Assembly: GCA_963662945.1 (NCBI GenBank)
Contig: OY759974.1
Coordinates: 512,001-576,000 of the forward strand
DNA: 64,000 nt
Direction of reading: 5' to 3'
DNA from: Arcobacteraceae bacterium
GTDB taxonomy: Bacteria > Campylobacterota > Campylobacteria > Campylobacterales > Arcobacteraceae
Within the stretch, counting starts at the first letter, position 1, and each line of letters begins with the position of its first letter. The notes beneath the pieces were generated by a model, which searched no databases, had not been told where the DNA came from, and worked only from the letters and a program-made list of their open reading frames with translations. This document shows positions 1 through 64,000 of the stretch, piece by piece. The translations under genes and the position numbers were made by a program.

Positions 1-1
1 G

Positions 2-310
2 GTTTTAGCTGCTATAGCTGGATATAATGGTTTACAACTAGTAGGTATGGAAGAGGGAATTTTAATCTCAATTGCTGTAGTATTTGGTCTTATTGGATTT
101 GCTTCTAAGCTTCCAATTGGTACTATTGTAGCTGTAGTTGCATTTTTTGGTATGTTTCATGGATTTGCACATGGAGCAGAGTTTACAACAGGAAACTTTA
201 TAGCTTATATGTTTGGATTTTCAAGTTCAACGTTAATACTTCATTTAAGTGGTATGGCGATGGCTTACTTATATACAAAACAAGCACAATTAGTATTCAG
301 TAATAACTAA
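2..310 (+). CDS. HupE/UreJ-family nickel transporter (5' truncated by window edge)
   Basis: Frame is open from position 2; FHGFAHGAE motif typical of HupE/UreJ; hydrophobic; next to hyp genes. Confidence 0.8.
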   Translation, partial: VLAAIAGYNGLQLVGMEEGILISIAVVFGLIGFASKLPIGTIVAVVAFFGMFHGFAHGAEFTTGNFIAYMFGFSSSTLILHLSGMAMAYLYTKQAQLVFSNN

Positions 311-327
311 AACTCTAAAGAGGTAAG

Positions 328-966
328 ATGGAATTAGGTCTATTATTAATTTTTTGGTATGGTATCTTACACGCTTTTGGACCTGACCATCTTACTGCTA
401 TTGCAGACTTTTCTATAGGGAAATCTAAAAAGAAAACTTTATTGATAACAATTGCATTCGCCATAGGACATGGTGTGATGCTTTTTTTATTTGCAAAACT
501 TTTAGAATTTTATAATCTACCAGAGTATATTACAAATTATGGGGATACAATTAGTTCAATTGTAATTTTATCTATGGGACTTTATATACTATTTATGGTT
601 TTTTCAGATAGAATTCAACTCAAGATTCATAATCATGCAGGGAAAGAACATATTCACATTTGGTTTGGAAAAAATCACGAACATGACAATACTGCTACAA
701 CTTCAGCCTTTACTATTGGGGCTTTAATGGGTATTGGTGGAGTTAGAGGTATGCTAGTTACATTAGGACTAATTGAAGGTCAAAGTGTTGATTTAAGTTT
801 AATACTCATGTTTATTTTAGGGGTTAGTGTAGTCTTTGTTTCACTAGGTGTTATCATACTCTATATAAATCAAAATCTCTTAAATAATATACAAAATATA
901 CGAAGAGTATTTACAACAGTTGGAACTATTTCTGTACTTGTTGGTATAAATATGCTTGTAGGCTAA
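328..966 (+). CDS. Nickel/cobalt transporter (NiCoT/UreH-like membrane protein)
   Basis: HAFGPDH TM1 signature, FAIGH, His-rich loop HNH..HIH..HEH. Confidence 0.75.
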   Translation: MELGLLLIFWYGILHAFGPDHLTAIADFSIGKSKKKTLLITIAFAIGHGVMLFLFAKLLEFYNLPEYITNYGDTISSIVILSMGLYILFMVFSDRIQLKIHNHAGKEHIHIWFGKNHEHDNTATTSAFTIGALMGIGGVRGMLVTLGLIEGQSVDLSLILMFILGVSVVFVSLGVIILYINQNLLNNIQNIRRVFTTVGTISVLVGINMLVG

Positions 967-998
967 ATAAAATAATTTTAATAAAAAAAGGAAGAAAT

Positions 999-1784
999 AT
1001 GTGTAAAGATTGCGGTTGTAGTATAACAGAACATGAACATAGTCATCATCATACTCATGAGGAGGAAGGACATCACCACCATCATCACCATGATGATAAA
1101 ATGGAAAATGTTCATGCAAACCCACAGTTAAATGATAAGAAAACAGTTGATGTTATCAAAAAAATATTAGATAAAAATGATCATGAAGCTATGCATAATA
1201 GAAAACATTTTGACTCTCATAATGTATTAGCAATCAACCTTATGTCAAGCCCAGGAAGTGGGAAAACAACACTTTTAGAAAAACTAGCAGACATCGCTCC
1301 TTTTAAATTTGGTGTTATTGAAGGTGATTTAGAAACTTCAAGAGATGCAGATAGACTCAAAGCAAAAGGGATTCCAGCATATCAAATACAAACAGGTTCA
1401 GCTTGTCATCTTGATGCATTTATGGTACATAAAGGGCTTCATGATATGCCTTTAAATGATATAGATATTTGTTTTGTAGAAAATGTTGGGAATCTTGTTT
1501 GTCCTGCTTCTTATGATGTAGGAACTCACCTAAATATTGTCCTTGTATCAGTTCCTGAAGGAAATGATAAAATAGAAAAATACCCAGTTATGTTTAGAAG
1601 TGCAGACTTAGTGCTTATTACTAAAACCGATTTATTAGCACATTTTGATTATGATATAGAACATGAAAAACAAGAAGCTAGAAGATTAAAACCAAATGTG
1701 GATATTTTAGAAGTAAGTACAAAAGATGAAGCTTCTATACAAAAAGTAGTAAATTGGATAAAATTTAAAATGGAGATGCGATAA
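999..1784 (+). CDS. hypB: Hydrogenase nickel incorporation GTPase HypB
   Basis: N-terminal MCKDCGC, His-rich tract, SSPGSGKT P-loop, CHLDA, ENVGNLVCP, TKTD. Confidence 0.97.
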   Translation: MCKDCGCSITEHEHSHHHTHEEEGHHHHHHHDDKMENVHANPQLNDKKTVDVIKKILDKNDHEAMHNRKHFDSHNVLAINLMSSPGSGKTTLLEKLADIAPFKFGVIEGDLETSRDADRLKAKGIPAYQIQTGSACHLDAFMVHKGLHDMPLNDIDICFVENVGNLVCPASYDVGTHLNIVLVSVPEGNDKIEKYPVMFRSADLVLITKTDLLAHFDYDIEHEKQEARRLKPNVDILEVSTKDEASIQKVVNWIKFKMEMR

Positions 1785-1785
1785 T

Positions 1786-2070
1786 ATGTGTTTATCAATA
1801 CCTAGTCGTGTAACAAAGATAGATAAAAAAAACAATATGGCTACAGTGGATACTATGGGTATTTCACGAGAAGCCAGTCTTGATTTAATGGAAGATGGTG
1901 ATGTAAATATTGGAGATTATGTTTTACTTCACATTGGCTTTATTATGAATAAGATTGATGAAGAAGATGCTCTAGCCTCCCTAGAAACCTATCAAGAAAT
2001 TTTACAAGCAATGGATGAAGAGGAGAGGCAAAAAGCTATAGAAGAAAGCGACAACTGTCCAAATGGATAA
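1786..2070 (+). CDS. hypC: Hydrogenase assembly chaperone HypC
   Basis: MCLSIP N-terminus, GDYVLLHIGF. Confidence 0.96.
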   Translation: MCLSIPSRVTKIDKKNNMATVDTMGISREASLDLMEDGDVNIGDYVLLHIGFIMNKIDEEDALASLETYQEILQAMDEEERQKAIEESDNCPNG

Positions 2071-3187
2071 ACTACAATTAAAAGATTTATACGATGGTTT
2101 TCGGCAACCTGAAGTTATAAAATCTTATGCAAGACTCATTTCAAAAGAGGCTCTACAATTACAAAAGCCTATAAATATTATGGAAGTATGTGGCGGACAT
2201 ACGCATAGTATTATGAAATATGGTTTAAATCAACTACTTCCAGAAAATGTAAACTTTATACACGGACCAGGATGTCCTGTCTGTGTAATGCCAAAAGAGA
2301 GAATTGATCATGCTTACACTTTAGCTCTACTTCCTAATGTAATTTTAGTAACATTAGGAGATATGATAAAAGTACCTGGAAGTAATGGTAACTTGCAAGA
2401 TGCAAGAGCAAAAGGTGCCGATGTACGATTTGTTTATTCTCCTCTTGATTGTCTTAAAATTGCTAGTGAAAATTCTGATAAAACAATCATCTTTTTTGCT
2501 ATAGGGTTTGAAACTACAACTCCTATGACTACAGCACTTATAAATCAAGTGATACAAAAAGACATCAAAAATATACTTTTTCATATCAATCACATCACAG
2601 TACCTGAACCTATGAAGATTTTATTAGATGATCCTACAAATACGATAGATGCTTTTATAGGACCTTCTCATGTTAGTGTTATAAGTGGTAGTAAAATCTA
2701 TGATGAGTTTGCACAAAACTATAAAAAACCTGTCGTTGTAAGTGGTTTTGAACCACTTGATGTGATGCAATCTGTTCTAATGATTTTAAAACAAATCAAT
2801 GAAGGAAGATGTGAAGTTGAAGTTGAATATAGTAGAAGCGTTTCAAAAGAAGGTAACCTCGTAGCTCAAAAACTCAATGATAAGTATTTTGAAAGAAGAG
2901 AGCATTTTAGATGGAGAGGGATTGGGGATATTCCAAAGAGTGCCTTAAAACTTAAAAGTGAATACTCTTATCTTGATGCCGAAGTAAAATATGCTGATAT
3001 TCTCCCTACACAACTTATAGATGACCACAAACTTTGTATTTGTGGAGAGATACTCAAAGGGAAAGCAAATCCAGTTGACTGTAAAGTATTTGGAAAAGCC
3101 TGTACACCATCAACTCCACTTGGAAGTTGTATGGTAAGCAGTGAGGGTGCTTGTGCTGCTTATTATAAATATGGTGGTATTTTATAA
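2063..3187 (+). CDS. hypD: Hydrogenase maturation protein HypD
   Basis: MEVCGGHT, GPGCPVC, GFETT, CMVSSEGACAAYY motifs. Confidence 0.98.
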   Translation: MDKLQLKDLYDGFRQPEVIKSYARLISKEALQLQKPINIMEVCGGHTHSIMKYGLNQLLPENVNFIHGPGCPVCVMPKERIDHAYTLALLPNVILVTLGDMIKVPGSNGNLQDARAKGADVRFVYSPLDCLKIASENSDKTIIFFAIGFETTTPMTTALINQVIQKDIKNILFHINHITVPEPMKILLDDPTNTIDAFIGPSHVSVISGSKIYDEFAQNYKKPVVVSGFEPLDVMQSVLMILKQINEGRCEVEVEYSRSVSKEGNLVAQKLNDKYFERREHFRWRGIGDIPKSALKLKSEYSYLDAEVKYADILPTQLIDDHKLCICGEILKGKANPVDCKVFGKACTPSTPLGSCMVSSEGACAAYYKYGGIL

Positions 3188-3540
3188 TGGATTTAGACAA
3201 AATAAAACAAAGAATACAAAAATTTAGTGATGATAGAAATTGGAACTCTCACCACAATCCTAAAAATCTAGTTATGGCGCTCAGTGGGGAAGTTGGAGAG
3301 CTCAATGAAATATTTCAATGGCTTGATTTTGATGACTCTTTGAAGCTTCCCCCAGAAGTTTTAGAACATACAAAAGAGGAAGTGGCAGACATAGCTATTT
3401 ACTTACTTCGTCTTTGTATGAAACTTGATATAGACCTAGAAGATGCAATTCATAATAAAATGGGTAAAAATGAGATAAAATATCCTATTCACAATTCAAA
3501 AGGTGACCAGAAAAAATATAGTAAAAGTCTAAATAGATAA
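3187..3540 (+). CDS. MazG-like nucleotide pyrophosphohydrolase (dCTP pyrophosphatase type)
   Basis: RNW..HNPKNL..L..EVGEL.E.FQW ... EEVAD motif. Confidence 0.85.
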   Translation: MDLDKIKQRIQKFSDDRNWNSHHNPKNLVMALSGEVGELNEIFQWLDFDDSLKLPPEVLEHTKEEVADIAIYLLRLCMKLDIDLEDAIHNKMGKNEIKYPIHNSKGDQKKYSKSLNR

Positions 3541-3554
3541 GAAAGCACAAATAT

Positions 3555-4529
3555 ATGAATTTAAAACAATATAAACAAAAACTCATTGATTTATTAATTA
3601 CTCTAAAACAATTTGATATCAATAAAGCAGATGATGATTATCAAGAACTAGAAAAGCTTTTTGATGTGGTATATAAAAGTGGTGTTTTAAATATCACTCA
3701 CCTTGAAAAAAACATACAAGATGAATTTAAATTAGAACTTTTTACATTTCTATCAAGTATATCAGGTAGCTTAGCATTTTTAACTATACAAATATTAGCA
3801 GCTTATAATATTATGACAAAAAACAATTTTCACAAACGAGAATTTTATTGTCATAAAAAATGTGGAATAGCTATTAATCATCTTCGGGCTCCTGTAACAG
3901 TCATTAGTGGTAAAAAAGTTGCAGGTGGTTTTATACTTAACGGAACTTTAACATGGGCAAGTGGTTACAAAATATTTGATACGCTTCTTATTGGTTTTCA
4001 TAATGATGATTTTGAATATGAAGCAATGACACAATTTACACAACAAAAGGGATTTCATATAGGTGAAATAGAAAAAACATTTGTTGGATATGCACTTAAT
4101 ACTGTAAATATTGAACTCGAAGATTTTTTTGTTAAAGATGAAGATATTATTTCATCGCACGATATAGGAAATTATACACAAGTAAAATCCGCATCAAAAA
4201 CTGTACATTTTTGTCTTTATGGATTGGCATTATCTGCAATTTTACAATCACATAACAAACAATTTATCTCAAAAGCAACTTATGACCTTGAAACAATAAA
4301 AAATAAAATAATTAACTCTACAGACACTTATGAACTTGACCTTTTACGTGTTGAACTATTTGATTTAGCACAAGATATAGTTACTACTGCTATGACTTTA
4401 TTAGGTGGTATTTCTGTGTTATCATCACAAAATCTACAAAGAGCATATAGAGAGCTTATAATGTTTAATTCAAATGGTTTAAATGATACTTTAAAAGATA
4501 TCTTTAAAACAAAATTTATCAATAGATAA
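3555..4529 (+). CDS. Acyl-CoA dehydrogenase-fold flavoprotein, substrate unknown
   Basis: SGSLAF, GFILNG..TWASG, C-terminal LGG....LQRAYRE pattern. Confidence 0.6.
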   Translation: MNLKQYKQKLIDLLITLKQFDINKADDDYQELEKLFDVVYKSGVLNITHLEKNIQDEFKLELFTFLSSISGSLAFLTIQILAAYNIMTKNNFHKREFYCHKKCGIAINHLRAPVTVISGKKVAGGFILNGTLTWASGYKIFDTLLIGFHNDDFEYEAMTQFTQQKGFHIGEIEKTFVGYALNTVNIELEDFFVKDEDIISSHDIGNYTQVKSASKTVHFCLYGLALSAILQSHNKQFISKATYDLETIKNKIINSTDTYELDLLRVELFDLAQDIVTTAMTLLGGISVLSSQNLQRAYRELIMFNSNGLNDTLKDIFKTKFINR

Positions 4530-4532
4530 CTT

Positions 4533-5222
4533 ATGTATCAAATATCATTTATAGACCTTATTTGGATAGTATTACCACTTTTATTTGTTTATTATATCTA
4601 TCAAAAATGGAGCAATGACAAAATAACTATCCCCTATGCCATATCGCGAATGTTTTTACAACTTATCGTTATAGGATATGTCCTCACCTATATTTTTGAA
4701 ACAAAAAACTTTTATATTATCATGGCTATACTTTCTATTATGCTTATTGTTGCTAGCATTATAAGTTTACGCCCTGTTGCAAAAAAAAATCTACAACTTT
4801 ATTGGTTTAGTTTTCTATCTATTTTTATTGGTGGTGGTATCACTTTGGTATTTGTTATTGGAGGTGTTTTAAATCTTACACTTTGGTATGAACCTCGTTT
4901 TTTAATACCACTTGCAGGTATGATTTTTGCTAATTCTATGAATAGTGTTTCTATCTCTGCTGAACGATTTAATGTAGAATATGAAAGAAGTTTTCAATAT
5001 GAAAGTTCACGAAATACAGCCTATAAAGCGGCACTTATTCCAACTATAAATACCCTCTTTGCTGTTGGACTTGTATCTATTCCTGGTATGATGACAGGGC
5101 AAATACTTTCAGGTGTTTCTCCACTTATTGCGGTAAAATATCAAATTATGGTTATGTGTATGATACTAGTAAGTAGTGGTATATCAACAGCCATGTATCT
5201 CAAACTACTACAACAAAGGTAA
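4533..5222 (+). CDS. FetB/YbbM (UPF0014) ABC-type permease
   Basis: R...QL..IGYVL, IPLAGMI..NSM, GLVSIPGMMTGQILSG..P..AVKYQI. Confidence 0.88.
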   Translation: MYQISFIDLIWIVLPLLFVYYIYQKWSNDKITIPYAISRMFLQLIVIGYVLTYIFETKNFYIIMAILSIMLIVASIISLRPVAKKNLQLYWFSFLSIFIGGGITLVFVIGGVLNLTLWYEPRFLIPLAGMIFANSMNSVSISAERFNVEYERSFQYESSRNTAYKAALIPTINTLFAVGLVSIPGMMTGQILSGVSPLIAVKYQIMVMCMILVSSGISTAMYLKLLQQR

Positions 5223-5225
5223 TAA

Positions 5226-5894
5226 ATGTCAGAATTAGAAAATGAATTTTTAGATAATAAAAATAAAGAAAAAGATATATGGAGAATGTTCAAAATATTA
5301 AGTGATTTTACAGATGCTTATGAAGATTTAAATACTCTTCCTCCTGCTATATCTATTTTTGGAAGTGCTAGAACTACTAAAGATGACCCTAACTACACAA
5401 AAGCTTATAAACTTTCTAAACGATTATCAAAAGAAGGCTTCGCTATCATCACAGGAGGTGGCGGTGGTATAATGGAAGCTGGAAACAAAGGTGCAAAAAT
5501 CTCTGTAGGACTTAATATCCAGCTACCAAATGAACAAAAAATGAATAAATTTGTAAAAAAAGCTTTACATTTTAGATATTTTTTTACAAGAAAAGTAACT
5601 TTTATCAAATACTCTGTTGCTTTTGTGGTTATGCCTGGAGGATTTGGAACTTTAGATGAACTTTCTGAAGCTTTATGTTTAGTTCAAACTAAAAGAATGG
5701 GTGCATTCCCAATAGTTTTATTTGGAAAAGAATTTTTTGCTCCACTTGAGGATTTTTTTAAAATGATGCTTAAACACAAATATATAGATAAAAAAGATAT
5801 GTCAACGTACCTTATCACTGATGATATAGATGAAGCGGTATCTTATATAGAAAAATACACTATTAAAAATGGATATAACTCATGGGCACAATAA
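5226..5894 (+). CDS. LOG-family (TIGR00730) nucleotide phosphoribohydrolase
   Basis: FGSART, TGGGGGIMEA, FFTRK, PGGFGTLDE. Confidence 0.92.
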   Translation: MSELENEFLDNKNKEKDIWRMFKILSDFTDAYEDLNTLPPAISIFGSARTTKDDPNYTKAYKLSKRLSKEGFAIITGGGGGIMEAGNKGAKISVGLNIQLPNEQKMNKFVKKALHFRYFFTRKVTFIKYSVAFVVMPGGFGTLDELSEALCLVQTKRMGAFPIVLFGKEFFAPLEDFFKMMLKHKYIDKKDMSTYLITDDIDEAVSYIEKYTIKNGYNSWAQ

Positions 5895-6871
5895 AACTAG
5901 CACACGGAAACGGTGGAGAAGAAAATAATAAACTTATAAGTGAAGTTTTTTACAAAGCTTTTCAAAATGAAATTTTAGCCAAAAGCGAAGATGCTGCAGT
6001 TATAGAAAATGGTAAACTTGCTTTTTCAACAGATAGCTTTACTGTAAGCCCCCTATTCTTCAGTGGAGCAAATATAGGAAAACTTGCTATTTGTGGTACT
6101 TGTAATGATTTAGCAATGATGGGTGCACGTCCTAAATATCTCACTTGTAGTGTGATTATTGAAGAAGGTTTTAGTATTGATGATTTAAATACCATTGTAG
6201 CTTCTATGAAAGAAGAATTAGAAAAGAATGGAGCAATAGTCGTAAGTGGTGACACAAAGGTTATGCCCAAAGGAACCATTGATAAAATTATTATAAATAC
6301 AACTGGAATTGGAGAAATACTCAAACACAATATTAGTTCAAACAATATTTCATCTGAAGATATAATACTTGTAAATAGAGATATAGGAGCTCATGGAGCT
6401 ACAATCTTTACAGCTCGTGAAGGAATTGATATGAGCAGTAGTTTACAAAGTGATTGTACCTCTTTATATCCAATTGTAAAAGCTTTAATTGATGCAAATA
6501 TCAAGATAACAGCAATGAGAGATGCAACAAGAGGTGGAGTGAGTGCAGTACTAAATGAATGGTCAAAACAATCAAACATATGTATTGAAGTTAATGAAGA
6601 GACAATACCTGTTAGTGATGAAGTAAATGGTGTGTGTGAAATGCTAGGTTTTGAACCAACATCTTTGGCAAATGAAGGAACTTTTGTACTTGCAATCAAT
6701 AAAGAGGATCAATACAAAGCTCTCGAAATATTAAAAGATTTTAATCAAAATGCTTCAATCATAGGAAAAGTAACTGATAAATATCTGCAAAAAGTTGTTT
6801 TAAATAGTGCCTATGGTACTTCAAGATTTTTAGATACACCAACAGGTGAATTACTTCCAAGAATTTGTTAA
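5882..6871 (+). CDS. hypE: Hydrogenase maturation carbamoyl dehydratase HypE
   Basis: LAHGNGG, GDTKV, RDATRGG, C-terminal LPRIC. Confidence 0.97.
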   Translation: MGTIKLAHGNGGEENNKLISEVFYKAFQNEILAKSEDAAVIENGKLAFSTDSFTVSPLFFSGANIGKLAICGTCNDLAMMGARPKYLTCSVIIEEGFSIDDLNTIVASMKEELEKNGAIVVSGDTKVMPKGTIDKIIINTTGIGEILKHNISSNNISSEDIILVNRDIGAHGATIFTAREGIDMSSSLQSDCTSLYPIVKALIDANIKITAMRDATRGGVSAVLNEWSKQSNICIEVNEETIPVSDEVNGVCEMLGFEPTSLANEGTFVLAINKEDQYKALEILKDFNQNASIIGKVTDKYLQKVVLNSAYGTSRFLDTPTGELLPRIC

Positions 6872-6879
6872 TATTTTCT

Positions 6880-6909
6880 AACCTTATAGTTTATAACAAC
6901 AATAAGGTT
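6880..6909. terminator. Hairpin between convergent hypE and Na/Pi transporter
   Basis: AACCTTATAGTT...AACAATAAGGTT inverted repeat with one mismatch. Confidence 0.55.
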
Positions 6910-8514
6910 TTATTTAGCAGAAGTTAAAATAGCATTATATAGATAATAATTAATACGATAAATATGTATACTTACTCGATATAGCCATCGTATAGCTTCT
7001 AATTTGTCTGAACCACCTGGTACATCTAAATCTCCACTTGCTATTTGATTTGCTATCTCTTCCCTAAAATTTTGTTTAATTTGTTCTATATTATGAGTTA
7101 ATTCTTCACTACTCTTTACAACATCACTCCATTTGTTTGTTTCTTGAACTGATAAAGTTTCTAAAATAATAGTATCCAACTGTTTCACTATACTTTGTAA
7201 TTGTTCTATGTTTTTTGCACAAACAGCTCTATCTTCTTCCTCTTCACAACGTTCATGTAATCTTTGAAGATGGTCAATTATATGTATAATTGCTACCAAA
7301 TAATCCCAATTTGGGCCATCTTTATAATGTATATGAATTTTATCAGCAAATTTATGTGTTTCATCAAGTACTGTTTGTATCTCTTGAATATCCATACGCA
7401 TATATTTAGAATTATCATCAAATACAGCACTGATATGCCCTAAAATTACCTGATACTCTTTCATAACACTTTGTAACAACATATTTAATGCCATTCTTGG
7501 ATCTTGCAGTAACTCATCATCTAGATTTTTAATAAAAATACTTTCTTTCTCTTTGATGATTTTTTTAATAAATTCTGCAAAAATATTTGTAAATGGTAAA
7601 ATCAATAAAACACTAATAATATTAAATGCACTGTGAAATGCTACCAAAGCAATCTCTTCATTTTCTCTAATAGAATCAGGCTGTATATATTCCCAAATTC
7701 CTATATATGGACTGATAAACATAAAAGCAAATAGTGCACTCATAAAATTATATATCACATGAGAAAAGCCTGTTCTTCTAGCATTTATATTTCCACCAAT
7801 AGTGGCCATAGCAGCTGTCACAGTTGTCCCTACATCCATACCAATAACCAAAGCTGCTGCTTGTTCAAAGTTCACAGCACCACCATAAAGAAGTGTTAAA
7901 GTCACAGCAATACCTGCACTTGAAGCTTGAGTAATCATTGTAACAATAATTCCAATTGCTATTAATATCAATCGTCCAGTGATAGAATCCTGTGGTAAAA
8001 TTTCAGGTGTTATAATGTTTTCAAAACCTTTCACAGCTTCTTGCATCGTGTCAATACCAACAAAAATAAGTCCAAAACCTGCAATTGCAAAACCAATCGA
8101 AGCTAAATTATTTTTTGTAAAAAGTTTTAAAATTGCTCCAAAAAAAATCAAAGGTAATACAGCAGTCCCAAGACTAAATTTAAATCCAAACAAAGCAACA
8201 ATCCAACCAGTGAAAGTACTTCCAATATTTGCACCAAATATAATACCAAGAGATTGAGAAAAAGTGATAATACCAGCACCCACAAACCCTACAGCTGTAA
8301 CAGTTGTAGCACTAGAAGATTGTAACATTGTAGTCATAAAAGCACCACTCATGGCACCACTATATGGACTTTTGGTAAATCGTAGCATTATATTGCGTAA
8401 AGTATCTCCAGCTACAGACTGCAAACCTTTCGTCATAATAATTAGCCCAATCAAAAATATCCCAAGTCCACCAATTAAAGTAACAACTACCGCTATCTTT
8501 GAAAAGTCTATCAT
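6910..8514 (-). CDS. Na+/phosphate cotransporter (NptA/YjbB family) with PhoU-like C-terminus
   Basis: QSSSATT and QASSA repeats, GANIGST, GMDVGTT. Confidence 0.9.
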   Translation of the reverse strand: MIDFSKIAVVVTLIGGLGIFLIGLIIMTKGLQSVAGDTLRNIMLRFTKSPYSGAMSGAFMTTMLQSSSATTVTAVGFVGAGIITFSQSLGIIFGANIGSTFTGWIVALFGFKFSLGTAVLPLIFFGAILKLFTKNNLASIGFAIAGFGLIFVGIDTMQEAVKGFENIITPEILPQDSITGRLILIAIGIIVTMITQASSAGIAVTLTLLYGGAVNFEQAAALVIGMDVGTTVTAAMATIGGNINARRTGFSHVIYNFMSALFAFMFISPYIGIWEYIQPDSIRENEEIALVAFHSAFNIISVLLILPFTNIFAEFIKKIIKEKESIFIKNLDDELLQDPRMALNMLLQSVMKEYQVILGHISAVFDDNSKYMRMDIQEIQTVLDETHKFADKIHIHYKDGPNWDYLVAIIHIIDHLQRLHERCEEEEDRAVCAKNIEQLQSIVKQLDTIILETLSVQETNKWSDVVKSSEELTHNIEQIKQNFREEIANQIASGDLDVPGGSDKLEAIRWLYRVSIHIYRINYYLYNAILTSAK

Positions 8515-8600
8515 TTGTACACCAATATTTTTCTTCTAGTTTACATATTTTTTTATTAATTGTTGCTATAATAGATAAAAATATTACAAAGGATAACTAT

Positions 8601-8942
8601 ATGCATGAGTATAGTATTGTACAATCACTTTTAGATAGTTGCGAAGAAAATGCAAAAGCCAATGATGCTACAAAAGTTACAAAAGTTGTAGTCAAAATTG
8701 GTGTTATGAGTGGTGTAGAACCTGATCTTTTACAAACAGCATTTGATACTTTCAAAGAAGAGACAATTTGTCATGATGCTCAGTTTATCATTAATATTCA
8801 AAAAGTAAAAATACTTTGTAATGAATGTCAAACAACAAGTGAATTAGAAAAAAATGAATACTGCTGTCCAAAATGTAAAAGTACCCAACTAAATATTCTT
8901 GATGGAGAAGAAATGTATCTTATGCAATTAGAGTTAGAATAA
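8601..8942 (+). CDS. hypA: Hydrogenase nickel metallochaperone HypA
   Basis: MHEYS start at 8601 after AAGGA RBS (ORF track start is over-extended); two CxxC pairs. Confidence 0.96.
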   Translation: MHEYSIVQSLLDSCEENAKANDATKVTKVVVKIGVMSGVEPDLLQTAFDTFKEETICHDAQFIINIQKVKILCNECQTTSELEKNEYCCPKCKSTQLNILDGEEMYLMQLELE

Positions 8943-8951
8943 TCTTCCTAT

Positions 8952-10817
8952 TTACTTTAATGGAAGTATTATTGTAAATTCTGCTCCGTAATAATATTCT
9001 CCCTCATAATTATAATTTACATTTTCTGCTGTAATAGAACCTTTCATACCTTCTGTTACTAAAGTATATGTCATACTTAATCCAAGACCTGTACCTTGTG
9101 ATTTGTGTTTTGTAGTAAAATATGGTTCAAATATTCTTGGTAATACCTCTTTGGGTATCCCTCCTGCATTATCTCTAAATTTAATAACCACATTATCATT
9201 TTGTGTAAATGTATCAATAAATATAAATTTATTATGATGTGAAGACTCTTTTAGTACATCTTTTGCATTATTAAAGATATTCATAAAACATTGCACGAGT
9301 TCATTTGGATAACTTTTTAATTCGATTGATTCATCAATATTCAATATAAGTTGTATATTATGTCTTTTAAATGAAGGGGTTACTAAACTTAAAAAGTTAT
9401 TGATAGTTTCTTTTAAGTTAAAGTAAACAAACTCTCTCTCACCTTTAATAAAGTTTCTAAAATCATCGATTGTTTTTGAAAGATATTGGGCATTATCATT
9501 AATCATAGTACATGTTTTTTGAAATTGTTCATCACTTAAGTGTCCCATTTGTTTTTGCAATAACATCCCAGTTGCACCTGTAGAAATAATAGAAAGAGGT
9601 TGTCTCCATTGATGTGCAATATTTCCTATCATTTCTCCCATTGATGCTAATTTAGATTGTTCTAAAAGTAAAATATTTTTTGTACGGATCTCTTCTTGTG
9701 CGAGTTTTTGTGCTGTAATATCATTATAAACTCCAAGTATCCCTTGTACATTTTTTTTATCATCCAATAAAGGGACTTTTGATGTTAATAAATAACCCCT
9801 TGAACCATCTGCTAATGTAATTGGTTCTTCAAATAATAACGTAGGTATTCCTGTCTTCATCACTCTATTATCATCGTCAATAAAAGCTTGTGCTTCTTCT
9901 TTCCAGACAAGTTCTCTGTCAGTTTTACCTATAATTTGTTTTTCATCAGTCAATCCTGCATCTTCTAAAAAGAGTTTATTTGCCCCAAGATAAAAGTTAT
10001 TTTTATCTTTCCAAAATATTCTCACAGGAACTGTATCTAGAATTTCCCTCATAAATCTTTTTGCACTTTCAAGTTCATTGATACTTTTTTTATATTGAGA
10101 AAGTAATTTGCCAACTTGAGTAATCATTGAATTTATACCTGCTTGTAAATTTCCAATCTCATCAAATTGAGAAATTGTAATTTTTGCTTCAAGGTTACCC
10201 TCTTCTGCATTTTTTAAAACTACTAAAGTATCATTAATTCTTCTAGCCAAAAATCTTTGAGCTACCAGAATAATTGCTCCTGAACTCAATAAAATAAAAA
10301 CAATAGAACTAAAAATAGAAAATATTAAAATCTGCTTTTTTACCATCATGAGTTTCTCTGTACTAATAGTAATAACAGTATGATAAAGAGGTACTGTGCT
10401 ACTATCACTATTCAAATATGCAATTGATGTTAATTTATTTTCTTGAATAATAAATTTTTCTCCAGGTTTATCTATAAGCCATTGAGATTTAAATCCCTCT
10501 ATAATATCAGGTTTTCTTCCCAAATATTCTGCTTTATTGGAAACAATAATAATGCCATTGCTTCCAATTACTACACCTGATAGATAATGTTCTCCAATCA
10601 TACTACTCATAAAAGAATTACGAGAAATTGAACTTATAGGTATCTCTTCATTTGCAACCATTTGATTAATTTGATGTACTCTATTTCGAATATTATTTTC
10701 TATATCTGAAGCATATTTTTCAGCATATAGATAACTCAATAAACTAAATGCAATTAATTCAATAATGCTAACTAAAATAGCAATTTTACTTATAAGTCCT
10801 AATTTGATTTTTTTCAT
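8952..10817 (-). CDS. Membrane sensor histidine kinase (2TM-HAMP-PAS-HisKA-HATPase)
   Basis: IAHQWRQPL H-box, N/G1/F/G2 boxes, PAS IFWKD..YLGAN. Confidence 0.93.
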   Translation of the reverse strand: MKKIKLGLISKIAILVSIIELIAFSLLSYLYAEKYASDIENNIRNRVHQINQMVANEEIPISSISRNSFMSSMIGEHYLSGVVIGSNGIIIVSNKAEYLGRKPDIIEGFKSQWLIDKPGEKFIIQENKLTSIAYLNSDSSTVPLYHTVITISTEKLMMVKKQILIFSIFSSIVFILLSSGAIILVAQRFLARRINDTLVVLKNAEEGNLEAKITISQFDEIGNLQAGINSMITQVGKLLSQYKKSINELESAKRFMREILDTVPVRIFWKDKNNFYLGANKLFLEDAGLTDEKQIIGKTDRELVWKEEAQAFIDDDNRVMKTGIPTLLFEEPITLADGSRGYLLTSKVPLLDDKKNVQGILGVYNDITAQKLAQEEIRTKNILLLEQSKLASMGEMIGNIAHQWRQPLSIISTGATGMLLQKQMGHLSDEQFQKTCTMINDNAQYLSKTIDDFRNFIKGEREFVYFNLKETINNFLSLVTPSFKRHNIQLILNIDESIELKSYPNELVQCFMNIFNNAKDVLKESSHHNKFIFIDTFTQNDNVVIKFRDNAGGIPKEVLPRIFEPYFTTKHKSQGTGLGLSMTYTLVTEGMKGSITAENVNYNYEGEYYYGAEFTIILPLK

Positions 10818-12094
10818 GGTTTATAATGCGGTGTTTCTTCAAATGATTCAAGAGTTGTTGTATCCTCTTTTGTATATCTTGAATCTTCTGGCGAAATATG
10901 TCCTAAAATTTTTATACTATTTTGCGGATGTGTGGCATCTGGACGCCAAGTAGCTGCATAGGTACTTTGTTGTAAGTGATGACTTTTTGGATCCATATAT
11001 GCTTCTGAATTTTGCATTCTTTCATCTGCACTAGCTCTATACTGTTCCAGCTCTTTAATCACAGCATGATTATCAGTAGTACCTACTTTAATGATAGCAT
11101 TAAGAAGTGCTTTCGTAGCTAAATATGCAGAATATGTAACATGTCCAGGATAATCTAACTTAGTGTTCCCATATCTTTTACGATATTTTTCTACAAATTC
11201 TTTTGTTCCATGAGTATCAAGATTCCAAGACCAATTTACTCCAAATAAAGGTCGAACATTCCCTGGTGCTAAATACAAATCTTCCCAATCAACTTCCCCT
11301 ATAACCCAAGACTGTTTATCAAATACTTTTGGGTCTATTTGTGCAAATAATTTAACTTGATTGTTTCCACTAATATTTACTGCAACAACATCTGCATCAA
11401 TATTCTGAATCTCATGAATAAGTTTAACAGGGTTACTAAGTGATTGAGGTACAAAAATCTCTTTTACTATTTTCCCACCATAAATATTAATATAAGGTTT
11501 TGAAGCTTCTGCATTACTTCTACCCCAGTCATTATCTTCAGTTAAGAGAATCACATGCTTCTTTTTAGATTTATCCAAAGCATATTTTAGTAATGTTTTA
11601 TTATAATTTGCTCCATTTGCATCAAAAACAAATTTTGTTCTGTGCGCATCTTCAACTGCTTGTGATGGTGCAGATGAATTTGTATTGATAAAAATTACAC
11701 CATATTTTTGACATACTGCTGACATACTTGAAGCAACTCCTGAATTTACAGCACCAAGCATAAATCCTATTTTATTGATAGTAATTAAATCTTTAGCAAC
11801 ACTAGCTGCTTTTCTAGTATCTAACGTAGGATTTTGTGATATAAGGACTACTTGTCTACCAAGAACTCCTCCATTTGTATTATATTCGCTAATTGCCAGT
11901 TCGGCACCTCGTCTATCAGCTTCTGAATGTATTGCAAAACGTCCAGTCGTAGGGGAAACATGCGCTATAATAATTGGTTCTGTTTCTAAAGCAAATGAAG
12001 TATTTGGTACAAAAGATACAAAAAGTAGAGTCAATACATTATATACTAAATGGTGTAGTGATTGTAAATATGAAGCTAACAACTTAATTTTCAT
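10814..12094 (-). CDS. Periplasmic solute-binding protein, branched-chain amino acid/amide (LivJ-like) type
   Basis: TGRFA..GAELAI.E.N..GGVLGR, GAVNSG, EDNDWG patterns; overlaps kinase start. Confidence 0.85.
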   Translation of the reverse strand: MKIKLLASYLQSLHHLVYNVLTLLFVSFVPNTSFALETEPIIIAHVSPTTGRFAIHSEADRRGAELAISEYNTNGGVLGRQVVLISQNPTLDTRKAASVAKDLITINKIGFMLGAVNSGVASSMSAVCQKYGVIFINTNSSAPSQAVEDAHRTKFVFDANGANYNKTLLKYALDKSKKKHVILLTEDNDWGRSNAEASKPYINIYGGKIVKEIFVPQSLSNPVKLIHEIQNIDADVVAVNISGNNQVKLFAQIDPKVFDKQSWVIGEVDWEDLYLAPGNVRPLFGVNWSWNLDTHGTKEFVEKYRKRYGNTKLDYPGHVTYSAYLATKALLNAIIKVGTTDNHAVIKELEQYRASADERMQNSEAYMDPKSHHLQQSTYAATWRPDATHPQNSIKILGHISPEDSRYTKEDTTTLESFEETPHYKP

Positions 12095-12247
12095 ATATCT
12101 TGCCTTTTATTTAATAAAGAGGTTGGTTTAAAAGATTATAACCATAAAATTATTTATTTTTAATTAAAAATAGCACTACAGAACTATAGCGTTATTATAG
12201 TAATTTCAAGCTGGTTATATTTGATTTTTATATAGATTTTTAGAGAT

Positions 12248-12272
12248 AAAAAAGGTTCGTGAGCTAACCTTT
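12248..12272 (-). terminator. Rho-independent terminator after tRNA operon and small ORF
   Basis: Minus strand AAAGGTT-AGCTCACG-AACCTTT followed by U-tract. Confidence 0.65.
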
Positions 12273-12286
12273 ATTAAATTGTGGAA

Positions 12287-12424
12287 TTATTTTGCTAAAA
12301 GATTTTTAGCAATATTTGGACTTAGTCCTGATTTTGAACAAGCATTTTCAAATTTTTCATTTGATTTTAAAAGTCTTATTAAAACTTCTAATTTTTGTTC
12401 ATTTGTAATATTTCTTATTGACAT
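12287..12424 (-). CDS. Small 45-aa protein MSIRNITNEQKLEVLIRLLKSNEKFENACSKSGLSPNIAKNLLAK (not in ORF track)
   Basis: AAGGAG RBS 5 nt upstream of ATG, TAA stop, terminator directly downstream. Confidence 0.65.
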   Translation of the reverse strand: MSIRNITNEQKLEVLIRLLKSNEKFENACSKSGLSPNIAKNLLAK

Positions 12425-12522
12425 TTTTTCTCCTTATGTTTTGATTTACTAACGAGGCAAATTTTCAAACAATTTGAAAACAAGTGGATAAAAAAATAAC
12501 TTTGATTTTGTAAAAGAAATTT

Positions 12523-12599
<77 letters not shown>

Positions 12600-12623
12600 A
12601 TATGATAATTTGGATTTAAAAAG

Positions 12624-12698
12624 TGGATGGGGTAGAGGGATTCGAACCCCCGAATAGCGGCACCAAAAGCCGCGGCCTTACCGCTTGGCGATACCCCA
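12624..12698 (-). tRNA. tRNA-Gln (TTG)
   Basis: TGGGGTA/TACCCCA acceptor stem, GCGGC-TTTTGGT-GCCGC anticodon arm, TTCGAA T-loop, CCA. Confidence 0.96.
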
Positions 12699-12827
12699 AT
12701 AAGCGTATCTCTTTTTAAGTGCTGGAATTATAGTAAAAAAAATTCTATTTGTCAAGAGCTTTTAGGAGAAATTTTAAAATTTGTGTTATAATCATAAAAA
12801 CAATATAGAATAAAGGCAAGATATAAT

Positions 12828-13856
12828 ATGTCAGCAATACAAAGAGTAAAAGAAGCAATAGAAGAGATCAAAAAAGGCAATATGGTAATTATGCTTGATG
12901 ATGAAGATAGAGAAAATGAAGGCGACTTAGTATATGCGGCTGCTTTAAGTGATGATAAAAAAGTAAATTTTATGGCTACTCATGCAAAAGGTTTAATCTG
13001 TGTAGCAGTAACAAAAGAAACAGCTATTAGATTAGATTTAAATCCAATGGTTGCTAGTAATACTTCCTCTTATGAAACTGCCTTTACAGTTTCTGTAGAT
13101 GCAGCAAGTGCAAGTACAGGGATTAGTGCTCATGAAAGAGATGATACAATACAGATATTAGCAAATCCAATTAGCAAATCAACAGAGCTTGTAAGACCTG
13201 GTCATATTTTCCCTCTTATTGCAAAAGATGGAGGGGTATTAGTAAGAACAGGACATACTGAAGGGAGTATTGATTTATGTAAGCTTGCTGGACTTGCTGG
13301 TGAAGCAGTTATATGTGAAATCATGAAAGATGATGGAACAATGGCTAGACGTGATGACTTAGATATATTTGCCAAAAAGCATAATATGAAACAAGTATAT
13401 ATCTCTGACTTAGTTGAATATAGAATGGCTCATGAGTGCTTAGTTCAAGAAATTTCAAAAGAAAATATTACCTTTTTTGGTCATAATGCTATTAAAAAGA
13501 CTTACCAAGACCATTTAAATAATACACATACAATCATAGAATTTGGAACTTTACAGGAAACAAGTTTAGTCAAATTTCATAATGTAGAAGCTGATATTCA
13601 CTTATTTTTAAATGATGAAAAACTAAATTCGATGTTAAAATCAATTAACTTCTTACAAAGTAAAGGTGGAGTTTTAATCTTTTTAAATAATACTCACGAA
13701 AATAAAGAAACAATGAAAGACTTTGGTATTGGGGCACAAATACTCAATCTTTTAGGGATTAAAAATATTAAATTACTCTCAAGTGGTGGGAAACATTCAT
13801 TTGTAGGAATTAATGGTTTTGGTCTTGAGATAGTTGAAGAGATACAAATCTCTTAA
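12828..13856 (+). CDS. ribB: DHBP synthase fused to degenerate GTP cyclohydrolase II domain (RibBX type)
   Basis: DDEDRENEGD, RPGHIFPL, GHTE; C-terminal domain lacks the RibA zinc cysteines. Confidence 0.9.
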   Translation: MSAIQRVKEAIEEIKKGNMVIMLDDEDRENEGDLVYAAALSDDKKVNFMATHAKGLICVAVTKETAIRLDLNPMVASNTSSYETAFTVSVDAASASTGISAHERDDTIQILANPISKSTELVRPGHIFPLIAKDGGVLVRTGHTEGSIDLCKLAGLAGEAVICEIMKDDGTMARRDDLDIFAKKHNMKQVYISDLVEYRMAHECLVQEISKENITFFGHNAIKKTYQDHLNNTHTIIEFGTLQETSLVKFHNVEADIHLFLNDEKLNSMLKSINFLQSKGGVLIFLNNTHENKETMKDFGIGAQILNLLGIKNIKLLSSGGKHSFVGINGFGLEIVEEIQIS

Positions 13857-13862
13857 ACTTTC

Positions 13863-16340
13863 TCATTTGGCCTTCAAAACCATTAATAGTACTGGTAATA
13901 ATAAGAGATCTGCAACTATTGCCATAAACATAGCAATCATAGTCAAAAGTCCAAAATAAATAGTTGGTACAAAATTTGATAAAACTAATATAGAAAAACC
14001 AATCATAATAATAGTAGAAGTGTAAAACATCGCTCTTCCTATACTTCTATGTCCATTAATAATTGCAGTATCCACATTCTTTGTTTGCTGCAACTCTAAT
14101 CTATATCTGTGAATATAATGGATTGTATCATCTACTGCTATCCCTATACTAATAGCAGCAATTGTAATTGTCATCATATCTAAAGGAATATTCATCCAAC
14201 CCATAAATCCAAATATCACTCCAACTGGAACTATATTTGCTATGATTGCTATAATTGCTATTTTAAAGTTTTTAAATAAAATTAAAAACATAATAAAAAG
14301 TATGATTACGGTTAAACCTATAGTTTTAATTTGTGAATTAAACAGTGACTGTAACATATTGTTGTACATTACTAAAAGATTTGCCACCCTAAATTCTTCA
14401 CTTTTTGGATTTATTATTTTTGTTATATCTTTTTTAATCTTTTGTATCAGTTGTTCTCTTTGTAATCCTTCTTGACTATCAATAACTCTTGTGCTTATTC
14501 TTGCCATATTATTTTGTATACTAACATAAGGTGAAAGTATTACTTGCTTATATTTTTCTGGAAGTTCTTTATTCATTAAAGCTAAAGTTACACCATCTAA
14601 CTCTTTACCATCATTCAATGATTTTCCAACTTCAACAAGAGTTGCCAATGATAAAACTTTACCAATAGGTTCTAAAGATTCCAAATAAGTATGTATTTTT
14701 TTTATTGTATCTATTTTTGAAGCTGTAAACCAATACTTTTCTTTATCTTCTTTTGTAAGTTCAAACTCATCTTCAAAACTATCAAGTTCCTTGTTTGTTG
14801 TAACGTCTATAGACTTTATCTTATCACTATTATCTTTAAATGTTAAAACAACATCAAGAGGTGTTGTACCACCAAGTTTTTGATCAATAAGTTTCATACC
14901 TTGATAAATCTGTGTATCTTTTTTAAAATAATCAATAAAACTGTTTTCAACTCTTAAATTCATAGCACCTGTAATAGAAAATAGTACAACTATAATAGTT
15001 ATAAAAAGGATTGTTTTTTTATAACCAAATGCTATATTTGCAACTTTTGAAGTAAATGGTACATCAGACTTAGCAAATCTATCTTCTTTACTTTTATACA
15101 TAAAGGATAATAGAACAGGAAATAAAATAAAAGTTATTAAAAGAGAAATAACAATACCAACACTCATCATCCATCCAAAATGAATAATTGGCAAAATATT
15201 ACTAAATACCAACGAACTAAATCCTGCAATTGTAGTAATTACAACAAAAAAAGATGGTTTTGCCATAGCTAAAGCAGTATTAGTCACTAATAATTCTTGA
15301 GTATGTGTAGGATGTAAGGTAAGTAGTTCTTTATATTTTATGATTAAATGCACTACCAAAGACATATTCATAATAAGCTGTAATGATATAAAATTTGAAG
15401 AAACAACGGTTATTTCCCAACCAATTGCCCCAAAAATACCACTTGTAATAATTATTGATACTGTTGAGATAAACAAAGGTAAAAACACCCATCTAATTTC
15501 TCTAAATAAAATATACAATATAATAATTAATAAAATAACTATTACTATTCCAAAAACTTCTAAATCACTTCGTACAAATTCTACCATATCATCTGCAACC
15601 ATATTAGCCCCACCTAGATGGAGTTTCGCATTTGTAGTTTGTTCATATTTTTTAAGGAGTTCTCTAACTGTGACTATAAGGTTATGATTTTCAAGTCTTA
15701 TTATATCTCTGTACTCTTTTAATTTTTGTTTAGCTATTTTATAATCTTGAAGTTCTTGTGTATCAAGTTTTTTTGTTTGTTTAAGTTTTATGAATTTATT
15801 TTCATTCTCAACAAGTGTTGCATATTTTTCATCTCTTTTTATATTAATCATAATTGCAGTTGTCTTAAAATCATCACTGACAAGATTTTGTTTATATATT
15901 GCACTATGTAACAATTCATTCTTTACTAGTTGTTTATTCACACCTTTAGTTTGTAAAGTCTGTACATCTTTTACAAGTTCATCAATAGGCCTTGGAGGAG
16001 ATTCTAAAAGAGGAACATTCAAAATAGAAGTTACTGATTGAATATTTGGAAGTTTTGCTATCTCTTGAGAAATTTGATTTATATTTTCTAAATTTGCATC
16101 ACTTAATAAATCATCTTTAATAGTATAAGTTACTAATAAAAAATCATTTGCTGCAAAATTTTTACCTATTTTTCTCATAAATGCCAAATCTTTATCACCC
16201 TCAAGTAACAATGTTTGAGCACTAGCATCTATCTCTAATTTTGTAGTATTTATGGCCATAAAGCTCATAAATACAATGATCAAAGATAAAAATAGTTTTG
16301 GAAACTTTAAAAGATAATTAGTATAAAATTTCTCTAGCAT
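13863..16340 (-). CDS. MMPL/HpnN-like RND lipid transporter
   Basis: Two MMPL halves, TTIAGFSSL, GIAVDDTIH. Confidence 0.85.
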   Translation of the reverse strand: MLEKFYTNYLLKFPKLFLSLIIVFMSFMAINTTKLEIDASAQTLLLEGDKDLAFMRKIGKNFAANDFLLVTYTIKDDLLSDANLENINQISQEIAKLPNIQSVTSILNVPLLESPPRPIDELVKDVQTLQTKGVNKQLVKNELLHSAIYKQNLVSDDFKTTAIMINIKRDEKYATLVENENKFIKLKQTKKLDTQELQDYKIAKQKLKEYRDIIRLENHNLIVTVRELLKKYEQTTNAKLHLGGANMVADDMVEFVRSDLEVFGIVIVILLIIILYILFREIRWVFLPLFISTVSIIITSGIFGAIGWEITVVSSNFISLQLIMNMSLVVHLIIKYKELLTLHPTHTQELLVTNTALAMAKPSFFVVITTIAGFSSLVFSNILPIIHFGWMMSVGIVISLLITFILFPVLLSFMYKSKEDRFAKSDVPFTSKVANIAFGYKKTILFITIIVVLFSITGAMNLRVENSFIDYFKKDTQIYQGMKLIDQKLGGTTPLDVVLTFKDNSDKIKSIDVTTNKELDSFEDEFELTKEDKEKYWFTASKIDTIKKIHTYLESLEPIGKVLSLATLVEVGKSLNDGKELDGVTLALMNKELPEKYKQVILSPYVSIQNNMARISTRVIDSQEGLQREQLIQKIKKDITKIINPKSEEFRVANLLVMYNNMLQSLFNSQIKTIGLTVIILFIMFLILFKNFKIAIIAIIANIVPVGVIFGFMGWMNIPLDMMTITIAAISIGIAVDDTIHYIHRYRLELQQTKNVDTAIINGHRSIGRAMFYTSTIIMIGFSILVLSNFVPTIYFGLLTMIAMFMAIVADLLLLPVLLMVLKAK

Positions 16341-16343
16341 ATT

Positions 16344-16943
16344 TTATGAATTTGAAAGCTTTGTAATAAGATCGTCTATAGTTTTTGTTTGTAAAAACTC
16401 ACTAAATTGAGCTCTATCTGTTTTTAAAATACTAATACCTAAAATAGTTACATCATATATAAGCCACTTATCTTTCCCCTCTTCTTGTTGAGAAGGTTTA
16501 TAGTATTTATAGCTTATCTCTAATTTATTTTCAGGATTAGCAATATTTGTAACTAACTCTATTCTATTAGATTTTGGTTGTAATATATTAGTTACTTCTA
16601 TCGCTTGTCCATTATATGCATCTAATTTAGAAGAATATGATTGTTTCATTCGTTCAACATAAAGTTCAACAAATTTTGTTTTTTGCTCTTGATTCAATTT
16701 TGCCCATTCACGACTTCCTAAACTCAATTTTGCCATAATCTCAAAATCTATTGTAGGTTTTAATACAGCAACAATTTTACTGTTTCTTTCATCTTTTGTT
16801 ATTGTTTGATCTTGAACAATTGTAGTAATTGTTTGTATTTTTTGTAAAAAAAGTTCTTTTACCTCTTGCTGTGCATCAGCAAACATAGATTGTCCAAAAA
16901 ATAATATTCCTAGTACAATCATAACCTTACTTATAATTTTCAT
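16344..16943 (-). CDS. mlaC: MlaC/Ttg2D phospholipid-binding periplasmic protein
   Basis: IDF..MAKLSLG..W, W.IYDV...GISI...R.QF. Confidence 0.88.
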   Translation of the reverse strand: MKIISKVMIVLGILFFGQSMFADAQQEVKELFLQKIQTITTIVQDQTITKDERNSKIVAVLKPTIDFEIMAKLSLGSREWAKLNQEQKTKFVELYVERMKQSYSSKLDAYNGQAIEVTNILQPKSNRIELVTNIANPENKLEISYKYYKPSQQEEGKDKWLIYDVTILGISILKTDRAQFSEFLQTKTIDDLITKLSNS

Positions 16944-16944
16944 T

Positions 16945-17676
16945 TTATTCCTCTATTTGTTTTTTTCTATACTGTTCATATGAGTCTCGTAAAAATGGAT
17001 ACAAATCTATTGCATCTTTTTTCATAATTTCATAGTTTTTATAGGTAAATGATATGTTATTAACTTGTTCAAACACTTTTAATCCCATTGAATCTTCATA
17101 ATTATTCACCAAGTTATGTGCTCTATCTTCATAATATGAGGTAGGATTTAAATAAGAATCAACACCAAAAGAACCAATACTATCTCTTAAGTTTGATGGT
17201 CCAAAAAATGGCCAAACTATATGAAAGCCACTTCCAACGCCCCAATACCCCAAAGTTTGTCCAAAATCTTCATTATGTGGATATATCTTAAAATTATCCT
17301 GCCCTACATCAACAAAACCTAAAATCCCAATTGTACTATTTAATACAAATCGTTCAGTCTCTTCTAATGCATTTTGAAATTTTAATTGTAAAACATTATT
17401 CACAAATCGTACTGGAAACAGTAAATTATGAAAAACATTTTTAATACCCTTTCGAATATCTTCATGAACAATATCTCCATATGTCCTAGCAACAGGAGAT
17501 AACACATACTCATATGTTACATCATTAAAGCTTGTCATTACCCTATTAAATCCACTTAAAGGGTCAATACGTTTTTCTACTTTTATCTCTTCTTCAAAAT
17601 CATCAAAAGAGTCACTACTATATAAAGATGAAGTAAAAGATACAATTAAAAATATAAAACTAAATATAAATCGCAT
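16945..17676 (-). CDS. mlaA: MlaA/VacJ outer-membrane lipid asymmetry protein
   Basis: DPL..FNR, RFVLNSTIG, EDFGQTLG.WG, PFFGPSNLRD. Confidence 0.92.
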   Translation of the reverse strand: MRFIFSFIFLIVSFTSSLYSSDSFDDFEEEIKVEKRIDPLSGFNRVMTSFNDVTYEYVLSPVARTYGDIVHEDIRKGIKNVFHNLLFPVRFVNNVLQLKFQNALEETERFVLNSTIGILGFVDVGQDNFKIYPHNEDFGQTLGYWGVGSGFHIVWPFFGPSNLRDSIGSFGVDSYLNPTSYYEDRAHNLVNNYEDSMGLKVFEQVNNISFTYKNYEIMKKDAIDLYPFLRDSYEQYRKKQIEE

Positions 17677-17678
17677 CT

Positions 17679-18326
17679 TTATCCTACTTTAAAAGTTTTT
17701 GTTGTTTTACAAACATCTGTTAAAAAACATTTGTCACACTCTGGTTTTACCGCTTTACAAATATATCTTCCAAACAATACCATAGCTTGGTGAAATATAT
17801 GCAAATCTTCTTTGAGCTTTTTTACAAGTTGAGCTTCTGTCTGCTCTACTGTTTTAGCGTCACTAAGCCCTAACCTATGGGAAACTCTAAATACATGAGT
17901 ATCAACAGCCATTAAATTAGCACCATCAGCTTCAATCATAAATACATTTGCTGTTTTATTTCCAACACCTGCAAGTTTTATAAGCTGTTTTGTATCATGA
18001 GGTATCTCTCCATTGTGCAATTCTTGTACCGACTGAGCCATTGCTATAATATTTTTTGCTTTATTATTAAAAAAACTACAGCTTTTCAATAACTCTTTAA
18101 CATCTTCTAAAGAAGCTTCTGCTAATTCTTTAGGAGATGGATATTTTTCAAAAAGTGCAGGAGTAATTATATTAACCCTCTTATCAGTGCATTGTGCTGA
18201 TAGAATTATAGCAATCAGTAATTCAAAGTCATTTGTATAACTAAGTTCCGTCACAGCTTCACTATAATGTTCTAAAAATTTATCTCTAATAAATTCTATA
18301 TCTTTTTTTGTCGCTTTTTTACTCAT
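17679..18326 (-). CDS. nth: Endonuclease III
   Basis: ILSAQCTD, HhH GVGNKTA, VDTHV, C-terminal Fe-S CxxxxxxCxxCxxxxxC. Confidence 0.96.
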   Translation of the reverse strand: MSKKATKKDIEFIRDKFLEHYSEAVTELSYTNDFELLIAIILSAQCTDKRVNIITPALFEKYPSPKELAEASLEDVKELLKSCSFFNNKAKNIIAMAQSVQELHNGEIPHDTKQLIKLAGVGNKTANVFMIEADGANLMAVDTHVFRVSHRLGLSDAKTVEQTEAQLVKKLKEDLHIFHQAMVLFGRYICKAVKPECDKCFLTDVCKTTKTFKVG

Positions 18327-18333
18327 AATCGGG

Positions 18334-18339
18334 ATTATA
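18334..18339 (-). promoter_or_regulatory. -10 box TATAAT 7 nt upstream of nth ATG (leaderless architecture)
   Basis: TATAAT-CCCGATT-ATG, no SD sequence. Confidence 0.65.
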
Positions 18340-18354
18340 TCTAAAGTTAGCTTT

Positions 18355-18957
18355 TTATTTTAAAATTATATTAATAATTTTCATAGCTAAATACAATGCT
18401 TGTACTCTGTGTCCTATTTTTTTCTTAATATTTTCATCCAAAACACCTAATGTTGTATCATACCCATTTGGAATAAATAATGGGTCATATCCAAAACCAC
18501 ACTCACCTATAGATTTATCAATAACATCTCCATACAGCCAACCGTGTGTAGTATAAATATTATTTTGATAAGCGATTGCTAAACAAGCAGTATAAAATGC
18601 TTCTGTTCTCTTTATATCTTTTTCCTGTAATTTCATAATAAGTTTTTGATTATTTTCTTCATCAGTTGCATTCATTCCTGCATATCTTGCACTATATATA
18701 TTTGGTTCATTATCTAAAATGGGTACTGTTAACCCACTATCATCAGCTATTACTATAGAATCATTTTCCCCGATCTCTTGAAGTTTTTTAATTACAGCTT
18801 TTGCTTTTATAATCGCATTCTCTTTAAAACTCTTTCCATCTTCAACAATTTCAAAACTTCCTAATAAATCACTATATGCAACTACCTCAACATCTGGTAA
18901 TAATTTTTGAATCTCTTTTATTTTCCCTTTATTTGATGAGGCTAATACTATCTTCAT
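18355..18957 (-). CDS. rdgB: Non-canonical purine NTP pyrophosphatase RdgB/Ham1
   Basis: SSNKGK, ADDSGL, SARYAG, FGYDP. Confidence 0.93.
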
Positions 18958-19066
18958 ACACTATCCTAAATAATTTTTTAAAATATTAACATAATAACTT
19001 TTACATTTAAACCAATTAACTTACATTTAGATATAATCGCAAAAATTTATTATAAGGCTTATTCAA

Positions 19067-20395
19067 ATGTTTAAAACTATTATGCCATTAAGTTTAATTA
19101 TCTCATTTAGATTTTTAGGACTTTTTATAGTGCTTCCATTGATTTCTGTATATGCACTAAGTTTACCAGGTGCTACAACAACATTAGTTGGTATAGTAAT
19201 AGGTGGTTATGCGATAACTCAAATGATTTTTCAAGTTCCATTTGGAATCATTAGTGACAAATTAGGAAGAAAAGAAACAATTATTATGGGACTATTGCTT
19301 TTTGCAATTGGTTCTATTCTTTGTGCTATTGCTACAGATATGCTTACTCTTTTATTAGGTAGATTTTTGCAAGGTGCTGGTGCTATTGGTGCAGTTGTTA
19401 CTGCTATGATTAGTGACTTAGTTAAAGAGGAACAACGACCAAAAGCTATGGCTTTAATGGGTGGAAGTATTGCAGCAAGTTTTGCATTAGCAATGTTATT
19501 AGGTCCAATTATTGGAGCATATGCAGGAATTGGAAGTTTATTTTGGCTTACAGCACTATTAGCTATTGGTTCAATTTTTATTTTAGTAAAACTTGTACCA
19601 AATGCACCTCATGTAACTCATACTTATCATAACCATAGTAAAACAGCATTTTTAGTAAAGCCTGAGCTTATCAAAATGAACATCACAAATTTTTTACAAA
19701 AAGGGATGATGACTTTTGCTTTTATGATAATACCAATTATCCTTACTAAATCATTTGATTGGGAATTAACTGATCTTTGGAAAATATATCTTCCAGCTAT
19801 GATTGCTGGAGTTTTAGCTATGGGACCAGCAGCAGTAATGGCTGAGAAAAAAGGAAAATTTAAAGAAGTATTATTACTTGGAATTGTATTTTTTGCATTA
19901 TCATTTTCTTTTATTGGATATGCAAATACACAAGTATTCTTTTTAGTAGGTATCATAATATTTTTTATCGGATTTAATATGCATGAACCAATTATGCAAA
20001 GTTTAACTACAAGATATATCAAAGTTCATGAAAAAGGGAAAGTTTTAGGTGTATTTAACTCTTTTGGTTATCTTGGTACATTCGTTGGTGGTTTTGTTGG
20101 TGGTATTTATTTAAAAGAGATTGATGGAAGTTTTATACAAAGTTTACATGATATTTCAATTGTTGTTGTAATAATTTCAATATTATGGTTATTGTTAATT
20201 TTAACTTTACCAAATCCTTTAAAGAAAAGAAATCTCTATCTTCATATAGAAAATTGTGATGAAAATAAATATACACAATTAGATACATTAAATGGAATTG
20301 ATGAATGGTATTTAAATAATACAGAAAAACTTTTAGTTATCAAATATGATCAAGAATTAATCAGTGAAGAAACAATTAAAAAAACAATAGAATAA
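19067..20395 (+). CDS. MFS transporter (YajR-like)
   Basis: SDKLGRK motif A, GRFLQG, 12 hydrophobic segments, soluble C-terminal tail. Confidence 0.88.
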   Translation: MFKTIMPLSLIISFRFLGLFIVLPLISVYALSLPGATTTLVGIVIGGYAITQMIFQVPFGIISDKLGRKETIIMGLLLFAIGSILCAIATDMLTLLLGRFLQGAGAIGAVVTAMISDLVKEEQRPKAMALMGGSIAASFALAMLLGPIIGAYAGIGSLFWLTALLAIGSIFILVKLVPNAPHVTHTYHNHSKTAFLVKPELIKMNITNFLQKGMMTFAFMIIPIILTKSFDWELTDLWKIYLPAMIAGVLAMGPAAVMAEKKGKFKEVLLLGIVFFALSFSFIGYANTQVFFLVGIIIFFIGFNMHEPIMQSLTTRYIKVHEKGKVLGVFNSFGYLGTFVGGFVGGIYLKEIDGSFIQSLHDISIVVVIISILWLLLILTLPNPLKKRNLYLHIENCDENKYTQLDTLNGIDEWYLNNTEKLLVIKYDQELISEETIKKTIE

Positions 20396-20456
20396 TTATT
20401 AATATTTTATTAATAGATTTTATATACAATATCACATATTGTCACTAGGAAAATAG

Positions 20457-23400
20457 ATGTTTGAAAAATTTTTACGATTTTTTGTTGATAACTCAAGAAT
20501 GAATTATGTTCTTTTTATTTTAATTTTTGCTTTAGGTATTTGGTCTTATATAAAAATGCCAAAAGAGATCTTTCCAACATTTGATATGGACATGATTTCA
20601 ATCAGTGGTTCTTATACTGGTGCAAGTGTTGATATTCTTGATAAAATGGCAGTAAGTGAAATTGAAGATAATGTTAAATCTTTAGAAGGAGTTATAGAAA
20701 CGACAACTGTAATTAGTCCTGGTAAATTTACTATTATCTTGGAACTTCAAAAGGGAAAAGATCGATATAATATGGCAGATAAAGTTAAAGATGCTGTTGC
20801 TTTAACTAAAGGAGATCTTCCTAGTGATATGGATGAACCAACAGTAAGTGTTGTAGAAAGAAGTAGAGATTTAATCAATATTTCTCTTACATCTGACAAA
20901 TTTACTGTAGATCAAATGAAAAAATTTGCTGATGATTTCAAAAGTCAAATATTAACTATTAGTGGTATAAGTGAAGTAACAGTTTTTGGAGATAGCGATA
21001 AATATTATGAAATCCTTTTAGATGATAAAAAACTTGAAGCTTATGATATAGATAAAAATGAACTTTTTAATACTATTGGAACCTTATCGTATATATTTCC
21101 TATTGGAAAAATTGAAGGGACAACTAAACATTATTATATTTCTACATACAATGGAGCAAAAACTGCTAATGAGCTAGCAAATACACTTATAAAACTATCC
21201 AATGCAACACTCTATTTACGAGATATTGCAACGATTAAAAAAAGGTATGAAGACTCAGACACTCTTTACTCTTTCAATGGAAAAGATTCTATTTCCCTTG
21301 CTGTAAAGCAACTAGATACTGCAAATGCCATGAAGATATCTGAAGATATCAAACAACTTATTCAAAAAGTACAACCAAAACAGCCAAATATAGAGATTAG
21401 TATTAGTGATGATAATAGTGATAGGATAAAAGAAAGACTTGATATTGTAGGTTCTAATATTTTAATTGGAATCATTGCAATAGTTGTTCTAATTTGGTTA
21501 CTTATTAATGCCCGAATGTCATTTATAATCTTTATAGGTATCCCTACATCTTTTGTTATAGCTGCAGTTTACATGTATCTTTTTGGTTATAGTATTAATC
21601 TAATTTCACTAGTAGGAGTACTTATAGCCATAGGTATTGTTGTTGATGATGCTATAGTTGTAAGTGAGAATATTCAACAACATATTGAAGATGGTTGGGA
21701 ACCCAAGGAAGCTGCCATTGCAGGAGCCAAAGAGATGGTAGAACCTGTTACGATTGCTAGTCTTACGACACTTTTTTCATTTTTACCAGCTTTAATGATA
21801 AGTGGTACTATGGGAGAAGTTATGAAACTTATACCTATTGCACTCTCAGCACTTGTAGTTGCATCTCTAATAGAAACATTTTTATTCCTTCCAATTCACG
21901 CAGCACACACTCTAAAAAATGGCGCTAAAGTTACTGATTGGTCAAAAATAAATCTTACATATAATTATGCAATCCATTTTTTTATGCGATGGAAAAAATC
22001 ATTTTTAGTTATATTTATAATTTTAGTACCTTTATTAACAGCTATAATGGTTAAAAACTCAAAATTTCAAATGTTTCCAACTTTTGATGCTGATGACATT
22101 AAAATATCAATTAAAGCAAATCAAAATACAACATTAGAAGAATCTTTTGAAATAGTGAAGAAAATTGAAGCTGATCTTATTGCAAAAAAAGAACAATATC
22201 ATATTAAAAGTATTGATTCAAGAGCTGGTTATAGAAAAGACAGTGGAAACAATACAGAAAAATTTTCTTATGTAATGTATATGACTGTCGAATTAGAAAA
22301 ACTTAAAGCTAATAATATTTTAGATAAATATATAACACCTTACTTAAGTATTTATTATAATCCAGATGAAAGAAAAAGAACTTTAACCTCCCAAGAACTC
22401 TCTCGTGAATTAACAAAGTTTTTAAATGAAAAAGATTATAAAAAACAATTTAATCTTACTGATATATCTGTATTAGAAAGAAAAGTAGGACCTATTAAAG
22501 CAGACATTAAAATAGGACTTGTTTCAAGTGATGACACAAAAATTATTAAATCATTAGAGTTACTCACTAAAGAATTAAAAGCCATAGATGGAACGAAATC
22601 TGTTGCAAATTCTGCAAAGCTTGGAATTGATGAAATAAAACTAAAAGTTAATGCATATGGAGAACAACTAGGGATAACCGAATCAAGTATCGGAACTTAT
22701 CTTTCAAATCTCTATCTTACAAAGAAAAAATCAGTTTCATTTGATATTAAAGATATGCTTGATATTAAAATAGAATCCTTGAATAAAGATGATTTTGAAA
22801 CATTTAAAAAAACACCTATTCCAATCAATAATGGAACAGTTAGATTAAATGAAATATGTGATTTTATTGTTAAAAAATCTTTTGAACAACTCACAAAGGA
22901 TAACGGTGAAAAAAACTTTTATATTTATGCAAATGTGGACACAAAAATCATTACTTCTTCAGAAGTTATGGAAAAAATCCAACCACTTTTAGATGAAATT
23001 CAAAAAAATGGTATCAAAATAGTTCTCAAAGGAGAAGCTAAAAAGAAAAAAGAATTAGCCCAAGATATGTTAGCTGCAGTAGCATTAGCTTTAACACTTA
23101 TTATGCTTTCTATGTTATATTTATTTAACTCATTTAGAGAAACAGCAATTTTAATGTCAGTTATACCTTTTTCATTTTTAGGAGTACTTATTGGTCATCA
23201 ACTCTTAGGTTTAAATCTTTCAATGCCATCAATAATTGGAGCTTTAGGATTAGCAGGTGTTGTTATAAATGATGGTATTATTATGATGACTTATTTAAAA
23301 AAAGCTAAAACAATCGAAGATGTATTTATACGAGCAACAAAAAGGTTCAGACCAATTGTTCTTACAACTGTAACAACACTCATAGGAATGAGTTCATTAA

Positions 23401-23534
23401 TCTTTTTTGCTACAGGACAAGCAGTCATCTTCCAACCAATTGCCATAGCTCTTGGATTTGGACTTGCATGGGGAACAATATTAAATCTTATATATCTTCC
23501 TGTATTATATACTTTTGCACACAGATTAAAATAG
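20457..23534 (+). CDS. AcrB/AcrD/AcrF-family RND permease
   Basis: IVVDDAIVVSENI, RFRPIVLTT, 1025 aa. Confidence 0.92.
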   Translation: MFEKFLRFFVDNSRMNYVLFILIFALGIWSYIKMPKEIFPTFDMDMISISGSYTGASVDILDKMAVSEIEDNVKSLEGVIETTTVISPGKFTIILELQKGKDRYNMADKVKDAVALTKGDLPSDMDEPTVSVVERSRDLINISLTSDKFTVDQMKKFADDFKSQILTISGISEVTVFGDSDKYYEILLDDKKLEAYDIDKNELFNTIGTLSYIFPIGKIEGTTKHYYISTYNGAKTANELANTLIKLSNATLYLRDIATIKKRYEDSDTLYSFNGKDSISLAVKQLDTANAMKISEDIKQLIQKVQPKQPNIEISISDDNSDRIKERLDIVGSNILIGIIAIVVLIWLLINARMSFIIFIGIPTSFVIAAVYMYLFGYSINLISLVGVLIAIGIVVDDAIVVSENIQQHIEDGWEPKEAAIAGAKEMVEPVTIASLTTLFSFLPALMISGTMGEVMKLIPIALSALVVASLIETFLFLPIHAAHTLKNGAKVTDWSKINLTYNYAIHFFMRWKKSFLVIFIILVPLLTAIMVKNSKFQMFPTFDADDIKISIKANQNTTLEESFEIVKKIEADLIAKKEQYHIKSIDSRAGYRKDSGNNTEKFSYVMYMTVELEKLKANNILDKYITPYLSIYYNPDERKRTLTSQELSRELTKFLNEKDYKKQFNLTDISVLERKVGPIKADIKIGLVSSDDTKIIKSLELLTKELKAIDGTKSVANSAKLGIDEIKLKVNAYGEQLGITESSIGTYLSNLYLTKKKSVSFDIKDMLDIKIESLNKDDFETFKKTPIPINNGTVRLNEICDFIVKKSFEQLTKDNGEKNFYIYANVDTKIITSSEVMEKIQPLLDEIQKNGIKIVLKGEAKKKKELAQDMLAAVALALTLIMLSMLYLFNSFRETAILMSVIPFSFLGVLIGHQLLGLNLSMPSIIGALGLAGVVINDGIIMMTYLKKAKTIEDVFIRATKRFRPIVLTTVTTLIGMSSLIFFATGQAVIFQPIAIALGFGLAWGTILNLIYLPVLYTFAHRLK

Positions 23535-23597
23535 ATTAAATGAACTATAATCATCTTTTAGCTAAACTTATTGTCTATTTTTTATTAAGGAAAAACA

Positions 23598-25826
23598 TTG
23601 TTTAAAAAAATTATTTTACTCTCAACCCTTTATAGCACCTTACTTTTTAGTGATGGTACATTTGAAAACATTCAATTTGAAGGATTAACACAGATATCAA
23701 AAGAAGTTGCCTTAGAAACTATTAAATTAAAACAAGAAAATCATTATACAAATGACGAAATAAATGAGGCAATAAATAAATTTTATACTTTCAATTATTT
23801 TCAAGATATATCTGTAACAACACAAGGAAATGATTTAGTTTTTAACTTTAAAGAATATCCATTTATATCACAACTTGAGATGACTGGTTATAAAAATAGA
23901 GAAGATGATTTAGAAGTATTGTATACAGCAATGAATATAAAAAAAGGTGCAATGTATACGAAGAAAAGAATAGAATCTGCAAAAAATGCACTTCTAGCAG
24001 CACTAGATAGAGAAGGATATATAAACTCAGTAGTTGAAGTTGAAGTTGAAGATATTAGTGATACTAGTGTTGCTATAAAATTTAATGTTAATAAAGGTGA
24101 AGAAATCATTATTAAGAAAGTTTTATACAAAGGGGCAACAATATTTACAGATAGTGATTTTGAAACAATGATTGCAAATAAAGAGGAAGATTGTTGTTTC
24201 ACATGGTTTTTTGGACAAAATGATGGTGAAATAAATTTTGAAGAATTACGAATGGATAGCCCACGAATTAGAGAACTTTATTTACAAAATGGTTACTTAG
24301 ATGCGAAAGTTTCTGCTGCTTTTACAAAAATAGATTTTAATGCTAATACTGCTCAAATTGAATATATCATTACAGAAGGTAAACAATATAAAGTTAACGA
24401 TACAATTATTTATATAGATGAAAGTATCGTAAAAAGTGAGACAATCTATCCAAAACTAAAACTTGAAAAAAATGATATATTTGATATTAGCCAATTAAGA
24501 AAAGATCAAGAATATATCAAAACACAAGTTGCAAATCAAGGATATGCTTTTGCCGAAGTAAATTTTGATATTAAACCAAATAAAGAAAATAACACTGTAG
24601 ATATTGTTTATAATGTAATTCCAGGTGATAAAGTATATATCAATGATGTAATCATTGCAGGAAATAGTAGAACATTAGATAGAGTTATTAGAAGAGATAT
24701 TTATTTAGTTCCTGGTGATCTTTTTAATTTAACAGATTTTAAAGATTCTAAAAATAAATTACAAAGAACAGGTTATTTTGAAACAACAGATATTCAACAA
24801 AAAAGAATTAGTTCAGATAAAATGGATTTAATTGTAAATGTTACAGAAGCACCAACTGGAAACCTTATTTTTGGGGGAGGATATGGAAGTTATGAAGGTT
24901 GGATGTTAAATGCCAGCGTTAATGACTCAAATATCTTTGGAAGTGGTATGAATCTTGGGGTATCAATAGATTACTCAAAAATCAATACTGATTTATCTAT
25001 TGCACTTACTAATCCAGCAATTAGAGATAGTGAATACAGTGGTACTATCAAAGTTTATAATGAAGATTCAGAAATAGAAAATTACACTTCAACCTATGGA
25101 GATAGAGATACAAGTAGTACAGGTTTTCTTATAGGAGTTTCAAAAGCAATTGGACGACATACAAGAGCAGGTGTAAATTATGAAATTTCTGATACATCAA
25201 TCCACTATCAATTATTACCTTCAGCAAATGAAGATTTTATTACAAGTGCAATTACACCATATATAAACTTTAATAATACAGATGACTATTTTTTACCAAG
25301 AGAAGGGTTTATTGCGGGAACTAGTTACAAGTTTGCTGGTATTGGAGGAGATGCAAAATATGGCTTAAGTAATACATATTTTAAATATTTTTATGGTTTA
25401 GAAGAGCTCATAGATTATGATGTAATTTTTAGATATAAGAACAATATTAAAATCCTAACAGACAATGGTTTTATGCCAAACAATATGTCATTTGCACTTG
25501 GAGGTCCTAAAAGTTTAAGAGGATATGAATCATATGCATTTCAATCAAGTGATGAAGCAAATCATCCTTATAAACACTTTTTTTCAAATGCAATTGAATT
25601 AAGTTTACCATTAATCCCAAGTGCAAAGATGAGATGGGGTGTATTCTATGACTACGGTATGATAGGTGAAAATAATTTTACAGATATTAAAAGATCTGGA
25701 ACTGGTGCATTTTTATCATGGAATTCACCTGTAGGTCCTATCCAGTTTATCTTCTCACAACCACTTGATGATAAACCAAATGATAAAACATCAAGTTTTG
25801 AATTTAGTTTAGGTGGAAGTTTCTAA
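23598..25826 (+). CDS. bamA: Outer membrane protein assembly factor BamA
   Basis: POTRA repeats (GNSRTLDRVIRR), LRGY loop, WNSPVGP, C-terminal Phe. Confidence 0.95.
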   Translation: MFKKIILLSTLYSTLLFSDGTFENIQFEGLTQISKEVALETIKLKQENHYTNDEINEAINKFYTFNYFQDISVTTQGNDLVFNFKEYPFISQLEMTGYKNREDDLEVLYTAMNIKKGAMYTKKRIESAKNALLAALDREGYINSVVEVEVEDISDTSVAIKFNVNKGEEIIIKKVLYKGATIFTDSDFETMIANKEEDCCFTWFFGQNDGEINFEELRMDSPRIRELYLQNGYLDAKVSAAFTKIDFNANTAQIEYIITEGKQYKVNDTIIYIDESIVKSETIYPKLKLEKNDIFDISQLRKDQEYIKTQVANQGYAFAEVNFDIKPNKENNTVDIVYNVIPGDKVYINDVIIAGNSRTLDRVIRRDIYLVPGDLFNLTDFKDSKNKLQRTGYFETTDIQQKRISSDKMDLIVNVTEAPTGNLIFGGGYGSYEGWMLNASVNDSNIFGSGMNLGVSIDYSKINTDLSIALTNPAIRDSEYSGTIKVYNEDSEIENYTSTYGDRDTSSTGFLIGVSKAIGRHTRAGVNYEISDTSIHYQLLPSANEDFITSAITPYINFNNTDDYFLPREGFIAGTSYKFAGIGGDAKYGLSNTYFKYFYGLEELIDYDVIFRYKNNIKILTDNGFMPNNMSFALGGPKSLRGYESYAFQSSDEANHPYKHFFSNAIELSLPLIPSAKMRWGVFYDYGMIGENNFTDIKRSGTGAFLSWNSPVGPIQFIFSQPLDDKPNDKTSSFEFSLGGSF

Positions 25827-26872
25827 TGTCAAGATTGACAAATAAAGAAGCTTTAGATTTAATTCAAAATGCTTCTCTTATAGATTTAGGAATTATGGCT
25901 AGTGCTAAAAAGTCAGAATTACATCCTAAAAAAGTGACTACTTTTGTTGTTGATAGAAATATAAATTATACAAATATCTGTTGGGTAGATTGTAAATTTT
26001 GTGCTTTTTATCGACATGCAAAAGATGAAGATGCTTATATCTTAACCTATGAAGAGATAGATAAAAAAATAGATGAATTACTTGAAATTGGTGGTACACA
26101 AATTCTTTTTCAAGGTGGAGTTCATCCAAAATTAAAAATAGATTTTTATGAAGATTTAGTTGAACATATTCATAATAAATACCCAACTATTACAATCCAT
26201 GGATTTAGTGCTATTGAAATAGATTATATATCAAAAATCTCAAAAATTAGTTATAACGAAGTATTAGCAAGACTGAAGGCAAAAGGTCTAGCTTCTATTC
26301 CTGGTGCTGGTGCTGAAATTTTAAATGATGATGTAAGAGATATTATAGCACCTAAAAAACTTGATACAAAAGATTGGTTAGAAGTACATAGACAAGCTCA
26401 TTTATTAGATATTAAATCAACTGCAACAATGATGTTTGGAACAGTTGAAACAGATGAACAAATTATCGACCATTGGGATAAAATACGACAACTACAAGAT
26501 GAAACAGGCGGTTTTAGAGCATATATTATGTGGAGTTTTCAATCAGCACATACAAAACTAGCTCAAGAATTACCAAATATACCACATCAAAGTTCAAATA
26601 GATATCTAAGACTTTTAGCAGTTGCAAGACTCTATTTAGATAACTTTCCAAATATACAAAGTTCTTGGGTAACTCAAGGAAGTTATATAGGACAACTTGC
26701 TCTTAAATTTGGTGCAAATGATTTAGGTAGTACTATGATGGAAGAAAATGTGGTAAGTGCTGCAGGAGCAACAAATAGTATGAATCAACAAGAGATGATT
26801 AACTTAATTAGAGATGTGGGGGAAAACCCAGCAAAGAGGGATACTGCTTATAATATTTTAGAAAGATTTTAA
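25826..26872 (+). CDS. mqnC: Cyclic dehypoxanthinyl futalosine synthase (radical SAM)
   Basis: RNINYTNICWVDCKFCAF, QGGVHP, GANDLGSTMMEENVV. Confidence 0.93.
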   Translation: MSRLTNKEALDLIQNASLIDLGIMASAKKSELHPKKVTTFVVDRNINYTNICWVDCKFCAFYRHAKDEDAYILTYEEIDKKIDELLEIGGTQILFQGGVHPKLKIDFYEDLVEHIHNKYPTITIHGFSAIEIDYISKISKISYNEVLARLKAKGLASIPGAGAEILNDDVRDIIAPKKLDTKDWLEVHRQAHLLDIKSTATMMFGTVETDEQIIDHWDKIRQLQDETGGFRAYIMWSFQSAHTKLAQELPNIPHQSSNRYLRLLAVARLYLDNFPNIQSSWVTQGSYIGQLALKFGANDLGSTMMEENVVSAAGATNSMNQQEMINLIRDVGENPAKRDTAYNILERF

Positions 26873-26873
26873 T

Positions 26874-28211
26874 ATGGCATATTCGAAGAATTTGATTTAT
26901 AAAAAACTTTTTACTTTTTACTTTTTACTTTTTATTTTACAAGGAATGTTAATGTCAGCGACGCTAAAACAGATAGATTATAATAATACAGAAATTGCAA
27001 CTATTTACGAAAAAAACAAAAATTTACCAATATTTAATTTACAACTAGTATTTACAAATAGTGGTTACATTAATGATAACACAAAACCTGGAATAACTAA
27101 TATAATTTCACAACTTCTTAATGAAGGAACAAAAACAGATGGAGCTGTAAATTTTGCAAGAAAATTAGAAAATGAGGCTATTTCAATCAGTACCTCAACA
27201 GGCTTTGAAACATTTGTTATAGAAGTTAGCTGTTTAAAAAGTGAGTATAAAGCTGCTTTAAACTTTTTAGCACAACTTCTAAATGATCCAAATATCACAC
27301 AAAAATCATTAGATAAAATTAAGACATTGCAAATAAGTAAACTAAAACAAAAAGAAAATGATTTTGATTATGTTGCATCTTCTCATTTAAAACAAATTAC
27401 TTATAAAAACACCCCTTTAGAATATACTAGTTCAGGAACAATCGAAACAATAACTGCAATAGAACTTAAAGATGTAAAAAAACAATTAAAAACTATTTTA
27501 AACCTTGATAATCTTATTATTGCTGTAGGGGGAGATATTAGTTTTAAGGAGTTTTCATCAGATATATCTCCTATTTTGAAAAACTTACAATCTCTAGGAA
27601 AAACAAATTTTGAAAAAATTGAATATGCTAAAAAATCTCAAGAAAAAATAATTCTCAAAGAAACAGAACAATCATATATCTATTTTTCAAGCCCATTTTT
27701 TATTGATGCAGATTCAAAAGAAAATTATAAAGCAAAAGTTGCTTCTTTTATCCTTGGTGGAAGTGGTTTTGGAAGTCGTCTTATGGAAGAGATACGTGTT
27801 AAAAATGGTCTTGCTTACAGTGCCTATGGACAGATAAAAAACAATAAATCACATAGTAATTTTACTGGATATCTTCAAACAAAACTTGATAACACACAAA
27901 AAGCAAAAGAGATGGTTACTTCAATTGTAAAAGAATTTGTAAAAAATGGTGCTACACAAGAAGAGTTAGATGCAGCAAAAAACTTCTTAAGTGGTAGTGA
28001 ACCTTTACGTACTGAGACATTTTCACAAAGACTTAACAGAGCTTTTCATCTTTATTATAATGGGTTGGCATTTGAGTATCCACAACAAGAATTAGAACTT
28101 ATTGATAAATTATCATTAGAAGATTTAAATACATTTATTAAAGAACACAAAGAGATAGAAGATTTATCATTTTCTATCGTAACAAAAGAAGTTAAAGAGG
28201 AAAAAAATTAA
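26874..28211 (+). CDS. M16 (pitrilysin) family protein, non-catalytic subunit type; alternative start at 26952
   Basis: [28 protein letters not shown]; no HxxEH. Confidence 0.85.
26907..26934 (+). repeat. (CTTTTTA)x4 heptamer tandem repeat
   Basis: Four perfect consecutive copies read directly. Confidence 0.9.
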
Positions 28212-29491
28212 TGTTAAGATTTGCATCAAGTCCAACAGGAGATATGCATATAAGCAACTTAAGAATTGCCTTATTAAATTACATAGCATCAAAACAACTC
28301 AATGTTGAGCTGTTAATCAGAATTGATGATATTAATAAAGAGCAAAATATTGAAGGAAAAGATAAAGAGATTTTAGAAATACTTGCACTTTTTAATATTG
28401 ATTATACAAGAGTTGTTTATCAAAGTGAAAATATAAAATATCATACACAAATGGCTATGAAACTCTTACTTGATAAAAAAGCATTTAATTGTTTTTGTAG
28501 TGATGAATCATTGGAAAAAGATAGACAAAAAGCAGAACAAGAGGGAAAACCTTATGAATATAGTGGATTTTGTGAAACTATCAGTGATGAAACAAAATTC
28601 AATTGTAATGCACCATTTGTAGTAAGACTTAAAAAACCAGAGCATGCAATTAAATTTCACGATTTTTTAAAAAGTGATTGTTCTTACGAACCTTTTGAAG
28701 TGGATAGTTTTGTAATTTTAAAACATGACAAATCTCCAACTTATAATTTTGCATCATCAATTGATGATATGCTCTATGATGTTTCAATGGTTATACAAGA
28801 AGAGGAACAGCTTTGTAATACACCTAAACAGATACATGTAAGAGATTCTTTAGGATATGACAAAGAGGTTCAATATGCGCATATACCAACTATTACAAAT
28901 CTTGTAACAGAAAACTTCTCATCAGTAAAACACCTTGTTGATGACGGATATTTGCCAATTGCAATTGCAAACTATCTAATACTTCTAGGATATGAAACTC
29001 CAAAAGAAATATTTACAATTGAAGAAGCCCTTGAATGGTTTGATATAAATAATATTTCTAAAGAACCAGTAGAATTTGATATAAATAAACTTAACTTTAT
29101 CAATAATGAACATCTAAAAACTATGGATGAATTACGTTTATCTAAAATTTTAGGTTATGCAGATCAAGATATAGGAAAATTAGGAAAAATCTATCTTGAA
29201 GAATGTAATACAATTAAAGAAATAAAATCTAAGATTGATGCAATCTTTAGTAAAAAAGAGAATTTAGAAGATTCTAAAGAAGAATATAAAACAATAAAAG
29301 AGTGTTTAATCAATGCACCTTTTATAGAAGATTTTAATGAACTTACAAAATATATTACAAAAAAAACGATGCTAACTGAGGAACAACTTATGGTACCTTT
29401 ATATTATACTCTTACAGGAGTAAAAAATGGTCCAAATCTTAGTAAGATATATCCATTGATTAAAAACTATTTAGGGGAGATTATAAAATGA
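28211..29491 (+). CDS. Glutamyl-tRNA synthetase 2-like protein with degenerate catalytic motifs
   Basis: [17 protein letters not shown]...IDD, NTPKQ and anticodon-domain LTG...GP are present; KMSKR and RGEDH are absent. Confidence 0.85.
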
Positions 29492-29769
29492 TAGATTCAT
29501 TACTAGTTGCATTTTCAACAATACTAATAACAATTATATCACTTTACAAATGGGTTATAATTATTTCAGCACTATTATCATGGGTACAACCAGACCCATA
29601 TAATCCAATCGTTCAGATGTTATATAGACTAACAGAACCTGCATATGCTATAGTAAGACGATATATACCAACAGTATTTGGCGGAATGGATATGGCACCA
29701 CTTATTCTAATTTTTGCTTTACAATTTTTAGAGATTTTTTTGCAAAGTTTATTTGCGAAAATGTTCTAA
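29488..29769 (+). CDS. yggT: YggT-family membrane protein
   Basis: [21 protein letters not shown]. Confidence 0.92.
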
Positions 29770-29805
29770 TTTATAATAATTTTTAAAATCAAAGAGGTTT
29801 AATAG

Positions 29806-32067
29806 ATGAGTGAAAAAAAAGATTTTTTACGTACCATTGTTGAAGTGGACTTAAAATCAAACAAATACAAAGAGGTCGTTACAAGATTTCCTCCTGAGCC
29901 TAACGGATTCCCACACATCGGACATGCTAAATCTATCAATATAAATTTTGGTATAGCTAGAGATTATAATGGTCATTGTAATCTTAGAATGGATGATACA
30001 AATCCTACTACAGAAGATACAAAGTATGTGGAAGCCCTTAAAGATGCTGTTGAATGGTTGGGATATGATTGGGGAAATACTGTATATTATACATCTGATT
30101 ATTTTCCAAAAATTTATGACTATGCTGTACAACTTATTAAAATGGGCAAAGCATATGTTGATAGTATCAATGAAGAAGAGATGAGAGAATATAGAGGAAC
30201 TGTGACAGAAGCTGGAAAACGTAGTATTTATGCAGAGCGTTCTATAGAAGAAAATCTAGACCTTTTTGAAAGAATGAAAAATGGTGAATTCAAAGATGGA
30301 GAACATGTATTAAGAGCCAAAATAGATATGAGTGCAGCAAATATGAAAATGAGAGACCCTCTTTTATACAGAATCAGACATGCACATCATTTTAGAACTG
30401 GTGATAAGTGGTGTATTTATCCTATGTATGACTTTGCACATTGTTTATCTGATTATATTGAAGGAATTTCTCACTCTATATGTACATTAGAGTTTGAAAA
30501 TAATAGAGATATTTATGATTGGGTACTTGATGAATTACATCTAACTCCTCCTAGACCTTATCAACATGAGTTTGCAAGACTTGGTATCAATTATACAGTT
30601 ATGAGTAAAAGGAAGCTTTTAGAACTTGTGAATGGGAACTATGTAAATGGTTGGGATGATCCAAGAATGCCTACAATTGCAGGATATAAAAGAAGAGGAT
30701 ACACTCCTGAATCTATTAATAACTTTTGTGCTCAAATAGGTATTGCAAAAGCAAACTCAATGGTTGATGTGTCTCAACTTGAATTTTGTATTAGAGATGA
30801 TTTAAATACTAAAGTACCACGTGTAATGTGTGTTTTAGACCCACTTAAAGTTACAATCGAAAATTATGAGGGAAGTGAAAATATTGATGCGTCATATTAT
30901 CCACACGATGTGCCAAAAGAGGGAAATAGACAAATACCATTTTCTAGTGAAGTTTACATAGAACGTGAAGACTTTAGTGAAAATCCTATTAAAGGATATA
31001 ATAGACTTACACCAGACCAATCAGTAAGACTTAGACATGCTTATATTATTACTTGTAAAGAAATTATCAAAGATAAAAATGGCAATATTATTGAGATAAA
31101 AGCAGAATATAACCCAAATTCAAAAAGTGGAAGTGATACAAGTGGAATAAAAGTAAAAAGTGCTATTCAATGGGTTGATGTAAAAACAGCAAAGACAATA
31201 GAAGTAAGACTCTACGATAGATTATATAAAAATGAAATGCCTGAAGGGCTTGAAGATTTAAATCCAGATTCATTAAAAATAATAAAAAATGCCTTAATTG
31301 AACCAGCTGTAATTACAGACAAACCAGACGAGAGATTTCAGTTTGAAAGACAAGGATATTTTTATGCTGATCCTGTAGATTATACTCCTCAAAATCCAGT
31401 ATTTAATAAAATTGTTGGACTTAAAGACTCATGGGCTAAAAAAACAAAAACAGATGATAAACCAAAAGAGTTCAGAAAATCTGTAGAGAAAAAAGTTCAA
31501 GTAGAAGGTGTTGTCTCACCTATGAATGAAAGTGAACAAAAATTATTTGATAAATATACAAATGAATTAAAACTTAATAGTGAAGTTGCAAATACTTTAG
31601 CTCGTGACGAAAAACTATCTTCATTTTATCAAGAGGCTTTAAGTAAAGTAAATAGTCCTGTATCATTGGCTAATCTTGTAGCAAATGAAGTAGCAAGAGA
31701 ATTAAAAGAAAAACAAATAACAGAGTTAAAATTTAGTGCATCTCAAATAGCCGCACTTATTAAAATGATAGACGATGAAACAATATCAACTAAAATAGCT
31801 AAACAAGTGTTTGAAGAGATGGTTCAAAATGGTGAAAATCCTATGCAAATAGTTGAATCTAAGGGACTCGTTCAAATAAGTAACCCAAGTGTAATTTTAC
31901 CTATTATTGATGAAGTTATTGAAAAAAATCCTGACAATGTTGCTAAATATAAAGCTGGAAATAATAAACTTTTTGGTTTCTTTGTAGGGCAAGTATTAAA
32001 AGCTACTGGTGGGAAAGCAAATCCTAAAGTAGTCAATGAACTCGTGGAACAAAAACTCCAATCGTAA
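29806..32067 (+). CDS. glnS: Glutaminyl-tRNA synthetase with C-terminal GatB/YqeY domain
   Basis: RFPPEPNG, HIGH, YPMYDFAH, VMSKRK, QFERQGYF; tail GFFVGQVLKATGGKANP. Confidence 0.96.
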   Translation: MSEKKDFLRTIVEVDLKSNKYKEVVTRFPPEPNGFPHIGHAKSININFGIARDYNGHCNLRMDDTNPTTEDTKYVEALKDAVEWLGYDWGNTVYYTSDYFPKIYDYAVQLIKMGKAYVDSINEEEMREYRGTVTEAGKRSIYAERSIEENLDLFERMKNGEFKDGEHVLRAKIDMSAANMKMRDPLLYRIRHAHHFRTGDKWCIYPMYDFAHCLSDYIEGISHSICTLEFENNRDIYDWVLDELHLTPPRPYQHEFARLGINYTVMSKRKLLELVNGNYVNGWDDPRMPTIAGYKRRGYTPESINNFCAQIGIAKANSMVDVSQLEFCIRDDLNTKVPRVMCVLDPLKVTIENYEGSENIDASYYPHDVPKEGNRQIPFSSEVYIEREDFSENPIKGYNRLTPDQSVRLRHAYIITCKEIIKDKNGNIIEIKAEYNPNSKSGSDTSGIKVKSAIQWVDVKTAKTIEVRLYDRLYKNEMPEGLEDLNPDSLKIIKNALIEPAVITDKPDERFQFERQGYFYADPVDYTPQNPVFNKIVGLKDSWAKKTKTDDKPKEFRKSVEKKVQVEGVVSPMNESEQKLFDKYTNELKLNSEVANTLARDEKLSSFYQEALSKVNSPVSLANLVANEVARELKEKQITELKFSASQIAALIKMIDDETISTKIAKQVFEEMVQNGENPMQIVESKGLVQISNPSVILPIIDEVIEKNPDNVAKYKAGNNKLFGFFVGQVLKATGGKANPKVVNELVEQKLQS

Positions 32068-32079
32068 ACTCTTCAAAAA

Positions 32080-32107
32080 ATAAAGTGAAGTTAGAACTTC
32101 ACTTTAT
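32080..32107. terminator. Bidirectional hairpin between convergent glnS and thrC
   Basis: Perfect 13-bp inverted repeat ATAAAGTGAAGTT-AG-AACTTCACTTTAT. Confidence 0.7.
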
Positions 32108-33582
32108 CTTAAAAATCCTATAATCTTTTTTTCTAAGTCTTTAATATTAATCACTGTATCATGTATAATCGGACTACTAAATAGTTCTTTTATTTGTTTA
32201 GGAATTTTTAAATTTAATTTTTTAGAGATAGATTCTAATGCTTCTTTATCACTATATTTTTGATTATCTTCATTTAAAGCATTTAAAACTGTTGGTGAGA
32301 ACTTTGTCCACTCTGCTGTTGAGTATATCACTGTTTTAAGATTTTTATTCTCTCGTAACTCTTCATACCCTTTGATACAAGTTGCAGTATGTGGATCCAT
32401 TAAATACCCCTCATCAGCAAATGTTTTAATAGTTGTTAATCCATAAGCATCATCACTAAATGTAGCACTAAAATATTTTTGTAATGCTTCTAATTCAACT
32501 TTTGTATGTTCAAAATGCCCTTTTGTATTCAAGTCTTCCATAAGTTCTCTTGTTCTTATGGCACCACAAATATCATAGATAACTCTCTCTATATTTGATG
32601 ATTTTAAAATATCCATTGCAGGAGATTTTGTAAGTTTTAGGCGTTTCCCTCTTATATCATAGATACCCAATGTTAACCATTGTGTTAAGATATTATTTTC
32701 ATTTGAAGATACAAGAAGTTTTTCAACTGGTAGTCCCATCTTTTGTGCATAATAAGCACCTAGAACATTTCCAAAGTTTCCACTTGGTACATTGATATAA
32801 ATCTTTTCTCCAAATGTTATCTCTTTTTGTCGTAAGAGTTCTAAATAACTTTGGAAGTGATATACTATTTGAAATATAATTCTTCCAAAGTTTACACTAT
32901 TTGCAGCACTTAAACTTATACCATCTTTTTTTAACTCATTTTTAAATGATTGTGAACCAAGTAGATTTTTAAGGGCATTTTGTGCATCATCAAAGTTTCC
33001 ATTGATACCTAATACTTTTAGATTTTCTCCATTTTCTGTAATCATTTGAAGTTTTTGAACATCTGAAGTTCCACCATTTGGATAGAGACAAACAACTTTT
33101 ATACCCTCTTTGTTTTTAAAAGTATTGAGTGCTGCTGGTCCTGTATCTCCAGAAGTTGCTGCTAAAATAAGATACTCTTCCCCTCTTTTTTTAGCGATAC
33201 TACTTAAGATATATCCAAAAGGTTGTAGTGCCATATCTTTAAATGCACGAGTTGGTCCATGGTATTGTTCATTTACAAACAAATCATCTTTTATTTTTAC
33301 CACTGGCGATGGATTTTTACTATCATCAAAGTTATCATATAGTGCCAATGCTTCATTGATAGTTGCATCATCAATATCAATTTTAAAAGCTTTTAAAATA
33401 TCATATGCCAACTCTTTATAGCTTGTATTAAGATGTTTTGTTAAAAACTCTTCCCCTAAAACAGGTATTTGTGTAGGTACATAAAGTCCTCCAAAAGATG
33501 AACTTGGATTTAAAATCGCATCTGAAAACTCAACTTCTTTTGGTTTTACACCATCATTTCCTCTAGTTTCTATAAAACTCAT
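32104..33582 (-). CDS. thrC: Threonine synthase
   Basis: HGPTRAFKD PLP lysine, ATSGDTG, NSVNFGRI, PSGNFGN, DPHTA. Confidence 0.96.
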   Translation of the reverse strand: MSFIETRGNDGVKPKEVEFSDAILNPSSSFGGLYVPTQIPVLGEEFLTKHLNTSYKELAYDILKAFKIDIDDATINEALALYDNFDDSKNPSPVVKIKDDLFVNEQYHGPTRAFKDMALQPFGYILSSIAKKRGEEYLILAATSGDTGPAALNTFKNKEGIKVVCLYPNGGTSDVQKLQMITENGENLKVLGINGNFDDAQNALKNLLGSQSFKNELKKDGISLSAANSVNFGRIIFQIVYHFQSYLELLRQKEITFGEKIYINVPSGNFGNVLGAYYAQKMGLPVEKLLVSSNENNILTQWLTLGIYDIRGKRLKLTKSPAMDILKSSNIERVIYDICGAIRTRELMEDLNTKGHFEHTKVELEALQKYFSATFSDDAYGLTTIKTFADEGYLMDPHTATCIKGYEELRENKNLKTVIYSTAEWTKFSPTVLNALNEDNQKYSDKEALESISKKLNLKIPKQIKELFSSPIIHDTVINIKDLEKKIIGFLR

Positions 33583-33681
33583 AGATAAAATTCCTTCATA
33601 TTATATTTCGCGATTATATCAAAAATATGGTTAAATGGTTTTAAATTGTGGATTTACATTATTTTATTTATATTATAATGA

Positions 33682-34644
33682 TTAAAAATCCAATGGTGAT
33701 TTTATATCGCCTTTATTTAACTCCTTAACAACATGTGTATATATCATCGTAGTTTCGATAGATTTATGTCCTAATAACTCTTGTATGCTTCTTATATCTG
33801 TGCCATTCTGTAATAAATGTGTGGCATAAGAGTGTCTAAATATATGAGCTGTTACTCTTTTGTCTATATTAGATTTTGTAACTGCATTTTTTATATTTCT
33901 ACTTAATGTTACATCTAAAATATGATGCCGTCTTTGTTCACCACTTCGTGGATCTGTTGAAATTTTATCCATAGGAAAAATATACTGCCACTTTGTTTCA
34001 TATTTAGCATTTTTAAATTTACGCTCCAATGCATAAGGAATATAAACACTTCCAAATCCATCTTCTAAATCCTTTGTATGTAGTTCTTTTACTTTTTGTA
34101 CTTGTATTCTCAATTCATCCTTTATTTTTATAGGCAAAGGTAAAGTCCTATCTTTTAAAGATTTGCTATCCCAAATATAAATTTTATCGTATCCAAAGTC
34201 GATATCCTTAACCCTAATATTCTGAACTTCACTCATGCGAAGTCCGCATCCGTACATCAGTTTTACAATAAGTTGATAAATACCTTTCATATTTAGAATG
34301 ATATTTTTAACTTCATCTATAGTAAGCACTACAGGAATATGTTTCCTCTCTTGAGCTCTTAAAGCTTTAATATTTTCATTTTTTAATGATATATTCAAAA
34401 CTTGTTCGTAAAGAAAAACAATAGAATAAAAAGCTTGGTTTTGTGTAGTTGGGGATACATTTTGATTTTTTGCTAGATAGGTTAAATACTCTTCAATCTC
34501 TTTTTTACCCATAGTATTAGGATGTCGTTTATTATGAAACAAAATATATTTTTTTGCCCAATAAATATATACATTTTCTGTTTTTATACTATAGTGCTTT
34601 ACTCTTATTTTGTCCCTCATTATATCAAGTAATTTTTTTCCCAT
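33682..34644 (-). CDS. intI: Integron integrase (tyrosine recombinase, IntI)
   Basis: [25 protein letters not shown] plus IntI-specific insertion ALERK...WQYIFP...DPRSG..RRHH; start MGKK after AGGAG RBS. Confidence 0.96.
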
Positions 34645-34773
34645 AACAACTCCTAAATTATAAAAATGTTGTTTAAAGTTAAGATTTTCACTTTTAACAT
34701 ACATTTTGTACATTAAAGTTCTAAATTTCAATATAAAATAAACATAAAACTATAACAAAAATAATAATCTATG

Positions 34774-34806
34774 GTAAAAAATATTGCATTTTGTAATATT
34801 TTTTAC
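34774..34806. promoter_or_regulatory. 15-bp imperfect inverted repeat in the intI-attI intergenic region
   Basis: GTAAAAAATATTGCA-TTT-TGTAATATTTTTTAC. Confidence 0.45.
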
Positions 34807-34854
34807 AAAAAAACCTAAAATAAGCTCTTCGTATCAATATATTAAACGAGTGAA

Positions 34855-34877
34855 TTTAAGTACTTTATTTATATAAT
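34855..34877 (+). promoter_or_regulatory. Candidate cassette promoter Pc
   Basis: TATAAT at 34872-34877 with TTTAAG upstream, just before attI. Confidence 0.4.
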
Positions 34878-34881
34878 GTAT

Positions 34882-34900
34882 ATTCAATAAATAGTTAGCT
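34882..34900 (+). mobile_element. attI site (L box ATTCAAT, 5-nt spacer, R box GTTAGCT)
   Basis: GTTAGCT is the exact complement of AGCTAAC, which opens attC1. Confidence 0.8.
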
Positions 34901-34912
34901 TAAAGGAGTATC

Positions 34913-35542
34913 ATGCAAGATAGTATTATAGCAGGTTTAATTTCAGGTCTAATTGTAACGTTATTTATAATTATATTTAAATCATTATGGGATAAAATTA
35001 TAATTCCTTGGTTTGAAGAAAGAATTTATAAAGATGCTTACATTGAAGGCACATGGTATAGTTTACATCCTGATGAAGCTTATTTTAGACAAGAAATTTT
35101 TGCACTAAAAAGAACAGGTCATAATATTATTGGTACAATGGTTTGTGTTGAAGGTGAAGATAAGGGTGAAGAATATACTGTTGAAGGAAGTTTTAGAAAT
35201 ATGATATTACCTCTAATTTATGAAAGTTCGGATACTTCAAAAACAGATAGAGGAAGTATTACATTAAAAGCCATAAGAAATGGTGAAGTATTAAGAGGAA
35301 AAATTTCTTTATATAATAATGGAAATGATGATATTACTTCAGCTACAATTATTTTGTTTAAAAATAAAGATGAATTAGAAAAAACAGTAAAGCATATCAA
35401 ACAACAAAAAGAAAAAATATTAAAAATGAGATTAGAAAAACAAAAACTTGAAAAGAATTTAAAAGAAGTGGAAGCATTACCTGAGGAAGCTAACAAAACA
35501 TTGGAAGAAGAACGAGTGACCCCTACGACTGATAAAGCTTAA
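34913..35542 (+). CDS. Integron cassette 1: N-terminal TM, beta-rich domain, coiled-coil tail
   Basis: AAGGAG RBS right after attI; ORF runs 55 nt into attC1. Confidence 0.85.
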   Translation: MQDSIIAGLISGLIVTLFIIIFKSLWDKIIIPWFEERIYKDAYIEGTWYSLHPDEAYFRQEIFALKRTGHNIIGTMVCVEGEDKGEEYTVEGSFRNMILPLIYESSDTSKTDRGSITLKAIRNGEVLRGKISLYNNGNDDITSATIILFKNKDELEKTVKHIKQQKEKILKMRLEKQKLEKNLKEVEALPEEANKTLEEERVTPTTDKA

Positions 35543-35624
35543 ATTAGCTTTTATGTAGTGGTTATAAAAAGAAGTTAGTAAATATTTTGAGAGGGGTCAT
35601 CGTCCTTCAATTTAGGCGTTATAC
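35488..35624 (+). mobile_element. attC site 1 (137 bp)
   Basis: R'' AGCTAAC-AAAAC-L'' ATTGGAAG ... TGACCCCT/AGGGGTCA stem ... L' CTTCAAT-TTAGGC-R' GTTATAC; extra G in L''. Confidence 0.9.
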
Positions 35625-35654
35625 AGGTGAAGCAACCAATCAAGGAGAGCATTA

Positions 35655-36539
35655 GTGAAAAAAATATCCACAATATTAGTTTTGTTAGCGGTCATAACAT
35701 TTACAAGTATAGCAATAGCAGAAGACAACAAGTCGACTTTAACAATCAAGAAGAATATGCAAATGGAGAAGCTTCAAAAAATAGCAAAGGAACCTTCTAA
35801 TCATAATTTATATAAATTACTTTACGAAAATTCATCTAGCTCAAATGATAGGATAATTTCCACTATACAATGGTCCATCGGGATAATATCAACTTTTGTA
35901 ATAGTTTTACTTGGTAGTCAAATTTTCTTTAACTATCGGGTAAATAAAGAAGAAATCAGAGCAATTAGAAGTGAATTAGAAGAAAGTTTTTCTGATTTAA
36001 GAGCTAATGCATTGGATGCCTCAAGCAAAGAAAGAAAAGAAATAATTAATAAGATTGATGACAAACTTGCAAAGGCAGAACAAAGTTATAAAGAAAGTAT
36101 ATCAAGTCATTACGCTGAACATGGTAGATACATTGATACAAAACTAGAGTCATTTGATAAGGATTTAATTAGATTAAAAGATACATTAAAAGTAGACATT
36201 AGTTATTTATCAATTGATTTAAAAAGATTAGAGGGTGAGGTATGGAAGCTAAAGGGTGTTCACGCAAATGCACTTAAGGATTTTATAAGTACTGTAGAGC
36301 TAGAAATTGAAAATGGTATCTCTCCAAAATATTCGTTAGATCATACAATAGAAACTCTTCAAAATGTCGAAAAAATTAGTAAGGATGATCGTATTGCACT
36401 AGAAGAGATGATAAAAAAAGTACCCAAAGAATATGATGCTAAAGTATCAAAGATTAAAGAACTATATTTATCCTTACCTCAATATATTTATGCTGAGGAT
36501 CCTCAAAGACCAGGTTATTTAAAAACAGTAGATCTTTAG
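35655..36539 (+). CDS. Integron cassette 2: signal peptide, TM, helical/coiled-coil protein of unknown function
   Basis: AAGGAG RBS, GTG start, bounded by GTTATAC and GTATAAC core sites. Confidence 0.85.
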   Translation: MKKISTILVLLAVITFTSIAIAEDNKSTLTIKKNMQMEKLQKIAKEPSNHNLYKLLYENSSSSNDRIISTIQWSIGIISTFVIVLLGSQIFFNYRVNKEEIRAIRSELEESFSDLRANALDASSKERKEIINKIDDKLAKAEQSYKESISSHYAEHGRYIDTKLESFDKDLIRLKDTLKVDISYLSIDLKRLEGEVWKLKGVHANALKDFISTVELEIENGISPKYSLDHTIETLQNVEKISKDDRIALEEMIKKVPKEYDAKVSKIKELYLSLPQYIYAEDPQRPGYLKTVDL

Positions 36540-36550
36540 TACGGGAACAT

Positions 36551-36618
36551 GTATAACAAAACCTTGGAGAGAAATATTTGACCCTGCGGCTCAATATTTC
36601 TCAACTTAAACGTTAGAC
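36551..36618 (+). mobile_element. attC site 2 (68 bp)
   Basis: R'' GTATAAC-AAAAC-CTTGGAGA-GAAATATTTGA...TCAATATTTCTCAAC-TTAAAC-R' GTTAGAC. Confidence 0.9.
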
Positions 36619-36630
36619 TAGGAGGAGTAA

Positions 36631-37146
36631 ATGAAACAAATTTACAAAAAAATTATAGTAAGTGTATTGGTGATATTATTTTTTGCAGGTTGTTCAAAAA
36701 TTGATTTTCAAACATACAAACAAAATCCAACCATGCAAAATAGTACATCTATAGTTCTATTAGGAATTAAAGGAAATAGAGCAGTTAATTATCTACAATT
36801 TATGAGTAATAGCAAATTTCCACCTGCATTTAATTACAGAGGACTTAATATACATAATGACATTATTGCCCTTAGAGTTCCTACACCACAAGAAAACTAT
36901 TATTTGGGTGTTTTCACTACGGGAAAAGCAGGCTATCTTACTTATGGTAATATGTATTCTTCATATGGATATATTAGTGCTAAGTCAAAAGGAATAAATA
37001 TTGAGAAAAATGGAATATATTTTTACGGTATATTAAATACAGATAATGCAACAATTGATCAGACAATAAATGAAGAATTTTTAAATATTGCAAAACAAAA
37101 ATATAAGAATATATTCAAAAATTTAAAACCTATTAACTTTAAATAG
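36631..37146 (+). CDS. Integron cassette 3: putative lipoprotein
   Basis: GGAGG RBS, lipobox FFAGC. Confidence 0.85.
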   Translation: MKQIYKKIIVSVLVILFFAGCSKIDFQTYKQNPTMQNSTSIVLLGIKGNRAVNYLQFMSNSKFPPAFNYRGLNIHNDIIALRVPTPQENYYLGVFTTGKAGYLTYGNMYSSYGYISAKSKGINIEKNGIYFYGILNTDNATIDQTINEEFLNIAKQKYKNIFKNLKPINFK

Positions 37147-37154
37147 TAATTAAA

Positions 37155-37196
37155 GACTAACAAAACGTTGGAAAAAAAACAATGTACTCAGGGCAT
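37155..37196 (+). mobile_element. Truncated attC site 3 (left arm only)
   Basis: GACTAAC-AAAAC-GTTGGAAA matches the left arms of attC1/2; no L'/R' partner follows. Confidence 0.7.
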
Positions 37197-37234
37197 CTAA
37201 GACAAATCTAGCTAAACTATTTTAGTAAGTTTTC

Positions 37235-37267
37235 CTCGTTTCACCTCTCCTGAGGTGAAATGCATGT
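37235..37267 (+). repeat. REP-like palindromic element, copy A
   Basis: CTCGTTTCACCTCTCCTGAGGTGAAATGCATGT; internal stem TTTCACCTC/GAGGTGAAA. Confidence 0.75.
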
Positions 37268-37405
37268 CATTAGCCAATCTCGACTAAAATATCCAAATAG
37301 AAAGAGCAAGATATCTTGTAACTATAGTCTCTGTAAAAAAATAGATAAACTAAATCATCCACACTTACAATACTGCATTCACTACAAGTATTTATAAATA
37401 AAGTT

Positions 37406-37448
37406 TGTAGAAGTTAAGAGATTTCAGTAATCTATTTTAACTTCTACA
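37406..37448. repeat. Hairpin adjoining REP copy B
   Basis: TGTAGAAGTTAA...TTAACTTCTACA perfect 12-bp stem with inner AGATT/AATCT. Confidence 0.7.
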
Positions 37449-37478
37449 TTCATTCCACCTCAGGAGAGGTGGAACAAG
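37446..37478 (-). repeat. REP-like palindromic element, copy B (inverted)
   Basis: Reverse complement CTTGTTCCACCTCTCCTGAGGTGGAATGAATGT, 29/33 identical to copy A. Confidence 0.75.
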
Positions 37479-37587
37479 AGAGTTATCTAACAAAACAAAC
37501 AATTAAAATTGCAAATTGCCATATTTTTTAATCACTCTTTATTTTTTTGATATTATCTCTTTATAAAATCAAAAAAGAGAGGTTGTT

Positions 37588-38094
37588 ATGGAAAAAGAGA
37601 TTTTATCAAGATGTAAATGTGGTGGAGATATTATCATCCATGATGCACTTTTTGAATGTAACAAATGCAAAGCACAGGTGTGGAAATATAGTTTTAAAAG
37701 AGAGTTTAAAGAAAAAGAAGCCAAAAAACTTTTTAAAGGTGAAACTATCATGCTCAAAGGTTTTAAATCAAATACAAATAATCTTTTTGATACAAAAGCT
37801 TTTATAAATGAGGGAAAAGTGGAGCTACTCTTTGATGATGATACAAAATCTACTACTATGTTTTTATGCCAATGTGGCGGGGAAGTTACAAAGATAAATG
37901 GCGGCTACAAATGCCACTCTTGTGAAAAAATAGTATGGGAAAGATTTATGAACAAACTTCTCACTTTTAGACAAGTAAGAAGACTCTTTAAAGGGGATGG
38001 TCTAAAACTTAACAATCTTAAATCTCAAAGGGGAAATATCTTTAATGCTGAGATATTTTATGCCACTGATGGTGTGAGTTTAGAATATATTTGA
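37588..38094 (+). CDS. Stand-alone protein of two zinc-ribbon/topoisomerase C-terminal (Toprim_Crpt-like) repeats
   Basis: Two copies of CxCGG...F/Y.CxxC...VW...F.......LFKG....L....S...N.F.; GAGG RBS. Confidence 0.7.
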   Translation: MEKEILSRCKCGGDIIIHDALFECNKCKAQVWKYSFKREFKEKEAKKLFKGETIMLKGFKSNTNNLFDTKAFINEGKVELLFDDDTKSTTMFLCQCGGEVTKINGGYKCHSCEKIVWERFMNKLLTFRQVRRLFKGDGLKLNNLKSQRGNIFNAEIFYATDGVSLEYI

Positions 38095-38128
38095 TAGAAT
38101 ACAAAAAAACTAAACAAAAGGTATTTTG

Positions 38129-38908
38129 ATGTTATTAGGTGTAAATATTGACCATATTGCTGTTTTAAGAGAAGCTCGAAAAATAAATGATCCAAATATT
38201 GTAGATGCTATTGGTATTTGTAAACTTAGTGGTGCAGACCAAATCACTATACATTTAAGAGAGGATAGAAGACATATACACGATGAAGATGCTGTGAATA
38301 TTATCAACCTCTCCCCTCTTCCTGTGAACTTAGAGTGCAGTATCAATGAAGATATTATAGATATAGTTTGCTCCCTTAAACCTCATAGAGCAACACTTGT
38401 TCCTGAAAATAGAGATGAAGTGACCACTGAAGGTGGACTTGATTTAGCATCAAATATGGAAAAACTCCAAAAAGCAATAGAGAAACTACACCAAAATGAG
38501 ATAGAAGTTTCACTTTTTATAGACCCAACACAACAGATGATAGAACTCTCACGTGAATTAAATGTAGAATGGATTGAACTACATACTGGAAGTTTTGCAA
38601 ACATTTATGCAATGTTATATGGAGGATTACAAAATTCTCATCATAGTATCAAAGAGTTAGAGTTACCACGAGATATTCTTACAAAAAAATTCACTAATTC
38701 TATTAAAGAGATTGAAGAAGCTTCAAAATATGCAAATAGTCTTAAATTAAAAGTTGCAGCTGGTCACGGACTTAATTATCAAAATGTAAAATATATGACA
38801 AATATCAAAGAGATAGAGGAGCTAAATATTGGTCAAAGTATCATAGCTCGAAGTGTATTTACAGGTCTTGAAAAAGCTATTCTTGATATGAAAGAGTTAG
38901 TACAATAA
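38129..38908 (+). CDS. pdxJ: Pyridoxine 5'-phosphate synthase
   Basis: LGVNIDHIA, HLREDRRHI, TTEGGLD, AGHGL, ELNIG. Confidence 0.97.
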   Translation: MLLGVNIDHIAVLREARKINDPNIVDAIGICKLSGADQITIHLREDRRHIHDEDAVNIINLSPLPVNLECSINEDIIDIVCSLKPHRATLVPENRDEVTTEGGLDLASNMEKLQKAIEKLHQNEIEVSLFIDPTQQMIELSRELNVEWIELHTGSFANIYAMLYGGLQNSHHSIKELELPRDILTKKFTNSIKEIEEASKYANSLKLKVAAGHGLNYQNVKYMTNIKEIEELNIGQSIIARSVFTGLEKAILDMKELVQ

Positions 38909-38909
38909 G

Positions 38910-39821
38910 ATGTTAAAAAAAGTAGCAATAAGTATTGGGGATATAAATGGTGTTGGTATCCAGTTAGCATTAGAAAATCATGAAAAAGTATCAAAACTTT
39001 GTGAGCCAATCTATTGTATAGATAAAAAACTTTTAAATAAAGCTGCTAAAAAACTCAATCTTACTATTCCAGATGATTTTACTATATCTGGTAAATATAA
39101 AAAAACAGAGATAAATCCAGGTGTTGTAAAAGAAGATTCTGGGTTATTCTCATATCATTCTTTTATAAACTGTATAAGTTTAGCCAAAAAACACAAAGTT
39201 GATGCAATCTGTACACTCCCTATCAATAAAGAATCATGGAGTAAAGCTGGGATAGATTATGTGGGGCATACAGATATGTTGCGAGATATATTTAAACAAG
39301 ATGCTATCATGATGTTAGGATGCCAAAAAATGTTTGTGGCACTTTTTACAGAGCATATTGCTTTAAAAAAAGTTCCAAAACAAATCAAGACAAAAAAGTT
39401 AGTCACTTTTTTAACAGATTTTTATAGTGCAATTAGAAAACCAAAAGAAGCTATTGCAGTTCTAGGACTCAATCCTCACGCAGGAGATAATGGAGTATTG
39501 GGAGATGAAGAGATAAAAATAAAAAAAGCTATCAAAATAGTAAATGAAAAACTCAAATCAAACTTTGAACTTCAGGTTCCAGATATAGCATTTACTCCAC
39601 ATATAAGAGAAAAGTATCAATATTTTGTAGCAATGTATCACGACCAAGGATTAGCACCATTAAAAGCGCTTTATTTTGAGGAGAGTATCAATATATCTTT
39701 AAATCTACCAATTCTTAGAACATCTGTAGATCATGGGACTGCTTTTGATATAGCATATAAAAAAGATAATAACCTTTCAAATAAAAGCTATATCAATGCA
39801 ATCAAAGCGGCAGTTAATTAA
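38910..39821 (+). CDS. pdxA: 4-hydroxythreonine-4-phosphate dehydrogenase
   Basis: PINKE, GHTD, LNPHAGD, MYHDQG, RTSVDHGTAFDIA. Confidence 0.96.
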   Translation: MLKKVAISIGDINGVGIQLALENHEKVSKLCEPIYCIDKKLLNKAAKKLNLTIPDDFTISGKYKKTEINPGVVKEDSGLFSYHSFINCISLAKKHKVDAICTLPINKESWSKAGIDYVGHTDMLRDIFKQDAIMMLGCQKMFVALFTEHIALKKVPKQIKTKKLVTFLTDFYSAIRKPKEAIAVLGLNPHAGDNGVLGDEEIKIKKAIKIVNEKLKSNFELQVPDIAFTPHIREKYQYFVAMYHDQGLAPLKALYFEESINISLNLPILRTSVDHGTAFDIAYKKDNNLSNKSYINAIKAAVN

Positions 39822-39823
39822 AA

Positions 39824-40750
39824 TTAACCGTCGTTTGTAATAGCTTCAATCAGTTCTTCTAAAACTCTCTCTGCATCTTCATTTGCAACTTGACAAGTTC
39901 CAGCAGCAGTGTGTCCACCACCACCATATTTTAAACAAAGCTCACCAATATTTGTTTTTGAATTTCTATTTACAATAGATTTTCCTATAGCAAAAACTGT
40001 ATTTTGATTTTGGAAACCATTTAATACATGGATAGAGATATTTATCTCTGGATTTACAGCATACATAATAAATCTATTTCCAGGGTATATAACCTCTTCA
40101 TCTCTTAAATCAAGTACTATAAGATTGTTGTACATAATTGAACATTCTTCAAGTTGCATTCTAAATTGATCTTCGTATGATTTATATAAATCAGTTCTTT
40201 CAACTACATCAGGAAGTTGCATAATCTCTTCTATATCATGATCAATACAATAATCAATCAAATCCATCATAAGCTGATAATTTGATATTCTAAAATCTCT
40301 AAATCTTCCAAGACCAGTTCTTGAATCCATAATAAAACTTAGAAGCTCCCATCCCTCTGGATGCAAAATTTCATCAACACTAAATTGTGCTGCATCTGCT
40401 TTATCAACAGCAGCCATCATCAGTTCACTTACATTTGGTAACTTCTCTTTTCCACCATAATAATCATATACAACTCTTGCCGCACTTGGTGCATCTGGAA
40501 TAATAAAATGGTTAGGAGCTTTTTCATTTCTTATAGTTTCACTTTCATGATGATCAAATACCATATAAGCTTCTTTACAATAAGGAAGATTTGTAATAAT
40601 GTCGTTTGATGTAATTTCGATAATTCCATCTTGCATATCTTTTGGATGTACAAATTTTATCTCATCAATCATATCTAATTGTTTTAAAATCACTGCACAC
40701 ACCAAACCATCCATATCACTTCTTGTAACTAATCTATATTTCTTTGACAT
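39824..40750 (-). CDS. DHH-family phosphoesterase (exopolyphosphatase-related / nanoRNase-like)
   Basis: RSDMDG, FDHH, GGGGH..AG DHHA1 motif. Confidence 0.85.
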   Translation of the reverse strand: MSKKYRLVTRSDMDGLVCAVILKQLDMIDEIKFVHPKDMQDGIIEITSNDIITNLPYCKEAYMVFDHHESETIRNEKAPNHFIIPDAPSAARVVYDYYGGKEKLPNVSELMMAAVDKADAAQFSVDEILHPEGWELLSFIMDSRTGLGRFRDFRISNYQLMMDLIDYCIDHDIEEIMQLPDVVERTDLYKSYEDQFRMQLEECSIMYNNLIVLDLRDEEVIYPGNRFIMYAVNPEINISIHVLNGFQNQNTVFAIGKSIVNRNSKTNIGELCLKYGGGGHTAAGTCQVANEDAERVLEELIEAITNDG

Positions 40751-40763
40751 CTTAAATTTCCTT

Positions 40764-41474
40764 CTATTCTAAATTTGTATACACATGTTGTACATCATCA
40801 TCATCTTCAAGTTTTTCTAACAATACTGATAACTCTTCCATCTCTTCATCTGTTATCTCTATTGGTGCATTTGGTACTCGAGATAATGTTCCTTTTTCAT
40901 ATTCTAAGTCCATCGCATGCAGTTTATTTGACATATTACCAAAGTCTGTATAATCTGCAATTATAGAAATATTTTCATCATCTTCTATTTTAATTTCTTC
41001 TAATCCAGCATCAATAAGTTCCATCTCTAAATCATCCATATCCATATCTGGTTTCTTCATCTCAAATATAGCTTTTCTATCAAAATGAAATTCTAAAGAA
41101 CCTGTAGGAACTAATGAACCACCATTTTTATTAAATATTGTTTTTATATTAGCTACTGTTCTTGCTGTATTTTCCGTTGCTGTTTCTACAAAAATAAGTA
41201 CTCCACTCTTCCACTTACCTTCATAATTTACTTCTGCCATATTTGCAACATCTTTAGCACTAGCTCTTTTGATAGCTGCTTCAATATTATCTTTTGGTAA
41301 ATTTTGCGCTTTTGCTGTTTGTATTGCAGTTCTTAATGCTGCATTTGAATCAGGATCACTACTCCCACCTTTTGCAGCCATGGTTATTGCTTTTGCTAAT
41401 TTAGGGAATACTCTTGACATATTTCCCCATCTTTTCATCTTTGCTGCTTTTCTATACTCAAAGGCTCTACCCAT
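40764..41474 (-). CDS. yebC: YebC/PmpR family protein
   Basis: MGRAFEYRK, N..LR.AI, YEG, LEDDDDVQHVY.N. Confidence 0.93.
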   Translation of the reverse strand: MGRAFEYRKAAKMKRWGNMSRVFPKLAKAITMAAKGGSSDPDSNAALRTAIQTAKAQNLPKDNIEAAIKRASAKDVANMAEVNYEGKWKSGVLIFVETATENTARTVANIKTIFNKNGGSLVPTGSLEFHFDRKAIFEMKKPDMDMDDLEMELIDAGLEEIKIEDDENISIIADYTDFGNMSNKLHAMDLEYEKGTLSRVPNAPIEITDEEMEELSVLLEKLEDDDDVQHVYTNLE

Positions 41475-41544
41475 TCTTTATATTCTCCTTAAACTTATCT
41501 ATTCTTAATATTTTGGACAATTTTATCATAATAAAACTAATTTT

Positions 41545-42162
41545 TCACAAACCTTGAAGCAAAATATTCCAGATATATTCAACTTCATCATCATTAAATG
41601 ATAAGGTACTTTTCCCTTCAAAAAGTTCTTTTATTTTTTGAAGAGAAAAACTTTTGCTGTAACTACAGTGTGCATGTGTTGGTAAAAAACTCCTAACAAG
41701 AGATATATCTTGAGAAATTGTCTCTTCACACAATAAACACTCATATTCAGTATGTAAACGACCTTCATGTTCACATAATAAAACATAACTCTCTATAATA
41801 GCTCTTTTAGGATTTTGTTTTACCATTTTATGAGCTAACGTATCAAGGAGTTCAAAATAAAAATCTTCTATCTCTTCCACATCTTTTAAATGGGGATAAA
41901 ATAGTTTTATAAATCGTTGCCAACAATATAATTTTTGAGAATCTAATATCCAAGGATATCCAATTTGAATAACATCTTTAAGTCTAGGGATGGTACTTTT
42001 TAAATTTGTTTCTATTTCAAAATCTATTTTAAATCCTACATGTATAATAGAGTGTCTAGCCCCATAAAAACGGTAAGTTGTATAAAGATTATTTTCTGTT
42101 AATATGGTAACAATTAAGTCCTCATCTTTAACATTATTGATGTTTATTATATATCCCTGCAT
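41545..42162 (-). CDS. recO: Campylobacterota-type recombination mediator RecO
   Basis: MQGYI...KDEDLIV...YRFYGARHS, EGRLH..C..C, H..C. Confidence 0.88.
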   Translation of the reverse strand: MQGYIININNVKDEDLIVTILTENNLYTTYRFYGARHSIIHVGFKIDFEIETNLKSTIPRLKDVIQIGYPWILDSQKLYCWQRFIKLFYPHLKDVEEIEDFYFELLDTLAHKMVKQNPKRAIIESYVLLCEHEGRLHTEYECLLCEETISQDISLVRSFLPTHAHCSYSKSFSLQKIKELFEGKSTLSFNDDEVEYIWNILLQGL

Positions 42163-42315
42163 TGGATTATTATAGCTTAATTTTTGTTAAACTAGATTTT
42201 AAGCTTCTTTTGGATACAATCGCATAAATATAGGGAATCTTTGCAAACAAACTTAAATAGGTTAAGTTTCTATTTTAAAGATACCGTATTTATACACAAA
42301 GGTAATTAATAAAAT

Positions 42316-43794
42316 ATGAAATTTACAGATTTTAATCTAAAACAAGAGCTTAACAAAGCAATCGAAACAGCGGGATTTATTCAACCAAGTCCTATTCAAG
42401 AAGAGGCTATTCCTCAAGTGCTTATGGGTAAAGATATCGTAGCACAAGCACAAACAGGTACAGGGAAAACTGCAGCATTTGGACTTCCAGTTCTAAACAT
42501 GATGGAATGTAATGGAAAAGTTGAAATGGTTGTTATTGTACCAACAAGAGAACTTGCTATTCAAGTAAGTGATGAATTATTTAAATTCGGAAAGTTTTTA
42601 AATATAAAAACAGCAACAGTCTATGGTGGAACAGCGTATTCAAGACAAATTAAACATGTTGAAAGTGCTTCAATTATTGTAGCAACTCCAGGGAGATTTT
42701 TAGATTTACTTTCAAAAAAACAAATCAATATAAATCCAAAATATGTAGTTCTTGATGAAGCAGATGAGATGATGGATATGGGATTTTTAGATGATATTAA
42801 AGAGATTTTTGAACATCTAAAAAATAGAAAACAAACTTTAATGTTCTCTGCAACTATGCCCCTTCCAATTAAAAAACTAGCGGAAAAAATACTAGTAGAC
42901 CCATCTTTTATTACAGTAACTAAACAAGAGATGACAAATACGAAAATTGCACAATCTTTTTATGTTGTTGAAGAATATGAAAGAGATGATGCACTTATTC
43001 GACTTTTTGATTTTAAAAATCCAGAAAAAGCGATAGTATTTTGTAAAATGAAACGAGATGTTGACAGACTTTCAACATATTTAGTAGCACAAGGTTACAG
43101 TGCAAAAGGTCTTCATGGAGATATGGAGCAAAGACAAAGAGAAGAAGTTATACGAGCTTTTAAAACTGATACGTTAGAAGTTTTAGTTGCAACAGATGTA
43201 GCGGCACGTGGACTTGATGTAAAGGGTGTAACACACGTATTTAACTACCAACTTCCATTTGATAGTGAAAGTTATGTTCACAGAATCGGACGAACAGGTC
43301 GTGGTGGTAAAGAAGGAAGTGCAGTTTCAATTGTAACTCCAGCAGAATTTAGAAGTTTACAAAAAATACAAAAAGATGTAGGTTCAAATATAGAAAGTAA
43401 AATTGTTCCAAATAAAGCTTTAGTAAAAGATAAAGCCGTATTAGCGCTAAAAGAAAAAATTGCAACACAAGAGATTGATGAAGCAGTATATGAACTTGTT
43501 GAACAATTAAAAGAACAATATGATCTATCTAGTATCACTTATAAACTTGCGACAATCCTTATGAACCAAACAAAAATCAAAGGAAAAGATACTATTGGTA
43601 AATCTCAAAAAGATATTGAATTTTTACTAGAACGTGCTTTAAAAAGTAATGGTAGAGATTCAAGAGGTGGACGAAGTGGAAGCCGAAGTAGAGATAGAAA
43701 CAGAAGTGGCGGAAATAGAGACAGAAACCGAAATAGTGGAAATAAAGACAGAAATAGAAGTAGTGGAAACAAAGACTCAAGAGGTAGAAGATAA
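42316..43794 (+). CDS. DEAD-box RNA helicase
   Basis: Q motif, AQTGTGKT, PTRELA, DEAD, SAT, HRIGRTGR; basic R/S/G tail. Confidence 0.96.
   Translation: MKFTDFNLKQELNKAIETAGFIQPSPIQEEAIPQVLMGKDIVAQAQTGTGKTAAFGLPVLNMMECNGKVEMVVIVPTRELAIQVSDELFKFGKFLNIKTATVYGGTAYSRQIKHVESASIIVATPGRFLDLLSKKQININPKYVVLDEADEMMDMGFLDDIKEIFEHLKNRKQTLMFSATMPLPIKKLAEKILVDPSFITVTKQEMTNTKIAQSFYVVEEYERDDALIRLFDFKNPEKAIVFCKMKRDVDRLSTYLVAQGYSAKGLHGDMEQRQREEVIRAFKTDTLEVLVATDVAARGLDVKGVTHVFNYQLPFDSESYVHRIGRTGRGGKEGSAVSIVTPAEFRSLQKIQKDVGSNIESKIVPNKALVKDKAVLALKEKIATQEIDEAVYELVEQLKEQYDLSSITYKLATILMNQTKIKGKDTIGKSQKDIEFLLERALKSNGRDSRGGRSGSRSRDRNRSGGNRDRNRNSGNKDRNRSSGNKDSRGRR
43690..43776 (+). repeat. 27-bp x ~3.2 coding tandem repeat ([RK]DRNRxxGN)
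   Basis: RDRNRSGGN RDRNRNSGN KDRNRSSGN KD. Confidence 0.8.
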
Positions 43795-43797
43795 TCT

Positions 43798-44679
43798 ATG
43801 ACTTCTCAAAAAAAAGCAACAGTAGTATCTAGTAGTGTAGCAGCATTTCTCACATTGATGAAATTTGCTGTTGGACTTTTAAGTGGTTCTGTTGCTGTTT
43901 TAGCAAGTGCTGTTGATAGTATACTTGATATGTTTGTATCTGTTTTCAACTACTTTGCTATTACAAATTCTGAGAAACCTGCTGATGATGAATTTAATTA
44001 TGGTAGAGGAAAAATAGAAGCACTAGCTAGTGTAATAGAGGGTGTTATTATCTCTATGTCAGGGCTTTTTCTTTTATATACTGCAGTTAAAAAATATTTT
44101 TCAAATGAAACATCTTCTTATTTAGATGTTTCACTTATCGTAATGATAATATCACTTTTTATAACTATAGGACTTGTAACATACCTTAACAAAGTTGCAA
44201 AAGATACAAATAGTATGGTTATAAAAGCTGATGCACTTCACTATAAAACAGATGTTTGGGTAAATGGTGCTGTACTTTTTTCGATAGTAGCTGTTTACAT
44301 TACAGGTTATGAAATAGTTGATATTTTAATTGGTGGAGCTATATCCGTTTATATCATTTATAGTGCCTATGAACTTATTCAAGAAGGAATTTTAGTACTT
44401 TTAGATAGGGCATTAGATGAAGAAATAGCCAAAGAAATTGTAACAATTATTAAAAATGAAAAAGTAGTAAATGATCACCATTTTTTAAAAACAAGAACTG
44501 CAGGGCATGATAATTTTGTTGAAGTTCATTTAGTTTTTGATTGTTTAATAGGTTTAATGGAGGCACATAAGGCTTCAGATAGAATTGAAGATAAAATAAG
44601 ACAACTTGATTCCTCAAAAAATTGGGTTATAAATATACATCTTGATCCATATGATGATTCTGGAATGAACAAACACTAA
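43798..44679 (+). CDS. Cation diffusion facilitator transporter (FieF-like)
   Basis: DSILD, KPAD..FNYG.GKIE, ADALHYKTD. Confidence 0.92.
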   Translation: MTSQKKATVVSSSVAAFLTLMKFAVGLLSGSVAVLASAVDSILDMFVSVFNYFAITNSEKPADDEFNYGRGKIEALASVIEGVIISMSGLFLLYTAVKKYFSNETSSYLDVSLIVMIISLFITIGLVTYLNKVAKDTNSMVIKADALHYKTDVWVNGAVLFSIVAVYITGYEIVDILIGGAISVYIIYSAYELIQEGILVLLDRALDEEIAKEIVTIIKNEKVVNDHHFLKTRTAGHDNFVEVHLVFDCLIGLMEAHKASDRIEDKIRQLDSSKNWVINIHLDPYDDSGMNKH

Positions 44680-44808
44680 TTTAACAAATAATACAGTAAA
44701 AATTAATTCATATATTATTAATTTTCATATATACTTTCAGATATTAATAATTAAGAAGATAGTATAATCATTCAAAATTTAGTCAAAGATAAATAGGATA
44801 ATAACAAT

Positions 44809-46152
44809 ATGATAACATGGATGCAAAGACACAAAAAATGGCTTATAGTAACAATTTGGGTCAGTACAATAGCGTTTGTTGGTGCTGGTTTCGTTGGTTG
44901 GGGTAGCTATAACTATGGTAAGTCAGATAGTGCAGTTGCAGTTGTTGGAAATAAAGAAGTTCCATTAGCAGATTTACAAACTGAATACAGTAATCTTTAT
45001 GCACAATACCAAAAAATGCTAGGAAAAAGTTTCAATCAAGAGTTAGCTAAACAATTTAAATTAAAACAAATGGCATTACAAAGAGTAATTCAAAAATATC
45101 TACTTTTAAATTATGCAGATGAATTAGGACTTATGACTACAGATTTAGAGGTAGCAAAAGAGTTGGTAAAAATACCATCATTTTTAAAAGATGGAAAATT
45201 TGATAAAAATACTTATGTAAGTGTTTTAAAACAAAATAGAAGAACTGTAAGTGAATTTGAAGATCAACTAAAAAAAGATTTACTTGTAGCCAAAGTTCAA
45301 AAAATATTTGATATAGCACTTGAAAAAAATGAAATCAATAATATAGGTAGTTTACTTTTTAGTCAAGATAAAGTAAGTATCAAAATAATCAAAGATGATA
45401 TGATAAAAATTACACCAACATTAGATGAACTTAAAAAATATTGGGAAAAAAATAAAGAAAACTACAAATCTCCAAAAGGCTATGATATTAGCTACTATAA
45501 AGTAGAAAATATTGATGGAAAAGATACAAAAGAGATGAAAAAAGAAGCTTTAAGAGAGTATCTTGATCTAAAAAAAGAAAAAAACCAATTTCAAAAAACA
45601 ATCACTATTTTTGATAATTCAGACTTCTTACCAAAAGAGGAATTAGATAAAGTTATTACAGCTGAGAATAATGAAGTTTTAAAACCTATTTTAAAAGACA
45701 ATAGTTACTATGTAATCAGAATGAATAAAAAAGTTGCAGCACAAACTTTACCATTTGAAGATGTAAAATCACAAATTAACAAAGCATATATAGTTGAACA
45801 AAAAAATAAACAACTTGAAGAGTTAGCACAAAAAGAACTAAAAAACTTTAATGGTGTTAACATAGGATATGTTACAAGAGCTTCTGATATTGAAGTGAAT
45901 GGGCTTACTAAAGAAGAAACAACTCAAGTATTACAAACAATTTTTAAATCACCTAAAAAAATGAATTATGTAAATTTAGGAACAAAAATTGTATTATTTG
46001 AAATTACAGATACAATGATGCCAACTCTTGATGAAAAAAATATTGAAATAGTAACATCATCAATAGAGGGTGCAAAAACGAATGCAATTACCAGTGTATT
46101 TTTAGAGAAACTACAAAACAAATATGATGTGAAATCATACTTAAGCGAGTAA
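44809..46152 (+). CDS. PpiD-like membrane-anchored periplasmic chaperone (SurA N-terminal domain)
   Basis: MITWMQRHKKWL..TIW.STIAFVGAGFVGWG; upstream of ftsAZ. Confidence 0.85.
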   Translation: MITWMQRHKKWLIVTIWVSTIAFVGAGFVGWGSYNYGKSDSAVAVVGNKEVPLADLQTEYSNLYAQYQKMLGKSFNQELAKQFKLKQMALQRVIQKYLLLNYADELGLMTTDLEVAKELVKIPSFLKDGKFDKNTYVSVLKQNRRTVSEFEDQLKKDLLVAKVQKIFDIALEKNEINNIGSLLFSQDKVSIKIIKDDMIKITPTLDELKKYWEKNKENYKSPKGYDISYYKVENIDGKDTKEMKKEALREYLDLKKEKNQFQKTITIFDNSDFLPKEELDKVITAENNEVLKPILKDNSYYVIRMNKKVAAQTLPFEDVKSQINKAYIVEQKNKQLEELAQKELKNFNGVNIGYVTRASDIEVNGLTKEETTQVLQTIFKSPKKMNYVNLGTKIVLFEITDTMMPTLDEKNIEIVTSSIEGAKTNAITSVFLEKLQNKYDVKSYLSE

Positions 46153-46155
46153 TAT

Positions 46156-47526
46156 TTGAATAATTCTATTTTAGCTATTGATATTGGTACGACAAATATA
46201 ATTGCTATAGTTGCATCAAATGACTATAGTAATAAAATAAATATTTTAGGTGTTGGTCAAACTAAAAGTGAAGGTATAAAAAAAGGAAATATTGTTGATA
46301 TTGATTTAGCAAGTCAATGTATCAATGATGCTGTAGCAACTGCTACAAACAGCTCAGGAACACAAGCTACGAAAGCAGTAGTTTCAATAAGTGGTGCAAA
46401 TACAAAAACATTGATGAGTAATGGTGTAGTGAATATTCCAAGTGGACAAATCACACATAATGATATCAAACAAGTTCTCAAAATGGCACTTTATAATGCG
46501 CAAGTAATTTCTGACTATGAAGTAATCCATGTATTACCTATATTTTTTAGAGTTGATGATGGAACAACAATTACAAATCCATTAAATATGAATGGTTCTA
46601 GAATTGAAGTATCTGTTAATATAATAACAGCAAAAAAAACATCTTTAACAAATGTAAGAAATGCATTAAAACAAGTCAATCTTTCTGTTGATAAATTTGT
46701 TTTGTCTGGATATGCAAATGCAATTGCAACACTTAATGAAGACCAAAAGAAATTAGGAGCTGCTGTTATCAACCTTGGTGGTACGACAAGTCAATTTGTT
46801 GTTCAAAAAGGGACAACAATCATATATAATGATTTTTTACCTATTGGAAGTGAAAACATTACGCACGATATTGTTTCTACATTTCATACACCATATAGTG
46901 CTGCTAATATGATCAAAAAGCAGTATGCTACACTTTTACCTTATGATGATAATGAAAATGAAAATAGTATTAAAAAAGTAAAACTTCCATTATTAGGAAA
47001 TGAATCAGAATCTAAAGAGATTTCATTAGAACAAATTCAACCAATCATTCATGCAAGAATAGAAGAAACACTCTCAATCATACATGATAGACTGGTAGAT
47101 AGTGCTGCTATTGAAAGTATTGATGGAGGAATAGTTCTTACAGGTGGAATGACTTATATACCAGGAATAAAAGAGTTAGCTAGTAAAGTATTTAAAGATA
47201 TCCCCGTTCGAATTTCCAATCCTAAAAATATACAAAATGGTTATATCAATTTTAACGTTCCTACAATGTCAACAATTGTTGGATTATTACTATATGAATT
47301 AGATTGTGATAATGTTTTTGAATTAGATAGTAATACAAACCTTGTACAAATGCATACAAAAAAACAAAATGAAAATACTATGACGCATGCTAAAGAAACT
47401 GCAAATCATTCTCATGAAACGAGTGAATCATTGAATAATATTCAAGATATAAAAAACAATAAACCAAAAGAGGCTAAAAAATCTCTTTTTGGTTCTGTAT
47501 TAGATAAGATGGCAAGGTGGATTTAA
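46156..47526 (+). CDS. ftsA: Cell division protein FtsA
   Basis: AIDIGT, G.KKG.IVDI, ARIEE, VLTGG. Confidence 0.94.
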   Translation: MNNSILAIDIGTTNIIAIVASNDYSNKINILGVGQTKSEGIKKGNIVDIDLASQCINDAVATATNSSGTQATKAVVSISGANTKTLMSNGVVNIPSGQITHNDIKQVLKMALYNAQVISDYEVIHVLPIFFRVDDGTTITNPLNMNGSRIEVSVNIITAKKTSLTNVRNALKQVNLSVDKFVLSGYANAIATLNEDQKKLGAAVINLGGTTSQFVVQKGTTIIYNDFLPIGSENITHDIVSTFHTPYSAANMIKKQYATLLPYDDNENENSIKKVKLPLLGNESESKEISLEQIQPIIHARIEETLSIIHDRLVDSAAIESIDGGIVLTGGMTYIPGIKELASKVFKDIPVRISNPKNIQNGYINFNVPTMSTIVGLLLYELDCDNVFELDSNTNLVQMHTKKQNENTMTHAKETANHSHETSESLNNIQDIKNNKPKEAKKSLFGSVLDKMARWI

Positions 47527-48686
47527 TGAATGAAAATCTTTTTGATCATAGTAATATAAGAGTTCAAAAACCATCTAAAGTATTAGAACAAAATGCTGCA
47601 AAAATTGCAGTAGTTGGAGTTGGTGGTGGTGGTTGTAACATGATCAACCATATGATAAATGAAGGAACTCATAAAATTGATTTAATTGTAGCAAATACAG
47701 ATTTACAAGTTTTAAATTTATCAAAAGCACCTAAAAAAATACAATTAGGTATTGAACTAACGAGAGGATTAGGAGCAGGAATGCGTCCTGATATTGGAAG
47801 AGATTCTGCTTTAGAAAATTATCAAGAGATAAAAGAATCTCTTGAGGGTTCAGATATTGTATTTATAGCTGCTGGTCTTGGTGGTGGAACTGGAACAGGT
47901 GCTGCTGCTGTTGTTGCAAAAGCAGCTAAAGAGATTGGTGCTTTAACTGTATCAGTGGTAACAAAACCTTTTAAATGGGAAGGTAAAAAAAGAACTGGTT
48001 TAGCAAATTTAGGTTTAGAAGAACTCAAAAAAGTTAGTGATTCGATTATTATTATACCAAACGATAGATTACGAAATATTGTTGAAGAAAACATTGGTAT
48101 GAAAGACGCTTTTAAAGTTGTTGATGATGTTTTATACCAAGCTGTAAATGGGATGAGTGAAGTTATCTTAAAACCAGGTTCAGATGATATTAATGTGGAT
48201 TTTGCTGATGTAAGAACTATTATGCAACACAAAGGGATTGCACTAATGGGAATTGGGAAAGCAAAAGGTGATGATGCTGCAAATCAAGCCTTAGAACAAG
48301 CAGTAAAATCTCCATTATTAGATGAAATTTCATTAAGTGGCGCCAAAGGGATTATGATTCACTGGACAGTAAATCCAAATGTATCAATGTTTGCCATTGG
48401 TGATGTTATGGAACATATTCACGAAACTTTAATCGGAACACCTGATATTATTTTTGGAACTACTACAGATGAAAACTTAGCAGTAGATGAGATTAAAATC
48501 ACAATTGTTGCAACAGGTTTTGCTTCACCTGAAGAACCACAAGAAGAAGAGCTTATAAAGCCTGTACACAAAAGTAATGCAAATATTAATACAAGACTTT
48601 CAGCACAAGATATAGAAAGTCAATATGATCTTCCTCCACTTATGAGAGGTTATTCTATTAAATTTAGCTTATCAAAACAAAGCTAA
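47526..48686 (+). CDS. ftsZ: Cell division protein FtsZ
   Basis: GVGGGG.N, GGGTGTG tubulin signature, INVDFAD; ATG at 47526 overlaps ftsA stop. Confidence 0.97.
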   Translation: MNENLFDHSNIRVQKPSKVLEQNAAKIAVVGVGGGGCNMINHMINEGTHKIDLIVANTDLQVLNLSKAPKKIQLGIELTRGLGAGMRPDIGRDSALENYQEIKESLEGSDIVFIAAGLGGGTGTGAAAVVAKAAKEIGALTVSVVTKPFKWEGKKRTGLANLGLEELKKVSDSIIIIPNDRLRNIVEENIGMKDAFKVVDDVLYQAVNGMSEVILKPGSDDINVDFADVRTIMQHKGIALMGIGKAKGDDAANQALEQAVKSPLLDEISLSGAKGIMIHWTVNPNVSMFAIGDVMEHIHETLIGTPDIIFGTTTDENLAVDEIKITIVATGFASPEEPQEEELIKPVHKSNANINTRLSAQDIESQYDLPPLMRGYSIKFSLSKQS

Positions 48687-48694
48687 ATTTATTT

Positions 48695-49060
48695 CTATTC
48701 TTCAAAAACAATAATATCATATTGACTTTTTTTCACAACAAGTGCTTTACTTGTTGCTTCATTCAATCCTTTTGTTTGTAATTCACATATAGATATTTCT
48801 AACTTTTTGATTTTATCTTCTAATTCAAGTATTCTACTTACTCCTGCAATATTGATACCTTGTTCTCTAGTAAGCATCAATATATACTTTATATAATCTA
48901 TATCTTCTTGAGAATAAAGTCTAATTTTCCCACTCGTACGACTAGGCGTAACTAGACCTTCTCTTTCATATTGTCTTAAAGTTTGAGGATGTATATTTAA
49001 TATTGTCGAAACTTCACTAATAAGGTATACAGGTTCACAATATGATTTTCCAAAAGACAT
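48695..49060 (-). CDS. hspR: MerR-family heat-shock repressor HspR
   Basis: EPVYLIS...IHPQTLRQYEREGL, RLYS, GINIAGV; downstream of cbpA. Confidence 0.92.
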   Translation of the reverse strand: MSFGKSYCEPVYLISEVSTILNIHPQTLRQYEREGLVTPSRTSGKIRLYSQEDIDYIKYILMLTREQGINIAGVSRILELEDKIKKLEISICELQTKGLNEATSKALVVKKSQYDIIVFEE

Positions 49061-49061
49061 T

Positions 49062-49961
49062 TTATAGTCCTTCCGGTAATTTTTCTTCTAGTAATTTTAC
49101 TAACTCACTATCTAAAGACTCTAATTTTGGTAAAATAATATTAGCTTTAAGATATAAACTTCCTTTTTCTTTTGTTTTTCTATTATAAGCACCTAATTCT
49201 TTTACTCTAAACTTTTGATTTTGTTTTGTATTTTGTGGTACTTTAAGTGTAATATCTTTTGTAAGAGTAGGTATAACTACTTTTCCACCAAATAATGCAG
49301 TTTTTAAAGGTACGTCAAATGATTTTATGAGATCATCTTCATCTCTTTCATATTCATCACTTGGACGAATATTTAGAGTAATTATTAAATCACCTCTAGG
49401 AAATCCATGTGATTGACGCCCTTTCCCTTTAGCTCGTATTTTTTGGCCATCTGCAATACCTTCTGGTATCTTAATATCAAATGATTCACCATTTATAGAG
49501 ACGTTTTTGACTCCACCTAAAATAGATGTATTAAAATCTATTGTCAGATTTGCACTCACATCTAAATCAGGTTCTCCAAAGCCCCCTCTTCCAAACGAAC
49601 TTCCACCAAAGCCACTACTTGAAAAACCACCTTGACTAAATCCTCCGCCAAAGCCTCCACCTTGACCAAACATTTGTCGTAAAATATCATTGATATCAAC
49701 TCCTGCACCTTGCCCTCTTGCAAAGTCATGAAAATTTTGACCACCAAACATATCATCACCATGCATATCATATTGTGCTTTTTTCTGTTCATCCCCCAAA
49801 ACTTCATATGCAGCATTGATCTCTTTAAACTTCTCCTCTGCTTTTGGGTCTTTATTCATATCTGGATGATATTTTTTAGCCAATGTTCTATAAGCTTTTT
49901 TTATCTCTGCTGCTGTTGCATTTTCACTAACTTCTAATGTTTCATATAAACTTTTTGCCAT
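49062..49961 (-). CDS. cbpA: DnaJ-class co-chaperone CbpA
   Basis: J domain with HPD, G/F-rich region, DnaJ C domain, no Zn finger. Confidence 0.92.
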
Positions 49962-50015
49962 TTTTTATAAACCTTCTAAATAATTTAATTATATTTTGCT
50001 ATTTTTAGCGATAAA

Positions 50016-50049
50016 ATTATATCACAAAGTTGAGTCAAAGTCAATCAAG
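50016..50049 (-). promoter_or_regulatory. cbpA-hspR promoter: extended -10 (TGATATAAT) and HAIR operator
   Basis: CTTGATT-N7-ACTCAAC at 50029-50049 versus HAIR consensus CTTGAGT-N7-ACTCAAG. Confidence 0.75.
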
Positions 50050-50062
50050 GTTTGAATATTTT

Positions 50063-52174
50063 TTAATTTAAAGGTAAAATAATTTTAAAATTTACACCTG
50101 AATATTTTTCATTATTATAAATATATTTTTCATTTGTAACAAAAATTTCACCATGCATATGTGCTGTGATGAGATTGTAAGTCATATGTAATCCAAGTCC
50201 AGTACCTTGAGATTTGTGTTTTGTAGTAAAATAAGGTTCAAATACTTTATTCATTACCTCATTTTCCATACCACCAGCATTGTCTTTAAAGCTAATTTCT
50301 AATTTTTCATTAAATTTTTTTATTTTAATAAAGATATATTTATTTTGAATCTTATGATCAATAAAAGCATCTTTTGCATTATTAAAAAGATTCATAAAAC
50401 ATTGTATTAATTCATTTGGATAACCAACCATTTCAATATCAACTTCAATATCTAGAATTATATGGATATCATTATTTTTTACAACAGATTCAACTAAATG
50501 TAAAAATTTATCGATATTGTCACTAATTTTAAAAACATCTTTAGTTGAGTCACCTTTAATAAAGTCTCTAAAATCATCAATTGTTTTTGAAAGATATTGG
50601 GCATTATCATTAATACTGTTACAAGTTTTTATAAACATTTCATCAGTTAATGCATTGTATTGTTTTTGCAACAACATACCTGTAACACCTGTAGAAATTA
50701 CAGATAGCGGCTGTCTCCATTGATGAGCAATATTTCCAATCATTTCACCCATACTTGCATTTTTTGATTGTTCAAATAATAAATGATCTTTCCTTTTAGT
50801 ATCAGTTATATCTACAAATGTAAGGATAATAAAACCATCACTCATATCTTTAATAACAGGTTTACTAGCTCGTACAATAAAATGATAAACTTCTTCATCT
50901 TTTTTCATCGCAACTTTAAACTCTTTAGAGGGATTTTCAACAATCTTTTGAATCCAATTTTCAGTATTGACAATATAAGAATCATCATTTTCTTCAGGTT
51001 TAATAAAAAAATTACATATACATTTATTTTCTTTTTTAAATTCTTCTAAACTTTTATATTGACTAAAAAATTCAAAAAACTTATCATTAACATCAAAAGA
51101 TTTATTCTCATGTAGTAATATAATAATATAAGGCTGTGAAGATAATATAGCATCAATTTTTTCTTTTTCTTTTTTTGTATATTCTAAATTTTCCTGTAAA
51201 ACATTGTTATATTTTTTATTTAAAATATAATAACCAAGAATTGAGATAGCAATAATGATTAAAAACATTATAAAAGTAATATCTTTTTTAGTCGTTTTTA
51301 AATCAGTCATTGTAAAATCTTCAAATTTCTTAAATAATACGATATATCCCATTTTGTTATTTTGTATATCTGGTATATGATACACTGTTATAAAATAACC
51401 ATTTTCTTCATCTAAAAAATACTTCTCATGATGGTTAATATAACTTTCAACTGAATTTTTTTCCATCAATTGTAATAATGATTTATCTGCATCTAAATTT
51501 GCAACGTAATAATCTTGGATAAAAGTATTTGTAAAAGCTTTTGTTAACTGTTTTTTATACTTTTTATCTGCAAGTATTACAGCACTAAATTTCTCTTCTG
51601 CAAGTTTTCTAGATATGGAATTAAAATGTGTAATAATTTCAAATATTCCAAGATACGTTTTATCTAAGTCATATATGGGAACCAAAGTCTTAAATGTCAT
51701 ATCAAATTTCCCAACACTTATAGTAGATGTAATTTTGGGTTCTTTTAACATTTGTTGTATATCAAGTCTTGATTTATATATTAAGTCTCCTCTATCATCT
51801 GTCCAACTTCTATAAAAATTTCTACCTTGATTATCTATAATCTGAAACCAAACATTTTTAAATCGTGTAAATTCACTCAATGTAAACGAAAGCTTATCTA
51901 GCTGTAAAATTGAATCATCTTTAATCCGTAGAGCTTCTATCATATGCTTATCTCGAGAAAGTGCAAGTGCAATAGAAAGAGTTGATTCTGTTTTATTTTT
52001 AATGAGTAAATCAATTTGTTTTGTGATATTTTTTTGTGTATTTGAATAAATTTTTTGTTTGATAATATCTGTTTTAGTATTGATGGTACTGTTGGAAACA
52101 TAAAAAACAATCGCCGATAATGTAACTATTATAGCGATTGTAATCAATTTAAATCTATTAAGCATTATTATCAC
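50063..52174 (-). CDS. Sensor histidine kinase (Cache-like periplasmic domain, PAS-like, HisKA, HATPase)
   Basis: IAHQWRQPL, DNAGG, FEPYFTTK, GTGLGL. Confidence 0.92.
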   Translation of the reverse strand: MIIMLNRFKLITIAIIVTLSAIVFYVSNSTINTKTDIIKQKIYSNTQKNITKQIDLLIKNKTESTLSIALALSRDKHMIEALRIKDDSILQLDKLSFTLSEFTRFKNVWFQIIDNQGRNFYRSWTDDRGDLIYKSRLDIQQMLKEPKITSTISVGKFDMTFKTLVPIYDLDKTYLGIFEIITHFNSISRKLAEEKFSAVILADKKYKKQLTKAFTNTFIQDYYVANLDADKSLLQLMEKNSVESYINHHEKYFLDEENGYFITVYHIPDIQNNKMGYIVLFKKFEDFTMTDLKTTKKDITFIMFLIIIAISILGYYILNKKYNNVLQENLEYTKKEKEKIDAILSSQPYIIILLHENKSFDVNDKFFEFFSQYKSLEEFKKENKCICNFFIKPEENDDSYIVNTENWIQKIVENPSKEFKVAMKKDEEVYHFIVRASKPVIKDMSDGFIILTFVDITDTKRKDHLLFEQSKNASMGEMIGNIAHQWRQPLSVISTGVTGMLLQKQYNALTDEMFIKTCNSINDNAQYLSKTIDDFRDFIKGDSTKDVFKISDNIDKFLHLVESVVKNNDIHIILDIEVDIEMVGYPNELIQCFMNLFNNAKDAFIDHKIQNKYIFIKIKKFNEKLEISFKDNAGGMENEVMNKVFEPYFTTKHKSQGTGLGLHMTYNLITAHMHGEIFVTNEKYIYNNEKYSGVNFKIILPLN

Positions 52175-52200
52175 CTTATTAGAAATAATTATACTACTTT

Positions 52201-53031
52201 TTACTTAAATTGTATGCAAAAGCCTCTATCAAAGTTCTCTAAGTCTTTATAAAACGTAACACTTTTAGTATTATAATTTTTTTCAATAAAGTTTTTCAAT
52301 GGAATTTTTTGATCATATCCCATCTCACATAATAAAAACTTTATCTCTTTTTTATGTGTTTCTTCTATAATATTTTTTAATAATTCATCACCACCTTTTC
52401 CACCAAAAAGTGCATTTGAAGGTTCATATTTTACATTTTTTGGCAACTTATAATCATCTGCTATATAAGGTGGATTTGATACTACCATATCAAATTGTAT
52501 ATCTAAAGGTACATTTGTAAATAAATCACTTTTTATAAATGTAATTTTATCTTCAACTCCATGTTTAATTGCATTTTCTTTTGCTAGTTCAAGTGCTTTA
52601 TCATTTATATCTACAGCTACTATTTCTATATCTTCTATTAATAGTGCCAACATAATAGAGATGATACCACTTCCAACTCCTATTTCTAAAACTTTAGGAG
52701 ATTTATTCTTTTGTAATATTTCTAAAGCTTTATCTACAAGTATCTCTGTTTCTGGACGAGGTATTAAAACCCCATCTCTTATATGAAACATCTCTCCATA
52801 AAAACTTGCTTTTTGAGTAATGTATTCAATAGGATACTCAGTCGCTCGTCTTTGTACAAGTTTTTTTAATTCTATTTCACAAGTACACTCTTTATCATAA
52901 TTAAGATGTAGCCATATCGTATTTTTTTCTAAAAGATGTAAAATAAGTATCTCTACCTCTTTTTGTGGTATATGTGTAACTTCTCGTAAAAGTACGCTAT
53001 ACTCTTTTATTATCTGCTTATATGTCTTCAA
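52201..53031 (-). CDS. prmC: Release factor glutamine methyltransferase
   Basis: VLIPRPETE, EIGVGSG, SNPPY. Confidence 0.95.
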   Translation of the reverse strand: MKTYKQIIKEYSVLLREVTHIPQKEVEILILHLLEKNTIWLHLNYDKECTCEIELKKLVQRRATEYPIEYITQKASFYGEMFHIRDGVLIPRPETEILVDKALEILQKNKSPKVLEIGVGSGIISIMLALLIEDIEIVAVDINDKALELAKENAIKHGVEDKITFIKSDLFTNVPLDIQFDMVVSNPPYIADDYKLPKNVKYEPSNALFGGKGGDELLKNIIEETHKKEIKFLLCEMGYDQKIPLKNFIEKNYNTKSVTFYKDLENFDRGFCIQFK

Positions 53032-54277
53032 GATTCTCTCTTAATGCCTCATCATCTTTATTTGATTGCCCTATTCCAGCACCATCATATCCTAACTCTT
53101 TAAGTCTTTCAACTAATGGAGGATGAGAATAAAAGAAAAATATATACAAAGGATGTGACAGAGGAAATGATTTGTTTTCATTTGCTAATTTCAATAATGC
53201 GTTTACTAAATCTTCTTTTGTAGCCATAGAACTTCCAAACTCATCTGCTGCATATTCATTGTGTCTACTAATTGCAGAAATTAATGGCATTAAGAAAAAT
53301 GATAAGATAGGACTAAACATCAAAAATAATAGGATAATAGCGTATGGTTCATTATTTAAGTGTAATTGCAAAAATAATTCCTCTGGTAAATTTCCAAATA
53401 AAGCAAAAAATACAAACATCACAAACCCCATAATCCCTATATTTTTTAAGATATCTCCATTTTTAAAGTGTCCAAGTTCATGTCCTAACACTGCTAATAA
53501 TTCATTGTGACTTAACTTTTCAACTAATGTATCAAAAAGTACTACCCTTTTTGTACTTCCTAATCCTCCAAAATAAGCATTTAAACGATTATCTCTTTTA
53601 CTTGCATCTACACTAAAAACACCACTACTTTTAAAACCAACTTGGTTTAAAAGTGCATTGATTTTTCCTTCTAATTCTTTATCCTCTAAAGGACTAAATT
53701 TATCAAACATTTTATCTCGAATAACTGGATACAACATATTGATTAAAATAATGACTGCAAAAATAAACACAAACCCATAAATCCACCATGATGGAAAAGA
53801 TTGAATAATCATACTTAATGCAGCTATCACTAAACTTCCAAAAATCAAAAATAATATTGCAGTTTTGATGGTATCTTTTATATATAAAGCTGGTGTCATA
53901 TTTGAAAAACCATATTTTTTATCAAGTTTAAATGTTTTGTATAATTCAAATGGCAATCCTAAAATCCAATTTATGATAATAAATAAATCTATAAACACAA
54001 CAGCTTTTTGCCACCCTTCAAAACTATTTGTAAACCCATCAAGTGATACAAGTCCAAAACTTATCCACATAAAAAACAATATAAAATCATAAAATGTAGT
54101 AGCCATTGAGAGACGATTGTTCTCTATACTGTATTCACCTGCTACTTTATATTTTGAAGGTGTTAATATCACCGCATCTTGATTTTTAGCTTTTTGTACA
54201 TAATCTACTTGCATAAATAAAGTATATATATTTACTAAAAAATATATACAATATGCTCCTATTGCAAATTCTAACAT
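53018..54277 (-). CDS. M48 (Ste24-like) membrane metalloprotease
   Basis: NAYFGG, HELGH, EYAAD, SHPPL.ER. Confidence 0.93.
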   Translation of the reverse strand: MLEFAIGAYCIYFLVNIYTLFMQVDYVQKAKNQDAVILTPSKYKVAGEYSIENNRLSMATTFYDFILFFMWISFGLVSLDGFTNSFEGWQKAVVFIDLFIIINWILGLPFELYKTFKLDKKYGFSNMTPALYIKDTIKTAILFLIFGSLVIAALSMIIQSFPSWWIYGFVFIFAVIILINMLYPVIRDKMFDKFSPLEDKELEGKINALLNQVGFKSSGVFSVDASKRDNRLNAYFGGLGSTKRVVLFDTLVEKLSHNELLAVLGHELGHFKNGDILKNIGIMGFVMFVFFALFGNLPEELFLQLHLNNEPYAIILLFLMFSPILSFFLMPLISAISRHNEYAADEFGSSMATKEDLVNALLKLANENKSFPLSHPLYIFFFYSHPPLVERLKELGYDGAGIGQSNKDDEALRENLEDI

Positions 54278-54730
54278 CTAATTTTCCCTTTTTATTTTTT
54301 CAACTATCTCTTGAAATTTTTGAATTTTTTCTTTTTCATCTGTAATATTTATAATTTCATAATTTTCTTCAAATGATTCTTTTTTCCAATTTGCACTTCC
54401 ATATATGGCAAATTTTTTGTCGATTATAGCTAGTTTTATATGTAATTTTCTTTTTGTTTGAACAAGCTTTATATTTTTATGAAACTTTAATTTTGATTTT
54501 TCATAAAGTATAACTACATTAACACCATTTTTACTAGCTTTTTCTAAAGCTTTCTCAAACTTTTTATAATCTATATTATACATCACTATATCAATACTTG
54601 TATGTGCATTTTCTATTAAATCAATAATCTCTTTTTGTACAAATGAAGATTCATCTGGCAAAAAATAAATCTTATCAAAACTAAAAGATGATATGACCAA
54701 TAAACACATTAATAATATTTTTTTAAACAT
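54278..54730 (-). CDS. Secreted single-domain phospholipase D/Nuc-like nuclease
   Basis: HIKLAIID (HxKxxxxD) plus GSANW; signal peptide from MFKK after AAGGA. Confidence 0.85.
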   Translation of the reverse strand: MFKKILLMCLLVISSFSFDKIYFLPDESSFVQKEIIDLIENAHTSIDIVMYNIDYKKFEKALEKASKNGVNVVILYEKSKLKFHKNIKLVQTKRKLHIKLAIIDKKFAIYGSANWKKESFEENYEIINITDEKEKIQKFQEIVEKIKREN

Positions 54731-55577
54731 TGTCTTTATTTCCTTTGTCAAATAATTTTATAGTATCTATATTATAAAATCCTTGTAATTGTTTATACAC
54801 TTCTGGAAATTCTTGTTGTAGTTGTTTTGGTTTTTCAAAAAACAACTCACTAGAAACTGCAAAAAACTCTGCTTCGTTTATAGCTGCATAATGTCCAAAT
54901 AATTTATACTTTCCTAAAAATCTATTTTTTAATGATTTTGCATTTAGTGTTTTATAAGTGTGAAACATTATATTTGCCCAACTTGTATATTTCATATTGT
55001 CTAATATAGGTACACCATCTGCAACTCCATCTTCAAAATCCAACTCATGGGCAAACTCATGAATAATAACATTATGATTTTTAAAATGATATGCTTCTTT
55101 TTTTGCATGATGCCAAGATACTAAAACAACACCACCGGTACTTTGACCTTCTAATACTGACTTTTCTTGCGTATAAATTCCATCATAACTTTTCACTTCA
55201 TCAATAACGTATTCATAAGGGTACACATAAATTGTACTCAGATTTCCATAACTTTTTTCATCAAGATTTACTATCATCAGACAAGCATAAAAACTAATTA
55301 CAACTTTCATTTCAAAAGTCACCTCATTTTTCATCCCTATCCACTCTTTTTCTTCTATAAAAACCAACATTTTATATTGAAGTTTAAGTTTTGTCTTTTC
55401 ATCTAGTAACCCATAATAAGGTATTTTTTCTAATACTTTTTTATAATGTTCTGGAAAAGGGATATTTTTGAGTCGTTTTAAAAGTAAGATATGATCCATC
55501 CACTTAATACTCTCTACAAATAAAAATAAAGCTAAAATTATTAGTAATATTTGAGCTAAAGCACTAGAATAAATCAA
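54723..55577 (-). CDS. MtfA-like zinc peptidase (M90)
   Basis: NVIIHEFAHELD, DGVP, YAA.NEAEFFAV.SE.FFEKP. Confidence 0.88.
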   Translation of the reverse strand: MIYSSALAQILLIILALFLFVESIKWMDHILLLKRLKNIPFPEHYKKVLEKIPYYGLLDEKTKLKLQYKMLVFIEEKEWIGMKNEVTFEMKVVISFYACLMIVNLDEKSYGNLSTIYVYPYEYVIDEVKSYDGIYTQEKSVLEGQSTGGVVLVSWHHAKKEAYHFKNHNVIIHEFAHELDFEDGVADGVPILDNMKYTSWANIMFHTYKTLNAKSLKNRFLGKYKLFGHYAAINEAEFFAVSSELFFEKPKQLQQEFPEVYKQLQGFYNIDTIKLFDKGNKDNV

Positions 55578-55589
55578 AATTATCTTTCG

Positions 55590-56297
55590 TTAATGACACT
55601 CTAAAATTGTTCTATCAGGATTGATTAAATAGTCATATCCATTGTAAATAGTATAACTACCATAAAGGATTACTGACACAGCAGCTAGTTTAATCATAAT
55701 ATTTCTAAATTCGCTTTGTTTAAAAAGACCAACAAAGAATCCTAGACTAAATAATGCAGGAATAGTACTTAAACCAAAAATCATCATCACCATAGCACCA
55801 TACAATGGATCAGCAGTACTAGCAGCTGTTATAGCAAAAAAGTATACAAAACCACAAGGAAGAAGCCCATTTAACATTCCAAGTAAAAAGAAACTAAAAA
55901 ATGTTTGACTTTTTAAAAGTGCCTTAAAATTTTCTTGATACCAAGTTGATTTTGAAAATGAGTGTTCTATAAGTGTCAAAAATTTAATTTTTCCTAAAAG
56001 TGAAAGTCCAGTTAAAAGCATAGCTGTACCAGCAACTAACCATAATATCCCATTTGCAGTATTAGAGAATGTAGCAACTCCACCAAGATATCCAAAGATA
56101 GATCCTAATATTGCATATGTTAAAATTCTCCCAAAAGAATATAAAAGATGTGCAACTGATTGTTGTCCTTTACTCCACTGATTTTGTACTTTGGTACTAG
56201 AATATGCTATAACAATCCCACCACACATACCAATACAATGCCCAAAAGAACCTAAGAATGCAATAGTAATAATACTTAGTATATCTACTGTTTCCAC
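55590..56297 (-). CDS. DsbD_2 / TauE-SafE family membrane protein
   Basis: GSFGHCIGMCGG, GLLPCGFVY. Confidence 0.88.
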   Translation of the reverse strand: METVDILSIITIAFLGSFGHCIGMCGGIVIAYSSTKVQNQWSKGQQSVAHLLYSFGRILTYAILGSIFGYLGGVATFSNTANGILWLVAGTAMLLTGLSLLGKIKFLTLIEHSFSKSTWYQENFKALLKSQTFFSFFLLGMLNGLLPCGFVYFFAITAASTADPLYGAMVMMIFGLSTIPALFSLGFFVGLFKQSEFRNIMIKLAAVSVILYGSYTIYNGYDYLINPDRTILECH

Positions 56298-56806
56298 TAA
56301 TTTTGTCCCTCTAAAAGCATTTTCTTAATCTTTGGATTTCCAAGATGTTCCCCTCGTAGCATATGTAAAGACATAGTTTCAAAATCAATTAAACCATCTT
56401 TTTTATTCTCATAAGCACCAAAACCATAAAACATAGGGGTATCATCTGTTCTACTATACCAAGCAGTTCTTCCATCTATATACCGTTTTGTATCTTTAGT
56501 CATTACCCAAATAATAGCTTCATCTTTAAATACTTTATTAGCAAGCCAATGTACCATTCCTCCATGATCATGAAAAAAATATGTTTTTCCTGATGGAGAA
56601 ATAACTTGTGACGCATAAGTCATATCATCTATCACCATACCACAATCACTATCTTGAAATTTATTTAAAACAATTTTAATAGGCTTCTTTTCAAGGTTAC
56701 CAGTATAAACAACAGTCATATTTTGACGTGTTGACATAGATACAAATAATACTACAATTACGACCACAATTAAAAGTACAGTTATATAAGGAAATATTTT
56801 TTTCAT
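56297..56806 (-). CDS. NosL-like membrane-anchored metal chaperone (variant motifs)
   Basis: DSDCGMVI, FHDHGGM, TPM.YG.GAY. Confidence 0.7.
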   Translation of the reverse strand: MKKIFPYITVLLIVVVIVVLFVSMSTRQNMTVVYTGNLEKKPIKIVLNKFQDSDCGMVIDDMTYASQVISPSGKTYFFHDHGGMVHWLANKVFKDEAIIWVMTKDTKRYIDGRTAWYSRTDDTPMFYGFGAYENKKDGLIDFETMSLHMLRGEHLGNPKIKKMLLEGQN

Positions 56807-56851
56807 AGGGTATTATATTGTAACAGAGTTAATGTAACGTTAAAACTACTT

Positions 56852-58675
56852 TTAACATTTTGGCAAAATTATTTTAAATTTTGCACCTTTTTGCTGTACA
56901 CCATTATGAGAAAATTCGATATTTTCAACGCTTAATGTACCATTGATTTTTTCTATAATCTGTTTTGACATATATAAACCAATTCCTGTTCCTTGTCCAT
57001 TTGCCTTAGTTGTTATATTTGCATCAAAAATTGTATTTATGATTTCTTCTGGTATTCCTCCCGCATTGTCTGTAACGGTAATTGTCACAGTTGAGTCATT
57101 CTCAAAGAAATTAAAAATAAGTTTTCTATTTTTTATATTATTTTGTATAAATGCATCTTTTGTATTATTGATAAAATTAATAAATACATGTTTGAATTCA
57201 GCTTGAAAAATCTCATATTTCAGATCTTTATCCACATCAACAATAACATCAATATTATTCATATTTAATAAACTTTTATTAATTTGAAGAACTGACTCAA
57301 TAAGCTTTTTAAAGGATACCAATTCTTTTTTCCCATCTGTTCTAAAAAACTTTCTAAATTCATCAACTGTTTCAATCAAATGTCTTATTTGTAAATCAAT
57401 ATCTTTCGCTGTTTTGTCTATTAATTCCTTTGGTACTGTGTCTTTAATCTCATTTTGTAACCTTAAATTACTAGAAGTAAGACTAATGACAGATAAAGGT
57501 TGTTTCCACTGATGAGCAACAGCATCCATTATTCCAGCAATAGATGCTAATTTTGATTTTTCCATCAATAAATGCTCTTTTTGTATATTTTTTTCTACCT
57601 CCTTAGCAACTCTTTCTTCCAAATTTTTATTAATATCTAACAATTCATTTCGTTTATTTTCAAGTTCATTTCCAAGACTATTAAATGACTCAGCTAATAG
57701 ACTTATTTCATCATTTGTTTTTAATTTTATCTTTTTTGTGTAATTACCTTGAGAATATTCTTCTATCTGATTTAAAAGATATTCTAAAGGATTTGTTAAA
57801 CTTTTTGAAAATATAAAAATGATAAAAAATGCAATAAATAAAATAATTACATAAATAAATATATTCATTTGAATATAAGAATTCACTAATTCTTGAAAAT
57901 ACTTATGAGGGTAACTAATTATAATATCACCATAAGGGGTCTTTGTTAAATCATACCAAGACTCTTCTTCCATAAGTTTTGACTGATGCATATTTTGCTT
58001 TTTTACAACTTCTTGCATGCTTAATTTCTTCATGATTTCCGTAACATTTGAAGAACTTGCTATATATCCTTTTTTGTCAATTATTCTTATTCTAAAATCT
58101 TTGTTTAACTCAATATAACTTCTGTGAATAAAGCTATCTATTGGTACAACAGCAAAAAATATCCCAATATCTTCACCAAAATAATTTCTTTTTAGAATAG
58201 AAAGTGCAATAACTGGTCTTTTTAATAAATCACAATATTCAATATCCGATACAAATATTTTATTTGGATTTTCTTTAAATTTTTTCATATTTTGTTCTTT
58301 TTTTTCAAACAAATGAGCTGGTATTGGATATTCCTTGTAACTTATAACAGAATCATCCTTCATAATAAAATAAATATTTGGAAAAACATCACTGTAGTTT
58401 TTAAAAAGTTCTTTAATTAATTTATCTTGTAAATTATAAGCATAAGAGTCAAATTCTCTACTATTAACTATATGATCCAAATTATCAACTTGCGTTTGGA
58501 TATAATGTTTTAATTCTTTATTATAGTAAATACTTAAAAAATGCATTTCATCTTTTATATTTTTATCATAATTGTTTTTTGTCATGTAAATATTTACACT
58601 TATTGCAACTGTAAGTGATAAGATTAATATAGCAGTAACTATTATTAAAATTTTTTTAAAAAGGGTTGTTTTCAT
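56852..58675 (-). CDS. Sensor histidine kinase (dCache-HAMP-HisKA-HATPase)
   Basis: VAHQWKQPL, NDEI..LA.SFN HAMP, DNAGG, GTGIGL. Confidence 0.92.
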   Translation of the reverse strand: MKTTLFKKILIIVTAILILSLTVAISVNIYMTKNNYDKNIKDEMHFLSIYYNKELKHYIQTQVDNLDHIVNSREFDSYAYNLQDKLIKELFKNYSDVFPNIYFIMKDDSVISYKEYPIPAHLFEKKEQNMKKFKENPNKIFVSDIEYCDLLKRPVIALSILKRNYFGEDIGIFFAVVPIDSFIHRSYIELNKDFRIRIIDKKGYIASSSNVTEIMKKLSMQEVVKKQNMHQSKLMEEESWYDLTKTPYGDIIISYPHKYFQELVNSYIQMNIFIYVIILFIAFFIIFIFSKSLTNPLEYLLNQIEEYSQGNYTKKIKLKTNDEISLLAESFNSLGNELENKRNELLDINKNLEERVAKEVEKNIQKEHLLMEKSKLASIAGIMDAVAHQWKQPLSVISLTSSNLRLQNEIKDTVPKELIDKTAKDIDLQIRHLIETVDEFRKFFRTDGKKELVSFKKLIESVLQINKSLLNMNNIDVIVDVDKDLKYEIFQAEFKHVFINFINNTKDAFIQNNIKNRKLIFNFFENDSTVTITVTDNAGGIPEEIINTIFDANITTKANGQGTGIGLYMSKQIIEKINGTLSVENIEFSHNGVQQKGAKFKIILPKC

Positions 58676-58684
58676 TGTTTAATA

Positions 58685-59494
58685 TTATAAATTTGGTAGT
58701 ACTTCATAATCACGCATAATTTGTTTTGCTTCATCTGACTTTAAAAATTCAATAAAATGCTTTGCTATTTCATTTAACTTCCCTTTATAAACCAAACCTA
58801 AAGGAGTAACTAAATTATATTTATTCATTTTAATATTCTCTAGAGTTGGTAATATACCATTATATTGAACAATGTGAAGATTAGTATTTTTAACATTTCC
58901 CATAGCTAGATAACCTATAGTATTACGATATTTAGTTAACATTGAAATCGCTTCTTGATTATAAAATGCTGTTGCCCCTACTGTTTTTTGAATATCTTTA
59001 AAACTTGGAATATTTTCTTCTAATATTGTTCTAGATGAATCACCTTGTTCTCTATGTACAATATAAATTTTGCCAATTAAACCAATATTAGGTAATTGCT
59101 CCCAGTGTGTAAGTGTTCCATCAAAAATACCAATAATATCTTTCTCTGAAAGAACATTATTTGTAATCTTGCCATTGATTACAAAAACTATAGGAGAGTA
59201 AGCAAATATTATATTTTTTAAACCTTTTTCTTTTTCTTTCTTTTTTAAAGGTCTTGCCACTCTGGCAAGTTCACAAGCATTAGCAGTAACTTTTTTTATT
59301 CCTCCACTACTTCCTACACTATTTGGAACTATGATAGAAGTATTTGGATATTTTGTTTCATATAATTTCACTAATTCTTGTAAAAGCTCTTGAGAATCTC
59401 CTGTCCCTTCAATAGTTAGTGCTTTAGTCGCTGTTACATGAGATAATAAAAGTGTATTTATAAATAGAAAAACTATTAAATTTTTAAGAAACAT
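58685..59494 (-). CDS. PstS-like periplasmic binding protein
   Basis: GSSGGI, REQGDSSR, IGY pattern of PBP-like phosphate binders; signal peptide. Confidence 0.8.
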   Translation of the reverse strand: MFLKNLIVFLFINTLLLSHVTATKALTIEGTGDSQELLQELVKLYETKYPNTSIIVPNSVGSSGGIKKVTANACELARVARPLKKKEKEKGLKNIIFAYSPIVFVINGKITNNVLSEKDIIGIFDGTLTHWEQLPNIGLIGKIYIVHREQGDSSRTILEENIPSFKDIQKTVGATAFYNQEAISMLTKYRNTIGYLAMGNVKNTNLHIVQYNGILPTLENIKMNKYNLVTPLGLVYKGKLNEIAKHFIEFLKSDEAKQIMRDYEVLPNL

Positions 59495-59684
59495 CTATAA
59501 CCTTTTAATTATTTATATTTTTAAGATTACTTGATTATACCAAAATTACTAATAAGCTTACTTAAACTTCATATATCCATTTTATTATTTTTTTAATTTT
59601 GATACAATTTGTTTCTACTCAAAAAAATTAAGTTTAATTGTAGTTTTTTTGACTATCATCTCATTTTTAAAAAAGGAATTTACT

Positions 59685-59978
59685 ATGAATATAAAAAAAG
59701 AAAAATTTAGAAAAATTGCAAAGATTGAGGGATATTCATTTTTAATACTGTTATTTATTGCTATGCCTTTAAAATATGTGTTTGGCATACTAATTGCTAC
59801 TAAAATTGTTGGGATGATTCATGGTGCTTTATGGTTAGGATACTTATATATGCAATCTGAAGCTTCAAATGAACAAAACTGGAATATCAAATTCAATATC
59901 TTTACATTTTTTATGTCGATAATACCTTTTGGTACATTTTATCTAGATAAAAAACTTCCAAAAGAAGAAACTTTATAG
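59685..59978 (+). CDS. DUF3817-like small membrane protein
   Basis: EGYSFLILLFIAMPLKY, G.IHG, IPFGTF; ATG 59685 after AAGGA. Confidence 0.8.
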   Translation: MNIKKEKFRKIAKIEGYSFLILLFIAMPLKYVFGILIATKIVGMIHGALWLGYLYMQSEASNEQNWNIKFNIFTFFMSIIPFGTFYLDKKLPKEETL

Positions 59979-62621
59979 TATTACTACTTGGTTTCTTCCA
60001 TTTCTTTTTGCATCATATAGTGCGTTATCTGCTCTTTTTATAGTAGTCTCTATAGATTCATTTTCTTCATAAATAGTTGCACCAATACTACAAGTAAGTC
60101 TCTCTACGTGTTCAAAATAATGTTTTTCAATTACAACTCTAAAATGCTCCAAAGCTTTTTCTAAACTATAGAACGAATCGACTTTTAAAATTATAACAAA
60201 CTCTTCTCCACCCCATCTTATTAAAGTATCATCAACTCTTGATACACTTTTGATTTTAGTTACTAACTCTTTAAGCACATAATCACCCACATCATGTCCA
60301 AATGTATCATTAACACTCTTAAAATGATCAATATCAAGGATAGCTAAAGCAAAATGACTATTAAATTGTTCAAATTTTTGTATCATTTTTTGATAGTTTT
60401 GTTCAAAATATTCACGATTATACGCATTGGTAAGTTTATCATGAATTGTTTTTTCCTCTAACTCAATATTTATTAACATTGTTTGACTTATATCTGTGAA
60501 ACTAATAATTTGTAAATTTTCCTCAAACTGATTAATAGTTACAGAAAAAGCATGTACTATAAAATCTTGTCCCATTATTGCAACAACTCTTTGTGAATGA
60601 GGTAAAACTTTAATAATGTCTATCCATAATTCATCATCTTTAACCTGTGCTAGACTAAAAAACTTTTCACTATCTATAAATTTTTCACAAATACATTTAT
60701 GTTGAAATTTAAAATCTTTTAAATTTTTAAATCCAAGAAAATCAAAAAATTTCTTATTGGCAAAATCAATCTCTTGACCATCTGTTAAAATTACAATATT
60801 ATCTTGAGTATCAATAAACTTATACAATTTATCGTATGCTTCTTTTTGTAATGTAATATCATTAATCATACCTTCAATATATTGATGATTATTTTTTGTT
60901 ATAATCTCAATAGAATCTTCAACCCAAATGATATTTCCATCCTTAGTAATAATTCTATATTCCAGCTTGATATTTTTTCTATCCTCTTTGATACAATTAA
61001 AAACAGCCTTTTTTATTTTTTTATAATCTTCAGGAACAATAATAGAAGAAAAAGAAAGCACTTTATTTGACTTTAATTCATTTGGTCTGTAATTTGTAAT
61101 TTTTTTAACTGCATCATTCACATACAAAATTGTAAAATTTTCATCTATTTCTCTTCTATAAACTATAGTCGGTATATGTGATACTAAAGATTCAAACTGA
61201 TCTTTAATTTTTTCTATTTTAATCTGATATATTTTTAAATTTGTGATGTCATGTACAGTTCCTAAAGACTGCACTACTTCACCTTCACTATTGAAAGTAT
61301 GATGACACTTTTCCTCTACATATTTTATCTCATTTTTTTGAGTCACAATTCTGTGTTCTATTTGATAAGATGTTTTATTTTTTACAGAATCTTGATACGC
61401 TTTAATCACTTTTTCCCTATCATGGGGATGAACATGTTCTAAAAAACTATCGTAACTTACTTTAAATTTTTTCTTATCAAGTCCAAAAATACGATATACC
61501 TCATCGCTCCAAACTAATTCATTCTCTATCGCATTAAATTCCCAAAAACCTAAATGCCCTATTTTTTGAGCTTCTTTTATAACTTTATCTTTTCGTTCAA
61601 GAATACCTTTTGCAGTATCTAAATGATATACAACATAAATTATAATTGCAGTTAAAACTAATAAAACCACTAAAAAGAATATATAGTGCTGATTGTAGTG
61701 AAAAAAAGCATTATGTTCTTTTACAACTGTTATATAAGCTACTGTTTCATTAAAAACTGCATTTTTAATCGGTAAAAATGTTATAACATAATAATTCCTA
61801 TTATATTGAGAAACAAAATTGAAAATCTCCCCCTTTGCTAATTGAGACTCTATATCATAAGACTCTATATACTTATGAAGTATCTCTTCAATAAGACTAT
61901 TTGAGCCATTTAAAATTGTTTTTTCATGATAGTATCCTTTGGTTGTAGGACATTGTACATAATTATTTTTTTCATTGTCAAAAACTTTTGATTCAACAGT
62001 AGATTTTTTGATTATAAAGTCAATATCTTTTGGCATCTCTTTTCGAAATTCATTAATAATAGTATCCATAGATACAGAAATTTCTACACTTCCTAAAAAT
62101 TCACCTTTATAACTTAGGGGATAAACAAATCGATATCCATTAAATATTCTACCCTCTTCAAATCCTGTTATTGGTTTATGATATTTATTCACATATTCTA
62201 CTGTTGCACGAATGCCTGTTAAATTATCTCCATATTTATTGGGTCTATGAAACCGTAAAAAACTTTCATTATTTTTTAAATGAAAATGAAGTTGTTTGAG
62301 TTTAAATTCCGTTAGATTACTGTTATACATAGCAAGAAGTAAATTATGAAGTTTTTTTCTAATTATATCTTGTTCTTTAGGTGTTGCACCATATACTTGA
62401 GATAACAGTGATTTGACTTCTGGAGTATCTATTTTATTAAGATAAAGAATGCTTGAATGTATTCTAAATGCTTCAACAATTGTATTATAAGATACAGAAA
62501 CTAATACTTGCTCGCCTAAAAGATGTTCTTTTTCTCTATTTTGTATTAAATTACTGACTATTGATACAAATACTGAACCAATTACAATAAAAATAACAGA
62601 ATAAAATAGTTTTTTTTTCAA
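59973..62621 (-). CDS. Diguanylate cyclase (Cache-PAS-PAS-PAS-GGDEF)
   Basis: DIDHFK.VNDTFGH..GD, RWGGEEF, AK..GRN; PAS HP.DR motifs. Confidence 0.93.
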   Translation of the reverse strand: MKKKLFYSVIFIVIGSVFVSIVSNLIQNREKEHLLGEQVLVSVSYNTIVEAFRIHSSILYLNKIDTPEVKSLLSQVYGATPKEQDIIRKKLHNLLLAMYNSNLTEFKLKQLHFHLKNNESFLRFHRPNKYGDNLTGIRATVEYVNKYHKPITGFEEGRIFNGYRFVYPLSYKGEFLGSVEISVSMDTIINEFRKEMPKDIDFIIKKSTVESKVFDNEKNNYVQCPTTKGYYHEKTILNGSNSLIEEILHKYIESYDIESQLAKGEIFNFVSQYNRNYYVITFLPIKNAVFNETVAYITVVKEHNAFFHYNQHYIFFLVVLLVLTAIIIYVVYHLDTAKGILERKDKVIKEAQKIGHLGFWEFNAIENELVWSDEVYRIFGLDKKKFKVSYDSFLEHVHPHDREKVIKAYQDSVKNKTSYQIEHRIVTQKNEIKYVEEKCHHTFNSEGEVVQSLGTVHDITNLKIYQIKIEKIKDQFESLVSHIPTIVYRREIDENFTILYVNDAVKKITNYRPNELKSNKVLSFSSIIVPEDYKKIKKAVFNCIKEDRKNIKLEYRIITKDGNIIWVEDSIEIITKNNHQYIEGMINDITLQKEAYDKLYKFIDTQDNIVILTDGQEIDFANKKFFDFLGFKNLKDFKFQHKCICEKFIDSEKFFSLAQVKDDELWIDIIKVLPHSQRVVAIMGQDFIVHAFSVTINQFEENLQIISFTDISQTMLINIELEEKTIHDKLTNAYNREYFEQNYQKMIQKFEQFNSHFALAILDIDHFKSVNDTFGHDVGDYVLKELVTKIKSVSRVDDTLIRWGGEEFVIILKVDSFYSLEKALEHFRVVIEKHYFEHVERLTCSIGATIYEENESIETTIKRADNALYDAKRNGRNQVVIL

Positions 62622-62692
62622 TACTACCTACTGTTCATTAAATTTTCTTATTTTATTATAGCAATTATAAGCCCTTAGGTCTCTTAAAAGTC

Positions 62693-63643
62693 TTAATTAC
62701 TATAGTTTTTGTTACTTATATTCTCAATAAAAACTGTTGCATAACTACTTTTCGGTAATGTGAACTCTAATTCTAAACAATTTTTATCTGCAAGAAATTT
62801 ATTTTTAATATCCTGTGGCTTTATCCATGCGTCTCTTCTATATCCCTTTTCATGAATAAATAAATCGTCATATTGTTCTTCTAAAAGTCTTGCTTTTCCT
62901 TTAGCTCTTACTATATCTCTACCTGGTAAAAGTCCTGTAACAATAGTTCTATCATATAAGTTATATACATCACCTTCTAATTCGATAAGTTTCTTTAAAC
63001 CTTGTTCTTTTGAAAGTTCGACTCTTTTTATTAACCAATCATTAAACAAATAACTTTGATATGCTAGTTTTAAAAACTTATTTAGTTTTTTATCACTTAT
63101 TATCTCTTCACCATACACAACTCTTTTTGTTTTTTCAAAACTACACTCTTGTCCAAATCTTTGAAATCCAAAATAGTTTGGCATACCGTGTTTTTGTATT
63201 TGAGAAATGGTTTGATATATTTTTGGTAACTCTTCTGGTTTTATATCTTTAAGGGTAATTTTAAATCTATTACCACTTAAATCACCAATTTTCAGTTTTT
63301 GGTCATGCTTATAAGTTTGTAATATTTTGACATTTCTACTATTTAAATGTTCTATCTCTCTACTTTTATTCATAGGTATTGAGATATATTGTGTAGTAGT
63401 TGCATTTTTATCTTTTAATCCTGCATATCCTATAAGATGTTCATCAATATCCAATGTGTTAGAGATATAACTTAAAAGTTCCCATGTGGACATTTGCTGT
63501 TTTTTAATTCGTAAAATTAAAAAACTTCCCTTATTTTTAAACTTGATACTTGGTATCTCATCAACAATAAAATCATCCTTATTTTGAGAAAAAGTAAAAC
63601 TGAGTGGTTCGTGGTCTTGTATATATAATCTTTCTGTATTCAT
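62693..63643 (-). CDS. truD: tRNA pseudouridine(13) synthase
   Basis: DF.VDE, GYAGLKDK.A.T.Q, GNRF, PNYFG.QRFG, LPK.SYAT. Confidence 0.94.
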   Translation of the reverse strand: MNTERLYIQDHEPLSFTFSQNKDDFIVDEIPSIKFKNKGSFLILRIKKQQMSTWELLSYISNTLDIDEHLIGYAGLKDKNATTTQYISIPMNKSREIEHLNSRNVKILQTYKHDQKLKIGDLSGNRFKITLKDIKPEELPKIYQTISQIQKHGMPNYFGFQRFGQECSFEKTKRVVYGEEIISDKKLNKFLKLAYQSYLFNDWLIKRVELSKEQGLKKLIELEGDVYNLYDRTIVTGLLPGRDIVRAKGKARLLEEQYDDLFIHEKGYRRDAWIKPQDIKNKFLADKNCLELEFTLPKSSYATVFIENISNKNYSN

Positions 63644-63714
63644 TTTTGGATTATACAGTTAATATACTTTTATTCTATGGTATAATTCTAAACTTTTAAA
63701 TAGTAGGGATAAAG

Positions 63715-64000
63715 ATGACTAATAAAAAAATTGTTGGGAAAAGAGAACTTATATCTATTATCGATTTAGAATTGTTTGATTTAGATGCAAAAGTAGATAC
63801 AGGTGCTGATTCAAATGCGTTACATTGTGACCATATTGAAATTGAAGGGGATAAGGTAAGTTTTACACTTCTTGATGAAGTTCATGAAGCTTACCATGGA
63901 AAAAGAATGACTTTTCCAATTTATAAAATAAAAAAAGTAAAAAGTTCAAATGGTCAAGTACAACAAAGACCTGCAATAAAAGTAAGTGTAAATTTTATGG
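63715..64000 (+). CDS. RimK-associated retropepsin-like protease (RimB / ATP-dependent zinc protease family), 3' truncated
   Basis: MTNKKIVGKRE...AKVDTGADSNALHC...VKSSNG...RP; TGGTATAAT promoter upstream. Confidence 0.8.
   Translation, partial: MTNKKIVGKRELISIIDLELFDLDAKVDTGADSNALHCDHIEIEGDKVSFTLLDEVHEAYHGKRMTFPIYKIKKVKSSNGQVQQRPAIKVSVNFM

Follow-up and report, generated by a model that had tools for sequence, protein, structure and literature searches.

The window analysed here, a stretch of 64,000 nucleotides from an Arcobacteraceae genome, carries a 426-aa ORF, designated GluRS2*, which is preceded by an M16-family peptidase-like gene and followed by yggT and, two genes downstream, by a GlnRS-YqeY fusion (Table 1). 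A sequence-only reading of the window had described this ORF as a GluRS2 paralogue translationally coupled on both sides, and the 5' (TAATG) and 3' (ATGA) overlaps indeed agree with that description. The order mqnC-M16-gltX2-yggT is common to genomes with intact and with degenerate GluRS2, and gltX2 was adjacent to or overlapped yggT at all of the loci examined in five families, intact and degenerate alike.

Table 1. Features of the GluRS2* locus and the tRNA-Gln gene, in window coordinates
Feature	Position	Strand	Description
tRNA-Gln (UUG)	12624-12698	-	only one in the genome; U1-A72 pair
M16-family peptidase-like gene	26874-28211	+	stop and GluRS2* start have one base in common, TAATG 28209-28213
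Degenerate GluRS2 orthologue (GluRS2*)	28211-29491	+	426 aa; full GluRS fold (predicted) without catalytic signatures
RFASSPTG...HISN, residues 3-16	28217-28258	+	replaces RFAPSPTG...HIGN (Glu/ATP site, HIGH signature)
RIDDIN, residues 37-42	28319-28336	+	replaces RIEDTD
VIQEEEQ, residues 194-200	28790-28810	+	replaces VIRGEDH; Arg of the Glu-binding motif lost (Gln here)
[18 protein letters not shown], residues 222-239	28874-28927	+	KMSKR loop deleted, 7-residue gap relative to intact orthologues
yggT, YGGT family	29488-29769	+	93 aa; start overlaps the GluRS2* stop, ATGA 29488-29491
GlnRS-YqeY fusion	29806-32067	+	753 aa; HIGH and VMSK intact

GluRS2* scored 191.9 bits against Pfam tRNA-synt_1c (PF00749) and 333.3 bits against NCBIfam gltX_bact (TIGR00464), above the cut-off of 289.95. 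Its AlphaFold2 model (pLDDT 90.6) matched Thermus thermophilus GluRS (1j09) with a TM of 0.86 (TMq) and 2cfo with an E-value of 7e-30 in Foldseek, the top matches being all bacterial GluRS, and the model predicts a full GluRS fold with Rossmann catalytic, insertion and helical anticodon-binding domains. The GluRS-derived catalytic-domain paralogue GluQRS (YadB; 1nzj and 4a91) was also among the matches. GluQRS is, however, a protein of about 300 aa that keeps the catalytic motifs and has no anticodon-binding domain, and we rejected this assignment on the presence of the C-terminal helical domain in GluRS2* and its score of 135.6 bits against TIGR03838 (cut-off 276.7).

We then aligned GluRS2* with 149 family orthologues and 119 database homologues. 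The intact orthologues carry the canonical motifs RFAPSPTG, HIGN, RIEDTD, V(I/V)RGED(H/Q) and ..TGKKMSKRD.., and all five of these catalytic signatures are altered in GluRS2*, as the sequence-only reading had stated; its motif states thus depart from those of an active GluRS2. The class I HIGH signature (H-phi-G-x) reads HISN, in which the first His is kept, and the Glu-site motifs PSPTG, xxEDTD and RGED are represented by SSPTG, RIDDIN and VIQEEEQ. The 7-residue gap falls exactly at GKKMSKR of the intact orthologues, the KLSKRHGA loop of the solved GluRS is likewise missing, and no K-x-S-K was found anywhere in that region.

Since the synteny is the same as for the intact forms and the gene tree follows genera, with GluRS2* nesting within its own genus, these sequence comparisons identify GluRS2* as the orthologue by descent of the tRNA-Gln-specific GluRS2 of Campylobacterota. 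It belongs to the same paralogue class as H. pylori GluRS2, a second GluRS beside the canonical GluRS1 and GatCAB, for which specificity to tRNA-Gln has been reported (PMC2777447); the H-phi-G-N signature described for GluRS2 (PMC3927822) is present in the intact orthologues of the same families. Unlike H. pylori GluRS2, GluRS2* has no HIGH, KMSK or Glu-site residues and shares its genome with a GlnRS, and because these catalytic residues are lost, it would be unable to do the job of its H. pylori counterpart.

The genome encodes a separate intact GluRS1 (542 bits) elsewhere, as well as gatA and gatB, and a profile search found no asnS over the cut-off; lacking an AsnRS, the cell would still need GatCAB for Asn. 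A functional GluRS2 is expected to provide, with GatCAB, the sole route to Gln-tRNA-Gln where GlnRS is absent, but here GlnRS-YqeY is present and intact. It matches NF011291 with 1236.7 bits and carries its HIGH and VMSK motifs at residues 37 and 265, respectively, which confirms the earlier call of a GlnRS with intact motifs; both motifs were present in 5/5 GlnRS sequences compared, with dN/dS of 0.105-0.145 among five relatives. Dasgupta and Basu (2014; PMC3927822) described the coexistence of GluRS2 and GlnRS-YqeY in 6 of 10 epsilon-proteobacterial genomes, naming Arcobacter nitrofigilis and Sulfurimonas autotrophica, and attributed the origin of the YqeY-fused GlnRS to horizontal transfer from Deinococcus-Thermus. 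Since GluRS2 was always present, GlnRS was inferred there to be "possibly non-functional". Our comparisons point the other way, to an intact and constrained GlnRS beside a GluRS2 that appears to be the dead partner.

To examine the proposed tie between motif loss and glnS, we scored the 150 of 184 Arcobacteraceae genomes whose best match was listed and, in a second family, 110 of 121. As a result, 85 of the 94 glnS-containing Arcobacteraceae kept only 0-2 of the five motifs and nine kept all five, while the glnS-lacking genomes retained all five motifs in 53 of 56 cases and 0-2 in the other three. Given this retention, the motif changes of GluRS2* are, on sequence grounds, not a matter of chance. 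Motif count was bimodal in Arcobacteraceae, with 0/150 genomes at 3-4 motifs. Among the nine exceptions, glnS carried 15 in-frame stops in one genome (G069) and was a fragment in another (G078), which leaves seven Arcobacteraceae with both genes intact. In the second family, 37 of 44 glnS-containing genomes had 0-2 motifs, five had 3-4 and two had five; 60 of the 66 without glnS had five, one had four and five had 1-2. In three further families, GluRS2 was degenerate in four of five glnS-containing genomes. Some of the genomes counted as glnS-lacking are incomplete assemblies.

The co-occurrence thus holds in two families, and its recurrence was evaluated on FastTree gene trees, which were built from the trait-bearing gene itself. 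These trees gave nine state changes as the best estimate in Arcobacteraceae, at least six of them forced by well-supported branches, and 16 in the second family, at least seven of them forced. Across eight independent pairs in Arcobacteraceae, glnS went in the same direction in a mean of 5.6 and in the opposite direction in none (median p 0.03); the same test was not significant in the second family (p 0.22). Furthermore, the HIGH variants differ between lineages (HISN, QLGD, HIED, DIGN, TIGN and SVEN), as does the length of the KMSK loop deletion.

The degenerate copies have nevertheless kept their reading frames. No internal stop was found in any of the 150 listed Arcobacteraceae matches, and the frame was open in 88/88 degenerate copies of this family and in all full-length ones of the second. 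In the GluRS2* ORF, 224 of 3834 possible single-base changes make a stop, and about 75 nonsense hits would be expected per one substitution per site. By Nei-Gojobori pairwise estimates from non-independent pairs, dN/dS was 0.20 between degenerate copies (14 pairs, dS<0.3; 0.31 over 252 pairs) and 0.086 between intact copies (8 pairs; 0.14 over 258 pairs), and pairs with common derived deletions gave 0.12-0.33. Between the window and its four nearest relatives, the values were 0.225 for GluRS2*, 0.062 for MqnC, 0.113 for M16, 0.085 for YggT and 0.125 for GlnRS. The sequence-only reading had held that a dN/dS near 1 together with frameshifted relatives would indicate plain pseudogenisation; the values obtained lie far from 1, and no convincing frameshifted relative emerged. 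The lone candidate, G090, was discarded, as its neighbouring genes are equally broken, which points to an assembly error.

Relaxation was strongest at the motif columns (dN/dS 0.40 in degenerate vs 0.07 in intact copies) and slight in the C-terminal domain (0.32 vs 0.25), and the N-terminal 85 residues stood at 0.14 in degenerate copies. Across genera, 39-49% of the columns per region are at least 80% conserved in degenerate copies, and the Cys motif of a putative zinc-binding domain is invariant. In the C-terminal region, K295, K386, R405 and N416 are invariant in intact forms and variable in degenerate ones, and no column was found to be conserved to a different residue in the degenerate forms. 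These copies tend to shorten in frame (394-433 aa); in one genus an in-frame deletion has removed 87 residues (86-172) and left the yggT overlap in place. Degenerate copies are also more acidic in 13/13 genera in which both states occur, a shift borne chiefly by the catalytic domain, whose net charge is -12.9 vs -4.9 for intact forms in Arcobacteraceae and -14.2 vs -6.7 in the second family; the lost KKMSKR loop explains part of this shift. The acidic shift argues against strong tRNA binding, although the evidence from sequence on this point is mixed.

We therefore consider it likely that GluRS2* is a folded, full-length, non-catalytic protein retained by purifying selection after the gain of GlnRS-YqeY. 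Catalytic residues lost and purifying selection on the rest of the protein, as the comparisons indicate for GluRS2*, are features of a pseudoenzyme, and the motif loss, its tie to glnS, its recurrence, the open frames and the low dN/dS together favour the retention that the sequence-only reading had preferred over decay. GluRS2* would have been inherited vertically from a GluRS2 whose task, in Campylobacterota without GlnRS, is to charge tRNA-Gln with Glu so that GatCAB can amidate it. With the gain of GlnRS-YqeY, Gln-tRNA-Gln would have been made directly and GluRS2 catalysis would have turned superfluous, if not detrimental; erosion may then have affected the KMSK loop and both the ATP and the Glu site, with a loss of positive charge from the catalytic domain, while the protein was still kept folded and full-length under purifying selection. 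We infer that GluRS2* is expressed and has no aminoacylation activity, and degenerate GluRS2 probably has a non-catalytic job. Because the degenerate forms have no new conserved residues and their C-terminal domain is under almost the same constraint as that of the active forms, our best guess is a binding role already held by intact GluRS2 and exerted via the fold core together with the anticodon-binding domain; the candidate ligand is either a partner protein or the anticodon arm of tRNA-Gln.

Slow decay of a plain pseudogene, made redundant so recently that its frame has not yet been hit, would fit the apparent loss of catalysis, an evolution about twice as fast as that of intact forms, the long branches and the variable lengths. 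Yet the degenerate state is common to whole clades that span several genera and in which dS is saturated, the frames of full-length copies are open despite the nonsense hits expected, and dN/dS is far below 1; this largely refutes the idea, to which we give hardly any credence. It is also very improbable that GluRS2* is still an enzyme, whether as a GluRS that works with non-canonical motifs or as an old scaffold turned to a new chemistry. Its score above the gltX_bact equivalog cut-off, the complete fold of the model, the first His of HIGH and the conserved Cys motif would suit such an enzyme, but the motif states vary freely by lineage, so that no new signature has been fixed, the mobile KMSK loop is deleted to lineage-specific lengths, the Glu-site Arg is a Gln, and the motif columns are the most relaxed. 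An improbable but more serious alternative is that the protein is inert and the ORF stays open only for ribosomes to reach the overlapping yggT and, in this clade, the downstream essential glnS, stops and frameshifts being polar and hence purged. The overlaps are real, the gltX2-yggT arrangement recurs in all five families, no terminator-like site was found across 23400-32400, shrinkage is in frame and, even over 87 residues, preserves the yggT overlap, and no new conserved residues have arisen. A mere spacer should, however, drift to a dN/dS of 1, not the 0.2-0.3 seen, let alone the value at the N terminus, and would need neither the conserved columns nor an invariant Cys motif; frame-keeping alone would also permit far bigger deletions than those found.

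Compatible with the retained pseudoenzyme, though on balance unlikely, is that catalysis and positive charge were lost by selection and not by drift, an active or tRNA-binding GluRS2 being harmful after GlnRS arrival through competition for the single tRNA-Gln or a load of Glu-tRNA-Gln. The bimodal motif count in Arcobacteraceae, the convergent acidic shift concentrated in the catalytic domain and the single tRNA-Gln gene all suit such disarmament. Against it, the seven Arcobacteraceae with both genes intact and the 3-4-motif intermediates of the second family suggest that coexistence is tolerated, and part of the charge shift follows simply from the loop loss.

Returning to the retained, non-catalytic GluRS2*, a further reading, tentative and in our view somewhat short of even chances, is that Campylobacterales GluRS2 has a second, non-catalytic function normally masked by its essential role in charging, and that it was disarmed upon each gain of GlnRS-YqeY (at least 13 times in two families) and kept for that function; a tRNA-Gln or GatCAB-linked scaffold and a partner of the always-adjacent YggT are candidates. 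If so, nature would have provided, in the degenerate copies, a separation-of-function series for the moonlighting of a synthetase. Synthetase paralogues that turned from charging to other roles are few and mostly ancient. One of them is HisZ, the HisRS-like regulatory subunit of ATP phosphoribosyltransferase, a paralogue kept for a non-catalytic role. Like HisZ, GluRS2* has, as judged from its sequence, lost aminoacylation and been kept by selection, but HisZ works with a known partner in an architecture fixed long ago, whereas degenerate GluRS2 is young and arose many times in parallel, with a clear trigger in the horizontal acquisition of GlnRS. Another precedent is Thermotoga maritima, where one of two GluRS copies, the "inactive GluRS2", charges neither tRNA according to an experiment cited in PMC3927822, although this copy arose in another way, by local duplication, and is not tied to a gain of GlnRS. 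For GluRS2, close relatives supply a rare comparative series, from intact through intermediate and degenerate to shortened forms, in which to ask which parts of a synthetase matter beyond catalysis.

These results imply direct Gln-tRNA-Gln synthesis in most Arcobacteraceae and many genomes of the second family, with GatCAB serving Asn only, and the motif state of GluRS2 would predict the Gln pathway of a Campylobacterota genome. Genome pipelines label the degenerate GluRS2 "glutamate--tRNA ligase", a name that the present analysis corrects together with the published guess of an idle GlnRS.

The 426-residue product GluRS2*, the window's degenerate copy of GluRS2 (the tRNA-Gln-specific glutamyl-tRNA synthetase of Campylobacterota), matched PF00749 (class I Glu/Gln synthetase catalytic domain, 191.9 bits) and TIGR00464 (bacterial GluRS equivalog, 333.3 bits, above the cut-off of 289.95) in profile searches. 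Since its gene order is shared with relatives carrying intact copies, with mqnC-M16-gltX2-yggT identical in relatives of either state, and since the GluRS2 gene tree of the Arcobacteraceae (family 1) largely tracks genera, GluRS2* is a GluRS2 orthologue and not a stray paralogue. The sequence-only reading had claimed altered active-site motifs in this frame, a GlnRS with intact motifs two genes downstream and translational coupling on both sides, and all three were borne out. In place of the RFAPSPTG, HIGN, RIEDTD, VIRGED(H/Q) and TGKKMSKRD of the aligned intact orthologues, GluRS2* carries RFASSPTG, HISN, RIDDIN and VIQEEEQ, with a 7-residue gap at the position of GKKMSKR; the KMSK loop was also absent in the alignment to solved GluRS chains. 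The GlnRS-YqeY fusion carries both of its signatures, HIGH (residue 37) and VMSK (residue 265). The overlaps are a TAATG junction, where the M16-like gene upstream has one base of its stop in common with the GluRS2* start, and an ATGA junction, where the yggT start overlaps the GluRS2* stop. The top structural matches of an AlphaFold2 model (mean pLDDT 90.6, input alignment of 63 sequences) were all bacterial GluRS (TM 0.86 to 1j09), and the fold is predicted to be complete apart from the lost loop.

Coordinates of the features discussed (positions in the window, or on the source contig where prefixed C1)
Feature	Position	Strand	Remarks
tRNA-Gln(UUG) gene	12624-12698	-	sole such gene of the genome
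bamA, mqnC, M16-like gene, gltX2*, yggT, glnS	23598-32067		head to tail
GluRS2*	28211-29491	+	426-aa open frame
yggT	29488-29769		
GlnRS-YqeY fusion	29806-32067		two genes downstream of GluRS2*; NF011291, 1236.7 bits
Region with tyrosine recombinase gene	33682-36539		recombinase of 349 aa, minus strand
Two tRNA-Glu(UUC) genes	C1:1104068-1104431		identical to each other
Third tRNA-Glu(UUC) gene	C1:2340676-2340751		outside the window; sequence clearly unlike the other two

The source genome, a single contig of 2.50 Mb, encodes elsewhere the canonical GluRS1 (542 bits) with PSPTG, HIGG and KLSK all intact, and its gatA and gatB both scored above the cut-offs. No asnS was found above the cut-off in this genome (best score 107.5 bits vs 342.6), and gatB was present and asnS absent in 5/5 genomes checked. 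The GlnRS motifs were present in 5/5 sequences, with GlnRS dN/dS of 0.105-0.145. A search of sequencing runs for the locus listed six with the contig, from two studies, and none of RNA.

We then scored the five motifs (the KKMSKR loop being the fifth) as degenerate (0-2) or intact (5) across relatives. All 184 family 1 genomes matched the GluRS2* protein, and glnS (TIGR00440) was detected in 124; scoring used the best GluRS2 match of the 150 genomes with matches listed, leaving out 34. As a result, 85 of the 94 glnS-positive genomes had 0-2 motifs and nine had 5, whereas 53 of the 56 glnS-negative genomes had 5 and three had 0-2; none of the 150 had 3 or 4. Motif loss likewise co-occurred with glnS in a second family, also from this order, for which 110 of the 121 sampled genomes were scored and 11 left out. 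There, 44 glnS-positive genomes comprised 37 with 0-2 motifs, five with 3-4 and two with 5, and 66 glnS-negative genomes comprised 60 with 5, one with 4 and five with 1-2. A class-wide sample contained glnS in further families as well; in three of these, GluRS2 was degenerate in 4/5 glnS-positive genomes and intact in 1/5. Many of the genomes compared are drafts. Intact GluRS2 with glnS occurs in good assemblies, whereas degenerate GluRS2 without glnS was met only in draft assemblies 74-97% complete (97%, 74% and 91% for the three in family 1, 77-94% for the five in the second family). From this asymmetry, glnS seems to have arrived first and GluRS2 to have decayed after. In two glnS-positive genomes with intact GluRS2, glnS carries 15 in-frame stops (G069) or is a fragment (G078). 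One glnS-positive genome (G547, 95% complete) had no GluRS2 match, which is uninformative because a genome without glnS (G528, 94% complete), expected to need GluRS2, had none either. No case of intact and degenerate GluRS2 together was found; the extra matches in G065, G141, G082 and G114 are fragments at contig ends, copies resembling GluRS1 or a region in decay. Within G082 (contamination given as 3%), two separate GluRS1-like matches of ~35% identity to the query accompany an intact GluRS2. On one G114 contig (C290:5767-8937), gltX-like and glnS-like stretches adjoin, with 20-31 in-frame stops each, and open copies of both genes lie elsewhere in this draft genome, on a different contig; either decay of a duplicated pair or poor contig quality may explain the stretch.

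FastTree trees of the trait-bearing gene itself required nine intact/degenerate changes in family 1 (150 sequences), at least six of them forced by well-supported branches, and the count was still nine with the motif columns excluded; the second family tree (109 sequences) had 16 changes, at least seven forced. Since a lineage would hardly recover five motifs plus a loop, these changes are repeated losses. The KMSK loop deletions vary in length among lineages of both families, as expected if they were separate events. For family 1, eight phylogenetically independent pairs were compared: on average, glnS changed along with the GluRS2 state in 5.6 of them, against it in 0, and was constant in 2.4 (median sign-test p 0.03); the corresponding values in the second family, which has too few informative pairs, were 4.2, 0.5 and 2.3 (p 0.22).

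Despite these losses of motifs, the frames stay open. No internal stop was found in the 150 listed family 1 matches, and all 88 degenerate copies of that family are 413-433 aa long. The GluRS2* frame is AT-rich: of the 3834 single-base changes open to it, 224 yield a stop, and at one substitution per site ~75 nonsense hits would be expected; the degenerate clades span several genera, with dS saturated. By the simple pairwise Nei-Gojobori method, whose pairs are non-independent, dN/dS between family 1 degenerate copies was 0.20 (14 pairs, dS<0.3) and 0.31 (252 pairs, dS 0.3-0.7), far from neutral, vs 0.086 (8 pairs) and 0.14 (258 pairs) between intact ones. The second family gave 0.14-0.21 for degenerate vs 0.03-0.10 for intact copies. 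Close degenerate pairs with common derived deletions, whose divergence must thus postdate the loss, had values of 0.12-0.33. When the window was taken together with its four closest relatives, the GluRS2* gene had a dN/dS of 0.225, vs 0.062 for mqnC, 0.113 for M16, 0.085 for yggT and 0.125 for glnS; the GluRS2* gene thus changes at about twice the rate of the genes around it, yet far from neutrally. One relative (G090, 81% complete, one contig) was considered as a true pseudogene, with 13 stops, and rejected; its neighbouring M16 and mqnC are equally split over frames and its gatB contains a stop, so that the stops are probably assembly error and not pseudogenisation.

Constraint was not relaxed evenly along the protein. 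Pooled dN/dS estimates for degenerate vs intact forms were 0.40 vs 0.07 at the former motif columns, 0.24 vs 0.09 in the second half of the Rossmann fold, 0.25 vs 0.165 in the insertion domain and 0.32 vs 0.25 in the anticodon-binding domain at the C-terminus. Positions invariant in intact and free in degenerate forms include P6, G10, H13, G15, N16, T41, G197 and D199, together with R240, D241 and S244 around the loop and four in the C-terminal domain (K295, K386, R405 and N416), while the putative zinc-binding domain has kept its Cys motif invariant. In this column comparison, the degenerate forms had no column at which a different residue had become conserved, which argues that part of the old role is kept and no new role gained. 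Degenerate forms are also more acidic (net charge -14.1 vs -4.8 in family 1, -16.5 vs -8.2 in the second family), a shift present in 13/13 genera holding both states and lying nearly all within the catalytic domain; the Lys+Arg count of the C-terminal domain is unchanged. The near-unchanged constraint and this count favour a binding role via the C-terminal domain, whereas the acidic shift, like the loss of constraint at those four C-terminal residues, argues against strong tRNA binding.

These data suggest that gain of GlnRS-YqeY would have made the Glu-tRNA-Gln route redundant, that GatCAB would have been retained because Asn-tRNA-Asn still needs it, and that the GluRS2 active site would then have eroded while the protein was retained. 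Chief among the alternatives is that translational coupling to yggT and glnS is the sole reason why the frame is kept. This would account for the open frames and for in-frame shrinkage, such as the deletion of residues 86-172 in one genus with the yggT overlap kept, but it leaves the low dN/dS unexplained. We regard it as likely that GluRS2* has lost catalysis and that selection on the protein itself maintains it, as the retained pseudoenzyme that the sequence-only reading had preferred and that open frames and low dN/dS favour. Selection for disarmament of GluRS2 may have acted as well, in keeping with the bimodal motif counts of family 1 and the convergent charge shift.

Synthetase-derived non-enzymes are exemplified by HisZ. 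By analogy, GluRS2* would belong among them, but here the change is recent, has recurred and is linked to a known trigger. Dasgupta and Basu (PMC3927822) describe GluRS2 together with a YqeY-fused GlnRS in 6/10 epsilon-proteobacterial genomes and suggest that this GlnRS is 'possibly non-functional', given that GluRS2 is never missing. Our motif states and selection measures point to the opposite. Subscription journals and supplementary files aside, this paper was the only literature found on GluRS2/GlnRS coexistence, and no report tying a dead GluRS2 to GlnRS was found.

Finally, the gltX2-yggT pair is strongly conserved: the two genes adjoin or overlap at all loci inspected from five families, irrespective of the GluRS2 state (beyond family 1, 30/30 second-family loci and single genomes from three others). 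The window's pairing recurs at loci L168-L197 and L284-L303. A predicted GluRS2*-YggT complex (alignments A1 and A2) scored 0.41, and the control 0.43. The junctions of the bamA-to-glnS run are shared or near-shared, base 25826 being common to the bamA stop and mqnC start, and no terminator-like site was found in 23400-32400. Where glnS lies near gltX2, at least three arrangements occur (loci L019, L035, L190 and L299, and genome coordinates): in the window's clade it is downstream of yggT, in G126, G123 and G249 directly upstream of gltX2, and in several second-family genomes upstream and divergent; in the remaining genomes it lies far away. The tyrosine recombinase gene, 1.6 kb beyond glnS and past a threonine synthase gene, encodes Phage_integrase and N-terminal SAM-like domains and is followed by two ORFs (209 and 294 aa) without a Pfam match; this region possibly marks an island's edge or an integron-like array.
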